A DNA stretch of 64,000 bases, taken from Coraliomargarita sp. (lineage in GTDB: Bacteria; Verrucomicrobiota; Verrucomicrobiia; Opitutales; Coraliomargaritaceae). Location of the stretch: the NCBI GenBank assembly GCA_965216325.1, contig OZ244160.1, positions 1,024,001 through 1,088,000 of the forward strand, written 5' to 3'. Within the stretch, counting starts at the first letter, position 1. The number at the start of each line of letters is the position of its first letter. The translations under genes were made by a program, and so were the position numbers. The notes under the pieces were generated by a model. It did not search any database. It was not told where the DNA came from and worked only from the letters and a program-made list of their open reading frames with translations. Positions 1 to 64,000 of this stretch are shown one piece after another.

Positions 1-177
1 TACATCCAGTAAGATGATGTCCGGATGAAACTTGCAGGCTTCATTATATGCCAAGGGACTCTCATTTACTGCTTTGACTGCGTAGTTTCCGGCAGCTTCT
101 AAGTTACGTTTTACCATGCGTGTAAACGCGGGCTCATCGTCAACAAGCAGGACTCGTCTTGGTTCGGGTGGGGGCAT
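1..177 (-). CDS. Response regulator receiver protein, partial (runs off the window start)
   Basis: Manual translation MPPPEPRRVLLVDDEPAFTRMVKRNLEAAGNY...PDIILLDV has receiver motifs LLVDD and PDIILLD; lies directly downstream of a histidine kinase. Confidence 0.9.
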   Translation of the reverse strand, partial: MPPPEPRRVLLVDDEPAFTRMVKRNLEAAGNYAVKAVNESPLAYNEACKFHPDIILLDV

Positions 178-182
178 TTGTC

Positions 183-2054
183 TCATGTTTTTTGTGGGGT
201 TGGAAAGATTAGACGGGCGCAGGCGCCTTTACAGTTTTCTCTGTTCTCTAGTTTAATAATTCCACGGTGCATTTCAACAATACTTTGCGTCACCGATAGC
301 CCGAGTCCCGTGCCGTCACCGGTGCTGCGGGTCGAGTAGAACGGGTCAAAGAGCTTGTCTTTAATCTTATCGTCGATGCCATGACCGGTATCGAGCACTT
401 CGATGATAATCATCCGCTCGCCGATGTTGAAGAGTTCATTGAGTTTACCTGAGACGTTGTGACCACCATGTTTCAATCGCTCCATGCGACTACGAAGCGT
501 GACTTCTCCTCCGTCTGGCATGACTGAGATCGCATTGAGAAACAGATTGATGAAGACCTGTTCCATTTTGGACTCGTCCATGACAACTGGACCAAGGTCT
601 GAACTGAGTTCGTCGATGACCTTTACTTTTGCCTCACGGAAATTATGGCGCATCAGTGCCTGAACGCGGTGAATCAGGACATTGATATCCTTGGTTTCCA
701 TGCTCATCTCGTGAGGAGTGGAGTAGTCGAGCAGTTCCATGATGACACCGTTGGCCTTTTGCGTCGCTTCCTGCATATCGGCGATGACCTCCAACGCTTC
801 AGAGTTGTTATCAACTTTGGTTTTTAGAAAATCCATCCCCAGCGTGACAACTCCGAGTGGATTCTTGACCTCATGTGCGACCCCTGCTGCCAGTCGGCCA
901 ACAGTTTTAAGCTTTTCAGCTTCTAAAAGCTGCAGCTGGGTATCCTTCAAAACATGGATCGTTTTACGCAGTTTACTTTCGGTTTCTTTCTGATCGGTGA
1001 TATCACGAGAAATGCCGATAATTCCAATGGTTTCGCCACTAGTGCTAATCAGTGGAACTTTACTGATTAGATACCAAGTTCGGGTCTCGTCCGCATTATC
1101 GGTATACTCGACCTGATTGATCAGTGGACGGTTCGTTTGGATGATCTCAAGGTCCTGTTTGTGTAGCTTATCAGCAAAGGGCTTAGGCATATGTTGGTGA
1201 ACAGTTGTGCCAATGACCTTACCTTCACTGTCAGCGCCGAGTACGGCGGTGTGGTGTGGATTCGAAACTAGATATCTACCTTTGGTGTTTTTGACGAAGA
1301 TCTGGTCGGGCAGATTACTGAGTATGGTGCGAAGCAGATTTCGCTCAGCTTGCAGAGCGCCCTCGATACTCTTCAGGTCAGTAATATTACGTGAGATACC
1401 CATCGTGCCTATGATCTGGCGGTTGCGGTCATAGAGTGGGAGCTTTGTAGTTGTGACCCAACTAACCCGACCATCTTCAAAGGTTTCTTTCTCAACCTTT
1501 CCAACGAGTGGTTCTCCAGTTTGGATGATCTGCTGTTCATCTTCAAAGGCAGGTCGGGCGTGCTCGTCGGTGAATAAGTCAAAGTCTGTGAGGCCGAGGA
1601 GACTTTCTACATCCTGTCCATATACTTGTGCCATTGACTTATTCACCTTCGTGAAACGGCTATCGAGATCTTTGAAATAGATGGAGTCCGGGATATTATC
1701 CATTAGTGACTGGTAGAGAGCACTTTCATGGCTGAGTTCGCGTTCCTTGTTGCGTCTGCGGATTGAGTGAGTGATTCGCATCGTAAGTTCGCCTTCCATT
1801 AGGCTGTGCGGCACGATGTAATCATCGACTAGATGCATTACCTCACCATAGGTTTTAAGCTGTTCATGGTTGCGGCAAAGGCAGATTAACGCGCTGGAGT
1901 TGCAGTCCTCACCGATCTGATGGATAGTCTTAATACTTAGCTCGCGATCAATCCGCATATCTAGTAGAATGACCTCATACTCTTCGCCAATCGCATTTTC
2001 GTTCAGATGATCGAAATGGGCACGGCACTGGAGCGTGTAACCACTGTTTAGCAT
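183..2054 (-). CDS. PAS-domain sensor histidine kinase with degenerate N-terminal receiver-like domain
   Basis: Two PAS/PAC repeats (NIPDSIYFKD, NLPDQIFVKN), H-box VAHEVKNPL, N-box QVFINLFLNA, G boxes DTGHG and GTGLGL; true start may be about 100 bp upstream. Confidence 0.93.
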   Translation of the reverse strand: MLNSGYTLQCRAHFDHLNENAIGEEYEVILLDMRIDRELSIKTIHQIGEDCNSSALICLCRNHEQLKTYGEVMHLVDDYIVPHSLMEGELTMRITHSIRRRNKERELSHESALYQSLMDNIPDSIYFKDLDSRFTKVNKSMAQVYGQDVESLLGLTDFDLFTDEHARPAFEDEQQIIQTGEPLVGKVEKETFEDGRVSWVTTTKLPLYDRNRQIIGTMGISRNITDLKSIEGALQAERNLLRTILSNLPDQIFVKNTKGRYLVSNPHHTAVLGADSEGKVIGTTVHQHMPKPFADKLHKQDLEIIQTNRPLINQVEYTDNADETRTWYLISKVPLISTSGETIGIIGISRDITDQKETESKLRKTIHVLKDTQLQLLEAEKLKTVGRLAAGVAHEVKNPLGVVTLGMDFLKTKVDNNSEALEVIADMQEATQKANGVIMELLDYSTPHEMSMETKDINVLIHRVQALMRHNFREAKVKVIDELSSDLGPVVMDESKMEQVFINLFLNAISVMPDGGEVTLRSRMERLKHGGHNVSGKLNELFNIGERMIIIEVLDTGHGIDDKIKDKLFDPFYSTRSTGDGTGLGLSVTQSIVEMHRGIIKLENRENCKGACARLIFPTPQKT

Positions 2055-2268
2055 GCCATCGAGTTGGCTACGAACCTCATGCTCTTCCTCGGCATCAGAG
2101 CTGAGCAGGAGTAGTTTAAGGGGCGCTAAGGCTGGCAGATGTTTGGCTGAGTTCAGGACGATTTAACTATAGCAAGCTTATGCCACAGGACAAGCCTATG
2201 GTGAGCTTTGCCAGGAGGTAAAATCTCCTGTATTGAAGTCGTGCACGAAAGCCTGCTAGCCTACGGCT

Positions 2269-2871
2269 ATGTCTTTCCAGTCCAGTTTACGATATCAGCA
2301 AGCAGTTGCTGCCTTTGACGCCCTGAATGCAGGGGATCCGAATACAGTGACCACAGCCGACGGTGCGTCGCAGCCCAAAGAGTTGCACGATGCATTGGCC
2401 ATGAGTCAGTGGCTTGAACGTCTCTATCCGGATGCGAGTGAAGCGGCATATTTGGCTGCCCGTTGCCAGCACCTTTGCCGCTGGGAAGTGCCACGCAATA
2501 GCTATCCGGAAGGTCGTGCTGGCTATCTCAAATGGCGTAGTGATCTCAAGCAGGTGCACGCGGATAAGAGTGCGGCAGTACTGCGTGAAGTCGGCTATGA
2601 TGACGAGCTCATCGATGCGGTGGTTGCAATCAATTTGAAGAAGGGGCTTAAATCGAATCCAGATGTGCAAGCTATCGAGGACGTGCTTTGTCTCGTCTTT
2701 CTCGATGAACAGTTCGATGACTATATCGGTGTCTGGGATGACGACAAAATTGTCCGTATCTTGCAGAAAACCTGGGCGAAAATGAGCGAGGTGGGACATG
2801 CCGCGGCCTTGCAATTGCCGCTTTCCGAGCGCGCCTTGGGGCTGGTCAAGACTGCTCTGGGTGAAGATTAA
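2269..2871 (+). CDS. DUF4202-like protein
   Basis: Motifs [37 protein letters not shown] and KTWAKMS recognised from this family. Confidence 0.8.
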
Positions 2872-2922
2872 GCCAGTAGCGGGCTGCGAGCTTGTGTTTT
2901 TGTATTCTAGCTCAGATTAAGA

Positions 2923-4353
2923 GTGATGCGGATCTACTTTATGGGCATATGCGGCACTGCGATGGGTAATGCCGCCTTACTTCTCAAGGAACAAGGGCAC
3001 GAGGTGATGGGAGCTGACTCGGGGATTTATCCGCCGATGTCCGACGTGCTTGCCGATGCTGAAATTGAAGTTTTTGACGGCTTTGATGCAGCGCGACTCG
3101 AGGCGCTAAAACCGGACCGCGTCGTGGTTGGGAATGCCATGAGCCGTGGAAACTGCGAAGTGGAGTGGCTGTTGAACCAGTCCGAGCAGGCTTTTGTATC
3201 CTTGCCACAGCTCTTTCACGAAACTGTGCTCCCCGGGCGCTGTCCAGTGGTGATCACGGGCACCCATGGTAAGACCACGACATCGACGCTGACTGCCTAC
3301 CTCTTGGACCGTGCCGGTCAAGAACCCGGTTGGCTAATTGGTGGTGTGCCCAAGGATTTGCCAAGCGGTGCGCGTCTGGGCGCCGGTACGCCCTTTGTGA
3401 TCGAGGGGGACGAGTATGATTCGGCTTTCTTCGATAAGCGCAGTAAATTCATTCATTATCGCCCACAGGTCGCGGTGCTCAACAATCTTGAGTTCGACCA
3501 TGCGGACATCTTTCGAGACCTGCAGGATGTGCAGCGCACCTTTAGTCATTTCCTGAGAATTATACCGAGTTCGGGCTATGCACTGGTGAATGGAGACGAT
3601 CCGAACTTAGCAGAACTGCTGCCGGTAAGTTGGACACAGACCGTCTTAGTCGGCACCGGAGAGCAAAATGATCTGCGGATTCGTCATTTTGCGGACAGTC
3701 CTGCGGGGGCGAGCTTTGAGCTCGTCTGGCAAGGAACTCTGTGGGGTACCGTCAATTGGGCGATGCATGGTTTATTCAATGCACGCAATGCTGCGATGGC
3801 TGCTCTTGCGGGTGCATTCGCCTCTGGATTTGAATCACCTTTGGACTTCGATCTCTCGGCCTTGGCTGAATTCTCTGGAGTCGCCCGTCGGCAGGATCTG
3901 CTGCATCAGAGTGATCGCTGGACCGTGTTGGAAGACTTTGCGCATCACCCGACAGCTGTTGCTGGTGCATTGGAGGCGCTTCGTTCTGCCTATCCGGGAA
4001 AACAGGTGCATGCTTGTTTCGAACCGCGTAGCAATACGGCCGCGACCTCACTATTCCAACACCAGTTCACTGAGGCGCTAAGTGCCGCAGATTCAGTCTA
4101 CTTGGGCGCGGTCCACCGTGCCGAGCGCATGAAGCCTGAAGAGCGCTTGAACACTGTAACCATGGTCGATCAGTTAACAGCATCAGGCTGTGATGCTCAG
4201 GCCTTTGATGACAATCAGGCATTGTTGGCGAAACTTCAGGCACGCATCACACCGGAGTCAGGCGGCTTGGTGGTCTTCTTTACCAATGGTTCATTCGATG
4301 GTATTCAAAAAGCCACCGCGGAGCACTGTGTGAATTTTCAGCCTGTGGGGTAG
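2923..4353 (+). CDS. mpl: UDP-N-acetylmuramate:tripeptide ligase (Mpl, MurC family)
   Basis: GICGTAMG, GTHGKTTT, EGDEYDSAFFDKRSKF, NNLEFDHADIF, DFAHHPTA, FEPRSNT. Confidence 0.9.
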   Translation: MMRIYFMGICGTAMGNAALLLKEQGHEVMGADSGIYPPMSDVLADAEIEVFDGFDAARLEALKPDRVVVGNAMSRGNCEVEWLLNQSEQAFVSLPQLFHETVLPGRCPVVITGTHGKTTTSTLTAYLLDRAGQEPGWLIGGVPKDLPSGARLGAGTPFVIEGDEYDSAFFDKRSKFIHYRPQVAVLNNLEFDHADIFRDLQDVQRTFSHFLRIIPSSGYALVNGDDPNLAELLPVSWTQTVLVGTGEQNDLRIRHFADSPAGASFELVWQGTLWGTVNWAMHGLFNARNAAMAALAGAFASGFESPLDFDLSALAEFSGVARRQDLLHQSDRWTVLEDFAHHPTAVAGALEALRSAYPGKQVHACFEPRSNTAATSLFQHQFTEALSAADSVYLGAVHRAERMKPEERLNTVTMVDQLTASGCDAQAFDDNQALLAKLQARITPESGGLVVFFTNGSFDGIQKATAEHCVNFQPVG

Positions 4354-4463
4354 CGCAGCACCGTCCTTCTCTGGCATGAGCCTGTCGAATGCAGTGCGCA
4401 CCACGTTTTCTAAGCCTGAAGGAAAAGCTGTCGTCGTGCGGCGCGAGACGCGCCTGCGCAACC

Positions 4464-5348
4464 TTAAAGCTTTAGAACACGCTTTGCGTTGTCGCTAAAG
4501 AGTGCCTTCAGCTCTTGTTCGGAGAGTCTACTGTCATTCTGGATTTGCTCAATAAAACGCTGGAAGTCGGCTTGCTGCTGCGTGCGTGGATACAGCCTCA
4601 GCGGGTAATCTGAGCCAAAGAGTAGCTTTTCACTGCCGACTAGATCGATCACGCGTTGAAAACTGTCGATATCGTAGAGCAGTGGACTGGCTGCGCAGTC
4701 ATAGACGACATTCTTGAGCACTTTACGTAGACGAGGGTTTTGTTCAAAGAAGGGCAGGCCGCCACCGAAGTGGGCTAGGATAAGCTTCAGCTTAGGAGCG
4801 CTCTGCGCCATACGGACGAATTCGTTCAACGGGGTCGGCACGGAACCCGGATGATCATGGCCTGCCGCCTCGGTCACGTGCAAATTAACTGGCCAGTCGT
4901 GTTCCACGCACCAGCTGGCGAGTGTCTGCCAGCCATCGCTCTGCGCGCTGAACTGTTGGACGCCGAAATGGAGTTCGCCAACTCCGCGTAGCCCGAGATC
5001 GGCAGCGACTTCCAGTTGACTCAAAGTGTTCTCGCTGGGCAGGACGCTTGCAAAGCCAATAAAACGATCGGGGGCCTGTGCCACCCATTTGCCGATTTCC
5101 TGAGTATGCCAGCGGCAGGTCGCTTCATTTTCCCAATACCAGCCGAGTAGCACGGCTTGTTCGATATTTGCAGCATCCATTGCTGCGAGCATCTTGTCGG
5201 GTGTTGCCCAATCCTGAATTGAAGGGCGGTCGAGTGGTGCGACTAAATCAGCCCAATGCAGCTCATCGTGTGCTGCTGCCCATGCGCGTGGATCTGCGGT
5301 TATCTCCGTAGGGTAGCAATGCGTGTGGCAATCAATGATCCGTGGCAT
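4464..5348 (-). CDS. Amidohydrolase family protein (Amidohydro_2-like)
   Basis: IIDCHTH metal-binding motif, LAHFGG, LFGSDYP. Confidence 0.88.
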   Translation of the reverse strand: MPRIIDCHTHCYPTEITADPRAWAAAHDELHWADLVAPLDRPSIQDWATPDKMLAAMDAANIEQAVLLGWYWENEATCRWHTQEIGKWVAQAPDRFIGFASVLPSENTLSQLEVAADLGLRGVGELHFGVQQFSAQSDGWQTLASWCVEHDWPVNLHVTEAAGHDHPGSVPTPLNEFVRMAQSAPKLKLILAHFGGGLPFFEQNPRLRKVLKNVVYDCAASPLLYDIDSFQRVIDLVGSEKLLFGSDYPLRLYPRTQQQADFQRFIEQIQNDSRLSEQELKALFSDNAKRVLKL

Positions 5349-5367
5349 GACGAAATACAGCTTTGGG

Positions 5368-5436
5368 GGAGGAATCGTTATCCTTAACGATCCGCGATGT
5401 GCTTGACGGCGGCACGTTAAGGATAACGCGCCCTAC
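5368..5436. repeat. REP-like inverted doublet
   Basis: GGAGGAATCGTTATCCTTAACGATCCGC faces an inverted copy reading GTAGGGCGCGTTATCCTTAACGTGCCGC; each copy has an internal hairpin. Confidence 0.7.
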
Positions 5437-5439
5437 CAT

Positions 5440-6201
5440 TTACAAACGAACGGGAATGCCGCGTGTTTGCAAGTGCTCTTTGGCTTGCTTGATCGTGAAG
5501 GTGCCAAAGTGGAAGATTGATGCGGCGAGCACTGCGCTGGCTTTACCTTGATCCACCGCATCTGCGAGGTGGTCGAGTGTGCCGGCACCACCGGATGCAA
5601 TCACTGGCACTTCAACAGCATCGCTGATGGCACGCGTTAAACCGAGGTCATAGCCACACTTAGTGCCATCACCGTCCATACTCGTGAGTAGAATTTCACC
5701 AGCACCGAGGGAAACCACTTTTTGAGCCCATTCGACGGCGTCCAGGCCGACCGGCTTGCGACCACCGTGGGTAAATACTTCCCAGCGGTCTTCGTTGCCG
5801 ATACGCTTGGCGTCGATTGCGACGACGATGCACTGGTTGCCGAACTTGGAAGCACTTTGCAGGATCAGGTCGGGATTCACGACCGCTGCGGTGTTCAAAC
5901 TTATCTTGTCCGCGCCGGCATTGAGCATGTCACGGATGTTCACGACGTTGCGCAAGCCACCACCAACCGTGAGCGGCATGAAGCACTCCGATGCAGTGCG
6001 CTCCACGACGTCGTGCATGATGTTGCGCTCATCACTGGATGCAGTGATGTCGAGGAACACCAATTCGTCAGCACCTTGAAGCTCGTAAGCTTTGGCTTGT
6101 TCGACCGGATCGCCGGCGTCGATGAGATCCACGAAGTTGACGCCCTTAACGACGCGGCCTTCGTGAACATCCAAGCAAGGAATGATGCGAGTGGACAACA
6201 T
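5440..6201 (-). CDS. hisF: Imidazole glycerol phosphate synthase subunit HisF
   Basis: [47 protein letters not shown]. Confidence 0.98.
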
Positions 6202-6267
6202 GTTGTTAGTTGTAGGCTGTGAGTTGTTTTACGTTCAACAAACAACAGCAACGTTCAACGGAGTAGC

Positions 6268-8043
6268 TTACTCGTCAGCGAATGCGAGGTCTGGCTCGAA
6301 GGACAGTGCCAAGCGATACTGCATACCCGGGCGCATGATCAATGGGTGATCGCGCTCAAGGATTTGCAGGTAATGCATGTTGCCGTAGTAGGTGCGGTAT
6401 TCTGGATCCTGTGTGACTGTTTCCAGATCCTTCCATTCAGCTTGGAAGTCATCCTTCACCACGTTGGTGCGGTGACCTTCCTGACCGAGTGTGAAGGCGG
6501 TGCCTACACGATAGCGGCTGTGTGGAGATGCGATCGCGAGGATGTAACGCATACGGTCCAGCTGCACTTGCTGCTTCACTGTGAAGCAGAACTCACAGTT
6601 GAGCTTGTTGCCAGCGAAGGACCAAGTGACCTTACAGCTACCGAGACCATTGACGAATTGCTCGTCCTTGGTGATGAGCTCAGGCTGGTCGTATTTGAAA
6701 TTGAGCGAGTTGCGCAAACCCATACTTACGGTGCAATTCTTACCGTAGAAGGATGGAATGATCACCTTGTCGCCAAAAGTCAGCTCAGGGAGCATGATTG
6801 GCAGATACTTGTCGACCGGCCAGTCAAAGACACCCGGGGAGTGAGGGAAGGCGAGGTAGTCGGAAGTATTCTTACCCTTATTGCAACTACCAACCAGGGG
6901 AAGCTGGAGCGCGAGGCCGGAATTTGGATCCTGATATACGAACAGGCCTTGTTCCTTCTTGTGCGACTTATCAAAGTTGACGAAGCGTGCCACCTTGCGT
7001 GGTGAAACTGGCTGCGATGGCGCCGCACTGCCGCTGGTTGCGCGCGCAAGACGTGCCCACTGGCAAAGGTAACGAGCCGCGTCGAAGTTGGCCATACGTG
7101 TGGTATGGTATGGCACGGTGCTGCGCTCTTCGTCGCGGATTACGAGGTAACCGTGCTCTTGGTCGAGGTAGGTTACGAAGAAATTCATGAACATGCGGCG
7201 TACCGCGTCGGTGTAGACGTCACGTTGCGCATCGGTAATCCAGTCATCACGCAGGGCCTGGAGCACCAAGCTGATACAGTGCATTTGGCCGTAGGCGCCG
7301 ATTGAGCGCCCATAGGCAAAGGCGGTGCCGTCCTGACGAGCGAGCTCTGGGATCAACTTCAGATACTTCTCCGCGTGTGTGCGCAGCGATGGAAGCTTAC
7401 GGTCGCGGAGGTGCAGATTCGCGTGCAGCTGAAGCGCTTGGCGGATAAACACGAAGCTCATGACACCATAGACGTCGAATGCACCGCCGAGCTTGCCTTC
7501 GCCACTGATTGAGTCGTCGAAGTAGCCACCGGAAGACTTGGACTCAATGCGCTCGAGGAAACGGTCGATCAGACGGCCAGTTTCGTCCTTCTTGGAGAGG
7601 CCGAGGCTGAATCGAGTGACAGCCTTTGCGATGTTGAAGCCTTGGAAGTGGTCTTCGTAGTCGCTTCGCTCCAGTAGACGCTTGTCGAGTTGCTCGCGTG
7701 TTGGATCGAGCAGGCGCTCCCAAACTTGGTTGCGGTCCTTGGCCGGACCAAAGGAAAGGAGGCCGAGAGCTGAGTAGGCGATGCCATTCTCATACTCTTC
7801 TTCAGTAAACGCTTGAGCAGTCACACAACGAGCGGCGAGGTCGACCAAGTCGTAGTCTCCGAGCTTCTCTTCGTTGGTTACGCGATAGTATTCGCCAATC
7901 GCCAGTGCCGCGTGACCGGGCTCATCGAGTCGGGATTCTTCACCTGCAACCGGGGAAATCGTTCCCTGTTCACTGATGGATTCTAAATTATGACCCAGGA
8001 TGGATTGGGCCATGTCGAGGCACTGATCTGCGAAGTTTTCCAT
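6268..8043 (-). CDS. Hypothetical protein (591 aa)
   Basis: Long ORF with host-like codon usage; no family confidently recognised. Confidence 0.85.
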   Translation of the reverse strand: MENFADQCLDMAQSILGHNLESISEQGTISPVAGEESRLDEPGHAALAIGEYYRVTNEEKLGDYDLVDLAARCVTAQAFTEEEYENGIAYSALGLLSFGPAKDRNQVWERLLDPTREQLDKRLLERSDYEDHFQGFNIAKAVTRFSLGLSKKDETGRLIDRFLERIESKSSGGYFDDSISGEGKLGGAFDVYGVMSFVFIRQALQLHANLHLRDRKLPSLRTHAEKYLKLIPELARQDGTAFAYGRSIGAYGQMHCISLVLQALRDDWITDAQRDVYTDAVRRMFMNFFVTYLDQEHGYLVIRDEERSTVPYHTTRMANFDAARYLCQWARLARATSGSAAPSQPVSPRKVARFVNFDKSHKKEQGLFVYQDPNSGLALQLPLVGSCNKGKNTSDYLAFPHSPGVFDWPVDKYLPIMLPELTFGDKVIIPSFYGKNCTVSMGLRNSLNFKYDQPELITKDEQFVNGLGSCKVTWSFAGNKLNCEFCFTVKQQVQLDRMRYILAIASPHSRYRVGTAFTLGQEGHRTNVVKDDFQAEWKDLETVTQDPEYRTYYGNMHYLQILERDHPLIMRPGMQYRLALSFEPDLAFADE

Positions 8044-8299
8044 TATGTGTGTAAACGCCTTCTAATAAGGCAAAGAACGGGCTTTGATGGTCTTCGAGCT
8101 AAGCCTTGTCAACTGCTTTTGGGATGAGTTTGCCACCTTTCTTGCAAGGGGCAGCAACCATATCTAATAATTGCGTTTTTGTAACAAGGAAAGGTTGACC
8201 CGCGGCACGATGTCTCCCTTTTTTTTGTTAATACCTACCATAAGAAGGCCTATCCTCTAATCTCCTGTCTCACTACTAACCCTACAATAATAAAAGACC

Positions 8300-10264
<1,965 letters not shown>

Positions 10265-10293
10265 TTTACCCCATTACACATCATATGATGTCG

Positions 10294-10330
10294 AGCGCTC
10301 CATCTCAATCGGGTGGGGCGCTTCCTTTTT
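10294..10330 (+). terminator. Probable intrinsic terminator after acs
   Basis: AGCGCTCCATC/GGTGGGGCGCT stem followed by TCCTTTTT. Confidence 0.65.
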
Positions 10331-10394
10331 GCCTCAAGAATAATGCGTTGCAGGCTAGACAAACGCGATAAGGACCGCAATATCCGCAAGCTTT

Positions 10395-11261
10395 ATGAAA
10401 ATTTATCTCAATGATAAGCTAGTTGATCAGAGCGAAGCAACGGTATCAGTTTTTGACCACGGCCTCTTGTATGGAGACGGCATTTTTGAGGGAATTCGCC
10501 TCTACGATGGTTGCGTGTTCAAGTTGGACGAGCACTTAGAGCGCCTCGAATACTCAGCGAAGGCGATCATGCTTAAAATGCCATGGTCTCGTCAGGAGAT
10601 TGCCGATGCGGTCTGCGAAACTTGCCGTGCAAATGGCCTTAAAGACGGATACATTCGCCTCGTGGTCACGCGCGGCGTCGGAAGCCTGGGCCTCTCGATT
10701 AAGAACTGCGATGCACCACAGCTCATCATCATTGCCGACAAGATCCAGCTCTACCCAGAGGAGTTCTATGAGAATGGCTTGAAGATCATCACTGTTCCGA
10801 CACGTCGTTGCAACCCGGCTGCGTTGCCACCGACAGTCAAGTCGCTAAACTACCTGAACAACATTCTCGCTAAGATCGAGGCGCAGCACCTTGGTTATCA
10901 CGAAGCGATCATGCTCAATGACCAAGGCTACATTGCCGAGTGCACCGGCGACAATGTATTCGTTATCCATAAGGGCGAACTCATCACACCGTCCGCATCT
11001 GCGGGTGCACTGAAGGGGATCACCCGTGATACAGCTTTAGCGATTGCTGAGGAGCTCGGTATTCCATGGCGCGAGGCGAATCTCACACGTTACGATGTGT
11101 GGGTGGCTGACGAACTCTTTCTTACAGGTACTGCTGCGGAAATCGTCCCGATCATTGAAGTTGACGCGCGTCCGATTGGCGACGGCAAGCCAGGCCCAAT
11201 AACTGGTAAATTCCTCGAATATTTCCGCAAGCGCGTCGTCACTGACGGTGTTATGCTGTAA
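10395..11261 (+). CDS. ilvE: Branched-chain amino acid aminotransferase
   Basis: DHGLLYGDGIFEGIR, KSLNYLNNI, ECTGDNVF, GITR, FLTGTAAEI. Confidence 0.96.
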   Translation: MKIYLNDKLVDQSEATVSVFDHGLLYGDGIFEGIRLYDGCVFKLDEHLERLEYSAKAIMLKMPWSRQEIADAVCETCRANGLKDGYIRLVVTRGVGSLGLSIKNCDAPQLIIIADKIQLYPEEFYENGLKIITVPTRRCNPAALPPTVKSLNYLNNILAKIEAQHLGYHEAIMLNDQGYIAECTGDNVFVIHKGELITPSASAGALKGITRDTALAIAEELGIPWREANLTRYDVWVADELFLTGTAAEIVPIIEVDARPIGDGKPGPITGKFLEYFRKRVVTDGVML

Positions 11262-11290
11262 TCAATTTAGCTGAAATTCATTCACTTTCG

Positions 11291-11325
11291 TGATCCCGTT
11301 CACCTCTGTGTGGCGGGATCATTTT
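11291..11325 (+). terminator. Probable intrinsic terminator after ilvE
   Basis: TGATCCCG...CGGGATCA stem followed by TTTT. Confidence 0.6.
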
Positions 11326-11330
11326 ATGTT

Positions 11331-11346
11331 TGGCACGCAAATTGCA
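11331..11346 (+). promoter_or_regulatory. Sigma-54 (-24/-12) promoter upstream of mcsA
   Basis: TGGCACG-CAAA-TTGCA exactly matches the TGGCACG-N4-TTGCW consensus, about 100 bp before the mcsA ATG. Confidence 0.7.
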
Positions 11347-11448
11347 AATAGCTGTCAAAAATGGATGAACTTTTACTGAAACTTATGCCCAAAATGCATT
11401 TTGGTCTTTGGTTTTGCGCTCCGATACGACATTTATACCTTTATACAT

Positions 11449-11970
11449 ATGGCTGAAAAACTTAAATGCAGTCTCTGCGGCAAGGAAGCGACCGTCCACC
11501 TGACGCAGATCATTAACAATAAGATCCACAAAGTAGACCTCTGCGAAGAATGCGCCCAGCAAAAGGGCGTCACGGACCCCGAAGGTTTCGCACTGGCTGA
11601 GTTGTTGGAAAAATCGAATTTTACCCCCCAAAAAATGGATGACGAACAGCTGACTTGTCCCTCCTGTGGTTACGAAACTGCCGACTTTCGCCGCACTGGC
11701 CGCGTCGGATGCGCCACTTGTTATGAGGTCTTCGAGTCACAAGTTCGCCCGGTTCTGGAGGATATGCACGCTGGCACGGCGCACAACGGTAAGGTCCCCG
11801 AACTAGCCATGGAGCGTCAATGCAGTAAAGTGAAGCTACGCAAGCTCAAGGACACACTGGTACGTGCAATCGCAGAGGAAGCCTACGAAGAAGCCGCTAA
11901 GATCCGTGATGAGATCCATGCGCTAGAAGAGGCCAAAGCTGCGGCTGAAATGGAGATTTCCCTACAATAA
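11449..11970 (+). CDS. mcsA: McsA, protein-arginine kinase activator (four CxxC motifs plus UVR domain)
   Basis: CSLC, CEEC, CPSC, CATC and C-terminal EAYEEAAKIRDEI; precedes mcsB; start placed at ATG 11449. Confidence 0.92.
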   Translation: MAEKLKCSLCGKEATVHLTQIINNKIHKVDLCEECAQQKGVTDPEGFALAELLEKSNFTPQKMDDEQLTCPSCGYETADFRRTGRVGCATCYEVFESQVRPVLEDMHAGTAHNGKVPELAMERQCSKVKLRKLKDTLVRAIAEEAYEEAAKIRDEIHALEEAKAAAEMEISLQ

Positions 11971-13058
11971 TGATTGAATCCCTGATCAAATCGAGCGGCG
12001 CCGAACTGACCCAACAACGAAAGAAAGCGGCGCCGGTAGTGCTGAGCACCCGCATCCGATTGGCGCGTAACTTGGCGAGTCAACCTTTCCCTGAGCGTGC
12101 CAATGCGACACAGCGCAGTGACGTTTTGTCCAAGTGCCAGGAGTTGATTGGTAACATCCCGACGATGGATAAGGGCTCTTTTTTTGAAATTGAGCAGCTT
12201 TCTGATCTCGAGAAGCAGACTCTGGTGGAGCGGCACCTGATCAGCCGTGAACTTTGCGAAGGTTCGCAAGGGGCGGGTGTCTACATTAAGAAAGACCAGA
12301 GCTGTGCGGTGATGATCAACGAGGAGGACCACCTGCGCATCCAAATACTCAAGTCCGGCTTCAACTTGAAGTCTGCCTGGAAGCAGATTGATGCCTTCGA
12401 CTCCGAGTTGGAGAAATCTTTCGATGTCGCATTCTCGCCTGAATTTGGTTACCTGACTGCGTGTCCGACCAACCTCGGCACCGGCCTACGCGCATCGGTT
12501 ATGATGCATTTGCCAGGCTTGGTCGTTGCAGAGCAAATGGAGCGAGTAGTGCGTGCCGTCAACCAGCTGGGTATTACCGTTCGCGGTCTCTTTGGTGAAG
12601 GGTCGGATGCGACCGGTCACATTTTTCAGATTTCCAATCAGCAAACGCTCGGCGAATCCGAGGAAGAAATTGTTGATCGACTAGGCAACGTGCTCAAGAC
12701 GATCATCGATCACGAACTGAATGCGCGCTTCAAATATCTCGAAGAAAACACCACCCAGCTGTTCGACAAAATAGGCCGTGCCTACGGTGTCTTGCAGAAT
12801 GTCCACGTGCTGAATTCGAATGAGGCAATGAACTTGCTGTCATTGGTGCGACTCGCGGTCGATTTCGGCATGCTTCCAGAGGCTGCTCGTGGCACTGTGG
12901 ATCGCCTTTTCATTGAGTGCCAGCCTGGCCACGTTCAGTTTGCTGCCCAAGCCGGCATTGAGCCCGAAGCTCGCGACATCGCCCGCGCGGAACATATCCG
13001 TAAGGAATTCAGTCAGATGGGTGTTCTATCCTTTGACAAGATTGGCGATCAGGAATAA
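11970..13058 (+). CDS. mcsB: Protein arginine kinase McsB
   Basis: STRIRLARN, MINEEDHLRIQ, GYLTACPTNLGTGLRASVMMHLP, FQISNQ. Confidence 0.96.
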   Translation: MIESLIKSSGAELTQQRKKAAPVVLSTRIRLARNLASQPFPERANATQRSDVLSKCQELIGNIPTMDKGSFFEIEQLSDLEKQTLVERHLISRELCEGSQGAGVYIKKDQSCAVMINEEDHLRIQILKSGFNLKSAWKQIDAFDSELEKSFDVAFSPEFGYLTACPTNLGTGLRASVMMHLPGLVVAEQMERVVRAVNQLGITVRGLFGEGSDATGHIFQISNQQTLGESEEEIVDRLGNVLKTIIDHELNARFKYLEENTTQLFDKIGRAYGVLQNVHVLNSNEAMNLLSLVRLAVDFGMLPEAARGTVDRLFIECQPGHVQFAAQAGIEPEARDIARAEHIRKEFSQMGVLSFDKIGDQE

Positions 13059-13085
13059 AAAACTCACAGTTTACTTACACACTAT

Positions 13086-15566
13086 ATGGAACCTATGAAT
13101 AACTTCACCCCACGCGCACAGCAGGTTTTGGCACTCGCCCGAAAGGAGGCCGATCGTTTTCACCATAACTATGTGGGGACGGAGCACCTGTTGTTGGGCC
13201 TGATCAATCTCGGTCAGGGCGTGGCGGTCAATGTGCTCCAAAAGATGGGACTCGACCTGCAGACCGTACGCTCCGCAGTCGAGAAGCAGGTGGGCACTGG
13301 CCCGGAGAGTAAACCATCCGGCAACATTCCTTACACTCCGCGAGTTAAGAAGGTGCTGGCACTCGCAGGTAAAGAGGCCAAGGCACTGAATCACTCTTAT
13401 GTCGGCACCGAACATATACTTTTAGGCCTTCTACGTGAAGGCGAGGGTGTTGCCGCCCGCGTGCTCAAGTCTCTTGATGTCGACATCGAGCGCTGCCGTA
13501 ACGAAATCCTTTCTGAACTCGATCCAAACTTCTCCGGCGAACCTGAAGAAGCCTCAGCTGGCGGGCAAGGTGCACAAGAAGAGAAGAAGGATTCCAAGAC
13601 ACCGGCGTTGAAAGCCTTTGGGCGTGACCTTACTGAACTTGCCAAGAACGGCGAACTCGATCCGGTCATTGGTCGTAAGGACGAAATTCGCCGTGTCGTG
13701 CAGATTCTCTGCCGCCGCACCAAGAATAATCCGGTTCTAATCGGTGAGGCGGGTGTCGGTAAGACTGCCATCGTCGAAGGACTCGCACAAGAGATCGCAT
13801 CTGGTATCGTGCCAGAGATCCTGATCGACAAGCGCGTGATTACTTTGGACCTCGCGCTGATGGTTGCGGGCACCAAATACCGTGGTCAGTTCGAAGAGCG
13901 TATCAAAGCCGTCATGGATGAGATCCGTAAGGCCAAGAACGTGATCATCTTCATCGACGAACTGCACACCATCGTGGGCGCGGGCGCTGCGGAAGGTGCG
14001 ATGGACGCCTCTAATATTTTCAAGCCAGCGCTCAGCCGCGGCGAGCTTCAGTGCATCGGGGCGACTACACTCGCGGAATACCGTAAATACATCGAGAAGG
14101 ACAGCGCGCTGGACCGCCGCTTTCAGTCGGTGAAGGTAGATGCGCCATCAATCGAAGACACCATTTTGATCCTGAAGGGCATCCGCGGTAAATACGAAGA
14201 CCACCACAAGGTGATCTTTACCGACGACGCCCTCGAGGCCGCTGCCAAGCTTTCTGAGCGCTATATCACTTCACGCTTCTTACCGGACAAGGCGATCGAC
14301 ATACTCGACGAAGCCGGCGCTCGCGCACGCATCGAGTCACTCAAGCGTCCACCTGAGATCGACGCGATGAACGACACCATCGAGGAAGTCTGCGGCAAGA
14401 AGGAAGAAGCGATCAGCAAGCAGCACTTCGAAGAAGCTGCGAAATTCCGCGACGAAGAGAAGCAACTCCGCCAGAAGCAGGCCGATACCATTGAACAATG
14501 GAAAAAGGACCGCGAGGAGAACAAGCTCACCGTTGACGAAGAGGAAATGCTTCAAGTTGTGGCTGCATGGACCGGTATCCCGCTGTCTCGCATGGAAGAG
14601 AAGGAGAGCAAGAAACTGCTCCGCCTTGAGTCCGAGCTTCAGCGCGAAGTCATTGGTCAAAATATCGCGACTGAAGTGATTTCAAAGGCCCTGCGCCGTT
14701 CCCGTGCGGATCTCAAGGACCCTAAACGCCCGATCGGTTCCTTCATGTTCCTTGGGCCTACCGGTGTCGGTAAGACACTTCTGGCAAAGGTCCTCGCTGA
14801 GGAAATGTTCGGCGACAAGGATGCGATCATTCAAATCGACATGTCCGAGTACATGGAGAAGTTTGCGGTGTCTCGTCTCGTTGGCTCACCTCCGGGTTAT
14901 GTTGGTTACGAAGAGGGCGGTCAGCTCACTGAAGCGGTGCGCCGTAAGCCTTACTCTGTCGTGCTCTTTGATGAAATCGAAAAGGCACACCCGGACGTCG
15001 TGCAGCTCCTCCTTCAGGTGCTCGAAGAGGGGCGTCTGACTGATAGCCTCGGACGTAAGGTCGACTTCCGTAATACCATCCTGATCATGACCTCGAATGT
15101 TGGTGCAGACATCCTGCAGCGTAACACATCGATGGGCTTCGGGATCGAGAGCGACGCCGAGAACGAATACGAAAAGATTCGTGAAAAGATCCTAGATGAG
15201 ACCAAGCGCGTCTTTAAGCCTGAATTCCTAAACCGCCTCAACGATCTGGTGATCTTCAAGTCGCTTGCTCGCGAGGATATGGAATCGATCGTCGAGCTGG
15301 AGCTCCGCAATGTCACTGACCGCCTGAAGGAGCGCGAGTTGATCTTCGAGTTCTCAGACGAAGCCAAGGCATTTCTCATCGAAAAGGGCTACGATGAAAA
15401 GTATGGCGCACGCCCACTGCGTCGTGCGGTTGAAAAGTATCTCGAAGATGCCTTAGCTGAAGCGATCCTTGGCGGTGAAATCAAGGCTGGTGAGACGATC
15501 AAGGTTGGGGTCAACGAAGATGGCAAGGCGTTAAAATTTGAGCAGGAACAAGCGGTCTCGGGTTAA
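13086..15566 (+). CDS. clpC: ATP-dependent Clp protease ATP-binding subunit ClpC
   Basis: Two Clp_N repeats, Walker A motifs GEAGVGKT and [11 protein letters not shown] motif, MGF ClpP-docking loop. Confidence 0.97.
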
Positions 15567-15594
15567 ATTAGCTGTACTCTCCGATTTATAACTT

Positions 15595-15628
15595 AAAGGC
15601 CACCCGACTAATTTAGGGTGGCCTTTTT
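15595..15628 (+). terminator. Intrinsic terminator after clpC
   Basis: AAAGGCCACCC / GGGTGGCCTTTTT perfect stem with T-tract. Confidence 0.88.
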
Positions 15629-15784
15629 GCTTAGGTCCTCGGGTGCGTGAGGTGCAGGAAAAATGACTGCAGTGAACTAATTGCACAATCCGCGTTGCTT
15701 TACAGCCATACACCAACAATATATTAAGAGAGCACAGTAAAATTGCACCACTCTTATCGTGCAACTCACTTATCAACCCGAATC

Positions 15785-16261
15785 ATGATGAATCGCCTTA
15801 TACACTTTTTTGCCACATTTACATTCAGCTCAGCCCTGCTCCTGTTCGTACCTGGCTGCGAGACTTCCAGCCAAGGAAGTAAAACGTATACACGTGGGCA
15901 GGCTCAGCAGCAGATGGATGTCTACACCGGCACAGTTCTAAACGTAGCTCAAGTTACCATTGAGCCAGAGACGACAGGTGGAGGTGCTGCAGTCGGGGGT
16001 ATTGCCGGCGGGGTGGTTGGTTCTACTGTTGGAAGTGGAAGCGGGCGCAAATTAGCCACACTTGGTGGTGCGCTTGCCGGTTCTGCAATTGGTTCCAGAG
16101 CCGAGCAGCAAACTCGGACAAAGGCTGGCCTTGAGTTGGAAGTTGAGCTAGACGATGGCCGAATTATCGTTGTTGTGCAAGAAGAGGACGATGTATTTGC
16201 AGTAGGAGACCGCGTTCGGGTTGTGGTCGATAGTCGAGGAGTGTCGCGTGTCCGTCAGTAA
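15785..16261 (+). CDS. Glycine-zipper outer-membrane lipoprotein (SlyB/Pcp-like)
   Basis: Lipobox VPGC, glycine zipper GGAAVGGIAGGVVGSTVGSGSG, C-terminal FAVGDRVRV. Confidence 0.85.
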   Translation: MMNRLIHFFATFTFSSALLLFVPGCETSSQGSKTYTRGQAQQQMDVYTGTVLNVAQVTIEPETTGGGAAVGGIAGGVVGSTVGSGSGRKLATLGGALAGSAIGSRAEQQTRTKAGLELEVELDDGRIIVVVQEEDDVFAVGDRVRVVVDSRGVSRVRQ

Positions 16262-16293
16262 GGCGTCACGGCATTTGTGCGTTCGGATGGCAA

Positions 16294-16965
16294 TTGTTTA
16301 CCGGCGTGACGATTAGCGAATTCCAGTATCAGGTATATTGGTCATTCATCGCGAGTTTCCTGATCTTAGGCTTCTCTGGGGTGATGTTGTTGCGAAATTC
16401 ATTGCGGTATCGCCCACGCGAGCTCGCGATGTTTGCGCGCGGGGCTGGCTGGCTCTGTTGTTGCCTCTCGTTCCACGGTTTTTTTACGACATACTTGTAT
16501 GTTAGCTTTCTTCGAGGGGAGGGTGCGCAGTTACCACTGCCAGCAGCTGTCTCGATTTGGGTGCTGTCAGCTCCTTGGCTGATCCTGCGCCTGAGGTTAT
16601 TAAGACTTTCTGAGCGCACGGCACACCTCAAGTTGTGGGGGCTAGGTTACGCCGCTAGCTATCTCTTAGGGCTAGTTAGTTGTGCCCCCAGTTTACCTAC
16701 AGCTAGAGCTCTTGCTTGCGGACTGTGCGCCTCTATCCCTCCGCTCACCTCTCTCTTGGTTTTGCCGCGTTACTTTCAGGCTGGAAAGGTGCGCGTTGGC
16801 GTCACGGCAATTTTGTGTGGAATCGCAATGCCTGTTCTACTTCTGGTTGCTTACGCCTTCGGGGGCGGCGGTATCTTGCTGCAGTTGCTCCACAATGTTA
16901 CTGTCGTTTTGATTCCGCTAGTCATTCTTGTGTTTTGTTATACTATCAATCAGACAACTAGGTAG
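16294..16965 (+). CDS. Multi-pass membrane protein with distant microbial-rhodopsin-like motifs and no retinal Lys
   Basis: About 7 hydrophobic segments; IWVLSAPWL and LQLLHNVTVVLIP align by eye with rhodopsin helices C and G; TTG start uncertain. Confidence 0.55.
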   Translation: MFTGVTISEFQYQVYWSFIASFLILGFSGVMLLRNSLRYRPRELAMFARGAGWLCCCLSFHGFFTTYLYVSFLRGEGAQLPLPAAVSIWVLSAPWLILRLRLLRLSERTAHLKLWGLGYAASYLLGLVSCAPSLPTARALACGLCASIPPLTSLLVLPRYFQAGKVRVGVTAILCGIAMPVLLLVAYAFGGGGILLQLLHNVTVVLIPLVILVFCYTINQTTR

Positions 16966-17207
16966 CTGTGCGCCAAAGACTAGGCGGGAATTTAACCCGA
17001 AATAAGGGCATTCCTCTAGCTTACTAGGGTGCAATTCACTTCACATGTCTGTTCTTGTGCTTTAATAAACTGTAAAAACACATAATTGGCCGCATTGGTT
17101 CTTTACCCAATAGCACAAAAACAGGCATAAAATGGGATTGCCGAGCCCGAAGGCATCAATTTCCTACTTTAGTTTTACATACCTTTAACCTACAGAACAC
17201 TTAGCTC

Positions 17208-17750
17208 ATGGCTGAAAAAGCAACACTACTGTCGAAGTTGCCACCAGTTGCAAAGAGTGGGAGCAATACGCAAGCAACCACTCCGAACACATCTCCTAAG
17301 CTGGCAAAAACTCAACCTGAACCCATCAGTCCCGCCCCGGCCACACAAACAACTGTTGCACCTGCTGCACCCGTTCAACAGGAGGCTGAAAGTTCCGGGG
17401 CTGGTCTTGTGATTGCTGGTTTAGTCGTTGGCTGTGCCGTCGTTGCGGCTGGAGTCTTTGTATTTCTTAAGAAAAAGAAGCCTGCAGTTGTGCCCTCTGG
17501 CTCCAGCGCACAACAGACTTCTGCGGCCACCGTAGCCCCTGTGGCAGAAGCAGCGACTGCTCCAGTAGCCGAGGCGCCCGCTCCAACCCAACCGGCGCAA
17601 CAGCCAGCGCCAGCGGTTGCGCCACAGCCTCCGCAGCCAGCAGTGAGTCGTGCCACTCCACCAGCCAAGCCAGCATCACGTATTGCGGAAGCCGCTCCGA
17701 ATGCTCCCGCAGGGCTCAAAGCGCCTAGCAAACCCAAAAAGCGCTTCTAG
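17208..17750 (+). CDS. Pro/Ala-rich single-pass membrane protein
   Basis: One TM segment GLVIAGLVVGCAVVAAGVFVFL followed by KKKK; low-complexity PA-rich flanks. Confidence 0.8.
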   Translation: MAEKATLLSKLPPVAKSGSNTQATTPNTSPKLAKTQPEPISPAPATQTTVAPAAPVQQEAESSGAGLVIAGLVVGCAVVAAGVFVFLKKKKPAVVPSGSSAQQTSAATVAPVAEAATAPVAEAPAPTQPAQQPAPAVAPQPPQPAVSRATPPAKPASRIAEAAPNAPAGLKAPSKPKKRF

Positions 17751-17770
17751 AGATTATTTTCTAATAACAG

Positions 17771-18682
<912 letters not shown>

Positions 18683-18742
18683 TGACCATAACCCTTTCCA
18701 TATAAACGAACTTTAAAAACAAACCCATAACCGTAATTAACC

Positions 18743-19474
18743 ATGTCTATTCAGCGTAAATATAAGGTCACCACATCCATCACTCAATATATGTGGGCCT
18801 CTTCACGTGAAGATGCACTAAAGTATCAGGAGGAACTCTTTCGCAAGGGGAAGCTTACAGTCCTTGAACATGGCCAAAGTGACGTAAAGTATTGCTTCAC
18901 TGGCGGTAAAGATTTCATCGAAGCCCCTGAAGACATCTCCAAAACACGTAATCCAGTAACGGACCCTCGCCGTGGAGACTGGTTGGAAATTGCCCATGGT
19001 GATGTCAAGGCATGTGCCTTGGTTCGTCGCCTGACACGCCGCAAAATATACTACTATGAGGCGCTGTCGCGCACCGAGCGTTCTGTTGACCGCGAACGCT
19101 GGCAGCATTGGACTTCTCAGCATACAGTACATCCGTCTTATGACGGGATTGTGCCTCCATTCATTGTCGACGAAGCAGTGCAGGCGCACGAAGACCGCGG
19201 CATGTTGAAGGGATTCAACGCAACCCCAGATTCATCACTCATTCTGGAGATTCTGGATAAGTATGGTTATGTCCCAGATGAATATGAGGTTGAGAATGGT
19301 TACTGGGCAGAACTTTACATCGATAAGGCCATTTCTGAGCAGATCCTAGCTAATCAGCAAGCTCCATCTGAGCGCACCGGCACTGATGGTGGTGATAGTG
19401 GCGAATTTGGCGACTTTTCTGTTGGCTTCTCTGAAGAGCTCCCAACCATTGATGACTTTGAGTCTCAATTTTAA
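18743..19474 (+). CDS. Hypothetical protein with acidic C-terminal tail
   Basis: 243-aa ORF in operon-like spacing; no family recognised. Confidence 0.8.
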   Translation: MSIQRKYKVTTSITQYMWASSREDALKYQEELFRKGKLTVLEHGQSDVKYCFTGGKDFIEAPEDISKTRNPVTDPRRGDWLEIAHGDVKACALVRRLTRRKIYYYEALSRTERSVDRERWQHWTSQHTVHPSYDGIVPPFIVDEAVQAHEDRGMLKGFNATPDSSLILEILDKYGYVPDEYEVENGYWAELYIDKAISEQILANQQAPSERTGTDGGDSGEFGDFSVGFSEELPTIDDFESQF

Positions 19475-19515
19475 TTCTTTGATCACTTCCTCATTTTAAT
19501 CTCGGACATACTCCT

Positions 19516-20436
19516 ATGGCTAGAAAGTTAGCATTTATTAATTACAAGGGTGGGGTTGGTAAGACCTCACTCATCGTCAATGTCTCCTCATGTCTTGCTA
19601 AAAAGGGCAAGCGTGTATTGCTGGTCGACTTGGATACGCAATCCAACTCCAGTATTTGGTTGATGCGCATTGAGCGCTGGAATCGCATTAACATGGAGAA
19701 GCGCGGCTCTGTTTATTCGATCTTCGATCCGGGCGAGGACCGAATGAAGGATATTATTGTTAAAGATGTCCTTCGAGACAATCAGGGAAATCCACAGCTA
19801 CCTGGCTTGGACCTACTTCCGACGACTTTCAACCTCATCGACATTGAGAATGAGTATAAGATCGATCCGCAGCGCCCTCACTACCTGATCTTCAATGAGC
19901 AGATTCGCGAAATAGAGCATAACTATGACTATATTCTCTACGATTGCCCGCCAAACGTGTTGAATGCGTCCCAGTGTGGCATCTTTAGCGCGGACGAACT
20001 CTATGTACCGTCTAACCCAGACGCATTGTCATTGATTGGCTTCACGCTGATGATTGAGAAGTTGTTACTCTTCTACCGTCGTTCAGCTGGGTTCCGTACC
20101 CCTGAGATGGGTAACTTTGCACGCGTAGCTGGTGTTATCTTCAATTCAATCAAGGCAAACGTAGACATTGGCGTGCCTAAGATGCGCATGCAACTCCGCC
20201 TCAACCAATTTAAGAAGCAGCGCCTAGTCTCTAATGAAGCCAAGATCTTCAATACTTGTGTCCGTGACGCAACGATTGTTCGCCGTGCGGTTACGCTAGG
20301 CTTGCCGGTTTGCTTGGTTGAAAGCCGTGATGTTGCCGATGGTGTCGGTCAGGACTACGATGATTTGGCAGAAGAGATCTTGGCACACAGTGTAGTGCCT
20401 GCAGGTACTGGCAATGTTGCTGCTAGCGCTTCTTAA
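19516..20436 (+). CDS. ParA/Soj/MinD-family ATPase (orphan)
   Basis: Deviant Walker A NYKGGVGKT, RVLLVDLDTQSN, YDYILYDCPP; no adjacent parB. Confidence 0.92.
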   Translation: MARKLAFINYKGGVGKTSLIVNVSSCLAKKGKRVLLVDLDTQSNSSIWLMRIERWNRINMEKRGSVYSIFDPGEDRMKDIIVKDVLRDNQGNPQLPGLDLLPTTFNLIDIENEYKIDPQRPHYLIFNEQIREIEHNYDYILYDCPPNVLNASQCGIFSADELYVPSNPDALSLIGFTLMIEKLLLFYRRSAGFRTPEMGNFARVAGVIFNSIKANVDIGVPKMRMQLRLNQFKKQRLVSNEAKIFNTCVRDATIVRRAVTLGLPVCLVESRDVADGVGQDYDDLAEEILAHSVVPAGTGNVAASAS

Positions 20437-20456
20437 TCCTATTTTTTCATCAAGCT

Positions 20457-21485
20457 ATGAGCGAAGACGGTTCCAACAATAACATACTTAGCCCGCAAGA
20501 GAAACTCTCTGCTCGCTGGGATAAGGTTGCTTTCCGTGCACAAGGTTCTCCATTTGAAGACCTCAGTATCGCTTGCTTAGCTAAAAATTCCGGTACGCGT
20601 GCTTGGTCTCGTCCCGGTGGCAAAATCAAGGGGGATACACTTGCGCGTTATGTTTATCTAAGTTTCGAGGAACTCATAGAAATTGAGAAGCTGGATTTAC
20701 GCGCAGCTACACTCCTACTGGAAATCTGCGAGGCCACCTTGTTGTTTGAGGAGGAGTGTGACGATCTGGGCTCTTTTGAAGAGATTGACAATCAAGCACA
20801 TGCCCAACGAATGCGCTTCGTGGAGGAGTTCGGGCTGTATCAAGACTATCCCGTGCGACTGGCAAATCTATCCTCGGATTTGCGCGATCTTTGCGAAGCG
20901 GAAGGAATTAAGAGCTTTATCGATTTAATGGAGTTTCTGGATCGATTGAGTGACCAAGCTTGGATTGGTGGTGATTACAAGTGTCTTCAGAATGTTTTTG
21001 CGCACGGAGACGAGCGTGGCCTGACTCAATATTTTCCGTATCGTAGTGGACATCGTGGATTTCATCTCCCTGAGGCCGTATCATTTTGCTTAAATCGTTT
21101 ATCTCGTCGCGAACTTCAATCCGTTTATGAATACCACGAGCGTCGCAAGCGTCGGGAGCGTCTGTTTGCGAAAACCCGTGAATTGCCCTCAGTGGTAGAG
21201 GATAAGCTCCTTCCGGAAGTTCTGGAGTGTTTATATTACTTTGGCCGTCGACAACCGCGCCTACTGATTCGTCTACATGACTCGGTCTTTTTATGTCGAG
21301 AGTTGATGCATCTTAACGACCCTCAATCAGAAGATGTATTACAGTGGCTATTACATCTGGCCTTAGGCATCTTCCGTCCAAGTGCTGACTCTCAGATCAG
21401 TGAGGACCTGAAAAAGATTACCAAGCCGATGGATGCTGATATCTGCAATGATTTGCGTAAGCTTGTTAATGAAGCAGACGCTTAA
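20457..21485 (+). CDS. Hypothetical protein, possibly with RNAP alpha-CTD-like (HhH) motifs
   Basis: 342-aa ORF; segments YPVRLANLSSDLRDLCEAEGIKSFIDLM and LSFEELIEIEKLDLRAATLLLEI. Confidence 0.75.
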   Translation: MSEDGSNNNILSPQEKLSARWDKVAFRAQGSPFEDLSIACLAKNSGTRAWSRPGGKIKGDTLARYVYLSFEELIEIEKLDLRAATLLLEICEATLLFEEECDDLGSFEEIDNQAHAQRMRFVEEFGLYQDYPVRLANLSSDLRDLCEAEGIKSFIDLMEFLDRLSDQAWIGGDYKCLQNVFAHGDERGLTQYFPYRSGHRGFHLPEAVSFCLNRLSRRELQSVYEYHERRKRRERLFAKTRELPSVVEDKLLPEVLECLYYFGRRQPRLLIRLHDSVFLCRELMHLNDPQSEDVLQWLLHLALGIFRPSADSQISEDLKKITKPMDADICNDLRKLVNEADA

Positions 21486-21497
21486 GGTTAAAGGGAC

Positions 21498-22793
21498 TTA
21501 GTGGTTCTCTGTAGTTAAGATATACGGTTGCACTGAGCTCATTAGGCGTTCAGGCACTGAACCAACGATGTAGGTGCCCTCATCTCGAGCTTCTTCTTTT
21601 CGCACGCCGCCTTCACGGTGCATACGTGCGACCAAATCGTAGCGATCGTGGGGGATGAGCATTCTAAGCTGTGCATAGTCGGCTTCAATGATTGCCTCCA
21701 TTTTGTCGAGTAGGGCATCTACGCCTTCTCCGGTATGGGCACTGATGAAGAATGCGTCCGGATACTTAATACTCAACTCCTGGCGGGTGTTCTCATCCCA
21801 TAGCGAATCAATCTTGTTGAAGACTGTGATGATCTGCTTTTCTTCGGCTCCCAGTTCATTTAGTACAGTAAGCGTCGTCTCTGCATGCGCTTCAACTTCA
21901 GGGCTATTCACATCGAGCACGTGTATTAAAAAGTTGGATACCACCGCTTCTTCGAGCGTCGCCTTGAAGGCATCGACGAGGCGGTGAGGGAGGTTTCGCA
22001 CAAAGCCTACCGTATCGGTGATCACCAATGGTTGGCCACTTGGAAGCGGACAGCGCCGCGAAGTCGGGTCGAGTGTGGCGAAGAGTTTGTCCTCGGCTAA
22101 AATCTCGGAATTTGTCAGCTTGTTGAGTAAGGAAGACTTGCCGGCATTGGTGTAACCGACGATTGCACAGGTCGGCACTGGTACGGTCATACGCTTTTTG
22201 CGCTGCAAGTGGCGGTGTTTAATCACTGTTTCCAGCTCACGCTTTACTCGAGAGATTTGGGTGCGGACCATTCGTTGGTCGAGCTCCAGCTGAGTTTCGC
22301 CGGCATCACGTTGCATCGCGCCACCACCACGCTGACGGCTTAGGTGGGTCCACGCACTTTTCAGACGCGGGAGGTTGTATTCAAGCCGTGCCAGTTCGAC
22401 TTGAAGCACGGCCTCTTTGGTCTGTGCGCGTTTACCGAAGATATCTAAGATCACTTCCTGGCGATCGATCACAAGAATCTTGTCTTTAGCGGCTTGCTCC
22501 CAGTTGCGCTGCTGCGCCGGTGTGAGCTCATTGTCGAAAACAATCACGTCACAATTGTGTGCCTTAGCCTCTGCGACGAGCTCTTCAGCTTTACCCGAGC
22601 CAACAAGGAATTTTGCTTGTGGCTTACGGATTGGGATGTGGCGGACGTGCTCAATGCTAATACCCAATGTGGTGACGAGTTCACGCAGTTCATCGAGTAA
22701 GCTGAGCGTATCACTGGTCTCTTGGTCGGGGAGCGTAATGCCAATGAGCATGGCCCGTTCGACCATTCTGGGTTTTTCTTTAACGTCGTGCAC
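21498..22793 (-). CDS. hflX: GTPase HflX
   Basis: GYTNAGKSS, DKLFATLDPT, DTVGF, NKID, GETQLELDQR; start placed at GTG 22793. Confidence 0.96.
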   Translation of the reverse strand: MHDVKEKPRMVERAMLIGITLPDQETSDTLSLLDELRELVTTLGISIEHVRHIPIRKPQAKFLVGSGKAEELVAEAKAHNCDVIVFDNELTPAQQRNWEQAAKDKILVIDRQEVILDIFGKRAQTKEAVLQVELARLEYNLPRLKSAWTHLSRQRGGGAMQRDAGETQLELDQRMVRTQISRVKRELETVIKHRHLQRKKRMTVPVPTCAIVGYTNAGKSSLLNKLTNSEILAEDKLFATLDPTSRRCPLPSGQPLVITDTVGFVRNLPHRLVDAFKATLEEAVVSNFLIHVLDVNSPEVEAHAETTLTVLNELGAEEKQIITVFNKIDSLWDENTRQELSIKYPDAFFISAHTGEGVDALLDKMEAIIEADYAQLRMLIPHDRYDLVARMHREGGVRKEEARDEGTYIVGSVPERLMSSVQPYILTTENH

Positions 22794-22910
22794 TGAGTTC
22801 TTGGATTTTGGAAAACGCGACAAAGTAGCGACTTCAGTAGGAAAACCAACCCTGAATTTACAGGCTATTTTTGCATCGCGCCAGCTCTGCATTTTGCTTG
22901 CATCGGAGGT

Positions 22911-23594
22911 ATGCTTACTGCCCGTGAACTGTTTGATTTTCCTGAGTCTCTTCCTTTTAGCGCTTATTTTCCAGCAGATGCGGCTCCATGGGAGTGGGTC
23001 TCCGCCATCAAGGCTGCATTGGCCGACTTTTCATTTCCGGAAATACGCTCCGATATCCCTGCTGGGCTTCACGTGGAAGGGAAGGTATATATCCACCCGT
23101 CGGTGAAGTTGCCTGCATTTGGCTCAATCCAGGGGCCTGCTTACATCGCTGAGGGCTGTGAATTGCGTCCTGGAGTGTATATTCGCGGCAATGTCATCAG
23201 TGGAGCTGGATCTGTATTAGGTAATTCCTGTGAGTTTAAAAACTGTCTGTTGCTAGAGGGGGTTCAAGTTCCGCATTTCAGCTACGTGGGGGACAGTATT
23301 CTCGGCAACCGAGCGCACCTTGGCGCGGGAGTGATCTGCTCTAACCTTCGCTTGGACCAGGCTCAAGTGCAGGCAAAACTTAAAGACGGATCGATGATCC
23401 CAACGGGCCTGCGCAAGCTTGGGGCGATCCTTGGTGATCATGCGGAAGTCGGGTGCAACTCGGTGCTCAATCCGGGATCTATCTTGGGGCGAAGGGCACT
23501 TGTCATGCCATCAATGGCATTTAGGGGGACTTTGCCCGAAAATATGATGGCAATGGAGCGGTCAAAAGTCGCAGTCGTTCAGCGTAGTGACTGA
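22911..23594 (+). CDS. GlmU-like left-handed beta-helix acyltransferase (C-terminal domain only)
   Basis: Hexapeptide repeats, PHFSYVGDSILG, AHLGAG, KLGAILGD, VGCNSVLNPG. Confidence 0.85.
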   Translation: MLTARELFDFPESLPFSAYFPADAAPWEWVSAIKAALADFSFPEIRSDIPAGLHVEGKVYIHPSVKLPAFGSIQGPAYIAEGCELRPGVYIRGNVISGAGSVLGNSCEFKNCLLLEGVQVPHFSYVGDSILGNRAHLGAGVICSNLRLDQAQVQAKLKDGSMIPTGLRKLGAILGDHAEVGCNSVLNPGSILGRRALVMPSMAFRGTLPENMMAMERSKVAVVQRSD

Positions 23595-23675
23595 TTGCTG
23601 CAAGTTTATTCTAATTGTAGAAAAAATCAAATTAAGCTTAACTTATAGGCTGTTTTGCGCTATGACAGATTGCTT

Positions 23676-24911
23676 ATGGGAAATACTTCACAGATTCCGT
23701 CAGACCACGCCTCAGTCCGGAGTACTGAGGCTGGAAATGATTCAGTCTTGGTCATTAACTGCGGTAGTTCGTCCGTTAAGTTTGCACTGATCGACAAAGC
23801 CAGCTCTGAACCTTTGCTAACCGGTCTCGTTGAGTGCTTAGATAGTCCGGATGCTGAATTGAGTTGGAAGCAAAATGGCCAGAGGGCAGTAAAGAAGCTC
23901 CCGGGGGCCGATTTAGTCGCTGGGCTAGGGGAAGTAATCGCCATTTTACCAAAGAATTCGAAGGTCGTCGCAGTTGGCCACCGAGTAGTGCATGGGGCGG
24001 AGGAATTTTCCGGTAGTGTGCTCGTCTGCGAATCCGTTTTGGCTGCACTCGAAAAGTGCTCTGCCTTGGCCCCGTTACACAATCCTGCGAATATCGCGGG
24101 GATACGTGCTGCACAGAAAGTCTTCCCTGAAATTCCTCAAGTTGCGGTTTTTGACACGGCGTTTCACCAGACTCTGCCTAAGCATGCTTACCTGTATGCT
24201 GTGCCATACGAGTGGTATACGGAACATGGTGTGCGTCGCTACGGCTTCCATGGCACTAGTCATCGATATGTTGCTGGCGAGGCTGCTCGGCGATTGGATA
24301 AAGATTTAGGAGACCTGAGCGTGGTGATCGCACACCTAGGCAATGGCTGCAGCGCCTGTGCTGTCGAGGCAGGCAACAGTGTGGATACTACGATGGGGAT
24401 GTCCCCGCTCGAAGGTCTCGTAATGGGCACTCGCAGCGGTGACTTGGATCCCACGATCATCGAGTTTATCTCCACCAATCTCGGTTGGCCCCTGGGGAAA
24501 GTGATGACTGCACTGAATAAGCAGAGTGGTTTACTGGGGCTTTCTGGTGAGAGTAATGATATGCGCACACTAGTTGAAGCGATGGAGCAGGGCAACGAAC
24601 GAGCAGCGTTGTCAATTGAGGTCTTTGCATATCGCTTGGCAAAATCGATTATGAGTTTGACCGCAGCGCTCAGTAAGCTCGACGCAATTGTCTTCACTGG
24701 CGGAATCGGAGAAAACTCACACAAGGTCAGAGCCAAGACCCTTTCCTATCTACGTGTTCTGAACATTGAGGTGGATGAAGCCCTGAACGCAAACAACGGA
24801 GATACCGAGACAGGTTGCATCAGCACCGCAACTAGCATACCCTGTTTGGTCGTTCCGACCAATGAAGAGCTGATGATTGCTCGCGAAACTTTAAGCATCA
24901 CACAGTCATGA
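23676..24911 (+). CDS. ackA: Acetate kinase
   Basis: VINCGSSSVK, GHRVVHG, APLHNP, FDTAFH, RYGFHGTSH, FTGGIGEN, PTNEELMIA. Confidence 0.97.
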   Translation: MGNTSQIPSDHASVRSTEAGNDSVLVINCGSSSVKFALIDKASSEPLLTGLVECLDSPDAELSWKQNGQRAVKKLPGADLVAGLGEVIAILPKNSKVVAVGHRVVHGAEEFSGSVLVCESVLAALEKCSALAPLHNPANIAGIRAAQKVFPEIPQVAVFDTAFHQTLPKHAYLYAVPYEWYTEHGVRRYGFHGTSHRYVAGEAARRLDKDLGDLSVVIAHLGNGCSACAVEAGNSVDTTMGMSPLEGLVMGTRSGDLDPTIIEFISTNLGWPLGKVMTALNKQSGLLGLSGESNDMRTLVEAMEQGNERAALSIEVFAYRLAKSIMSLTAALSKLDAIVFTGGIGENSHKVRAKTLSYLRVLNIEVDEALNANNGDTETGCISTATSIPCLVVPTNEELMIARETLSITQS

Positions 24912-27079
24912 AACATGTTTTCTTCCTTGCTGCCTCAGGTGTCGAAAGTGGCCTGACCTCCATTTCATTGGGCGTCTTCAGAGCGCTGGACCGCCGTGGT
25001 ATTCGGGTTGGCTTTTGTAAGCCGATCAGTCAGGGTGTTATCGCCGAGGGCGAGACAGACCCATCCATAAGTTTGGTTTCGAGCACGACTGGTTTTAGGC
25101 CGGTTGAGCCGATGTCTATGGAAGAGGCCGAGCGTTATGTCCGCAACGACCAGATGGATGACTTAATGGAGCAAGTGGTCGAGCGCGTCCGGGCCCACGC
25201 CGATGAAGTCGATGTCATGGTCGTCGAAGGTCTTCTGCCAACCGAGAGTCAGTCGTTTCCTAATCGGATCAATCGTTCGGTCGTAACAGCACTCAGTGCG
25301 GAGGTTATTTTGGTCAATGCTGCCAAGAGCAAGTCGATGGATGAGCTCAAGGAGAGTATCGAAATCGCAGCTTCGTTGTATGGCGGACTTCAGAATTCAA
25401 ATGTCATCGGCTGTATTCTCAATAAAGTTCAATTCGCGGGACAGGACACCGCAGATGTCAATGTGCCGGTGCAAGGCAGCAGCAAGCGGAACGAGGTTGC
25501 GCGCAAGGAAATGTCGCATGCTGAGCTCAAGGCCTATCGCGATAAAGTTCAGGCAGAGTGCGCACTCTTCAGGGATGGCAGTTTCGAGTTGATTGGCTGC
25601 GTGCCATGGAATCCGAATCTGCCGTCATACCGTGTGCGCGACGTCGCCCGACACCTGAATGCAGATATTATTAATGCGGGGGACATCGATGGACGCCGCG
25701 TGAAATCGGTTTGTCTCTGTGCACGAAACCTGTCGCGAATTCTTCATGTCTTTGAAGCTGGACGCCTATTGGTTGCGCCGAGTGATCGCATCGATATCCT
25801 GATGACTGCTTCTCTCAGCACGATGGATAAGATTCCGCTAGCAGGTATTGTGTTGACTGGTGGCGTTGAACTCAGTGACGCAGTTATGGACTTGTGTCGT
25901 CCTGCGTTTAAACTGGGACTCCCTGTCCTGAGCGTTCATTCAGATAGCTTTGATACGGCGACAAAGCTCTCACAAATGAGCAACTACATCCCAGGAGATG
26001 ATATTGAACGATTCAATACCACCTTGGATTTTGTAGCGCGTTATTTGCATACAGATAAGTTGCAGCGCCGCGTCGAAAGTGAGCTGGAGATCCGGATGTC
26101 TCCAGCGGCGTTCCGCCACCAGTTGACAAAACGTGCACGTGCCGCGAATAAGCGTATTATTCTACCTGAAGGCGATGAGCCTCGCACCGTCGTAGCCGCA
26201 GCAGCGTGCCAGCAACGTGGCCTTGCACAATGTGTGTTGATCGGCAACCCCGAGGAGGTTCAACACGTCGCGGAGCGTCAAAGCGTCGATTTGACTGGGG
26301 TCGAGATTATTGACCCAGAGCTTGTGCGCGAAAAGTATGTGCCGACACTGATGGAGATGCGTAAGCATAAAAATCTGTCAGAGAAGGAGGCCCGAGAGGC
26401 ACTTGAGGATACCGTGATGCTTGGAACGATTATGCTAGCTCTTGATGAGGTAGACGGGCTCGTATCTGGGGCGGTTCATTCTTCAGCTAATACAATACGC
26501 CCTGCACTTCAATTGATCAAGACCAGCCCCGGGGCAAAGGTGGTTTCGTCGGTATTCTTTATGTGCTTGCCTGATCAGGTGTTAGTATATGGCGACTGTG
26601 CGGTGAATCCGGATCCAAATGCAGAGAATTTGGCCGATATCGCCTTACAGAGCGCCGAGTCCGCCAAGAATTTCGGCATTCCGCCACGCGTTGCGCTGAT
26701 CAGTTACAGCACTGGTCAGTCGGGTTCTGGCGCAGATGTGGAGAAGGTCCGTGCAGCGACGACACTCGCGAAAGACGCACGACCGGATCTCCTTATCGAT
26801 GGTCCACTTCAATACGATGCAGCAGCAGTGAGTGATGTGGCGGAAAAAAAGGCTCCTGATAGCAAAGTCGCAGGGCAAGCTACCGTATTTGTATTCCCGG
26901 ACCTGAACACCGGCAATACCACCTACAAGGCAGTTCAACGTGCGGCGAATGTAATCAGTATTGGACCGATGCTTCAAGGTCTCCGTAAGCCAGTGAATGA
27001 CCTGTCTCGAGGTGCCTTGGTCGACGACATCGTTTATACGATCGCTATCACTGCCATTCAGGCTGACAGCGAGTCATAG
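24908..27079 (+). CDS. pta: Phosphate acetyltransferase (long form with BioD-like and DRTGG domains)
   Basis: RIILPEG, GDCAVNPDP, DGPLQYDAA, FPDLNTGN, PVNDLSRG. Confidence 0.97.
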   Translation: MKHVFFLAASGVESGLTSISLGVFRALDRRGIRVGFCKPISQGVIAEGETDPSISLVSSTTGFRPVEPMSMEEAERYVRNDQMDDLMEQVVERVRAHADEVDVMVVEGLLPTESQSFPNRINRSVVTALSAEVILVNAAKSKSMDELKESIEIAASLYGGLQNSNVIGCILNKVQFAGQDTADVNVPVQGSSKRNEVARKEMSHAELKAYRDKVQAECALFRDGSFELIGCVPWNPNLPSYRVRDVARHLNADIINAGDIDGRRVKSVCLCARNLSRILHVFEAGRLLVAPSDRIDILMTASLSTMDKIPLAGIVLTGGVELSDAVMDLCRPAFKLGLPVLSVHSDSFDTATKLSQMSNYIPGDDIERFNTTLDFVARYLHTDKLQRRVESELEIRMSPAAFRHQLTKRARAANKRIILPEGDEPRTVVAAAACQQRGLAQCVLIGNPEEVQHVAERQSVDLTGVEIIDPELVREKYVPTLMEMRKHKNLSEKEAREALEDTVMLGTIMLALDEVDGLVSGAVHSSANTIRPALQLIKTSPGAKVVSSVFFMCLPDQVLVYGDCAVNPDPNAENLADIALQSAESAKNFGIPPRVALISYSTGQSGSGADVEKVRAATTLAKDARPDLLIDGPLQYDAAAVSDVAEKKAPDSKVAGQATVFVFPDLNTGNTTYKAVQRAANVISIGPMLQGLRKPVNDLSRGALVDDIVYTIAITAIQADSES

Positions 27080-27189
27080 GATACTCCAAGCGACAGCGAA
27101 TTACTCTGCTTACATATCAGAATAATTCGTTGTAACGTTTGATAATTGATCAGCCTGACGTTTGCTTAGTGGTTCAACCATTAAGTATT

Positions 27190-27876
27190 ATGCAACTCAG
27201 ATCTATTCTTATTACCTGCGCGCTTGCCTGTTCAGTTCCTTTTACCAGCACACATGCTGGCCTGTTTGGACCAAAGGGAGACGATATCGAGGAGAAGCGC
27301 GCATATATCCGCGAGCAGGGCCAAGAGATGCTTGGTGATCTTTATGATGCGCACCCCGAACTGAAAGATTCACTCAAAGACGCGGTTGGCTACGCGACTT
27401 TCCGCCAAAGCGATGTCAATTTGCTGCTGGTAGCCTCTGGGTTTGGCTATGGTGTCTTGCACGACAATCGCACCGATGAAGACATCTATATGCGTGTTGC
27501 TAGTCTGGGTGGTGGCTTTGGAGCTGGCGTGAAAGACATGCGAGTCGTCTTCGTATTCAACGATGAAGCTGTAATGGACAGCTTCATCGATAAGGGCTGG
27601 CAGTTTGGGGGCAAAGCCGATGCCTCTGCCAAGTATGAGGATACCGGGGCCGCTGCTGAAGGGAATGCGCGTGCAAATGTTGACCTCGAGAAAGGGGCTG
27701 TGACTGGTGCAACTTCCAGCGATGCACGTGCTGGAACAGACAAAGCGGATGGCAAGGCTGCCGGTAGTGGTTTGGGGAATGCGATGCAAATTTATCAATT
27801 CACCGAAAGTGGTGTCTCACTTCAAGCGACTATTGCTGGAACTAAATACTGGAAGAGTGACAAGCTAAATTACTAA
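27190..27876 (+). CDS. Secreted Ysc84/SYLF-like protein
   Basis: Signal peptide, GFGYGV, GGGFGAG, FGGKADASAK, GTKYWK. Confidence 0.7.
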   Translation: MQLRSILITCALACSVPFTSTHAGLFGPKGDDIEEKRAYIREQGQEMLGDLYDAHPELKDSLKDAVGYATFRQSDVNLLLVASGFGYGVLHDNRTDEDIYMRVASLGGGFGAGVKDMRVVFVFNDEAVMDSFIDKGWQFGGKADASAKYEDTGAAAEGNARANVDLEKGAVTGATSSDARAGTDKADGKAAGSGLGNAMQIYQFTESGVSLQATIAGTKYWKSDKLNY

Positions 27877-27898
27877 CCCAACGCCCCCAACTGAAGCC

Positions 27899-28915
27899 AT
27901 GAAACTACACACACTTTTGATGTCGGCATGTCTTAGCGCTGCCGTGCTAGCAACTCCTGCCTCTGCGAATCAAGTTGATGCAGGCAGCTATGATGACGAT
28001 CTTCGTGAGATGCTCGAAGTGCTACGTTCAGACCTTAATTCACACAAGGTTGAGGTGATCAACGCGGCGCTGAAGCTGAGTGACGAGGAAGCAGAAATCT
28101 TCTGGCCGATCTATAAGGCTTACGAGGTTGAACTCGCGGAACTAGTGGAGGATAAGCTTCGTCTAATCGGTGATTATTATCAGCTTTACTACGCGGATGC
28201 CAAACACGACGACAGTTGGGATGCTGTTGCAGATCGTTCCATTCGTGGCCGGCAGAATCGCTTAGCACTGTGGCAGGAGTATCATGGTAAAATTAGTGCT
28301 GCGCTCTCACCATATCGCGCGGCTCAGTTCCTCCAACTCGAAGGCCAAATTGCATTGCTGGTCGATCTCAGCATTGCATCAGAGCTTCCAAATATTGGCG
28401 CGCCTGAAACCACCGCATCTCTCGTTCCAACAAAGATTGAAGCAGTTAAGGTGAAGATGAGTGCCACAGTCGATGGAATCGATCACGATAACCGAGTTCT
28501 TGTGTTGCGTGGTGATCATGACAAGTTGACTACCCTGAACGTTCACGACGATGTAGAACGCTTTGATGAGATCGAACTTGGTGACCTGGTCAGCGTTGAA
28601 TACCAAATTGCAGTCGTTGCTGAACTGCGTGCACCAACAGTTACTGAAATCGAAGAGCCCTTAGTGATTTTGGCGGGAGGCGCTAAGACTGATGAAACTG
28701 CTGCTCCGACTGCAGGTGTCGGTCGTGTCATACGTGCGGTCTGTACGATTGAAGGCTTAGACCGCCAATCTCAGATGGTCAGTTTGAAGGGACCAATGGG
28801 GAAGTATTTCAGCGTAAAGGCTTCTGACCCGAAGCGCCTGACACAAGTCTCAATTGGTGATACAGTAGTCATCACCTACTGTGAGGCACTTGCAATAGGA
28901 ATTGAGAAGTTGTAG
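27899..28915 (+). CDS. Secreted hypothetical protein (helical N-domain plus duplicated beta-rich C-domain)
   Basis: Signal peptide; LKLSDEEAEIFWPIY; internal repeat ATVDGIDHDNRVLVLRG...GDLV / CTIEGLDRQSQMVSLKG...GDTV. Confidence 0.8.
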   Translation: MKLHTLLMSACLSAAVLATPASANQVDAGSYDDDLREMLEVLRSDLNSHKVEVINAALKLSDEEAEIFWPIYKAYEVELAELVEDKLRLIGDYYQLYYADAKHDDSWDAVADRSIRGRQNRLALWQEYHGKISAALSPYRAAQFLQLEGQIALLVDLSIASELPNIGAPETTASLVPTKIEAVKVKMSATVDGIDHDNRVLVLRGDHDKLTTLNVHDDVERFDEIELGDLVSVEYQIAVVAELRAPTVTEIEEPLVILAGGAKTDETAAPTAGVGRVIRAVCTIEGLDRQSQMVSLKGPMGKYFSVKASDPKRLTQVSIGDTVVITYCEALAIGIEKL

Positions 28916-28918
28916 CAT

Positions 28919-29971
28919 TTAGCTGATGGCCAGTTCAAGTTGCTCGGGGCCAGCGTGGGCCTCGGCAAATCGGACTCCAATGCCCATTAGGCGCACGGGA
29001 TGTCCACTGCGCCCCCATGCATCGGTCAGGAGGTGGCTATAGCGTTTTAAATCAGGCTGACTTCCGGCACACTCAGCCGTCGTGAGTCGGAAGTCGCTAA
29101 ACTTTAGCTTTAGGACTAGTTTAGCTATTTGTCGATCGGGTGCATTGCTGCGTAGATCTTCTATGAGCTCTTTATACTGGCGTTCCAACTGCTCCAGGCA
29201 GGTGCCAAGGCTTTCTAAGTCCTGCCTAAAGGTGTGCTCGATACTAAGTGTTTTGCGGATACGGCTTGGGTCAACGGGACGTTCGTCGACGCCGCGGCAA
29301 AGTTGATATAATTCCATGCCGAAGCTTCCAAAGTGATTCACTAGCTCGGCCTGACTATACTCTTGTAAGTCTGCACAGGTTTCGACGCCGAGCTTTGACA
29401 AACGTTCTGCACTCTTTGGGCCTACTCCCCAAATTTTGCGAACGGGTAGATTCTGCATGAACCCGCGCACATGCGAAGGGCTTACGATGCACTGTCCGTT
29501 TGGCTTATTCCAGTCACTCGCGATTTTTGCGATCAACTTATTGGGGGCGATACCCGCAGATGCGGTCAGTTGCGTTTCGGTGTAGATGTCCTTGCGAATG
29601 GATTCTGCAATTTCAGCACCCGCTTGCTTTAGATGGCTGACGTCTAAATAGGCTTCGTCGAGTGAGAGTGGCTCGATCAACTCTGTATAGCGTGCGTAGA
29701 TTGCTCGAATTTGCTTCGAAACTGCTCTGTAGAGCTCAAACCGAACCGGGAGGATGACGAGCGGCGGACACAGCTTGCGTGCTTCAAACACAGGCATTGC
29801 TGAGCGCACTCCAAACTCGCGGGCAGGGTAGTTGCATGTGGTTAACACGCCGCGCCCGGATGCCCCGCCGACTGCGAGAGGTCGTCCAGTCAGGTCAGGA
29901 TGTTCTCGCATTTCCACAGCTGCATAGAAGCAGTCCATGTCAATGTGGATAATTCGTCGGATTCGGCTCAC
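28919..29971 (-). CDS. dinB: DNA polymerase IV
   Basis: IIHIDMDCFYAAVE, LSLDEAYLD, AKIASDWNKPNG. Confidence 0.97.
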   Translation of the reverse strand: MSRIRRIIHIDMDCFYAAVEMREHPDLTGRPLAVGGASGRGVLTTCNYPAREFGVRSAMPVFEARKLCPPLVILPVRFELYRAVSKQIRAIYARYTELIEPLSLDEAYLDVSHLKQAGAEIAESIRKDIYTETQLTASAGIAPNKLIAKIASDWNKPNGQCIVSPSHVRGFMQNLPVRKIWGVGPKSAERLSKLGVETCADLQEYSQAELVNHFGSFGMELYQLCRGVDERPVDPSRIRKTLSIEHTFRQDLESLGTCLEQLERQYKELIEDLRSNAPDRQIAKLVLKLKFSDFRLTTAECAGSQPDLKRYSHLLTDAWGRSGHPVRLMGIGVRFAEAHAGPEQLELAIS

Positions 29972-30040
29972 TGGAAAAGTCCAATGCGGGCTATCGACTT
30001 TGACAACGATAAGCTTTTGGATATGTCTATGGCACTGCGG

Positions 30041-30748
30041 ATGTCTCAGTCGGATACAATTATCTTTACCTACACGTTCACATTTTCGGACGGAAAACAG
30101 GCAAGCTTCGACGTTCGCTTGAATTCCGCTACGGGAACTTCCCGAAATCCGTGGCCCCAGAAGTTGCCCGACTGGACCAAGCTAGCGCACCATCAATGTG
30201 CTCATTGCCCCTTGTCAGCTAAGGAGCATGACTATTGTCCGGCTGCAGTGAGTGTTGTTGACATTGTGGACTTCTTTCATGAGGTCTCATCGATTGAGCC
30301 GGTAGAGGTCTCAGTCTATAGCGAAGCGCGCACGACTGTTAAAGATAGGGTGCCTCTGCCGAATGCAATTGGAGCGGTCATGGGAGCACGTTTTGCAAGT
30401 AGTGGTTGTCCGATTACTGCAATGTTTCAGCCTATGGTTCGCTATCATGTTCCCTTTACAACGATGGACGAAGCGACTTACCGGATTGTGACGATGCATG
30501 CGTTGGTGCAATTCTTGCGAATGAGTGATGGTCAATCAGTGGACTGGTCGTTTGATGGCCTCAGTCAGTTGTGTCGTGATGTAAATCGTTTGAATCTCGA
30601 TTTCTCAAGGCGCCTCCGGGAGTTGCAGGTAAATGACGCGACTACGAACGCGATTACCAGCTTGGATAGCTTTGTGCAGATGGTCGACATCACGGTCGAT
30701 GATGATTTTCTGACGGAGCTAAAGGAACTCTTTCGGGCACACCTCTAA
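30041..30748 (+). CDS. Conserved hypothetical protein (DUF6901-like); start uncertain (29984/30023/30041)
   Basis: PDWTKL-HQCAHCPL-CPAA and SGCP-PMVRYHVPF motifs. Confidence 0.7.
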   Translation: MSQSDTIIFTYTFTFSDGKQASFDVRLNSATGTSRNPWPQKLPDWTKLAHHQCAHCPLSAKEHDYCPAAVSVVDIVDFFHEVSSIEPVEVSVYSEARTTVKDRVPLPNAIGAVMGARFASSGCPITAMFQPMVRYHVPFTTMDEATYRIVTMHALVQFLRMSDGQSVDWSFDGLSQLCRDVNRLNLDFSRRLRELQVNDATTNAITSLDSFVQMVDITVDDDFLTELKELFRAHL

Positions 30749-30752
30749 GCTT

Positions 30753-31073
30753 TTAGCTAATCGGCTGAGCTAAGATAAACGGGCGCACAATCATCGCGTT
30801 AAAGCGCATGCCTTCTTTTTTCCAGTGCCCAACATGGAGGTCGCAGGGCTGGACGAGGTCACCGGATTTCAGCCAGGCTTGAACTTGATCTTTGTTATCT
30901 TCGGCGAATGCAAGGCCAGCGCGTTTGAGGTCCAGGCTTGGGTCGACGTAGATTAGATTACCTGCCTCGTAGTGAGGGTTCAAATAGCTCCAATCGACAT
31001 CGCCGCTGTATTTATCCAGCTTCTCTGCGTCGCTCATGGTGTCCTGAGCCGGACTGAATTCGTCGTTAAACAT
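30753..31073 (-). CDS. DUF2288-like protein
   Basis: VDWSYLNPH, VDPSLDL, FNAMIVRPFILAQ. Confidence 0.75.
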   Translation of the reverse strand: MFNDEFSPAQDTMSDAEKLDKYSGDVDWSYLNPHYEAGNLIYVDPSLDLKRAGLAFAEDNKDQVQAWLKSGDLVQPCDLHVGHWKKEGMRFNAMIVRPFILAQPIS

Positions 31074-31155
31074 ATCTCAGCTAAGCCCGACTTGTTTTTC
31101 AGTGCAAGTTCAAGTCGGTTGACTCTAGCACAAACGATCGCTGTGGTGCAGGCAG

Positions 31156-31944
31156 ATGGAAGATACAGAAGATAAGTTTGGCGCCGAAGCGCCGCTGGTG
31201 GATCTGGAGGACATGAGAGGGTGGGTTGTTCGTGAAGATGATGACCTACTCGTGATCAACAAGCCAGGTTGGTTAGTCTGCCATCCATCCAAGAACGGTC
31301 CGCTGTCTAGTCTCGTTGGGGCCGTGCGCGAGTATACGGGCGCCGAGAAGCTTCATCTGGTTGCGCGCCTGGATCGCGAGACCAGCGGCTTGATTGTTTT
31401 TGCCAAGCGACCGGCTATGGCCCGCAAATACCAGATGGCGATCCAGAATCGGATCGTAAAGAAAACCTATCTGGCAATTCTTGAGGGCGATCTCAAGGAG
31501 CCTATTCGTGTGGATCAATCGATCGCTCGTCGCCGAGAAGGCCTTGTTCATGTTAAGAACGAGGTCAGCTACGTGCGTGGTGCACAGTCAGCGATCACTG
31601 TATTTAGTCCAATCGCAAAAGGGGGTGATTACACCTTAGCGAAGGTCGAACCCGAAACGGGGCGTAAGCATCAGATTCGCGTGCACGCTGAGTGGCTGGA
31701 CCACAAAGTAGTGGGTGACAAAATCTACGGCCCCGACGAATCGCTCTATATAGAATTCATTGAGAATGGCTGGACCTCGCGACTTGAGGCTGCCTTGCCG
31801 CTCAAGCGTCAGGCCCTGCATTGCTACCAATATACTTTCAATTTCCCAGGGGAGCCAGTTACCTTAACTGCTCCCCTGCGTCAGGATATGCACGATTTTT
31901 GTGAGACTACGATGGGTTTGAGTTTAGAAGCCCTCGGTTTCTAG
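31156..31944 (+). CDS. RluA-family pseudouridine synthase
   Basis: NKPGWLVCHP, RLDRETSG, TGRKHQIRVH, GDKIYG, QALH. Confidence 0.95.
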   Translation: MEDTEDKFGAEAPLVDLEDMRGWVVREDDDLLVINKPGWLVCHPSKNGPLSSLVGAVREYTGAEKLHLVARLDRETSGLIVFAKRPAMARKYQMAIQNRIVKKTYLAILEGDLKEPIRVDQSIARRREGLVHVKNEVSYVRGAQSAITVFSPIAKGGDYTLAKVEPETGRKHQIRVHAEWLDHKVVGDKIYGPDESLYIEFIENGWTSRLEAALPLKRQALHCYQYTFNFPGEPVTLTAPLRQDMHDFCETTMGLSLEALGF

Positions 31945-32561
31945 AAACTAACTGCGCCGCTGAGATAGAAGAGGGCGACTTGAATCAGGCCAATTATGAA
32001 GCCTAATACTGCACCAAGCCGTTCGATTGTACGGAATTCGCGTTTAGCGACCTGATTTACGATGGCCTCAAGGCGCTCCAAGTCGAAGGCTGCGATATTG
32101 TCTTCAATCATCTGTTTCAGATCGACCGAGGATTCAAATTCCGTGGCGACCTTCTCCATTAGCGGGCCTGCCTCGTTTTTCATCTCAGCAGTGGCGATGA
32201 CTTCGAATTTTGCCAGCACCCCGTCATTCACGAAGCTACCAAGTAGCGGGATCGCCCGGAGTTGTGGGCCAATACGCTCCCAGACCAGTGAGTGCGCGGC
32301 TGTTTCCAAGTAAGGCCCTAGCTCGATCTTCTTGATTTCGTTTAGAATCATATGCTGCTGGAGGATCTCACGCTCGATAATTTCAGCAGATTCTTGCGCT
32401 AGCTGTAATTGGCGGCGAGGGATCAGTCCTTGCCACTTCCAGAAGAATATACGCATCGGTTGGCGCGGGTGAAACAACATCTGAATTGCAACCCAGTTCG
32501 TCAGCCAGCCGATGACGGCGGTTATGAAGGGAGTTAAGATGAATAGTATCTGCGAGGTCAT
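31941..32561 (-). CDS. DUF445-family membrane protein
   Basis: IGWLTNWVAIQMLFHP, GLIPRR, IERLGAVLGFIIG. Confidence 0.88.
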   Translation of the reverse strand: MTSQILFILTPFITAVIGWLTNWVAIQMLFHPRQPMRIFFWKWQGLIPRRQLQLAQESAEIIEREILQQHMILNEIKKIELGPYLETAAHSLVWERIGPQLRAIPLLGSFVNDGVLAKFEVIATAEMKNEAGPLMEKVATEFESSVDLKQMIEDNIAAFDLERLEAIVNQVAKREFRTIERLGAVLGFIIGLIQVALFYLSGAVSF

Positions 32562-32587
32562 GTGCTCTTCTGTAGTCTTTGTTAACT

Positions 32588-32614
32588 AAAAAGCCACCCC
32601 GCAGGGTGGCTTTT
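32588..32614. terminator. Intrinsic terminator (bidirectional form) downstream of the PpiD-like gene
   Basis: AAAAAGCCACCC-CGCA-GGGTGGCTTTT. Confidence 0.85.
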
Positions 32615-32634
32615 GCAAAGTGTCTGCGGTGCCT

Positions 32635-34284
32635 TTACTCAGCCGCTTCAGGAGCTTGAGCTGAGGCTGGCATGCCTTGCATGACCAATTCATTGGCAAC
32701 CGATTGCGAGCTGATGTAGGCAGAGTAATTCTTGAGCCAGCTTTCGGCTTGAGTGAAGTCATCATTGTCATCGCTGATCTCAGGAATTTCCTTTGTCACA
32801 ACGTAAATAAAGAGACCTTCGTCACCGCTGCGAAGCATGTCGGATAGTTCACCTGCATCCATATTTTGAGCCTGTTGTAGTGCAGTGCGGTTTAGGCCGC
32901 TTGGTGCGTCACTGGCTTGGAAGCTCTCGAACTGTGCGACAGTCAGGCCAAGCGCTTCAGCGACCTCCTTGAAACTGCTGCCTTCAGCAAGCTTCGCGCT
33001 CAGTTCAGCCTTCAGAGATTCACCGTGTTCGTTGAAGAGTCGGCGTTTTTCTTCGCTTAGGTAAGCAGCTTTAACTTCTGCGGCAACCGACTCATACGCA
33101 GGTAGCTCCGGTGCGATACGATCCTGGAAGATCAGGATGGCATACCCCCCCGGAACCGCATAGGCGTCAGAGTAGTAGCGCTGTTCGTTTAAATCGAATG
33201 CGGATTGCAGCATCTGTGGAGACAGTGCACGCTGAGCTGCTCCGGTTGCGGTAAATGGCTCAATCTTAGTCAGGCTCAAACCTCCTTCGTTGAGTAGACT
33301 ATTGAAGGTCGCAGAGTCCCGCTCGATAGCTTGATCGTAGAGACGGTATGCAAACTCGCTTGCAGCTGTGTTTGCTTTAGTCTCTGCTTCAACAATTTGG
33401 TAAGCCTTCTTAACTGCGTCTTTAACCAGTTCAAAAGTAACGGCTGGCGTTTCTTCGCCCTCCGCTGGTTCAGGCAAAGTTGCCTCGTACTCACTGACGA
33501 AGCGGGTACGGTTCTGCACGAAGTGTTCACGCAGGGATGCTTCATCAATTTCTGCCTCCGCATCCACATAGTTTTCTGTGTCGAATTGGATATAGCTGGC
33601 AACGATACGTGCTGGAATTTCGTAGCTTTGCTTGTTGGCTTCGAAGTAGGCCTTGAGTGCCGCTTCATCTGGGGCGCTTTCCGGAGTAAACTCACTGAAA
33701 GAAAGGGATGCAGTTGCTAGCTCGTAGCTGGTTTGGTTGCGTTGTGTTTGAACGCGAGCTTCAGCAGGAAGCACGTAGCCTGGTCCTGAGAGCACGCTAG
33801 TCACCTGATCAATGCGGTAGTCTTCTTCCATCGTCGTGATGAAAAGGCCGGATGGGATGCCTGGGTTCGATTCAATGTTGTCAGTGAACGTTGTGTAGGC
33901 ATCGATGCTGAATTTGCCGTCAGAGCCGATGAAGTTGCGCTTTGTCTTGAGATATTCGGCGAGCGTATCCTGGTCCGGAGTCGGCACACCAATCTTGTCG
34001 GCAAGGTGCACCAGAGCAATGCGCTGCAGCACCTGCTCGTTACTACGAAGGGGAATACCGCTAACTTGGCTACTCATGTAAGCTTTTTGCTGAATGAGCT
34101 CCATATCGCGCTTGGAATTGAGGTCGTAGCCGTAGAATTCCTGCTCTTGGTAATAGCTAGTATTCGTCGTGCACCCCGGAGTATTACCGATGGTAAATAC
34201 GAAGGCGACGATGATGACAGTGAGCAAGCAGATGAATATCCAGCGCCCGTGGCGGATGAGGTGGTTTTGAATCCAAGAAATCAT
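32635..34284 (-). CDS. PpiD/SurA-like membrane-anchored periplasmic chaperone
   Basis: N-terminal TM anchor, SurA_N-like region, repeated parvulin-like segments (LKAYFEANKQSY, FKEVAEALGL). Confidence 0.75.
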   Translation of the reverse strand: MISWIQNHLIRHGRWIFICLLTVIIVAFVFTIGNTPGCTTNTSYYQEQEFYGYDLNSKRDMELIQQKAYMSSQVSGIPLRSNEQVLQRIALVHLADKIGVPTPDQDTLAEYLKTKRNFIGSDGKFSIDAYTTFTDNIESNPGIPSGLFITTMEEDYRIDQVTSVLSGPGYVLPAEARVQTQRNQTSYELATASLSFSEFTPESAPDEAALKAYFEANKQSYEIPARIVASYIQFDTENYVDAEAEIDEASLREHFVQNRTRFVSEYEATLPEPAEGEETPAVTFELVKDAVKKAYQIVEAETKANTAASEFAYRLYDQAIERDSATFNSLLNEGGLSLTKIEPFTATGAAQRALSPQMLQSAFDLNEQRYYSDAYAVPGGYAILIFQDRIAPELPAYESVAAEVKAAYLSEEKRRLFNEHGESLKAELSAKLAEGSSFKEVAEALGLTVAQFESFQASDAPSGLNRTALQQAQNMDAGELSDMLRSGDEGLFIYVVTKEIPEISDDNDDFTQAESWLKNYSAYISSQSVANELVMQGMPASAQAPEAAE

Positions 34285-34401
34285 TGAATAAGCTGAGGAA
34301 TTTGCAAAACGGAGCAGGCTAGGAGTGCGCCCCCACCTGTCAACTCATTGCTTGCCCCTCAAAACGCTTTTCCTGTAGTGCTTAATCCAGCTGCGAGTGA
34401 G

Positions 34402-35841
34402 CTATTTACTCAGGATCAAATCCGAGATGCGCTGATCGGCTGCAACATTCTCCTTGAGACTCAGAATCTCGTTCAAATAGGTGCTGATTCCCGGATGCGC
34501 CTTCGCTAGCAATTCGGCTCCCTCATTATTGCCATAGCACTCAAAATCCTGTTTAAACTTCTTCAGCGTAATGGATTCCATCGGGCGACCTGGCTGATAC
34601 GCTCGGTCGCGCAAGTCTTCGGTGGTGCTGCCTCCAACGGGGTAGAGATAGCCGAGGTCGCAAAGCCTATTTAGGCTGATATTCAAGATATGGCTGGGGA
34701 CACGAAGTGTCTGGTGTAACTCACTGGACCGGATGGGGTCGATGCCGTTCTGGAAGCGCTGTGCGACGAGTAGCATGACTCCCAGCGATACGACCTCACG
34801 GCTGCGTTGGCTCGTTTTCTGCCAGGCATTCTCGTTGGTCAGGAAGTCGGCATTTTGAACCGCATAAGTGATCTGACCGCCGAGCAGAATTAACAGCCAA
34901 AAGATATACAGACCTAGCATCAGAATGATAATAATCCCGACCGACCCGTAGAGGCTGTTGGTATCGATGACGCGTTGGACATAGAGGAAGGATAGCCAAT
35001 TGTAGACATGCAGCAGGAAGACGACAATAAAGGCGCCGATGAAGGCAGGCTGCCATTTTACCTGAATATTGGGAATGAAGCGGAAAAAGACAGCCAACAG
35101 CACCACGACCATAGAAAACACCAGAATCGGCGATGAATAGCGAATCAACGCGGAAATCAGGTCCCCAAAGGGCAACTGCTCAACAAAGGATACGACTGTC
35201 AATGTTGCAGATGCGACACCCAGCACGGCGCCCATGCTGATAAAGGTCCAATAGACGACAATACGTTCCGACCACTTTCGGCCCTGATCGACTCCCCAAA
35301 GTGTATTGAACGAGCCTTCAATCGAACTGAGCACTTGGATTCCGATGAAAAATAGCATTGCGAGTCCGACGAAGCCGACCCCCGACTGGGCCGATTGACT
35401 AAAGCCCTGTATCATTTGGTAGATCTCTGGATTCAGTTCGGCCGTTCCATTCTCCGGACCGTCGACGTCTAGAGCGACTTGTGGGGCAACAAACTCAATG
35501 ACCTGAGTGATTCCTGCGATTACTTTTTCTTCGCTGCCTTTTTCGATCGCGAAGCCGGACAGCATGATCGCCAAAGCGATGAGCGGACCGATCCCAATCA
35601 GCGAATAAAAGGTCAAGGCAGCCGCCTGGACGGGTATCTTGTTTCGCCGAAGCCCTTGCCAAGTCAGTGTGAGGACACGTAAAAGCAAATAGACTCGTGC
35701 CCGAATCGTTCTCCGGCCCAAGTGTTCTAGCTCCCAGATATCCTTGCCGAGTAATTCTTGCGCGTGATCGATCGGTTCACGCAAGCGCTCCAAGAGAGGA
35801 GCAGTCTGCTTGGCATTAGACTGTTCGTGGTCTTTGCTCAA
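34402..35841 (-). CDS. YihY/BrkB-family membrane protein with C-terminal HTH-like domain
   Basis: [33 protein letters not shown]. Confidence 0.88.
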
Positions 35842-35858
35842 AGTGGCTGAATTAAGTG

Positions 35859-36674
35859 TTACCCTGCGACAATTGACAGTTTAGCATTGTCGTAGAATTC
35901 CGAGAATTCGCCAGATAGGGCGAGGTAACAGATATATCCGTGCCCGCCTAGCCCCATCAGAATCGCAGCCAGCATTAGAGACAAACGCTGGGAGATTGTG
36001 CCCAAAAATAGACCGAAGCTGCCGAGGCCCCATGCGAGCATCAATATCGGCATGCCCATGGACCAGCCGACATACATGCCAAAGCCAACGCCAAATGCCG
36101 CACGTGCGCGTGCAACAGGGTAGATGTCGGTTACAGAGAGAAAGAGGAAAATAGCGATCAACAGATCAAAGGCTCCGAGCATGAGAAAGGGGTAGTTTAT
36201 GATCCCTCCCATGTCTTGATTGCTCATCATCGCTGAAATGCTCTTCATGTGCGGGATGATCAGAGCTAAGGCTGATGCCAGAGCGACCACGCCGAGGCCG
36301 GTGCTTGCGATGGAGGCAGCCCGATTCAGACTTTTTTCGGCATGCTTGAGGTGTCTGGTTTCCGGAGTGTCCGCTTCGGCTGCTGCCAGCATGTCTACGA
36401 CGTTAATGTCGGTAAATTCGTCATCGCCGCCAACCCCCTCTGCTTGTTGGCCCGCATTAATGTCTACCTTCAGCTCAATCTTTTTCTTGGTCGGAAACAC
36501 TTGTTCCTTCAACTCTTCGTTCAGTGCAATCGGCACCCATTCTTCTTTCTCTTCGTCAAAGTAGAGCGTATTCTCCGAAATCTGCCCGGCCTCAGCCAGT
36601 GTTTGTAGTTTCGGAATATTGAAAGGGCCACGCGATTCTGCGTTCTCTGGTGTGCGGATGTAGTAGTCAGGCAT
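35859..36674 (-). CDS. GYF_2-like domain membrane protein
   Basis: N-terminal YYIR...RGPF...LAEAGQI...W, acidic linker, C-terminal TM helices; start placed at ATG 36674. Confidence 0.7.
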
Positions 36675-36754
36675 AGCTAAGGTTGGAAAGTAACGGATTT
36701 GATTTATGCCTATTTTTGCTCCGTTCAGCAAGCGTATTTGCCTATTAATAAAGG

Positions 36755-37627
36755 CTAAGCGAGGATTTGGTGAATCATGGCCTGTGCCTGTTGCTGATAG
36801 GAGCCGCCAAACTGATTCGCATGATTTAGTATGTGATACAGATTATAGATGGGCTTACGTTCTTGGTAGCCCTCGCTTAGGGGCCATGCGTCTTGATAGC
36901 TACGGTAGAACTCAGGCGAAAAGCCACCAAACAACTCAGAAAATGCTAAATCAGCTTCCCTGTCTCCGTAATAACAGGCTGGGTCAAATATGACAGGCTC
37001 ACCACCTGTAGTAACACTTACATTGCCTGACCATAAGTCTCCGTGGAGTAGGGATGGCCGACAAACACGCTGCTCAAGTTTAGAATGCACCACGCTCAGT
37101 AGGGTATCTCTTTGTTTGAAACGTAAGCCCTGTTGCTCAGCCAGTGCGAATTGAACCCCGAGTCGGTGTTCGCTAAAGAAATCCGCCCAGAGGGGACTCG
37201 GTGTGTTAATTTGCGGGGAGCTGCCAATTGCGTTATGATGCTGCCAACCGAACAGCGGTTGAGTCTGCCTGTGTAAGGCTGCCAACTGTTCTCCAAGGCA
37301 AGTCCATGATTGCGGAGTGTGGGTGCCGAACTCCAGAGCCTCAAGAATCAAGTATGCTTGCTCGCGGTAGGTTCCATGAGCGATTGGCTGCGGAGTTCGA
37401 ATCGTTTCTGTCGCACTGATTTCGCTCAGCGCCCTCGACTCACAGATAAACGTGTCCAAAACGTCACGGTCGTTCAGCTTAACAAAGTAACTCCGTGTGG
37501 CCCCCTTCAGCAGGTAGGCCTCATTGATGCAACCGCCATCGCATGATTGAACATCTATTAACGTAAACGCTTGATGCGTGCTCTGTTCGATTTGCTCGGA
37601 GAGCAAAGATCGCAACTGCTTATTCAT
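36755..37627 (-). CDS. Fructosamine kinase family protein
   Basis: [37 protein letters not shown]. Confidence 0.93.
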
Positions 37628-38096
37628 TTTGCGCTGGACGCAATTCCTCAAGTAAGTTCGCGCAACCGTCCTCAATCAGGTCAAGGACATGCTCGAAGCC
37701 CCGATCGCCTCCGTAGTAGGGGTCTGGAACCTCTATATCCGAATGTTTGCTACAATATTTGCAAAACAACTTGATCCGGTCGTGAAACTGGCCAGCGGGG
37801 TCGAGACTCTTTGCTCCTTTGAGGTTATCACAATCCATCGCCAAGATCAGGTCATAATAGGATAAGTCCTTGGGCTTAAGTTGGCGCGACCGACCAATGA
37901 TGGGGATGCCTCGACCGCTCATTGCGCTTTGCATCCGGTTGTCAGGCGGTTCCCCAATATGAAATCCTATGGTGCCAGCGGATTCGATTTCAAAGTGATC
38001 GCTAAGCCCGGCTTGATCAACGAGATGCTGAAGCACGCAATGCGCTGCGGGTGATCGGCAAATATTACCCATACAAAGGAATAGAATTTTATTCAT
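37620..38096 (-). CDS. Low-molecular-weight protein-tyrosine phosphatase
   Basis: CMGNICRS P-loop, VPDPYYG. Confidence 0.95.
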
Positions 38097-38106
38097 ATTA
38101 TAGTGC

Positions 38107-39090
38107 TCAATCTGGGTGTGCTGCGATGTGCTCGGCTGCAACACGTTCGAGGTCGTCTATTTGCACAACTGTGCCAAGCGCGCCTCGAATCTTACGAGAA
38201 CCGGTCATGCCTTTGGTCAGCGCGATAAACTTTGGTCGCATCCAGCGCAGGTCGCTGTGACGCTCCTGTCTAAATGGACGATCCATTATGCCGCGTGTAT
38301 ACTCAATGATTGTTTCCCAGCGTTCCGCTATGGTTGGTGGCTCCGGAATGACTCCGTGTGCCAAATAGTGCTTGATATCCCTAAAAATCCACGGATAGCC
38401 CAGTGCAGCACGTCCAATCATCAGCCCCGAGCAACCGGTCTTTGCGCGAACATCGATGACATCTGCAGCACTGCGGATATTGCCGTTCCCAACGACCGGA
38501 ATAGTCAGTTCCTCTGCAACTTCGGCGATAATCGGCCAATTCGCCTCACCTCGGTAGCCTTGCACCTTGGTGCGGCCATGAATTGCAAGTGCCTGTGCAC
38601 CTTCCGATTCAACAATATGCCCGACTTCACGCGCCACAATCGTATCATCATCCCATCCTGTGCGGATCTTCACCGTAACTGGAACCTCCGGAATCGCCTT
38701 AATCACTGCCCCTGTTACTTGGCCTAGCTTTTGTGGGTTGCGCAGCATCGAGGAGCCGGCGTCCATGCATATTACGCGCTCCGCCGGGCAACCAAAGTTA
38801 ATGTCGATGAAGTCCGGCGACATGCGGTCCACGATCAATCGAGCAGCCTGGCCCATGGTTTCTGGGTTGGAGCCAAAAATTTGCACTCCCATGGGGCGCT
38901 GCTCCTCGGTAAAATCGACAGTTTCCCAGAGGCGGTCGTCGCCGCGAACAATTGCATCGGCCTGCACGAACTCGGTAACCATCACGTCCGCCCCCTGTTC
39001 CTTGCAGAACTGGCGGAATATGATGTCTGTAAAACGGGCCATCGGCGCTAAATAGAGCGGAAATTGACCTTTTTGGAACCAAGGAAGCAT
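38107..39090 (-). CDS. dusB: tRNA-dihydrouridine synthase (DusB-like)
   Basis: [32 protein letters not shown]. Confidence 0.9.
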
Positions 39091-39220
39091 TTTGATGTAA
39101 AACTTGTAATATTTAGTGGAATAAAGCTGACTATTTGGGCTCTATTCTCTGGTACTTACGCTATAATTTCACACATAGATTCTAAACCAACCACATAAAC
39201 AATACTAAAACCCACTAGTT

Positions 39221-39466
39221 ATGAAGACACTAATCATCCCATTCCTCCTCGTTGCTGCTGCACTGACTGCCCAAGCAGGCTGCCCAGATGGCGCATGCGC
39301 CAAGTCCGAAAAGGCGGCTGCATGTGACAAGGCTAACAAAGCTTGCGACAAGTCCAAAAAGGCATGCGACAAGTCCAAGAAGGCTTGTGATAAGGCTGAG
39401 AAGGCTTGCGACAAGGCTGAAAAGGCTGCGGCTACCCCTAAGGCATGCTGCCCAAGCAAGGCGTAG
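39221..39466 (+). CDS. Small secreted Cys/Lys-rich heptad-repeat protein
   Basis: Signal peptide MKTLIIPFLLVAAALTAQA followed by five ACDKxxK repeats and a terminal CC. Confidence 0.85.
   Translation: MKTLIIPFLLVAAALTAQAGCPDGACAKSEKAAACDKANKACDKSKKACDKSKKACDKAEKACDKAEKAAATPKACCPSKA
39320..39424 (+). repeat. Five imperfect 21-bp coding tandem repeats
   Basis: Units of the form GCWTGYGAYAAG-KCY-RAN-AAR, varying mainly at synonymous positions. Confidence 0.9.
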
Positions 39467-39489
39467 TCCTCTGCTGGTAATTTCATCAA

Positions 39490-41007
39490 TCAGCCTCGTG
39501 TCTCATTTGAGCGCGGGGCTTTTTCACGCACGCAGTAGCCGACCCCAAAGGTCCATGCCGTGCCAATTAGGATCAACCAAGTCCAACCTAGTGGTAATAG
39601 GCCGAACTCAATGAGTCCGAGCAGCAGGCTGCACAGCACTGCTCCGCTCAGCATCGCGAACCAGTTCACGTTGTCGGATCCGCGCTTAGCCAAGATGCCC
39701 AAGAGGAAAATTCCTAGCAGTGCGCCATAGGTAATACTTCCAATTTTGAAAGTCAGCCAGAGGAAGCCGGTTGCGTCTTTCAGCGCCCAGGCGATTACCG
39801 CTAAAATCAAACCAAAGACCACCACAAAGCCACGCGAGATCCACAGATCATTTTCGGGCTTAGCTGCCGATTTGCTGGAAACGAGAGGACGATACAGATC
39901 AACCAGTGCGGTTGAACCGAGTGCGCCCATTGCGGAATCCAAACTCGACATCGCGGCGGCTAGGACACCAACCAAGAGCAAGCCTCTAAGGCCGCTAGGC
40001 AATTCATTGCCGATAAACCAAGGGAATACCTTATCGGCAGCAAGCTGGCGATTTCCATCGAGTCCCACCGTTGGTAATTCAGCTCCAGTGTGGACTTGGA
40101 AGTAGGCAAATAGTGCGATACCTACCATAAGGAAGAGGGCGGCAATCGGTAGTGAGACGAAACCACTGAGGATCACACTCCGGCGTGCGGAGCGCACATC
40201 TTTGCACGTGAGCATTCGCTGAGTGAGGTCTTGGTCGGTGCCCAAGGCAGCTGTTGTGCTGACGAAACCAAAGAGTAGGGCAATGTAGAGGATTTGCGGG
40301 TCATTGAACCATGCTGAAAGAGTATCCGTGTCTGGTTTGAATTGAAACATTTCAAAGCGCCCATGTTCCTGTCCTAAGCTGATGATTGTTCCCCAGCCAA
40401 TGCTTTGGCCAATGTAGGCCAGCACAATCAAGCCGCAACTAATGAAGACCACTGCCTGCAGCACATCGGTCCAGATAATACCACGAATACCACCACTCCC
40501 CGTATAGACGACTGCCACAAGTGTAAATACGACCAAGCAGGCCCAAAAGGGCACCCCCAGTATTAAGTGCAAGCCTGTTGCTGCGATCATTAGGCGGACT
40601 GCCGAGGCCATCAGACGCGTAACAATAAAAAAGGCAGTGGCCGTATAACGTGTGCGATCGCCAAAGCGCTTAGCCAGAAACTCATAGATCGTTAAGCTGT
40701 TGGCAGTGTAAAATGCCCCAAGGAAGATCAGTGCTACAAAAATACGCGCTAAAAACGAGCCAATACCCATTTGGAGAAAATTCATATTCTCAGTGAAGCC
40801 GACCCCGGGAGTGGCTAAGAAGGTTGCGGCACTGACTTCGGTTGCGATCAAGGAGCCCATGACTGCGAGCCATGGCATTTGGCGACTACCAGTAATGAAG
40901 TCCTCGGAATTGCCACCTTTACGGGACTGATACCAGCCGATACCGAGGACTGCACAGAGATAGGCAAGGACTATAAGAATATCGAGCGGGCTAAGCTGGG
41001 CAAACAC
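39490..41007 (-). CDS. Sodium:solute symporter family protein
   Basis: SLIATEVSAATFL, GGIRGIIWTDVLQ, DQDLTQR, AAAMSSLDS; many TM helices. Confidence 0.93.
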   Translation of the reverse strand: MFAQLSPLDILIVLAYLCAVLGIGWYQSRKGGNSEDFITGSRQMPWLAVMGSLIATEVSAATFLATPGVGFTENMNFLQMGIGSFLARIFVALIFLGAFYTANSLTIYEFLAKRFGDRTRYTATAFFIVTRLMASAVRLMIAATGLHLILGVPFWACLVVFTLVAVVYTGSGGIRGIIWTDVLQAVVFISCGLIVLAYIGQSIGWGTIISLGQEHGRFEMFQFKPDTDTLSAWFNDPQILYIALLFGFVSTTAALGTDQDLTQRMLTCKDVRSARRSVILSGFVSLPIAALFLMVGIALFAYFQVHTGAELPTVGLDGNRQLAADKVFPWFIGNELPSGLRGLLLVGVLAAAMSSLDSAMGALGSTALVDLYRPLVSSKSAAKPENDLWISRGFVVVFGLILAVIAWALKDATGFLWLTFKIGSITYGALLGIFLLGILAKRGSDNVNWFAMLSGAVLCSLLLGLIEFGLLPLGWTWLILIGTAWTFGVGYCVREKAPRSNETRG

Positions 41008-41115
41008 GGTTATGACACTGGATATCGTTGCCGCTTCGTCAAGGAGCCATCGTATACTTTAAGACAGCAAGCTTTCTGCTGGACAGTTGGTCTATCTCAA
41101 TAAAGATAAGTATCT

Positions 41116-41496
41116 ATGACTCGACCGATAAGCGCATTGATTGTGGACGATGAGGAGCATTTGCGACTCTACTTAAAATTGGTTCTCAAACAGGTCGGAT
41201 TCGAACAGTTCACAGAAGCCTCGAACGGTCAGGAGGCAATTGACCTCTACAAAAGGAAACCGGCAGACCTCGTGTTGATGGATGTCAACATGCCTATCAA
41301 AGAAGGGATGGAGGCACTCGAGGAAATAATCGAGTACGACCAGGATGCAGTCGTGGTAATGGCATCGTCCGTGGCCTCTCGTAAGGCGGTTGAGGCAAGC
41401 TTGGAGAAGGGCGCCTCCTATTACATTCGCAAGGATACTCCCAAGGACGAAATTATAACTATCCTAAACCGGCTTATCGGTGAGATCTGGGCCTGA
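41116..41496 (+). CDS. Single-domain response regulator (CheY-like)
   Basis: LIVDDE, DLVLMDVNMP, YIRK. Confidence 0.93.
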   Translation: MTRPISALIVDDEEHLRLYLKLVLKQVGFEQFTEASNGQEAIDLYKRKPADLVLMDVNMPIKEGMEALEEIIEYDQDAVVVMASSVASRKAVEASLEKGASYYIRKDTPKDEIITILNRLIGEIWA

Positions 41497-41506
41497 TTGA
41501 TTTTCC

Positions 41507-41707
41507 ATGACCGAAGAACATCCAGATGAGGCTAATGAGCACGGGCCACTACAAGGGCAAGTATCGGAGGTTCGCTATTCCTTACGAGAAATGATGGAGG
41601 CTGTCAAAGCGGAGCGTCGCGACTCCGCGCTCGGACGTGAATTGGTCGATACCACTGAGATCGAAAAAATGTTCAGTAACCGAATTCGGAAGAAGAAACG
41701 CTCATGA
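41507..41707 (+). CDS. Small hypothetical protein
   Basis: 66-aa ORF filling the gap between two genes; its stop overlaps the next start (ATGA). Confidence 0.65.
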   Translation: MTEEHPDEANEHGPLQGQVSEVRYSLREMMEAVKAERRDSALGRELVDTTEIEKMFSNRIRKKKRS

Positions 41708-43407
41708 GTTTGATTGTCCGCGAAGCTTTAGAGCAACATCACGTTGCAATCAGCCAGGAGGTTTATGACCTGGCCTTGCAATATAGTGACGAGGGCACAC
41801 TCGATTTGATCGAGTATATGATCGACGAGGATATCGTCCCGAAGGACGTCGGTTGCCGCATTTGGAGCACCCATATCGGCTTTGCCTATGTCGACCCAGT
41901 ATCCACAATCATTAGTAGTGACGCTATCGCCAGCTTGCCTATTGAGATTGCGCGTAAGGGGAATGTAATGCCCCTGTATGAGATTGAGGGAGCACTGACC
42001 GTCGCAATGCCGGATCCTCAGAATGAGGCACTGATCGATCGATTAGCGGCGATCACCAATAAGAAAATCAGCCCGGTTTTTTGCCTGACCCGCGAAGTTC
42101 AAGACGCCGTCGAACTTCACTATTCTACAGAGAAGAGCGTTCGTGAGCTAATTGAACAATTTGAGCGCAGTCACGGCGCGATTCTTTCCCAGATAAATCC
42201 GGAAGAACTGGCTGACCTTTCAGAGTCCGAATCAGTTTCGAATCTGTGCGACTCACTCTTGTATCTTGCGATCAAGGAAAGAGCATCGGATATCCATATC
42301 GAACCAACGGAATACCTGACTAATATTCGTTTCCGAATCGATGGTCGCCTGCAGAATCTGTTCAAGGTAAACGCCGCATTGCATAAGCCACTGATTTCAC
42401 GGATTAAGATTCTGTGTAATCTCAACATTGCGGAGTCGCGCTTTCCACAGGATGGGCGCTTTTCGATTCCACTTGGTTCCGGTCGGGTCAACATGCGTGT
42501 GTCCATACTTCCGACCACTTATGGAGAGAAGGCTGTCCTGCGCATCCTGGCTCTGACCGGAAAAAAGGACTTCAAGACCTTGGATCAGATGCTGATTTCA
42601 CAAAGTGTGTTACAACCGCTTAAGCGCGTGATCCATAGTCCAAATGGCATGGTTTTCGTGACTGGCCCAACTGGTTCGGGGAAATCGACGACACTGTATG
42701 CCTGTCTTCAAGAAATAAATACTCCGGAAGTCAACATCTGCACGATTGAAGATCCGGTTGAGATGCGGATGGATGGAGTGATTCAAAGTCAGGTTAACAC
42801 GCACATTGACCTTCATTTCTCGACTATTTTGCGTTCACTGCTGCGCCAAGATCCGGACGTCATTCTCGTGGGGGAAATTCGTGACTTGGAGACAGCAAAG
42901 ATTGCGACGGAGGCGGCCCTAACTGGACACTTGGTTTTTTCCACGCTGCACACAAACAGTGCCATTCAGGCCGTTGTCCGCTTGGTTGAAATTGGTATTG
43001 AGCCATATATGGTTGCGCCGTCAATTCAGGCAGTGATCGCACAGCGCTTAGCTGCACGTATTTGTGATAGTTGTAAGAACGCCTACACTCCGCCCACAGA
43101 AGTGCTCGCGCGATATTTTCACGATTACGACCAGTTGCCGTCTCCTGTCTTCTACCAAGGTCGCGGTTGTCCGCATTGTCGTGAAACTGGCTACCATGGG
43201 CGTATTGCCTTCCATGAAATGGTGCTCGTGTCCGATGAGATACGTTCACTTATTTCTAGCGGTGGCAGCGAGACTGCTCTTGCTAAAGCCGCCCATAAAA
43301 TGGGCTACCGACCACTCCGTTACGATGGCCTAAAAAAAGTCCTGCTCGGCTTTACCACCATTGACGAATTGGAGAAGCACGCGTCCTTCGACTGGGTTGC
43401 GGGGTAA
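41704..43407 (+). CDS. GspE/PilB-family secretion ATPase
   Basis: ASDIHIEP, PQDGR, GPTGSGKST, LRQDPDVILVGEIRD, STLHTN, CDSC...CPHC. Confidence 0.95.
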   Translation: MSLIVREALEQHHVAISQEVYDLALQYSDEGTLDLIEYMIDEDIVPKDVGCRIWSTHIGFAYVDPVSTIISSDAIASLPIEIARKGNVMPLYEIEGALTVAMPDPQNEALIDRLAAITNKKISPVFCLTREVQDAVELHYSTEKSVRELIEQFERSHGAILSQINPEELADLSESESVSNLCDSLLYLAIKERASDIHIEPTEYLTNIRFRIDGRLQNLFKVNAALHKPLISRIKILCNLNIAESRFPQDGRFSIPLGSGRVNMRVSILPTTYGEKAVLRILALTGKKDFKTLDQMLISQSVLQPLKRVIHSPNGMVFVTGPTGSGKSTTLYACLQEINTPEVNICTIEDPVEMRMDGVIQSQVNTHIDLHFSTILRSLLRQDPDVILVGEIRDLETAKIATEAALTGHLVFSTLHTNSAIQAVVRLVEIGIEPYMVAPSIQAVIAQRLAARICDSCKNAYTPPTEVLARYFHDYDQLPSPVFYQGRGCPHCRETGYHGRIAFHEMVLVSDEIRSLISSGGSETALAKAAHKMGYRPLRYDGLKKVLLGFTTIDELEKHASFDWVAG

Positions 43408-43410
43408 TCG

Positions 43411-44259
43411 TCAGTTGCTTGAATCTACAAGCTGAATGCCTCCGTCTACAAATTCGATGCTACGCTGTTTGTAAAGGGCACCAAGAGCTTGCTTAAAGGC
43501 TTTCTTTGAGCAGTCGAACGCGTCGCGAATCGACTCCGGGCTGCTACGATCATTGAAGGGCAATGAGCCGCCTGCATCGTTGAGTGCCTTTAGGATTTGA
43601 TCGGTCAGCGGTCCTACCCGGTCATAACCGGATGGGTCACGGCGCAGGTCGATTTTGCCTCCGGCACGAACTTTCTTGATGTAACCGGTAAATTGATCGC
43701 CTGGTTCCAGTTTGTCTGAGGTTTCCGAGTAGAAGAGAAGGCCGCGGTGCTTGCGATCAACGATCGCCTTATAGCCCAAGGGCGACTCAGCATAGACCAG
43801 CACATCGACCGGTTGGTTCGGCTTGTAGTCCGGTTTGGTTTCGCTCAGGTGTCGATGCAGACGCGTCGATGCAACGATTCGATCGGTATATTCATCCAAG
43901 TAGACGGCAACAATCACACCATCACCTTTGCGTAAGTGCAGGTCACCTTGCTCGCGATAGGGAAGTAAAAGGTCTTTGCTGAGCCCCCAGTCCAGAAAGG
44001 CGCCGACGTTAGCTTTTACATCCAGCACTTCGAGATAGGCGAACTCACCAACCTGTGCGAAGGGTTTTTCGGTGGTCGCGACTAATCGGTCTTCGGAGTC
44101 GTTGTAGAGAAAGACCTCGATCTCTTCGCCAATTGCCATTTCCGACGTGACATAGCGGTTCGGGAGGAGAATATTGTCACGACCTTCACCATCTAAATAC
44201 AGGCCGTGCTCCGACTCTTCAACTATTCGTAGTCGATTGAATTTACCGATCTCAGCCAT
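43411..44259 (-). CDS. CvfB-family S1 RNA-binding protein
   Basis: [29 protein letters not shown]. Confidence 0.9.
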
Positions 44260-44262
44260 CTG

Positions 44263-44616
44263 TTATTTAAAGGAGTAGGGCTGTTCGGGCAGATCTTCGT
44301 TGATGCCGACGCGATCCTTCACGATCGGAATGGTCATTAACACTGTAGCCTTATCGTCAGCCTTTCCGGTATAGGTTACCAAGCCGAGCCAAGGACTCTT
44401 TTTTTCAGTAAAGCGGTAGCCCTTGTTCTCAAGGTCTTTGCCGAGTGCATGGATCTTGGTTTGGCTCATGCCGCTGCCCGCAAACTCAAGAATCACGTGG
44501 CCATGCTCACCCTTGAGCTCATCGTGAGTGCACTCCACGTCGGGCGTATGCTTCTGAACGGTGACCAGCACTTTGGCGGCTTTCTCAAGACTGTGGCGTA
44601 AGCTTCTCGGTTTCAT
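44263..44616 (-). CDS. Hypothetical protein
   Basis: 117-aa ORF tightly coupled to the CvfB-like gene. Confidence 0.75.
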   Translation of the reverse strand: MKPRSLRHSLEKAAKVLVTVQKHTPDVECTHDELKGEHGHVILEFAGSGMSQTKIHALGKDLENKGYRFTEKKSPWLGLVTYTGKADDKATVLMTIPIVKDRVGINEDLPEQPYSFK

Positions 44617-44664
44617 CGTGAACTAATATGTGCGCTCTTGTTGCTTTTACAAGTCTGGTCGAGA

Positions 44665-44729
44665 GTAGAAGCGGCATCTTGCCGCTTTCAATCAGGTCTG
44701 CAATAAAGCGACTGGAAGCGCGCTCCTAC
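44665..44729. repeat. GTAG-type REP doublet
   Basis: GTAGAAGCGGCATCTTGCCGCTT faces an inverted copy reading GTAGGAGCGCGCTTCCAGTCGCTT. Confidence 0.7.
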
Positions 44730-44730
44730 T

Positions 44731-45489
44731 TTACTGGGTCAACGCCGCCTCGATCGCTGCGTTCTGAAGTTCGTTGAGTTCAAGGATGCCCGTTGCGCCT
44801 AGCGCGAGGAGTTCGTCGAGTTGTTCGCGATCGAAAGTCGCTTCCTCGCCGGAACTTTGCACTTCAACATATTTGCCAGCGCCGGTCATGACTAGGTTCG
44901 CATCAACCGTCGCATCCTTGTCTTCGATGTAGTTGAGGTCGAGCACGGAGACATCCTGATAGACCCCGACCGAGATTGCGGCTACTGAGTCGTTAAATGG
45001 ATTCTCTTCGAGCTCACCCGCTGCGATCAATTTGCGCACGGCAATCTGTGCCGCAACGTAGGCGCCCGTGATCGATGCGGTGCGCGTCCCGCCATCAGCT
45101 TGGAGCACATCGCAATCGATCCAAATGGTCTTGCCGGGCAGTTTCTTCAGATCGAACACCGCACGCAGTGATCGACCGATGAGGCGCTGAATCTCGATCG
45201 TTCGACCGTCGGCTTTGCCTCGGGAAATGTCGCGTTGTTTGCGGTCCAGCGTGCTGTAAGGAAGCATCGAATACTCGGCTGTCATCCAGCCGCCCTCGAC
45301 ACCTTGCGCACGCATCCAACCCGGCACACGCTTATCAATCGAGGCCGCACAAATCACACGGGTATTGCCAAAGCTCACCAGCACCGATCCCAGAGCGTGT
45401 GGAGCAATGCCAGTCTCAAATTTGACCGGACGGAGTTGATCTACCGCACGTCCATCCGGGCGGGTGAAAACAGTTTGTTCTTCAGACAT
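44731..45489 (-). CDS. rph: Ribonuclease PH
   Basis: GWMTAEYSMLP, EIQRLIGRSLR, CDVLQADGGTRTASITGA, DLNYIED. Confidence 0.97.
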   Translation of the reverse strand: MSEEQTVFTRPDGRAVDQLRPVKFETGIAPHALGSVLVSFGNTRVICAASIDKRVPGWMRAQGVEGGWMTAEYSMLPYSTLDRKQRDISRGKADGRTIEIQRLIGRSLRAVFDLKKLPGKTIWIDCDVLQADGGTRTASITGAYVAAQIAVRKLIAAGELEENPFNDSVAAISVGVYQDVSVLDLNYIEDKDATVDANLVMTGAGKYVEVQSSGEEATFDREQLDELLALGATGILELNELQNAAIEAALTQ

Positions 45490-45551
45490 TGTGTAAGGGA
45501 TACGAGATGCGTGATACAGGACGCGAGTGTTTAATGGATAGGATAGAGACG

Positions 45552-45581
45552 AACCGTTAATTTACGTGAATTAATGTTAAT
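45552..45581 (+). repeat. Left 30-bp inverted repeat flanking the 45577-45942 ORF
   Basis: AACCGTTAATTTACGTGAATTAATGTTAAT; 29/30 identical to the reverse complement of 45962-45991. Confidence 0.9.
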
Positions 45582-45942
45582 GCTTAGTCTCGGAGCTGTG
45601 CTGTTCTGGCTTTAAAGTTCTGATGCCAGCGATCAGAGTAAAGAAACCTCCGAAGGCTAAAAACAAAGAAGTGATGTGCAGCGATTGCCACCCTTCTTTT
45701 GCCAAATGGGAGAGTCCGTTCGCTTCCCGCATTTCGTCAACCAGCATAGTTTCCATGTTCTTCTCAAGCAGTATTGCTGGATATTTCGCTCTGACCCGTT
45801 CCTCTGCCTTACTTTTTGCACATATTGTGTATGAGCTTATATTTTCAGCTACGCGAATTGGAGCGAACAGAGCATAGTAAGCTCCAACTGACATCTGGAT
45901 AACACCAATTATTATAATGCTGATTGCAGATTTCATCATCAT
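45577..45942 (-). CDS. Hypothetical two-TM membrane protein inside an inverted-repeat-bounded cassette
   Basis: 121-aa ORF with N- and C-terminal hydrophobic segments; AT-richer than its neighbours. Confidence 0.65.
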   Translation of the reverse strand: MMMKSAISIIIIGVIQMSVGAYYALFAPIRVAENISSYTICAKSKAEERVRAKYPAILLEKNMETMLVDEMREANGLSHLAKEGWQSLHITSLFLAFGGFFTLIAGIRTLKPEQHSSETKH

Positions 45943-45961
45943 TTAGATAGAAGTCCGTTTA

Positions 45962-45991
45962 ATTAACGTTAATTCACGTAAATTAACGGTT
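45962..45991 (-). repeat. Right 30-bp inverted repeat
   Basis: ATTAACGTTAATTCACGTAAATTAACGGTT. Confidence 0.9.
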
Positions 45992-46006
45992 TAAAGCATT
46001 CGAGTC

Positions 46007-47176
46007 CTAGTCCTCTTGATCCGCAACCAGGGCTGGTAAATACTTTTCTCGGGCTAATCGCCAGAAAACGAGGAAGAAGGCTGTGAGCGGGATTGCCAAC
46101 ACCATGCCGAGGATACCGCCGAGCGCAGTGCCCCAGAAGAAGATCGAGAATATCAATAGCATTGGCCCCATGCCTGTTTTATCGCCCATCACGCGCGGGG
46201 TGAAAACGTAATCCGTTAGTAACTGGCCGATAACGAAGACGATCGCACATAATCCGATCAAAGTCATGCCACCACCTTCCTGAAAGTAGGCCATTGGCAG
46301 CACTGTCATAATACCGATCATGGTGCCGAGGTAGGGGATGATATTCAGCAGTCCGAGGAAGAGGCCGAGAAGGATACCGAACTTAAGGCCAACCAGGCCG
46401 AAGCCAACGGCAAGCACGATGCCGAGCAGCAAGCCGATGATGATCTGACCACGAAAAAAGGCGATGAGGATGTCGCTGAATTGGCGAGCAAGGAAGACCA
46501 GATCCTCACGACGATCTTCAGGCAGGAAGCCGAGTTGCTTCTCGATGTCGCCCCAGACATTGCGGTCGCCATTTAGAATGAAAAATAGGTAAATAGGCAC
46601 GACCGCGTAGGCAGCCACTTTACTAAAAATACTACCGAAGAAGCCTCCAAGTGTGCCGAGTGAGGTCTGTAGCTTGAAGAGTGCTGCTTTGATCGCGCTG
46701 GTGTTTTCACCGACAAGGTCTTGCAGGTAGATATCAGGATCCTGCCCCAACTTCTCACCCAACCAGGCCCACGCCTCCGGTGCTTTCGATTTAAGAACGC
46801 CAAGGATGTTTTGCTGTAACTCTGGCAGGTGGCGAATTAGGGCGGTAACTTGCTCCAGAACGAAGGGTACGCAGTAGGCCGCAAAGGCCGCCAGGACCAT
46901 AATTACCAAAAAATAGAGTAAAATGATGCCTTGGAGGCTACTCAAACGCGTGCGGGTCTCGACGAACGCCACGATTGGACGCAACAGGGTGGCCATGATC
47001 GCTGCGATTGCGACGGGGAGCAGCACGTCTTGAAAGGTGGTGACAAAGTTACGCAGCAACACGAAGGTGTAAAACGCCGTAACCAGCAGTATCACTGTCG
47101 CCAGAGCCGTCAGTCCTGCGGCAACCATGCGTTTTTGAGTCGGCGAAAGGAACGAAGAGGGCGATTCAGAACTCAT
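46007..47176 (-). CDS. AI-2E family transporter (UPF0118)
   Basis: [33 protein letters not shown]. Confidence 0.92.
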
Positions 47177-47419
47177 GCGGGAGAGCCTGAGACATTTTTC
47201 CTAACGATACCAGAACGAATCTTGCCTGATTTGATTCGGTTCCGAGCAGTCGCAAGTGGCTGAAAGTTGGGTATTTTAGGCTTGCAGAGGTGGCCCTTGG
47301 ACCTACTTTCACGCGCTCCTCTGCGGTGGTAGGCACCATCGCGCCGGGCTTCGGCCCATTTCAACAAAAACATCCAACCAAGCCGTTGTTCCTCACGGAA
47401 CCCGGCACATTACAGTAAA

Positions 47420-49078
<1,659 letters not shown>

Positions 49079-49101
49079 GCCCAATCTTACAGCAATTCAA
49101 C

Positions 49102-49134
49102 AAAGGCCTCCGATGAAAGTCGGGGGCCTTTTTT
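49102..49134 (+). terminator. Intrinsic terminator after rpsA
   Basis: AAAGGCCTCCGA-TGAAAG-TCGGGGGCCTTTTTT. Confidence 0.9.
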
Positions 49135-49167
49135 CGTAATCATGATCCTACTCGTAATTGTAATCTC
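49135..49167. repeat. Degenerate 6-bp periodic repeat
   Basis: CGTAAT CATGAT CCTACT CGTAAT TGTAAT CTC. Confidence 0.6.
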
Positions 49168-49171
49168 TACA

Positions 49172-49249
49172 GTAGGGGCTTCGCTTGCGAAGCCCGCCGA
49201 TAGAAAAGCGATTCAACAGGAGCGCGGGCTCCGCAAGCAGAGCTCCTAC
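49172..49249. repeat. GTAG-type REP doublet (REPIN-like)
   Basis: GTAGGGGCTTCGCTTGCGAAGCCCGC faces an inverted copy reading GTAGGAGCTCTGCTTGCGGAGCCCGC. Confidence 0.8.
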
Positions 49250-49305
49250 GTCATGGATTCAAGTGTAGAGCAAGTGTGAATACGCTGTCTAACTTCACGA
49301 TCTAT

Positions 49306-50055
49306 CTACTTGTTCAACTCAGCTCGACAGAAGGTCCAAGTTGCACGAACGCCATAGTCCGTCGTAAAGGCCGCTTCATACTCACGCAGCAGGCGACGCA
49401 ATGTTCCAATTGAGGTGCCTCGTGACACATTACAACCAGTGCCATGAAGCGACTTCCAAAACTCCAGCGTACTTGGATAGTGGTAGCGATGGCTTAGTGT
49501 TTCCATACGCTCAAGCTTTAAGCCGGCAACATCCATCGCCTCCTGCCATTCAGCAGAACTTCGCCAATTGACGGGACTCTTGCCATCTAAAACGTGATCC
49601 AACTCAGGCAAAGAAGGAGCGACGAAAAAACCGAGTAGCATATGGCCACTGGACTCAAGTCGCTCAGACCAGTTTTTCAAAGCCGTAGCAGGAGAAGGCG
49701 CCCACTGCAGCAGGCTACAACTGGTCAGGAAATCATATTGACGCTCGCGCCAACCTGATTGCTCCCATGCATCCAGCACTCTATAATTTGCAGTCGGTAA
49801 TCGCTCGCGACATTGCTGTAACATCTCGGGTGAAATGTCTGTGCAGTCGAGATGTTGAAATCGGTCCGCTAGATGCTGACTGAACAAGCCTGTGCCTGCG
49901 CCCAACTCGAGGCAGCTCCCGTTTGAACCGTCCTGCGGAAGCCACTCCGCGAGCCAACGAGCTGCATCGGCTTGCACGGAAGCATGCAAATCGTAGCTAC
50001 CAGCTTTACGTGCAAAAGCTGGCGACTCCTTCGGCATGCTGGCGCCCGTGATCAT
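49306..50055 (-). CDS. bioC: Malonyl-ACP O-methyltransferase BioC
   Basis: FARKAGSYDLHASVQ, LELGAGTG SAM motif, SLLQW; last gene of the bio operon. Confidence 0.85.
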   Translation of the reverse strand: MITGASMPKESPAFARKAGSYDLHASVQADAARWLAEWLPQDGSNGSCLELGAGTGLFSQHLADRFQHLDCTDISPEMLQQCRERLPTANYRVLDAWEQSGWRERQYDFLTSCSLLQWAPSPATALKNWSERLESSGHMLLGFFVAPSLPELDHVLDGKSPVNWRSSAEWQEAMDVAGLKLERMETLSHRYHYPSTLEFWKSLHGTGCNVSRGTSIGTLRRLLREYEAAFTTDYGVRATWTFCRAELNK

Positions 50056-50657
50056 TGTAATTCGGCGACCAAAGGGAGTAGGTCGTTGTAATCGTGTCCG
50101 TGTGTGACGCTTGTGTGGTCGGGAAATGAATTACGTAGTGCGCCTGCATCCATCAGACTGTCAGCCTCACCGATCACTGCATGGACCCGTTGGAATGCTT
50201 TCTCTGGTGCACTCTGTGTGGCAAGCATCTCCAGTCCCCAGACTAGCGAATCTACAGAGTAGGGCAAGGTGTCGACCGACTCGTTGCTGAGCCCCGCAAG
50301 ACGATAGAATAACTTCAGTGTGGCTTCGGGCTTGCACTCCAGCTTGCTCTGTAGGCTTTGTAGGACTTTTTGGGGAGTCACCCCACCCATTTCGGCTTCT
50401 TTGCAGAATGCCGGAATCGGTGCCAAGCAAGTGAGCTTGCATGTGCTGTCGATTTGCTCGAAGGCATTCATGAGCAATAAGCTGCCGAGTGAGTAACCGC
50501 CTAGGTGGGTTGCACCTGAAGACAGCACTGCATCGACCGCGCCTGGTTCCGGTGCAAATACTTGATGCGTGGCATCGGGGAGTGCACGCTCGGCTGCAGC
50601 TTTGAAACGCTCCGGCTGGATGCCCCAGCCACTGATCCATGCCCATGTATCAGACAT
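50052..50657 (-). CDS. Alpha/beta-hydrolase, putative pimeloyl-ACP methyl ester esterase
   Basis: ISGWG oxyanion motif, GYSLG nucleophile elbow, C-terminal HGHD; lies between bioF and bioC; start placed at ATG 50657. Confidence 0.7.
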   Translation of the reverse strand: MSDTWAWISGWGIQPERFKAAAERALPDATHQVFAPEPGAVDAVLSSGATHLGGYSLGSLLLMNAFEQIDSTCKLTCLAPIPAFCKEAEMGGVTPQKVLQSLQSKLECKPEATLKLFYRLAGLSNESVDTLPYSVDSLVWGLEMLATQSAPEKAFQRVHAVIGEADSLMDAGALRNSFPDHTSVTHGHDYNDLLPLVAELQ

Positions 50658-51786
50658 GCGTTTCCTGCCTCTCTTTGAATTTATTGATGATTGGCAGGAC
50701 CATCGACTCAAATGCTTCAATCGATAAGTTACGGTTGATCGAAATGCGGAGGCGGGCAGTGCCTTCAGGAACACTCGGCGGGCGAATCACGCCGACTCGA
50801 ATGCCCGCTTCATTGAAACGCTGACCGAGCTCAATAACTGAAGCATTCTCTCCGACAATATACGGAATGATCGGGGAGTCGTAAGGATGATCGAGGCCAA
50901 GTAGGCGTCGGACATCTGAGGCAAGTTTGAGCCACTTAGATTGCTGCTGCAAGAGCTCACCCTTAACGAGTTCCACAGCCTGCAGGGATGCGGCAATACC
51001 GGCAGGCGCCGGATAGGTGGTATACATGAACTCTTTCGAGAAATTGAGCAGATACTCGCGGATGTTCGGATCGCGGAAGAGACTGATCGCTCCTTGGCTC
51101 ACGAAGGCTTTACCCAGAGTGGTTACCAGAGCATCGACTGCGTCGGCGACGCCAGCCTGAGCACAGAGACCTTTGCCGTACCAACCGATTGCGTGGGCTT
51201 CATCAACGATCCAGAAGAAATCGTATTTGTTCTTTAGCTCGGCAATGGCTTTCAGGTCCGGCCAATCGCCATCCATACTGAAAAGACTTTCGGTCAGAAC
51301 AAAGATGTTACGATCGGCATTAGCCGCCAACAGCTTCTCTAAATGCTCGGTGTCGTTGTGATTGTAGCGAAACATGCGAGCACCGCTTTGCAATACACCG
51401 GCAAGGGCACTGACATGCATGAATCTGTCTGCAAGAACGAGGTCTCCTTTTCTCGGCAACAGTGAAAGTAGATTGTGATTCGCCGAATAGCCGGAGTTCC
51501 AGACCAGACACGAAGGATATTCGAGCCACGATTTAAAGCTCTCTTCGAGTTGCTGATGAATGGGCAGGTAGCCGTTGACGACCGGTGAGCCAGAGGTCGA
51601 CGAGCCATAGCGCGCCAAAGCCTCAGTCGCAGCTTCGATCACTTTTGGGTGATGCGCTAGGTCGAGATAATCATTGGTTGCAAGATTGAGCGTGTAATCT
51701 TGCGAACATTTAAGGCTGCGAATGCTGGCCTCGTTTCGCTTTTGCTCAAGCCCTTCAGCAACTCTGTCAGATAGCCACTGGTTCAT
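50650..51786 (-). CDS. bioF: 8-amino-7-oxononanoate synthase
   Basis: TNDYLDL, SGYSAN, TESLFSMDGD, VDEAHAIG, TLGKA, IRPPSVPEGTARLRIS. Confidence 0.95.
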   Translation of the reverse strand: MNQWLSDRVAEGLEQKRNEASIRSLKCSQDYTLNLATNDYLDLAHHPKVIEAATEALARYGSSTSGSPVVNGYLPIHQQLEESFKSWLEYPSCLVWNSGYSANHNLLSLLPRKGDLVLADRFMHVSALAGVLQSGARMFRYNHNDTEHLEKLLAANADRNIFVLTESLFSMDGDWPDLKAIAELKNKYDFFWIVDEAHAIGWYGKGLCAQAGVADAVDALVTTLGKAFVSQGAISLFRDPNIREYLLNFSKEFMYTTYPAPAGIAASLQAVELVKGELLQQQSKWLKLASDVRRLLGLDHPYDSPIIPYIVGENASVIELGQRFNEAGIRVGVIRPPSVPEGTARLRISINRNLSIEAFESMVLPIINKFKERQETHV

Positions 51787-52426
51787 AAAAAGGAGCCAAG
51801 TTAGAGATATCGACTGCGTTGTGCTTAACGTGTCCCCAGATCGGGATGCCCAAGTTGGTTAGGGTCTCATAGTTTGTGGCAGTCACGGCAGGGTCTTCAT
51901 CGACCGTAACATCATTGAAAATAATTCCAGCAGGAATCGACTTCGGCGCATAACTATAGGTCAGCCGCGTTTGGTTCATCGAGCCCATACGGTTTTGGAT
52001 GACGATCACCATGAAGTCCACGTCGAGTTCACGAGCGAGATCGGCATAGTCCTTACCGGAATGCTCAAGTGGGACGGCGATACCGCCTGCGCCTTCAATC
52101 AGTTGGACGTCTGCTGCTTCAGGTAGCGCTTGAAGAGCATTGAGCACCTTCGAAAAACTCAACTCATCGCCTTCAGCTTCGGCTGCTTGAACCGGAGCCA
52201 AAGGGGCTTCGTAGCTAAACAAGGTTCTGGCAGAGGCAAGCTGCGCATCGGCAACTTGAGATAAGGCCCAGTCGGCATCACCGGACTCACCCTGTGGCAC
52301 TCCGGACTGAACGGCTTTAACTATTTCAACGGATTTGCCCAGTCCAGTCAGAGCGCGGGCGAGGGCTCCAGTAACTCTGGTTTTGCCGACCTCCGTATCA
52401 TGAGCGGTAATGAGAATTTTGATCAT
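51767..52426 (-). CDS. bioD: Dethiobiotin synthetase
   Basis: DTEVGKT, KAVQSG, IEGAGG. Confidence 0.93.
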   Translation of the reverse strand: MIKILITAHDTEVGKTRVTGALARALTGLGKSVEIVKAVQSGVPQGESGDADWALSQVADAQLASARTLFSYEAPLAPVQAAEAEGDELSFSKVLNALQALPEAADVQLIEGAGGIAVPLEHSGKDYADLARELDVDFMVIVIQNRMGSMNQTRLTYSYAPKSIPAGIIFNDVTVDEDPAVTATNYETLTNLGIPIWGHVKHNAVDISNLAPFYEPVAI

Positions 52427-53379
52427 GCGATTGCCTCCTGACGCTGTGGCTTAACGGTCATCCCCAATTCTTGGATGACTTCTTTAACGGATTCGACCGA
52501 GGCGGTTTCTGTTTGAAGAATCTTCTTCCCGACATACACCCCGTTGGCACCAGCCTTGAAACACAGTGTTTTCATTTCCTTCGACATCAACGGAACTCCG
52601 GCAGCAAGCGAGATGATGGAATCCGGCATCAAGAGCCGCGCAACCGCAAGGACTCGTGCATACTCAAAGGCGTCAATAAATGGCAGTCCCTCCAGAGGCG
52701 TGCCGTCGACAGCAACGAATGCGTTCAGCGGAACGATGTCCGGATGCTCTTCTAGATTCGCAAGCTCTTGCAGCAGGCGCATGCGATCCGCTACAGATTC
52801 TCCCATGCCGATAATGCCGCCGCAGGAAAGTCCCAAGCCAGCAGCTTGAATATTCTTAACGCACTCCGCGCGCTCTGAATACGGACGGGTGGTAATCACC
52901 TTGGGATAATACTCGGGTGAGGTGTCGAGGTTGTGATTATAGTGGCTGGCTCCGGCTTCTTTGAGCTGCACTGCTTGCTCATAGCTAACCGTCCCCATGC
53001 TGCAACAGGCTTGGAGCCCAACCGATTGGACCGCACGAATGATCTCGATGATGCGATCGAAATCGCGACCTTGGGGCACGCGTCGCCATGCACAGCCGAG
53101 ACAAAATTCAATCGCACCTTCGTCGTAGGCTTGTTGCGCGACCGGGAGCACTTGCTCGACGTCGAGAATGGCTTCGCGGCTGACAAAGGTTTGGTGGTGT
53201 GCGGACTGGGGGCAAAAGGCACAGTCTTCGGGACACGCGCCGGTTTTAACCGAAAGCGCTGCATTGAACTGAACGCTGTTCCACGCCGGTCGTGAACGCC
53301 TTTCCTCAGCGATCCGATCCATGAGTTCTTGGAAGGGGAGATCGAATAGCTCCTTAATAGTATCTAGCGAGTATCTCAT
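52423..53379 (-). CDS. bioB: Biotin synthase (radical SAM), atypical auxiliary-cluster ligands
   Basis: KTGACPEDCAFCPQS, YNHNLDTS, GGIIGMGE; bio operon context. Confidence 0.92.
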   Translation of the reverse strand: MRYSLDTIKELFDLPFQELMDRIAEERRSRPAWNSVQFNAALSVKTGACPEDCAFCPQSAHHQTFVSREAILDVEQVLPVAQQAYDEGAIEFCLGCAWRRVPQGRDFDRIIEIIRAVQSVGLQACCSMGTVSYEQAVQLKEAGASHYNHNLDTSPEYYPKVITTRPYSERAECVKNIQAAGLGLSCGGIIGMGESVADRMRLLQELANLEEHPDIVPLNAFVAVDGTPLEGLPFIDAFEYARVLAVARLLMPDSIISLAAGVPLMSKEMKTLCFKAGANGVYVGKKILQTETASVESVKEVIQELGMTVKPQRQEAIA

Positions 53380-53382
53380 GGC

Positions 53383-54741
53383 TTAAGCATTCTTAACAAC
53401 CGCGCTGATCGAGGCTGCTGTTTGTTTGCACAGTAAATCCATTTCTTCTTCGTTCATGATCAGTGATGGAATCATATAAATGGTGTTGCCGATAGGGCGT
53501 AGCAGTAGCCCGTTCTTCAGCGCATCGAGGTAGAACTTGAAACCAATTTGCTCTTCGACAGCGAAGTCGGGTTTGCCGACGCCACGCGAGATATCCAGCC
53601 CGCAAGCAAGGCCCCGTTGGCGAATTTCCGAGATGTAGGGATGCCCTTCAAGGTGCTGGAGAATCTTCTGCTCAAAGATCTTGATGCGGCGATCAATGGC
53701 TCCTGAAGCAATCATACCCTCAAGCTTTTCAATGCTCTTCACGCTGACGGCAGTGCAGAGCGCATTGGCAGCAAAAGTATGGCCGTGGAAAAAGGTTTTC
53801 ATCTCGGCAAAATCACCAAGAAAGGCCTGATACATTTTCTCGGTGGTCACAGTCGCTGCGAAGGGCAGGTAACCGCCATTCAGTCCCTTCGACAGGCATA
53901 GGAAATCGGGGCAGACATCCTCAGCACCGCAAACAAACATCGGGCCCATGCGCCCAAAGCCGACGAAGATCTCATCCAAAATCAAATGAACTTCGTATTC
54001 ATCACAAAGCGCACGCACCTTCTTCAGATAACCTTTCGGGTGAAGCTTTAAGCCGCCCGGACCAAGAATCCACGGTTCCATGGTCAAGAGGGCGATGTGC
54101 TCACTCCGTTCCTGAAGCAGCTGGGTCAGTGCTTGAATGGACTCCGAGTCATCTTGAAACGATACCTTGCCCGCATACTCCTGGCAAATAGGCGCAGGAA
54201 TCACATGCTTATCAAACATCCACTTGCTAAAGCGATTGTGGAAACCACCTGCGTCGCCAACCGACATGGAGCCAATGGTGTCGCCATGATAGCCATTACG
54301 AATCGCGATTACCTCACGCTTCGTTTCCCGACCAGTCATTTGCCAGTATTGAAAGGATAGCTTAACTGCGGTTTCGATCGCACAGGATCCATTGTCGGTG
54401 AAGAAGGAGCGTGTGAGACCTTCCGGTGTCAGGCGTGCGAGCTGTTCGCAGAGTTTTGCGGCCGTCGGATGGCCCAAGCCCTTGTAGCTCACATGCGCCA
54501 TTTGGTTCATCTGCTCGACGAGTGCGGCATTCAAATCCGGATCATTATGCCCGTGAACCTTGGACCAATTGGAGGCGTTGCCATCCAGATAGCGTTTGCC
54601 TTCAGTATCCGAAATCCAGCAGCCCTGAGCGCTTTGCAGCTGGGTTATTGGAAAGTCCACATAGTCCTTCATCGGAGTGAAGGGATGCCAGGAATGCTCC
54701 TTGTCCCACTGATCGATTTGCACTTTAGAATCTACGGCCAT
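53383..54741 (-). CDS. bioA: Adenosylmethionine-8-amino-7-oxononanoate aminotransferase
   Basis: WHPFT, GYHGDT, LILDEIFVGFGR, LSKGLNGGYLP, FFHGHT. Confidence 0.95.
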   Translation of the reverse strand: MAVDSKVQIDQWDKEHSWHPFTPMKDYVDFPITQLQSAQGCWISDTEGKRYLDGNASNWSKVHGHNDPDLNAALVEQMNQMAHVSYKGLGHPTAAKLCEQLARLTPEGLTRSFFTDNGSCAIETAVKLSFQYWQMTGRETKREVIAIRNGYHGDTIGSMSVGDAGGFHNRFSKWMFDKHVIPAPICQEYAGKVSFQDDSESIQALTQLLQERSEHIALLTMEPWILGPGGLKLHPKGYLKKVRALCDEYEVHLILDEIFVGFGRMGPMFVCGAEDVCPDFLCLSKGLNGGYLPFAATVTTEKMYQAFLGDFAEMKTFFHGHTFAANALCTAVSVKSIEKLEGMIASGAIDRRIKIFEQKILQHLEGHPYISEIRQRGLACGLDISRGVGKPDFAVEEQIGFKFYLDALKNGLLLRPIGNTIYMIPSLIMNEEEMDLLCKQTAASISAVVKNA

Positions 54742-54764
54742 GCAGACAGCTGTAGAAATCTTTA

Positions 54765-54795
54765 TTGTTAAGGCAATCTTATATTAAGTTAACAC
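54765..54795. promoter_or_regulatory. Putative BirA operator upstream of bioA
   Basis: TGTTAAG-N15-GTTAACA inverted repeat 24 bp upstream of the bioA start. Confidence 0.55.
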
Positions 54796-54804
54796 GGATT
54801 GAGC

Positions 54805-54966
54805 TTAACAATCCTGCTCCTGGCAGCAGGAACCGCGGTCGATATAGCACTGCAAGCATACGTAGTTCCCGTCGATGCGCTCACTGGTGGGCGCTCCACA
54901 ATACTGGCAACCACCGATGACCTCTGTCACATGTTTGGAGGGCTGTTGCGGTTCTTTGTCTTTCAT
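54805..54966 (-). CDS. Small Cys-rich protein (53 aa), not in the supplied ORF track
   Basis: Manual translation MKDKEPQQPSKHVTEVIGGCQYCGAPTSERIDGNYVCLQCYIDRGSCCQEQDC; two CxxC motifs plus CC and a terminal C. Confidence 0.7.
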   Translation of the reverse strand: MKDKEPQQPSKHVTEVIGGCQYCGAPTSERIDGNYVCLQCYIDRGSCCQEQDC

Positions 54967-55095
54967 CTCCTGTAATATCTTGGTGCCTCAAGGGGCCTGC
55001 AATTACGAATACGTGCCAGCCACGCTTTCGGATTGATTCCGCTGCATGAGGTGGCAATTCTGCAACGCTTCACTCCAACAGAAGAGATCATAATT

Positions 55096-56004
55096 ATGGC
55101 AAAAGGATTACTTTTTTCCGGACAAGGTGCACAGCAAGTCGGCATGGGTCGCTCGCTGTATGATAACTCGGAGATCGCGAAGGCGCTCTACGACGAGGCC
55201 AATGAGGTGCTTGGCTGGGACCTGAAAGGAATCTGCTTTAATGGCCCCGACGAGGCATTGACTGAAACAAAGGTCTGCCAGCCAGCCCTTTATGTGCAAG
55301 GCTACGCGCTCTACAGCATCCTTAAAGATCAGGACAAGCTCGACGACGTGACTGCGGCGTGCGGACTCAGCCTCGGTGAGCTCACTGCACTTGCTGCTGC
55401 GGGCGTCTACGATTTTGCAACGGGCCTTAAGCTGGTCGCTGAGCGCGGTCGCCTGATGCAAGAAGCTTGCGACGCGACGAAGGGGGGCATGGCTGCGGTT
55501 ATCGGCGGCACACCTGAAGCGGTGCAAGAGTTCTGCGACAAGTTCGACATCGAGATCGCCAACCTGAATTGTCCGGGGCAGATCGTCATTTCCGGCGAAA
55601 ACGAGAAGGTGCTCGAAGCCGTCGCCAATTCAAAGGAAGCAGGCTTTAAGCTCTGCAAGCCGCTCAATGTGGCTGGTGCGTATCACAGCCGCCTGATGGT
55701 GTCTGCACGCGATGCGTTCGCAGAGTTCATCAAGGATTTCGACTTTAAGGCTCCAGAGATAGCCGTTTACACCAATGTGACGGGTGCCCGCGTGTCCGAA
55801 CCGGCCGACATCAAGGAAAACCTCGTCAAACAGGTCGTTTCCTCGGTTCGCTTCGAGGACAACCTTCGCAACATGGCTGCTGAAAACAGCCTGACTGATT
55901 TCTACGAGTGTGGCCCTGGCAAGGTGCTCGCCGGCTTCGGTAAACGCATCGACCGCTCGCTCAACATCACACCGGTTTCCGAATTCGAAGACCTTTCTGC
56001 CTAA
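55096..56004 (+). CDS. fabD: Malonyl-CoA:ACP transacylase
   Basis: FSGQGAQ, CQPAL, GLSLGE, NLNCPGQIVISG, AGAYHS; start placed at ATG 55096. Confidence 0.96.
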   Translation: MAKGLLFSGQGAQQVGMGRSLYDNSEIAKALYDEANEVLGWDLKGICFNGPDEALTETKVCQPALYVQGYALYSILKDQDKLDDVTAACGLSLGELTALAAAGVYDFATGLKLVAERGRLMQEACDATKGGMAAVIGGTPEAVQEFCDKFDIEIANLNCPGQIVISGENEKVLEAVANSKEAGFKLCKPLNVAGAYHSRLMVSARDAFAEFIKDFDFKAPEIAVYTNVTGARVSEPADIKENLVKQVVSSVRFEDNLRNMAAENSLTDFYECGPGKVLAGFGKRIDRSLNITPVSEFEDLSA

Positions 56005-56020
56005 ATTAGGCAGAAAGCCT

Positions 56021-56158
56021 CTCTTAATCTTACTCATAATCCTACTCTTAATCCTAGCGCAGCCACCAAGTGCTAGGATTAAGTGCAGGATTGTTCGTTT
56101 CAGTAGTGGACAAGTCCGAAAAAGATTATGATTAAGACTAAGATTACGATTAAGACTT
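56021..56158. repeat. Degenerate hexamer repeat tracts in inverted arrangement
   Basis: TTAATC TTACTC ATAATC CTACTC TTAATC ... GATTAA GTGCAG GATTGT ... GATTAT GATTAA GACTAA GATTAC GATTAA. Confidence 0.75.
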
Positions 56159-56174
56159 AATAGTCTCCCTCTCA

Positions 56175-57980
56175 ATGACCGATCTGAACCATACTCGCAA
56201 CTTCTGCATTATCGCGCATGTCGACCACGGCAAAACGACGCTGTCTGACCGTATCCTCGAACTGACACGCACTGTCGAGATGCGTGAGATGAAGGACCAG
56301 CTACTCGACTCGATGGACCTGGAGCGCGAGCGTGGCATCACGATTAAGAGTCACCCGGTATCCATGGTCTATAAGGCACAGGATGGCCAGGACTACACTT
56401 TCAACCTGATCGACACGCCCGGACACGTGGATTTCTCCTATGAAGTGTCCCGTAGTTTGGCCGCGTGTGAGGGCGCGATGTTGCTGATCGACGCAGCACA
56501 GGGCATCGAAGCGCAAACCGTTGCCAATGCGCACCTTGCGATGGAGCAGGGGCTCGAAATCATTCCAGTTATCAACAAGGTGGATCTTCCAGGCGCGGAC
56601 ATTCCGGCCATTCAAGCGCAGCTGGAGGACGTCCTGGCAATTCCTGCTGAAGAGGCCGTGCTCACCAGCGGCAAGACCGGCATTGGCATTGAAGACCTTA
56701 TGCAGGCTGCAGTTGCACGTGTGCCGAAGCCACGTTGGGCAGAAATCAATGGCCTGCGCGTGCTAATTTTTGACTGTGTTTACGATGCCTTTAAGGGTGT
56801 CATTTGTTATGTGCGCGTATTCTCCGGTTCGGTGAAGCGGGGCGATACCATTGTTACGATGAGCGACCAGCGCAAGGCGCAGGTCAAGGAGGTCGGTAAG
56901 TTCTCGCCGGAAATGACCAAGCAAGAGACGCTGGTTCCCGGGGACGTCGGCTATATCGTGACGAACATTCGTGACGTCGCCGACATTAAGTTGGGTGACA
57001 CCATCACACTCGCCAATGCACCTGCCGAAGAAATGCTTCCTGGCTATAAGGAGGTCAGTCCGATGGTGTTCAGTGGCATTTATCCGATCGACACTAACGA
57101 CTACAATAAGCTGAAGGCGTCCGTTGGTAAACTGCGCCTCAATGATGCGGCCTTTGTGTATCAGTCTGAAAACTCAGTGGCGTTGGGCTTCGGTTTCCGT
57201 TGTGGTTTCTTGGGGCTATTGCACATGGAGATCATTCAGGAGCGCATTCGCCGTGAATACGATCTCGATGTGATTTCCACCTATCCGAGCGTGGTATATC
57301 ACGTAATGAAAACGGATGGTGAGCAAGTCGAAGTGCACAACCCGGTCCACCTACCAGACCCGGCCGAGATTGACTACATTGAAGAGCCGATGATCAAGGC
57401 CTCCATTCACATCCCAAGCGATTCGATTGGTGATGTGTTGGCGCTGATGAGTGAAAAACGTGGCCTGTGTGAGCACACTGAGACGATTGATGATACTCGT
57501 GTGATGCTGGTTTGCCGCGTGCCTTTGAATGAGATTTTGGTCGATTTCAACGACCGCCTAAAGAGCATCACACACGGCTATGGCTCAATGGACTACGAGA
57601 TGGACGGCTATGAGCAAGCCAAGCTGAACCGCTTGGATATCCTTGTGAATGGCGAACAAGTGGATGCGTTCTCATCGATTGTTCACGTGGATAAAGCCGA
57701 AGGCAAGGGCAGGGCGCTTTGCGCACGCCTCAAGGAGATCCTGCCACGCCAGATGTTCAAGATCGCCATTCAGGCTGCAATTGGTGGCAAGGTGGTTGCC
57801 CGCGAGACCATTAGCGCATTGCGTAAGGACGTGACCGCAAAGTGTTACGGTGGTGATATTTCCCGTAAGCGTAAGCTACTTGAAAAGCAGAAAGAGGGTA
57901 AGAAGCGCATGAAGAATATTGGCAGCGTTTCGATTCCTCAGGATGCCTTCATCAAAATCCTTAAGACATCTGACAGCTAG
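56175..57980 (+). CDS. lepA: Elongation factor 4
   Basis: AHVDHGKTT, RERGITIK, DTPGH, GFRCGFLGLLH, KCYGGDISRKRKLLEKQKEGK. Confidence 0.98.
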   Translation: MTDLNHTRNFCIIAHVDHGKTTLSDRILELTRTVEMREMKDQLLDSMDLERERGITIKSHPVSMVYKAQDGQDYTFNLIDTPGHVDFSYEVSRSLAACEGAMLLIDAAQGIEAQTVANAHLAMEQGLEIIPVINKVDLPGADIPAIQAQLEDVLAIPAEEAVLTSGKTGIGIEDLMQAAVARVPKPRWAEINGLRVLIFDCVYDAFKGVICYVRVFSGSVKRGDTIVTMSDQRKAQVKEVGKFSPEMTKQETLVPGDVGYIVTNIRDVADIKLGDTITLANAPAEEMLPGYKEVSPMVFSGIYPIDTNDYNKLKASVGKLRLNDAAFVYQSENSVALGFGFRCGFLGLLHMEIIQERIRREYDLDVISTYPSVVYHVMKTDGEQVEVHNPVHLPDPAEIDYIEEPMIKASIHIPSDSIGDVLALMSEKRGLCEHTETIDDTRVMLVCRVPLNEILVDFNDRLKSITHGYGSMDYEMDGYEQAKLNRLDILVNGEQVDAFSSIVHVDKAEGKGRALCARLKEILPRQMFKIAIQAAIGGKVVARETISALRKDVTAKCYGGDISRKRKLLEKQKEGKKRMKNIGSVSIPQDAFIKILKTSDS

Positions 57981-58003
57981 ACGTATCCAAACGATTGATA
58001 CAC

Positions 58004-59218
<1,215 letters not shown>

Positions 59219-59280
59219 TTTTCAGTCGTCCAGTCAGCTTGATTATATTTCCCAAGCCACAACTTATTTGCGCCTATGTC

Positions 59281-59308
59281 ACTACGCACAATATATATTA
59301 TGTCTAAT
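59281..59308. other. Probable chromosomal dif (XerCD) site
   Basis: ACTACGCACAA-TATATA-TTATGTCTAAT compared with E. coli GGTGCGCATAA-TGTATA-TTATGTTAAAT; intergenic. Confidence 0.82.
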
Positions 59309-59380
59309 TGAGGTTGCCGTGAGGGTCGTGCCCGTGTCCTAGTATCTTGCAACTGTTGAATGGCTTATTGGAAGCTGGCT

Positions 59381-59410
59381 TTGACATGCGCTCCACTTTA
59401 CTCGCATGAT
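59381..59410 (+). promoter_or_regulatory. Possible sigma-70 promoter of malQ
   Basis: TTGACA-N18-CATGAT, 24 bp upstream of the ATG. Confidence 0.4.
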
Positions 59411-59434
59411 GTCAACCCCTCTTACTAAGCGAAA

Positions 59435-60970
59435 ATGAGTTCACAGCAGAAACCTCTCTACGACTGGCTAACAAAACGTGCTGCTGGCGCGTTGCTTCAC
59501 ATCAGTTCCCTTCCATCAGCAACTGGCATCGGTAATTTTGGTTCCGGTGCGTATCGCTTTGTCGACTTTTTAAAATCCGCTGGTTTGTCGGTCTGGCAGT
59601 TGTGCCCGCTTGGGCCAACTGGTTTTGGTGACTCACCGTACCAGTGCTTTTCGGCTTTTGCAGGAAATCCCTATTTTATCGACCTTGAGCCGTTAATTCA
59701 CGAGGGCCTTATACATGAACATGAGATGGCGCCACTGCGCGCCCTTCCGTTAAACTCAAGCAACTACGGCGAGCTATATCAGGCAATCTGGCCGGTGCTC
59801 GAGGTCGCTTACGAGCGCTTCGCAGCCTCAGGCGCAGACCACATCCAAGACTACGGCTGCATTAAGCATTTCCGCACCGAACAGGCGCGTTGGCTCGATG
59901 ATTACGCCCTTTTCATGGCCTTAAAGAGCAACTTCGGGGGCAAGTGCTGGCTCGATTGGCCTGCTGGCTCACGAGACTATGCAAAAGCCAAGAAAGCGAA
60001 ACTTACAGCAAAGCTGACTAAGGCATTCGAAGCGCAGGTATTCTACCAGTATCTATTCTTTGCCCAGCTTGCAAAGTTACGAGCCTATGCGGCTGCAAAT
60101 GGCGTCGAAATCGTTGGCGATGTGCCGATTTTTGTCGCCTTGGATAGCGCCGACGTTTGGGCGAATCGCGCCCTCTTCCAATTGGAGAAATCGGGCAAAC
60201 CTAAGGCTGTGGCGGGTGTTCCGCCGGACGCCTTCTCCGATGATGGGCAACTTTGGGGGAATCCGCTTTACGACTGGAAGAGGCATCAAGCGGACGAGTT
60301 TCAATGGTGGATTGAACGCATTCAGAGCAATCTCGCCTTCTTCGACATTGTCCGACTCGACCATTTCCGTGGCTTCGAATCGTATTGGTCGGTGCCTGCT
60401 GGCGATGAGACTGCGCGTAATGGCGAGTGGTTGCCCTGCCCTGGCCTGGAGTTGTTTGAGGCAATCCAGAAGGCTTGCCCGGACGCTAAATTCATTGCTG
60501 AAGATTTGGGCGTTATCACGGAGGAAGTTGAGGAGCTGTGTGCAGCGACTGGCTTGCCACGCATGGCAGTATTGCAGTTTGCCTTTGGTGATGGGCCGCA
60601 AAATCCTTTCTTGCCGCATAATATCGGCAGCAACTATGTCGTGTATTCAGGAACTCACGACAATGAGACAACTGTGGGTTGGTATGAGTCTGTGGATAGT
60701 ACAGTTCAGGACCACGCACGCCGTTATTTCAGTGTTTCCGGTGAAAACATGGCATGGGACTTTATACGCGCTGCACTACGCTCGCATGCCAAGTTGGCAA
60801 TTGTACCTTTGCAGGACTTCATGTCGCTTGGTAATGAGGCTCGTTTCAACTCCCCGGGTGAAGCGATGGGCAATTGGCAATGGCGCTACACCCCTGAGCA
60901 ATTGGATCAACTTCAACACGACAGTTCCGCCTACATTAAAGAGCAACTCGGAATGTATGGTCGGTTGTAG
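59435..60970 (+). CDS. malQ: 4-alpha-glucanotransferase (GH77)
   Basis: SPYQ-SAFAGNP, AGVPPD, GQLWGNPLY, RLDHFRGF, AEDLG, GTHDN, NWQWR. Confidence 0.96.
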   Translation: MSSQQKPLYDWLTKRAAGALLHISSLPSATGIGNFGSGAYRFVDFLKSAGLSVWQLCPLGPTGFGDSPYQCFSAFAGNPYFIDLEPLIHEGLIHEHEMAPLRALPLNSSNYGELYQAIWPVLEVAYERFAASGADHIQDYGCIKHFRTEQARWLDDYALFMALKSNFGGKCWLDWPAGSRDYAKAKKAKLTAKLTKAFEAQVFYQYLFFAQLAKLRAYAAANGVEIVGDVPIFVALDSADVWANRALFQLEKSGKPKAVAGVPPDAFSDDGQLWGNPLYDWKRHQADEFQWWIERIQSNLAFFDIVRLDHFRGFESYWSVPAGDETARNGEWLPCPGLELFEAIQKACPDAKFIAEDLGVITEEVEELCAATGLPRMAVLQFAFGDGPQNPFLPHNIGSNYVVYSGTHDNETTVGWYESVDSTVQDHARRYFSVSGENMAWDFIRAALRSHAKLAIVPLQDFMSLGNEARFNSPGEAMGNWQWRYTPEQLDQLQHDSSAYIKEQLGMYGRL

Positions 60971-61029
60971 CTCAGGCGTCTCGCCTGAGTCTTAGGTCTA
61001 ATTTAACACAGGCGAGACGCCTGTGTTAC
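60967..61029. repeat. GTAG-type REP doublet between convergent genes
   Basis: GTAGCTCAGGCGTCTCGCCTGAG faces an inverted copy reading GTAACACAGGCGTCTCGCCTGTG. Confidence 0.8.
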
Positions 61030-61031
61030 GC

Positions 61032-61445
61032 CTAGATGTAATACATCTGCTCATTATCCCTGACGATGAAATCTTCCAGCGTGTAAGCCTTCACCTTTTC
61101 CTCGAAGCTCTTGCCAATATCGCACCAGATGCCGGCAACGCGTTCGCCCGAGTGACCATCAGTGTCGAAGTTGCGTTCCAGTAGTTCGCTGTCGACCGCG
61201 TTGATGATCTGAGCTAGGCCAATCTTATTCGGCTCGTGTGCGAGCGCATAGCCACCCTGCTTGCCTCGTTTGCTGGTGATCAGGCCGGATGTGCGCAGCT
61301 CGTTGAGGATTTGCACCAAATAGTTGGCCGGAATCGCCTCGGCCTCAGCAAGCGTGTCAATGTGGGCCAATTTTTCTTGTCCGTAGCTACGCCCTAATTG
61401 GGCCAAAACGCGGCAGGCATACTCAAGCTTGTGGGACAGTTTCAT
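61032..61445 (-). CDS. Rrf2-family transcriptional regulator lacking the three-Cys Fe-S motif (CymR-like)
   Basis: IPANYLVQILNEL, SKRGKQGGYAL, C-terminal MYYI. Confidence 0.92.
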   Translation of the reverse strand: MKLSHKLEYACRVLAQLGRSYGQEKLAHIDTLAEAEAIPANYLVQILNELRTSGLITSKRGKQGGYALAHEPNKIGLAQIINAVDSELLERNFDTDGHSGERVAGIWCDIGKSFEEKVKAYTLEDFIVRDNEQMYYI

Positions 61446-61604
61446 TGTCCTTTTCTTAGGCTCTTGACCTAAGAAGTAAACTTATTTCTCAGGGCGGTTA
61501 AAATTACACGCGGATGGGTGTTGTAAGTGACTCATTCACAGTGCTATATGCGCGAGAATAAAAATATGTTTTAGCGTGACTTTTTAGTGGCAACTTTAGG
61601 CTAA

Positions 61605-64000
<2,396 letters not shown>

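Follow-up and report, generated by a model that had tools for sequence, protein, structure and literature searches.

REP sequences are single G+C-rich hairpins with a 5' GTAG. In the REPIN/RAYT system, REP doublets are found together with a single-copy REP-associated Y1 transposase (PMC3116915; PMC3337134; bioRxiv 10.1101/2022.05.22.493013). On Acinetobacter plasmids, the XerC/XerD sites of dif/pdif modules flank single-gene modules (PMC6449649; PMC7399989; PMC13141974). Integron cassettes, their attC sites and CALINs have been treated by Cury et al. 2016 (PMC4889954). Here, these systems and MITEs are compared with a 440-bp element that is located between rph and the gene of an AI-2E family transporter. 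The element is a non-autonomous member of a family of AACCGTTAAT repeats. Judged by the comparison given below, REPIN/RAYT is closest in behaviour and MITEs in shape, and pdif modules and integron cassettes are similar only superficially. We read the system as REPIN/RAYT-like, composed of repeats plus a nuclease, with this element as a copy in which the cargo would have been swapped.

The window, i.e. the whole stretch of 64,000 nucleotides that was analysed, comprises positions 1024001-1088000 of the single-contig, 3.06-Mb genome G000 (G000:C1:1024001-1088000). Within the window the element extends from 45552 to 45991 (1069552-1069991 of G000) and consists of a 30-bp end, a 380-bp interior and a second 30-bp end. 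The left terminal inverted repeat (45552-45581, plus strand) is built from the 10-bp units AACCGTTAAT, TTACGTGAAT and TAATGTTAAT and represents the stop-codon side. The right terminal inverted repeat (45962-45991, minus strand) represents the start-codon side; read from the outer end it is AACCGTTAATTTACGTGAATTAACGTTAAT, with no mismatch to the pattern. The two arms of 30 nt each are 380 nt apart and 97% complementary (29/30), and the sole mismatch between them, a T at 45575, sits in the left arm. The 28-mer taken from these ends occurs twice in the window, compared to 0.00 occurrences expected from 100 dinucleotide-preserving shuffles. G+C content is 0.35-0.47 within the element versus 0.50-0.59 outside, with 0.41 for the whole 440 bp. 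The only long ORF inside the element (45577-45942, minus strand) encodes 121 amino acids. Its stop codon (45577-45579) lies within the left repeat and its ATG at 45942 is 19 nt from the right repeat, which begins at 45962. The ORF is co-directional with both neighbouring genes, all three being encoded on the minus strand. Outside the element, 62 nt separate the left repeat from the ATG of rph (RNase PH; 44731-45489, minus strand; Pfam PF01138 and PF03725), and 15 nt separate the right repeat from the stop codon of the AI-2E family transporter (permease) gene (46007-47176, minus strand; PF01594). No direct repeat flanks the element, and a Pfam search of the 64-kb window gave no match to PF00589, PF00239 or PF01797. 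Rfam revealed nothing relevant over positions 45000-46500, with a single chance match at 16 bits. A promoter and terminator scan resulted in three promoter-like matches versus 1.2 expected, none of them positioned to drive the 121-aa ORF. The anatomy given by an earlier, sequence-only reading of this DNA is therefore borne out. It had described inverted sites of about 30 bp with 29/30 identity, enclosing one ORF in an A+T-rich interior with the stop codon in the left site and the start codon at a distance of 19 nt from the right one, co-directional with both neighbours, with no target duplication and no recombinase gene nearby.

The same reading implied that the pair is unique, which fails: G000 contains 29 copies of the 28-mer with at most three mismatches and 54 copies with at most six, and the reversed control pattern gave 0. 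The search for other copies of the site, which had been suggested as a check, thus led to a dispersed family. Under a strict pairing rule, for which an AACCG terminus was required, 18 elements with both ends were found in G000, together with 14 ends that lack a partner. For the structure of the ends, 122 of them were pooled from G000, two congeners (G001 and G002) and 80 public loci, and their consensus is AACCGTTAATnnACGTnAATTnACGTTAAT. The specified positions of the consensus are 90-100% conserved, and right after position 30 the value drops to about 40%. The family end is exactly 30 nt long and consists of AAC and three 10-bp units (CGTNAATTNA), showing a 10-bp periodicity; its AACC terminus is fixed. 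ACGT and AATT are each self-complementary, and the array therefore reads alike on both strands, which gives it an 11-6-11 look. The resemblance to a tyrosine-recombinase site is most likely a by-product of the self-complementary sub-repeat. The two outer positions of the 6-bp 'spacer' vary freely between the partners of a pair. The proposed dif/pdif-like 11-6-11 recombinase site does not suit a 30-nt end of three units and bare forms of 28, 38 and 48 bp. Nor does it suit the sister families around other PDDEXK_3 genes, which use non-palindromic sub-repeats of 7-10 bp.

The 74 unique paired elements include one of 28 bp, 11 of 38 bp and one of 48 bp; none measures 49-85 bp, 40 measure 86-196 bp, two 264-273 bp and 19 measure 344-503 bp. 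The palindromes of 28, 38 and 48 bp occur without cargo. Most pairs enclose non-coding DNA of about 56-136 bp and others enclose one gene, and the cargo differs between pairs across the family. Non-orthologous interiors in G000 are all dissimilar, no two being alike, which is unlike a recently amplified MITE. In another genome, three paralogous short copies that share a contig (L126, L127 and L142) have interiors that are 84-93% similar. Target-site duplications of k ≥ 3 were seen at none of 73 elements, and for k = 2 six were observed versus 4.5 expected. The absence of a target duplication that had been noticed at the window copy thus extends to the family. The three bases outside each family end tend to TTG. 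All 29 places examined in G000 are intergenic, overlapping the ends of flanking ORFs by at most 20 nt, and the copies mostly fill short spacers between co-directional genes. A co-oriented array of 13 variant sites is located between toxin-antitoxin genes at G000 1540485-1550944.

A full-length element with the same ends is present outside the window (G000 1944185-1944687, 503 bp). It carries a GxxExxY gene encoding 127 amino acids (G000 1944265-1944648, minus strand), which matches Pfam PF13366 (PDDEXK_3) with an E value of 2.3e-33. The window element shares the ends of this element and its layout, in which a single ORF is read across the interior into the opposite end, but not its gene. Unique elements of at least 264 bp from G000, G001, G002 and the 80 public loci were inspected for their genes (n = 21). 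Twelve of them contain a GxxExxY ORF whose product has 55-100% identity to that of G000. The remaining nine hold an LMWPc-type ORF (two elements, representing the same locus in two species), the window ORF (one) or no convincing ORF (six). The genes between family ends are of three kinds only, PDDEXK_3, LMWPc and the orphan ORF.

A GxxExxY orthologue with an identity of at least 61% was found in 10/10 site-bearing genomes versus 0/31 site-free genomes (best match 49%). Since the ten site-bearing genomes come from a single family, with six genera, the counts are not phylogenetically independent. In all ten the orthologue lies between the same two neighbour genes, i.e. at one orthologous locus. 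Family ends are found on both sides of it in nine of the ten genomes; the orthologue of G001 is split over two contig ends, with one family end on each. The orthologue of G011 is in two pieces and the match in G006 begins at residue 31. None of eight paralogues with at most 48% identity has family ends. The gene and its flanking repeats are linked by position alone too. In 20 aligned proteins the columns G26, G28, E31, Y34, D70 and K82 are invariant, and the cognate gene of the repeat family is a full-length member of the GxxExxY family (PF13366) with invariant G-x-G-x-x-E-x-x-Y, D and K. PDB sequence and profile searches with the nuclease gave nothing relevant. The sequence-only reading had expected a recombinase as the partner of the sites; the gene that co-occurs with them encodes the GxxExxY nuclease. 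TIGR04256 is the NCBIfam name for this family. To our knowledge, no PD-(D/E)XK protein moves DNA on its own. The function of PDDEXK_3 is listed as 'Unknown' in the survey by Steczkiewicz et al. 2012 (PMC3424549).

Of 41 related Puniceicoccaceae/Opitutales genomes, 10 contain the motif, with reversed controls at 0 throughout. Apart from G000, this corresponds to 9/24 other genomes of the same family and 0/16 from other families of the order. Among the exact matches listed from public records, almost all belong to Puniceicoccaceae/Opitutales (Verrucomicrobiota), including Coraliomargarita, Thalassobacterium, Lentimonas and MAGs; single ones of those listed are in MAGs labelled Pontiella, Luteolibacter, Lentisphaeria and Desulfovibrionales. 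PDDEXK_3 itself is carried by 59 of 121 Verrucomicrobiota genomes sampled. G000 has a second PDDEXK_3 gene (246429-246782), around which the inverted ends have another sequence, GCCACAAAAAACACGAAAAAGCACAAAAAAC, and measure 31 nt, again with three 10-bp units. Across the phylum, 30 PDDEXK_3 loci were fetched, 29 of which had enough flank to be scored. An inverted repeat hugging the gene (20-43 nt, score ≥ 16) was found at 23/29 loci versus 1/29 shifted controls, and the elements delimited in this way are about 420-470 bp long. The sister ends consist of an (A)ACC terminus and three or four units of 7-10 bp, such as CACGAAA, CACGGAGG, ACAGGATT and CGCAGAG. They are non-palindromic and none is readable as 11-6-11. 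The sister repeat AACCACGAAANACACRAAANACACGAAA is dispersed as well: three genomes contain 32, 84 and 16 copies of it and none of the reversed control, and the copies are arranged as tight inverted pairs (69-82 bp) and in co-oriented runs. The window element has its inverted sub-repeat arrays in common with the PDDEXK_3-bearing copy and does not encode PDDEXK_3 itself. Literature describing such GxxExxY/PDDEXK_3 repeat elements was not found in the sources searched, which lay outside the subscription journals.

The 121-aa ORF of the window element has a hydrophobic stretch at either end and matches no Pfam family. Among 5.8 billion clusters its sole relative is a 74-aa form, whose ends are identical to those of the 121-aa ORF and which results from an in-frame internal deletion of 47 codons. 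No relatives were detected in genome_contigs and metagenome_contigs, and an atlas search returned unnamed clusters only (0.90-0.91). Since the frame and both hydrophobic ends are kept across the 47-codon deletion variant, a coding constraint on the ORF is suggested. Being an orphan, it may nevertheless be no real gene. As predicted from its translation, the cargo is an orphan gene of membrane type and unrelated to the nuclease gene. A tblastn search revealed no remnant of the nuclease gene in the 440 bp of the element, an observation that counts against the explanation favoured below.

Comparison of orthologous loci revealed both presence/absence and cargo differences. At 584216-584243, G000 has only a bare palindrome of 28 bp, AACCGTTAATT-TACGTT-AATTAACGGTT. 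At the same locus, G001 and G002 carry cassettes of 401 and 398 bp, respectively, with an LMWPc-type ORF, which starts 7 nt after one end and has its stop codon inside the other end. This gene was found nowhere in G000. The filled and bare forms at one orthologous locus bear out part of the sequence-only reading. Five outgroup genomes have no site there, and as G000, G001 and G002 are nearly equidistant, the bare palindrome may precede or follow the cassette. The perfect 11-6-11 bare site, hybrid-looking flanking sites and the 13-site array are also compatible with a conservative site-specific recombinase.

An empty site between rph and the AI-2E gene had been proposed as a check. The spacer of G003 holds no pair, and four of the five relatives hold other pairs, of 96 bp (G001), 86 bp (G002), 151 bp (G006) and 273 bp (G023). 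Interiors at this position measure 380 bp in G000, 36 bp in G001, 26 bp in G002, 91 bp in G006 and 213 bp in G023, and only that of G000 contains the 121-aa ORF. The interiors of G001 and G002 gave scattered, unconvincing alignments to that of G000 in both orientations. G002 also carries a whole element where the G000 spacer is uninterrupted (1659967-1659992). Of the 27 G001 and G002 elements examined, 20 are matched by an element at the corresponding position of G000, four are absent there and three are unclear. Since 20/27 share their position, movement must be rare; change is real but slow.

The orientation of the cassette was followed in Logan contigs from four metagenomes (X5-X8), with strains that are 95-99% identical. 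All four contain the cassette in the reference orientation, the left site being bridged by contigs of X6 and X8 and the right site by contigs of X5, X7 and X8. No joint with a change of strand was seen in the Logan contigs of X5-X8, from which rare forms drop out. Joints in X5 and X8 that skip 379 nt, with sides of 31-33 nt, were considered as excision at this locus and rejected; they fit cargo-less copies at other loci. Some short-read contigs end at the left site, and the repeats of this family break short-read assemblies.

As in REPIN/RAYT, short palindromic extragenic repeats are arranged here as inverted doublets with a variable spacer. A single-copy enzyme gene is flanked by the repeats at one locus and vertically inherited across genera, and dozens of gene-less copies are present per genome. 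Unlike in REPIN/RAYT, the flanked gene encodes a PD-(D/E)XK-fold GxxExxY protein (PF13366) and not an HUH Y1 enzyme (PF01797). The repeat, in contrast to REP, is an array of three 10-bp units and not a single G+C-rich hairpin, and some doublets carry unrelated genes. With MITEs the family shares terminal inverted repeats of 30 nt, the combination of a long copy that carries a gene with short ones that carry none, and whole-unit presence or absence between species. It differs from them by the lack of a target-site duplication (0/73 for k ≥ 3), by a long copy that encodes no recognised transposase and by short-copy interiors that are mostly unrelated to one another. Single genes between inverted 28-bp-like sites, the 11-6-11 appearance and the lack of an adjacent recombinase gene recall pdif modules. 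However, the sites described here are chromosomal, dispersed and mostly non-coding, and they form a 30-nt periodic array with bare forms of 28, 38 and 48 bp instead of a fixed 28-bp site. Their arms are near-identical, those of the window site differing at the outermost 2 of 11 positions only, whereas the XerC and XerD halves of pdif are distinct. The non-palindromic sister families and the co-occurrence with a nuclease gene also set them apart from pdif. Like integron cassettes, promoter-less single ORFs are packed against a repeat that resembles a recombination site, and elsewhere in G000 a co-oriented array runs between toxin-antitoxin genes. Unlike in integrons, the units are scattered singly. 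The true attC sites of G000 are G+C-rich and unrelated in sequence, and the heptamer order GTTAATT...AATTAAC is opposite to R''/R' of attC. The intI genes of G000 lie at 0.81, 2.77 and 2.85 Mb, none of them in the window or adjoining a copy of the site. The integron spacers beside intI at 811172-812557 were inspected by eye and are G+C-rich and unrelated to the sites.

The window element is a nuclease-gene-less, cargo-bearing member of a family tied to the resident GxxExxY gene, and for this descriptive part our confidence is high. That the unit belongs to the resident GxxExxY nuclease also in the sense of being acted on in trans is probable, and is the explanation we favour. This proposal is based on the exclusive co-occurrence of gene and sites, on family-specific ends at unrelated PDDEXK_3 genes and on the invariant D and K. 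The nuclease would bind the sub-repeat arrays, or a hairpin or cruciform formed by two inverted arrays, and would cut in register with the 10-bp repeat unit. Cutting would move or reshape gene-less copies in trans, in the way that RAYT acts on REPINs. When the two outer parts are rejoined, palindromes of 28, 38 or 48 bp would result, which differ by whole units, and foreign DNA could come to sit between the arrays. We infer that the nuclease may be the acting enzyme, and likewise the position of the cut and the way in which the orphan gene entered. The window pair would then be a pair of nuclease-linked repeat ends that holds an unrelated gene, hinting that repeat pairs can carry or swap cargo. 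The sequence-only reading had suggested one unit of an undescribed cassette system. What stands of this is a unit of a larger system with varied cargo, absent from the literature searched; the tyrosine-recombinase basis is not supported. The element is thus probably part of an undescribed cassette-like system, and probably neither a tyrosine-recombinase site nor a switch.

A site-specific cassette system run by a Xer-type or integrase-type tyrosine recombinase would explain several of these observations in another way. A circular cassette with an inner-arm site would recombine with a chromosomal palindrome AACCGTTAATT-NACGTN-AATTAACGGTT to give two hybrid sites, and excision would restore the palindrome. 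Indeed, the bare G000 site at 584216 equals outer arm, 6 bp and outer arm, and two relatives have a cassette there. Cargo ORFs leave little of the interior free and have their stop codon inside a site, as in integron cassettes, and the 13 co-oriented variant sites at 1540485-1550944 separate toxin-antitoxin genes. Enzymes are available: G000 has 10 PF00589 genes, three of them above the integron-integrase cut-off, and intI is present in 9/10 site-bearing versus 8/31 site-free genomes. The link of the sites to GxxExxY is, however, far tighter (10/10 versus 0/31), and G023 has sites and no intI. Moreover, a recombinase site would not account for a third 10-bp unit that is conserved up to 30 nt, for bare forms of three lengths (28, 38 and 48 bp), for outer positions of the 6-bp 'spacer' that vary freely within pairs, or for sister families with the same layout and non-palindromic units. 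No recombinase gene adjoins any copy of the site. The nearest candidates are part of an IS91-like repeat and of integrons with ordinary G+C-rich attC sites, and G000 has no serine recombinase. Three tyrosine recombinase copies were rejected as candidates; they are part of the 2.55-kb IS91-like repeat, which is unrelated to the sites. Two Xer-like genes are present in G000 (615776 and 2453746), and as Xer is near-universal their presence is uninformative. Altogether we consider the recombinase quite unlikely, though still a rival to be reckoned with. Still further down ranks the invertible on/off switch put forward by the sequence-only reading, in which recombination between the two sites would turn the ORF with or against transcription that reads through from the AI-2E gene. 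The sites of the window are inverted with an identical central TACGTG, and beyond 19 nt and the repeat there is no room for an own promoter, the scan having found none upstream outside the ORF on the minus strand. But the contigs of X5-X8, which drop rare variants, show the reference orientation in all four metagenomes and no strand-change joint, and identical spacers are not a feature of the family. In addition, most pairs hold non-coding DNA of about 56-136 bp, where inversion would switch nothing. The switch thus finds no support, and we regard it as barely credible.

Two further explanations dispense with a site-specific recombinase. The repeats could be MITE- or REPIN-like elements moved in trans by a conventional transposase, the candidates being one of about 12 IS200-like Y1 genes (PF01797) and an enzyme that has since been lost, and the GxxExxY gene would only be the commonest passenger. 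This would account for elements that have terminal inverted repeats, lie between genes and are present or absent as whole units, and the similar interiors of L126, L127 and L142 (84-93%) as well as the 12 Y1_Tnp loci of G000 would fit. None of these 12 Y1 genes is flanked by sites, though, the nearest exact half-site being at least 2.5 kb away, and target-site duplications (k ≥ 3) are missing at all 73 elements. A passenger is also unlikely to keep one locus and its ends in all 10 site-bearing genomes and in no others, and unrelated PDDEXK_3 genes would not each own sub-repeat ends. For these reasons a conventional transposase seems very unlikely to us. The repeats might alternatively be functional host sequences, either helix-face protein-binding arrays or operon mRNA hairpins, which are selected and immobile, with an ORF that is there by chance or newly arisen. 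The 10-bp period would suit such a function, as would repeats that fill short spacers between co-directional genes, positions that are stable across species (20/27 common), a pair just upstream of rph in two genera and an ORF that is an orphan. Against immobility stand the gains and losses between close species, and a fixed outer terminus with strict inverted pairing is typical of element ends. The ORF frame and hydrophobic ends kept in the 47-codon deletion variant suggest coding constraint and not a chance ORF. A role in the host would describe effects and is compatible with a nuclease-linked origin. As an alternative to such an origin, we judge it unlikely.

Returning to the resident nuclease, a doubtful extension of the proposal would make the inverted sub-repeat pairs dispersed docking sites of a PD-(D/E)XK (GxxExxY) gene-capture system. 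With the enzyme cutting in register with the 10-bp unit, any DNA bounded by inner units could be inserted into a cut palindrome or set free again. Promoter-less genes, i.e. the orphan ORF, the LMWPc gene at 584216 and perhaps the toxin-antitoxin genes at 1.54 Mb, would be exchanged among intergenic operon sites. If true, such a system would parallel the integron, but in scattered form and with another enzyme chemistry. The doublets that hold other genes and the bare palindrome versus cassette at one locus raise the question of whether such systems move host genes. For the GxxExxY/PDDEXK_3 proteins, the family offers a testable candidate DNA partner, the 30-nt array of three 10-bp units. If REPIN/RAYT-like behaviour is achieved here with another enzyme fold, repeat populations that persist and are inherited vertically would have arisen by convergence.

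An array of 13 variant sites, all in the same orientation, was found in the source genome at G000:C1:1540485-1550972 (locus L262, positions 2485-12972). The variant site reads AACCGTTMATTACGTGAATGGACGTTAAT and is one base shorter than the consensus of the 30-nt repeat family. The 13 sites part small minus-strand genes from one another: three NTP_transf_2 and HepT/HEPN pairs, two DUF433 and DUF5615 pairs, one DUF4258 gene and one Unstab_antitox gene. Around them, further intergenic repeats form a mosaic in which the sites are embedded, and the array ends with a gene for an IS110-family transposase. In its layout the locus looks like a cassette array. No integrase gene was found near it.

Integron integrases are encoded elsewhere in the same genome, where three genes score above the TIGR02249 cut-off (loci G000:C1:811172-815486, 2757000-2767437 and 2846000-2855016). 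Beside them lie short cassette ORFs with G+C-rich, attC-like spacers, and two of the three arrays carry ORFs for group II intron reverse transcriptases, 465 aa long and nearly identical. A G+C-rich element of 2.55 kb is present in three copies (G000:C1:815791-818344, 1299806-1302356 and 2841892-2844445), which are mutually 99.6-99.8% identical. In each copy a tyrosine recombinase gene is followed by a gene for a 367-aa protein, which, judged by eye, looks like an IS91-type transposase. The genome also holds about 12 IS200-like Y1_Tnp (PF01797) genes (G000:C1:28154-29173, 588776-589837, 605902-606921 and nine further loci), three of them near-identical copies of 339-353 aa. At these ~12 loci, no site of the repeat family flanks a Y1_Tnp gene.

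Besides the GxxExxY nuclease gene in the full-length copy of the family, a second GxxExxY (PDDEXK_3) gene is located with its own repeats at G000:C1:246362-246861. A different inverted repeat of 31 nt, built from three CACRAAAAAN units, encloses this gene, and a lone third copy of this repeat lies at 1021584, ~2.4 kb before the start of the window. Exact copies of the family's site were found in metagenome-assembled genomes (MAGs) labelled Kiritimatiellota, Verrucomicrobiales, Lentisphaeria and Desulfovibrionales (L098, L079, L111, L115). In L098, from a MAG labelled Pontiella sp., a 439-bp element contains a GxxExxY gene whose product is 55% identical to the G000 protein. These copies could reflect horizontal spread or mis-binned contigs.

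Two identical 154-bp elements, 1454 bp apart (G000:C1:462983-463136 and 464437-464590), have identical flanks as well; the pair is a recent segmental duplication that took in an element, not two insertions. The orphan ORF of the window (45577-45942, protein P0002) is also encoded on a public 2.5-kb contig, there lacking ~47 codons between its two hydrophobic ends. This loss is in frame, and thus the gene differs by deletion among very close strains with the frame kept.

Three sites are split by a 26-nt insert (GCTCCGCCATCTCCGCAAAGCTTCGT and relatives), each time precisely at the junction of AATT and NACGT within a unit: at G000:C1:1434041-1434066, at G000:C1:622936-622961 and in the right-hand site of L071, a locus of the congener G002. 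Related 26-mers occur at other places in G000, there after ATT or TTT (for example at 2935117, 302221, 880660, 2521203, 136095, 476953 and 2717646). The insert may point to the place within the unit at which DNA is opened.
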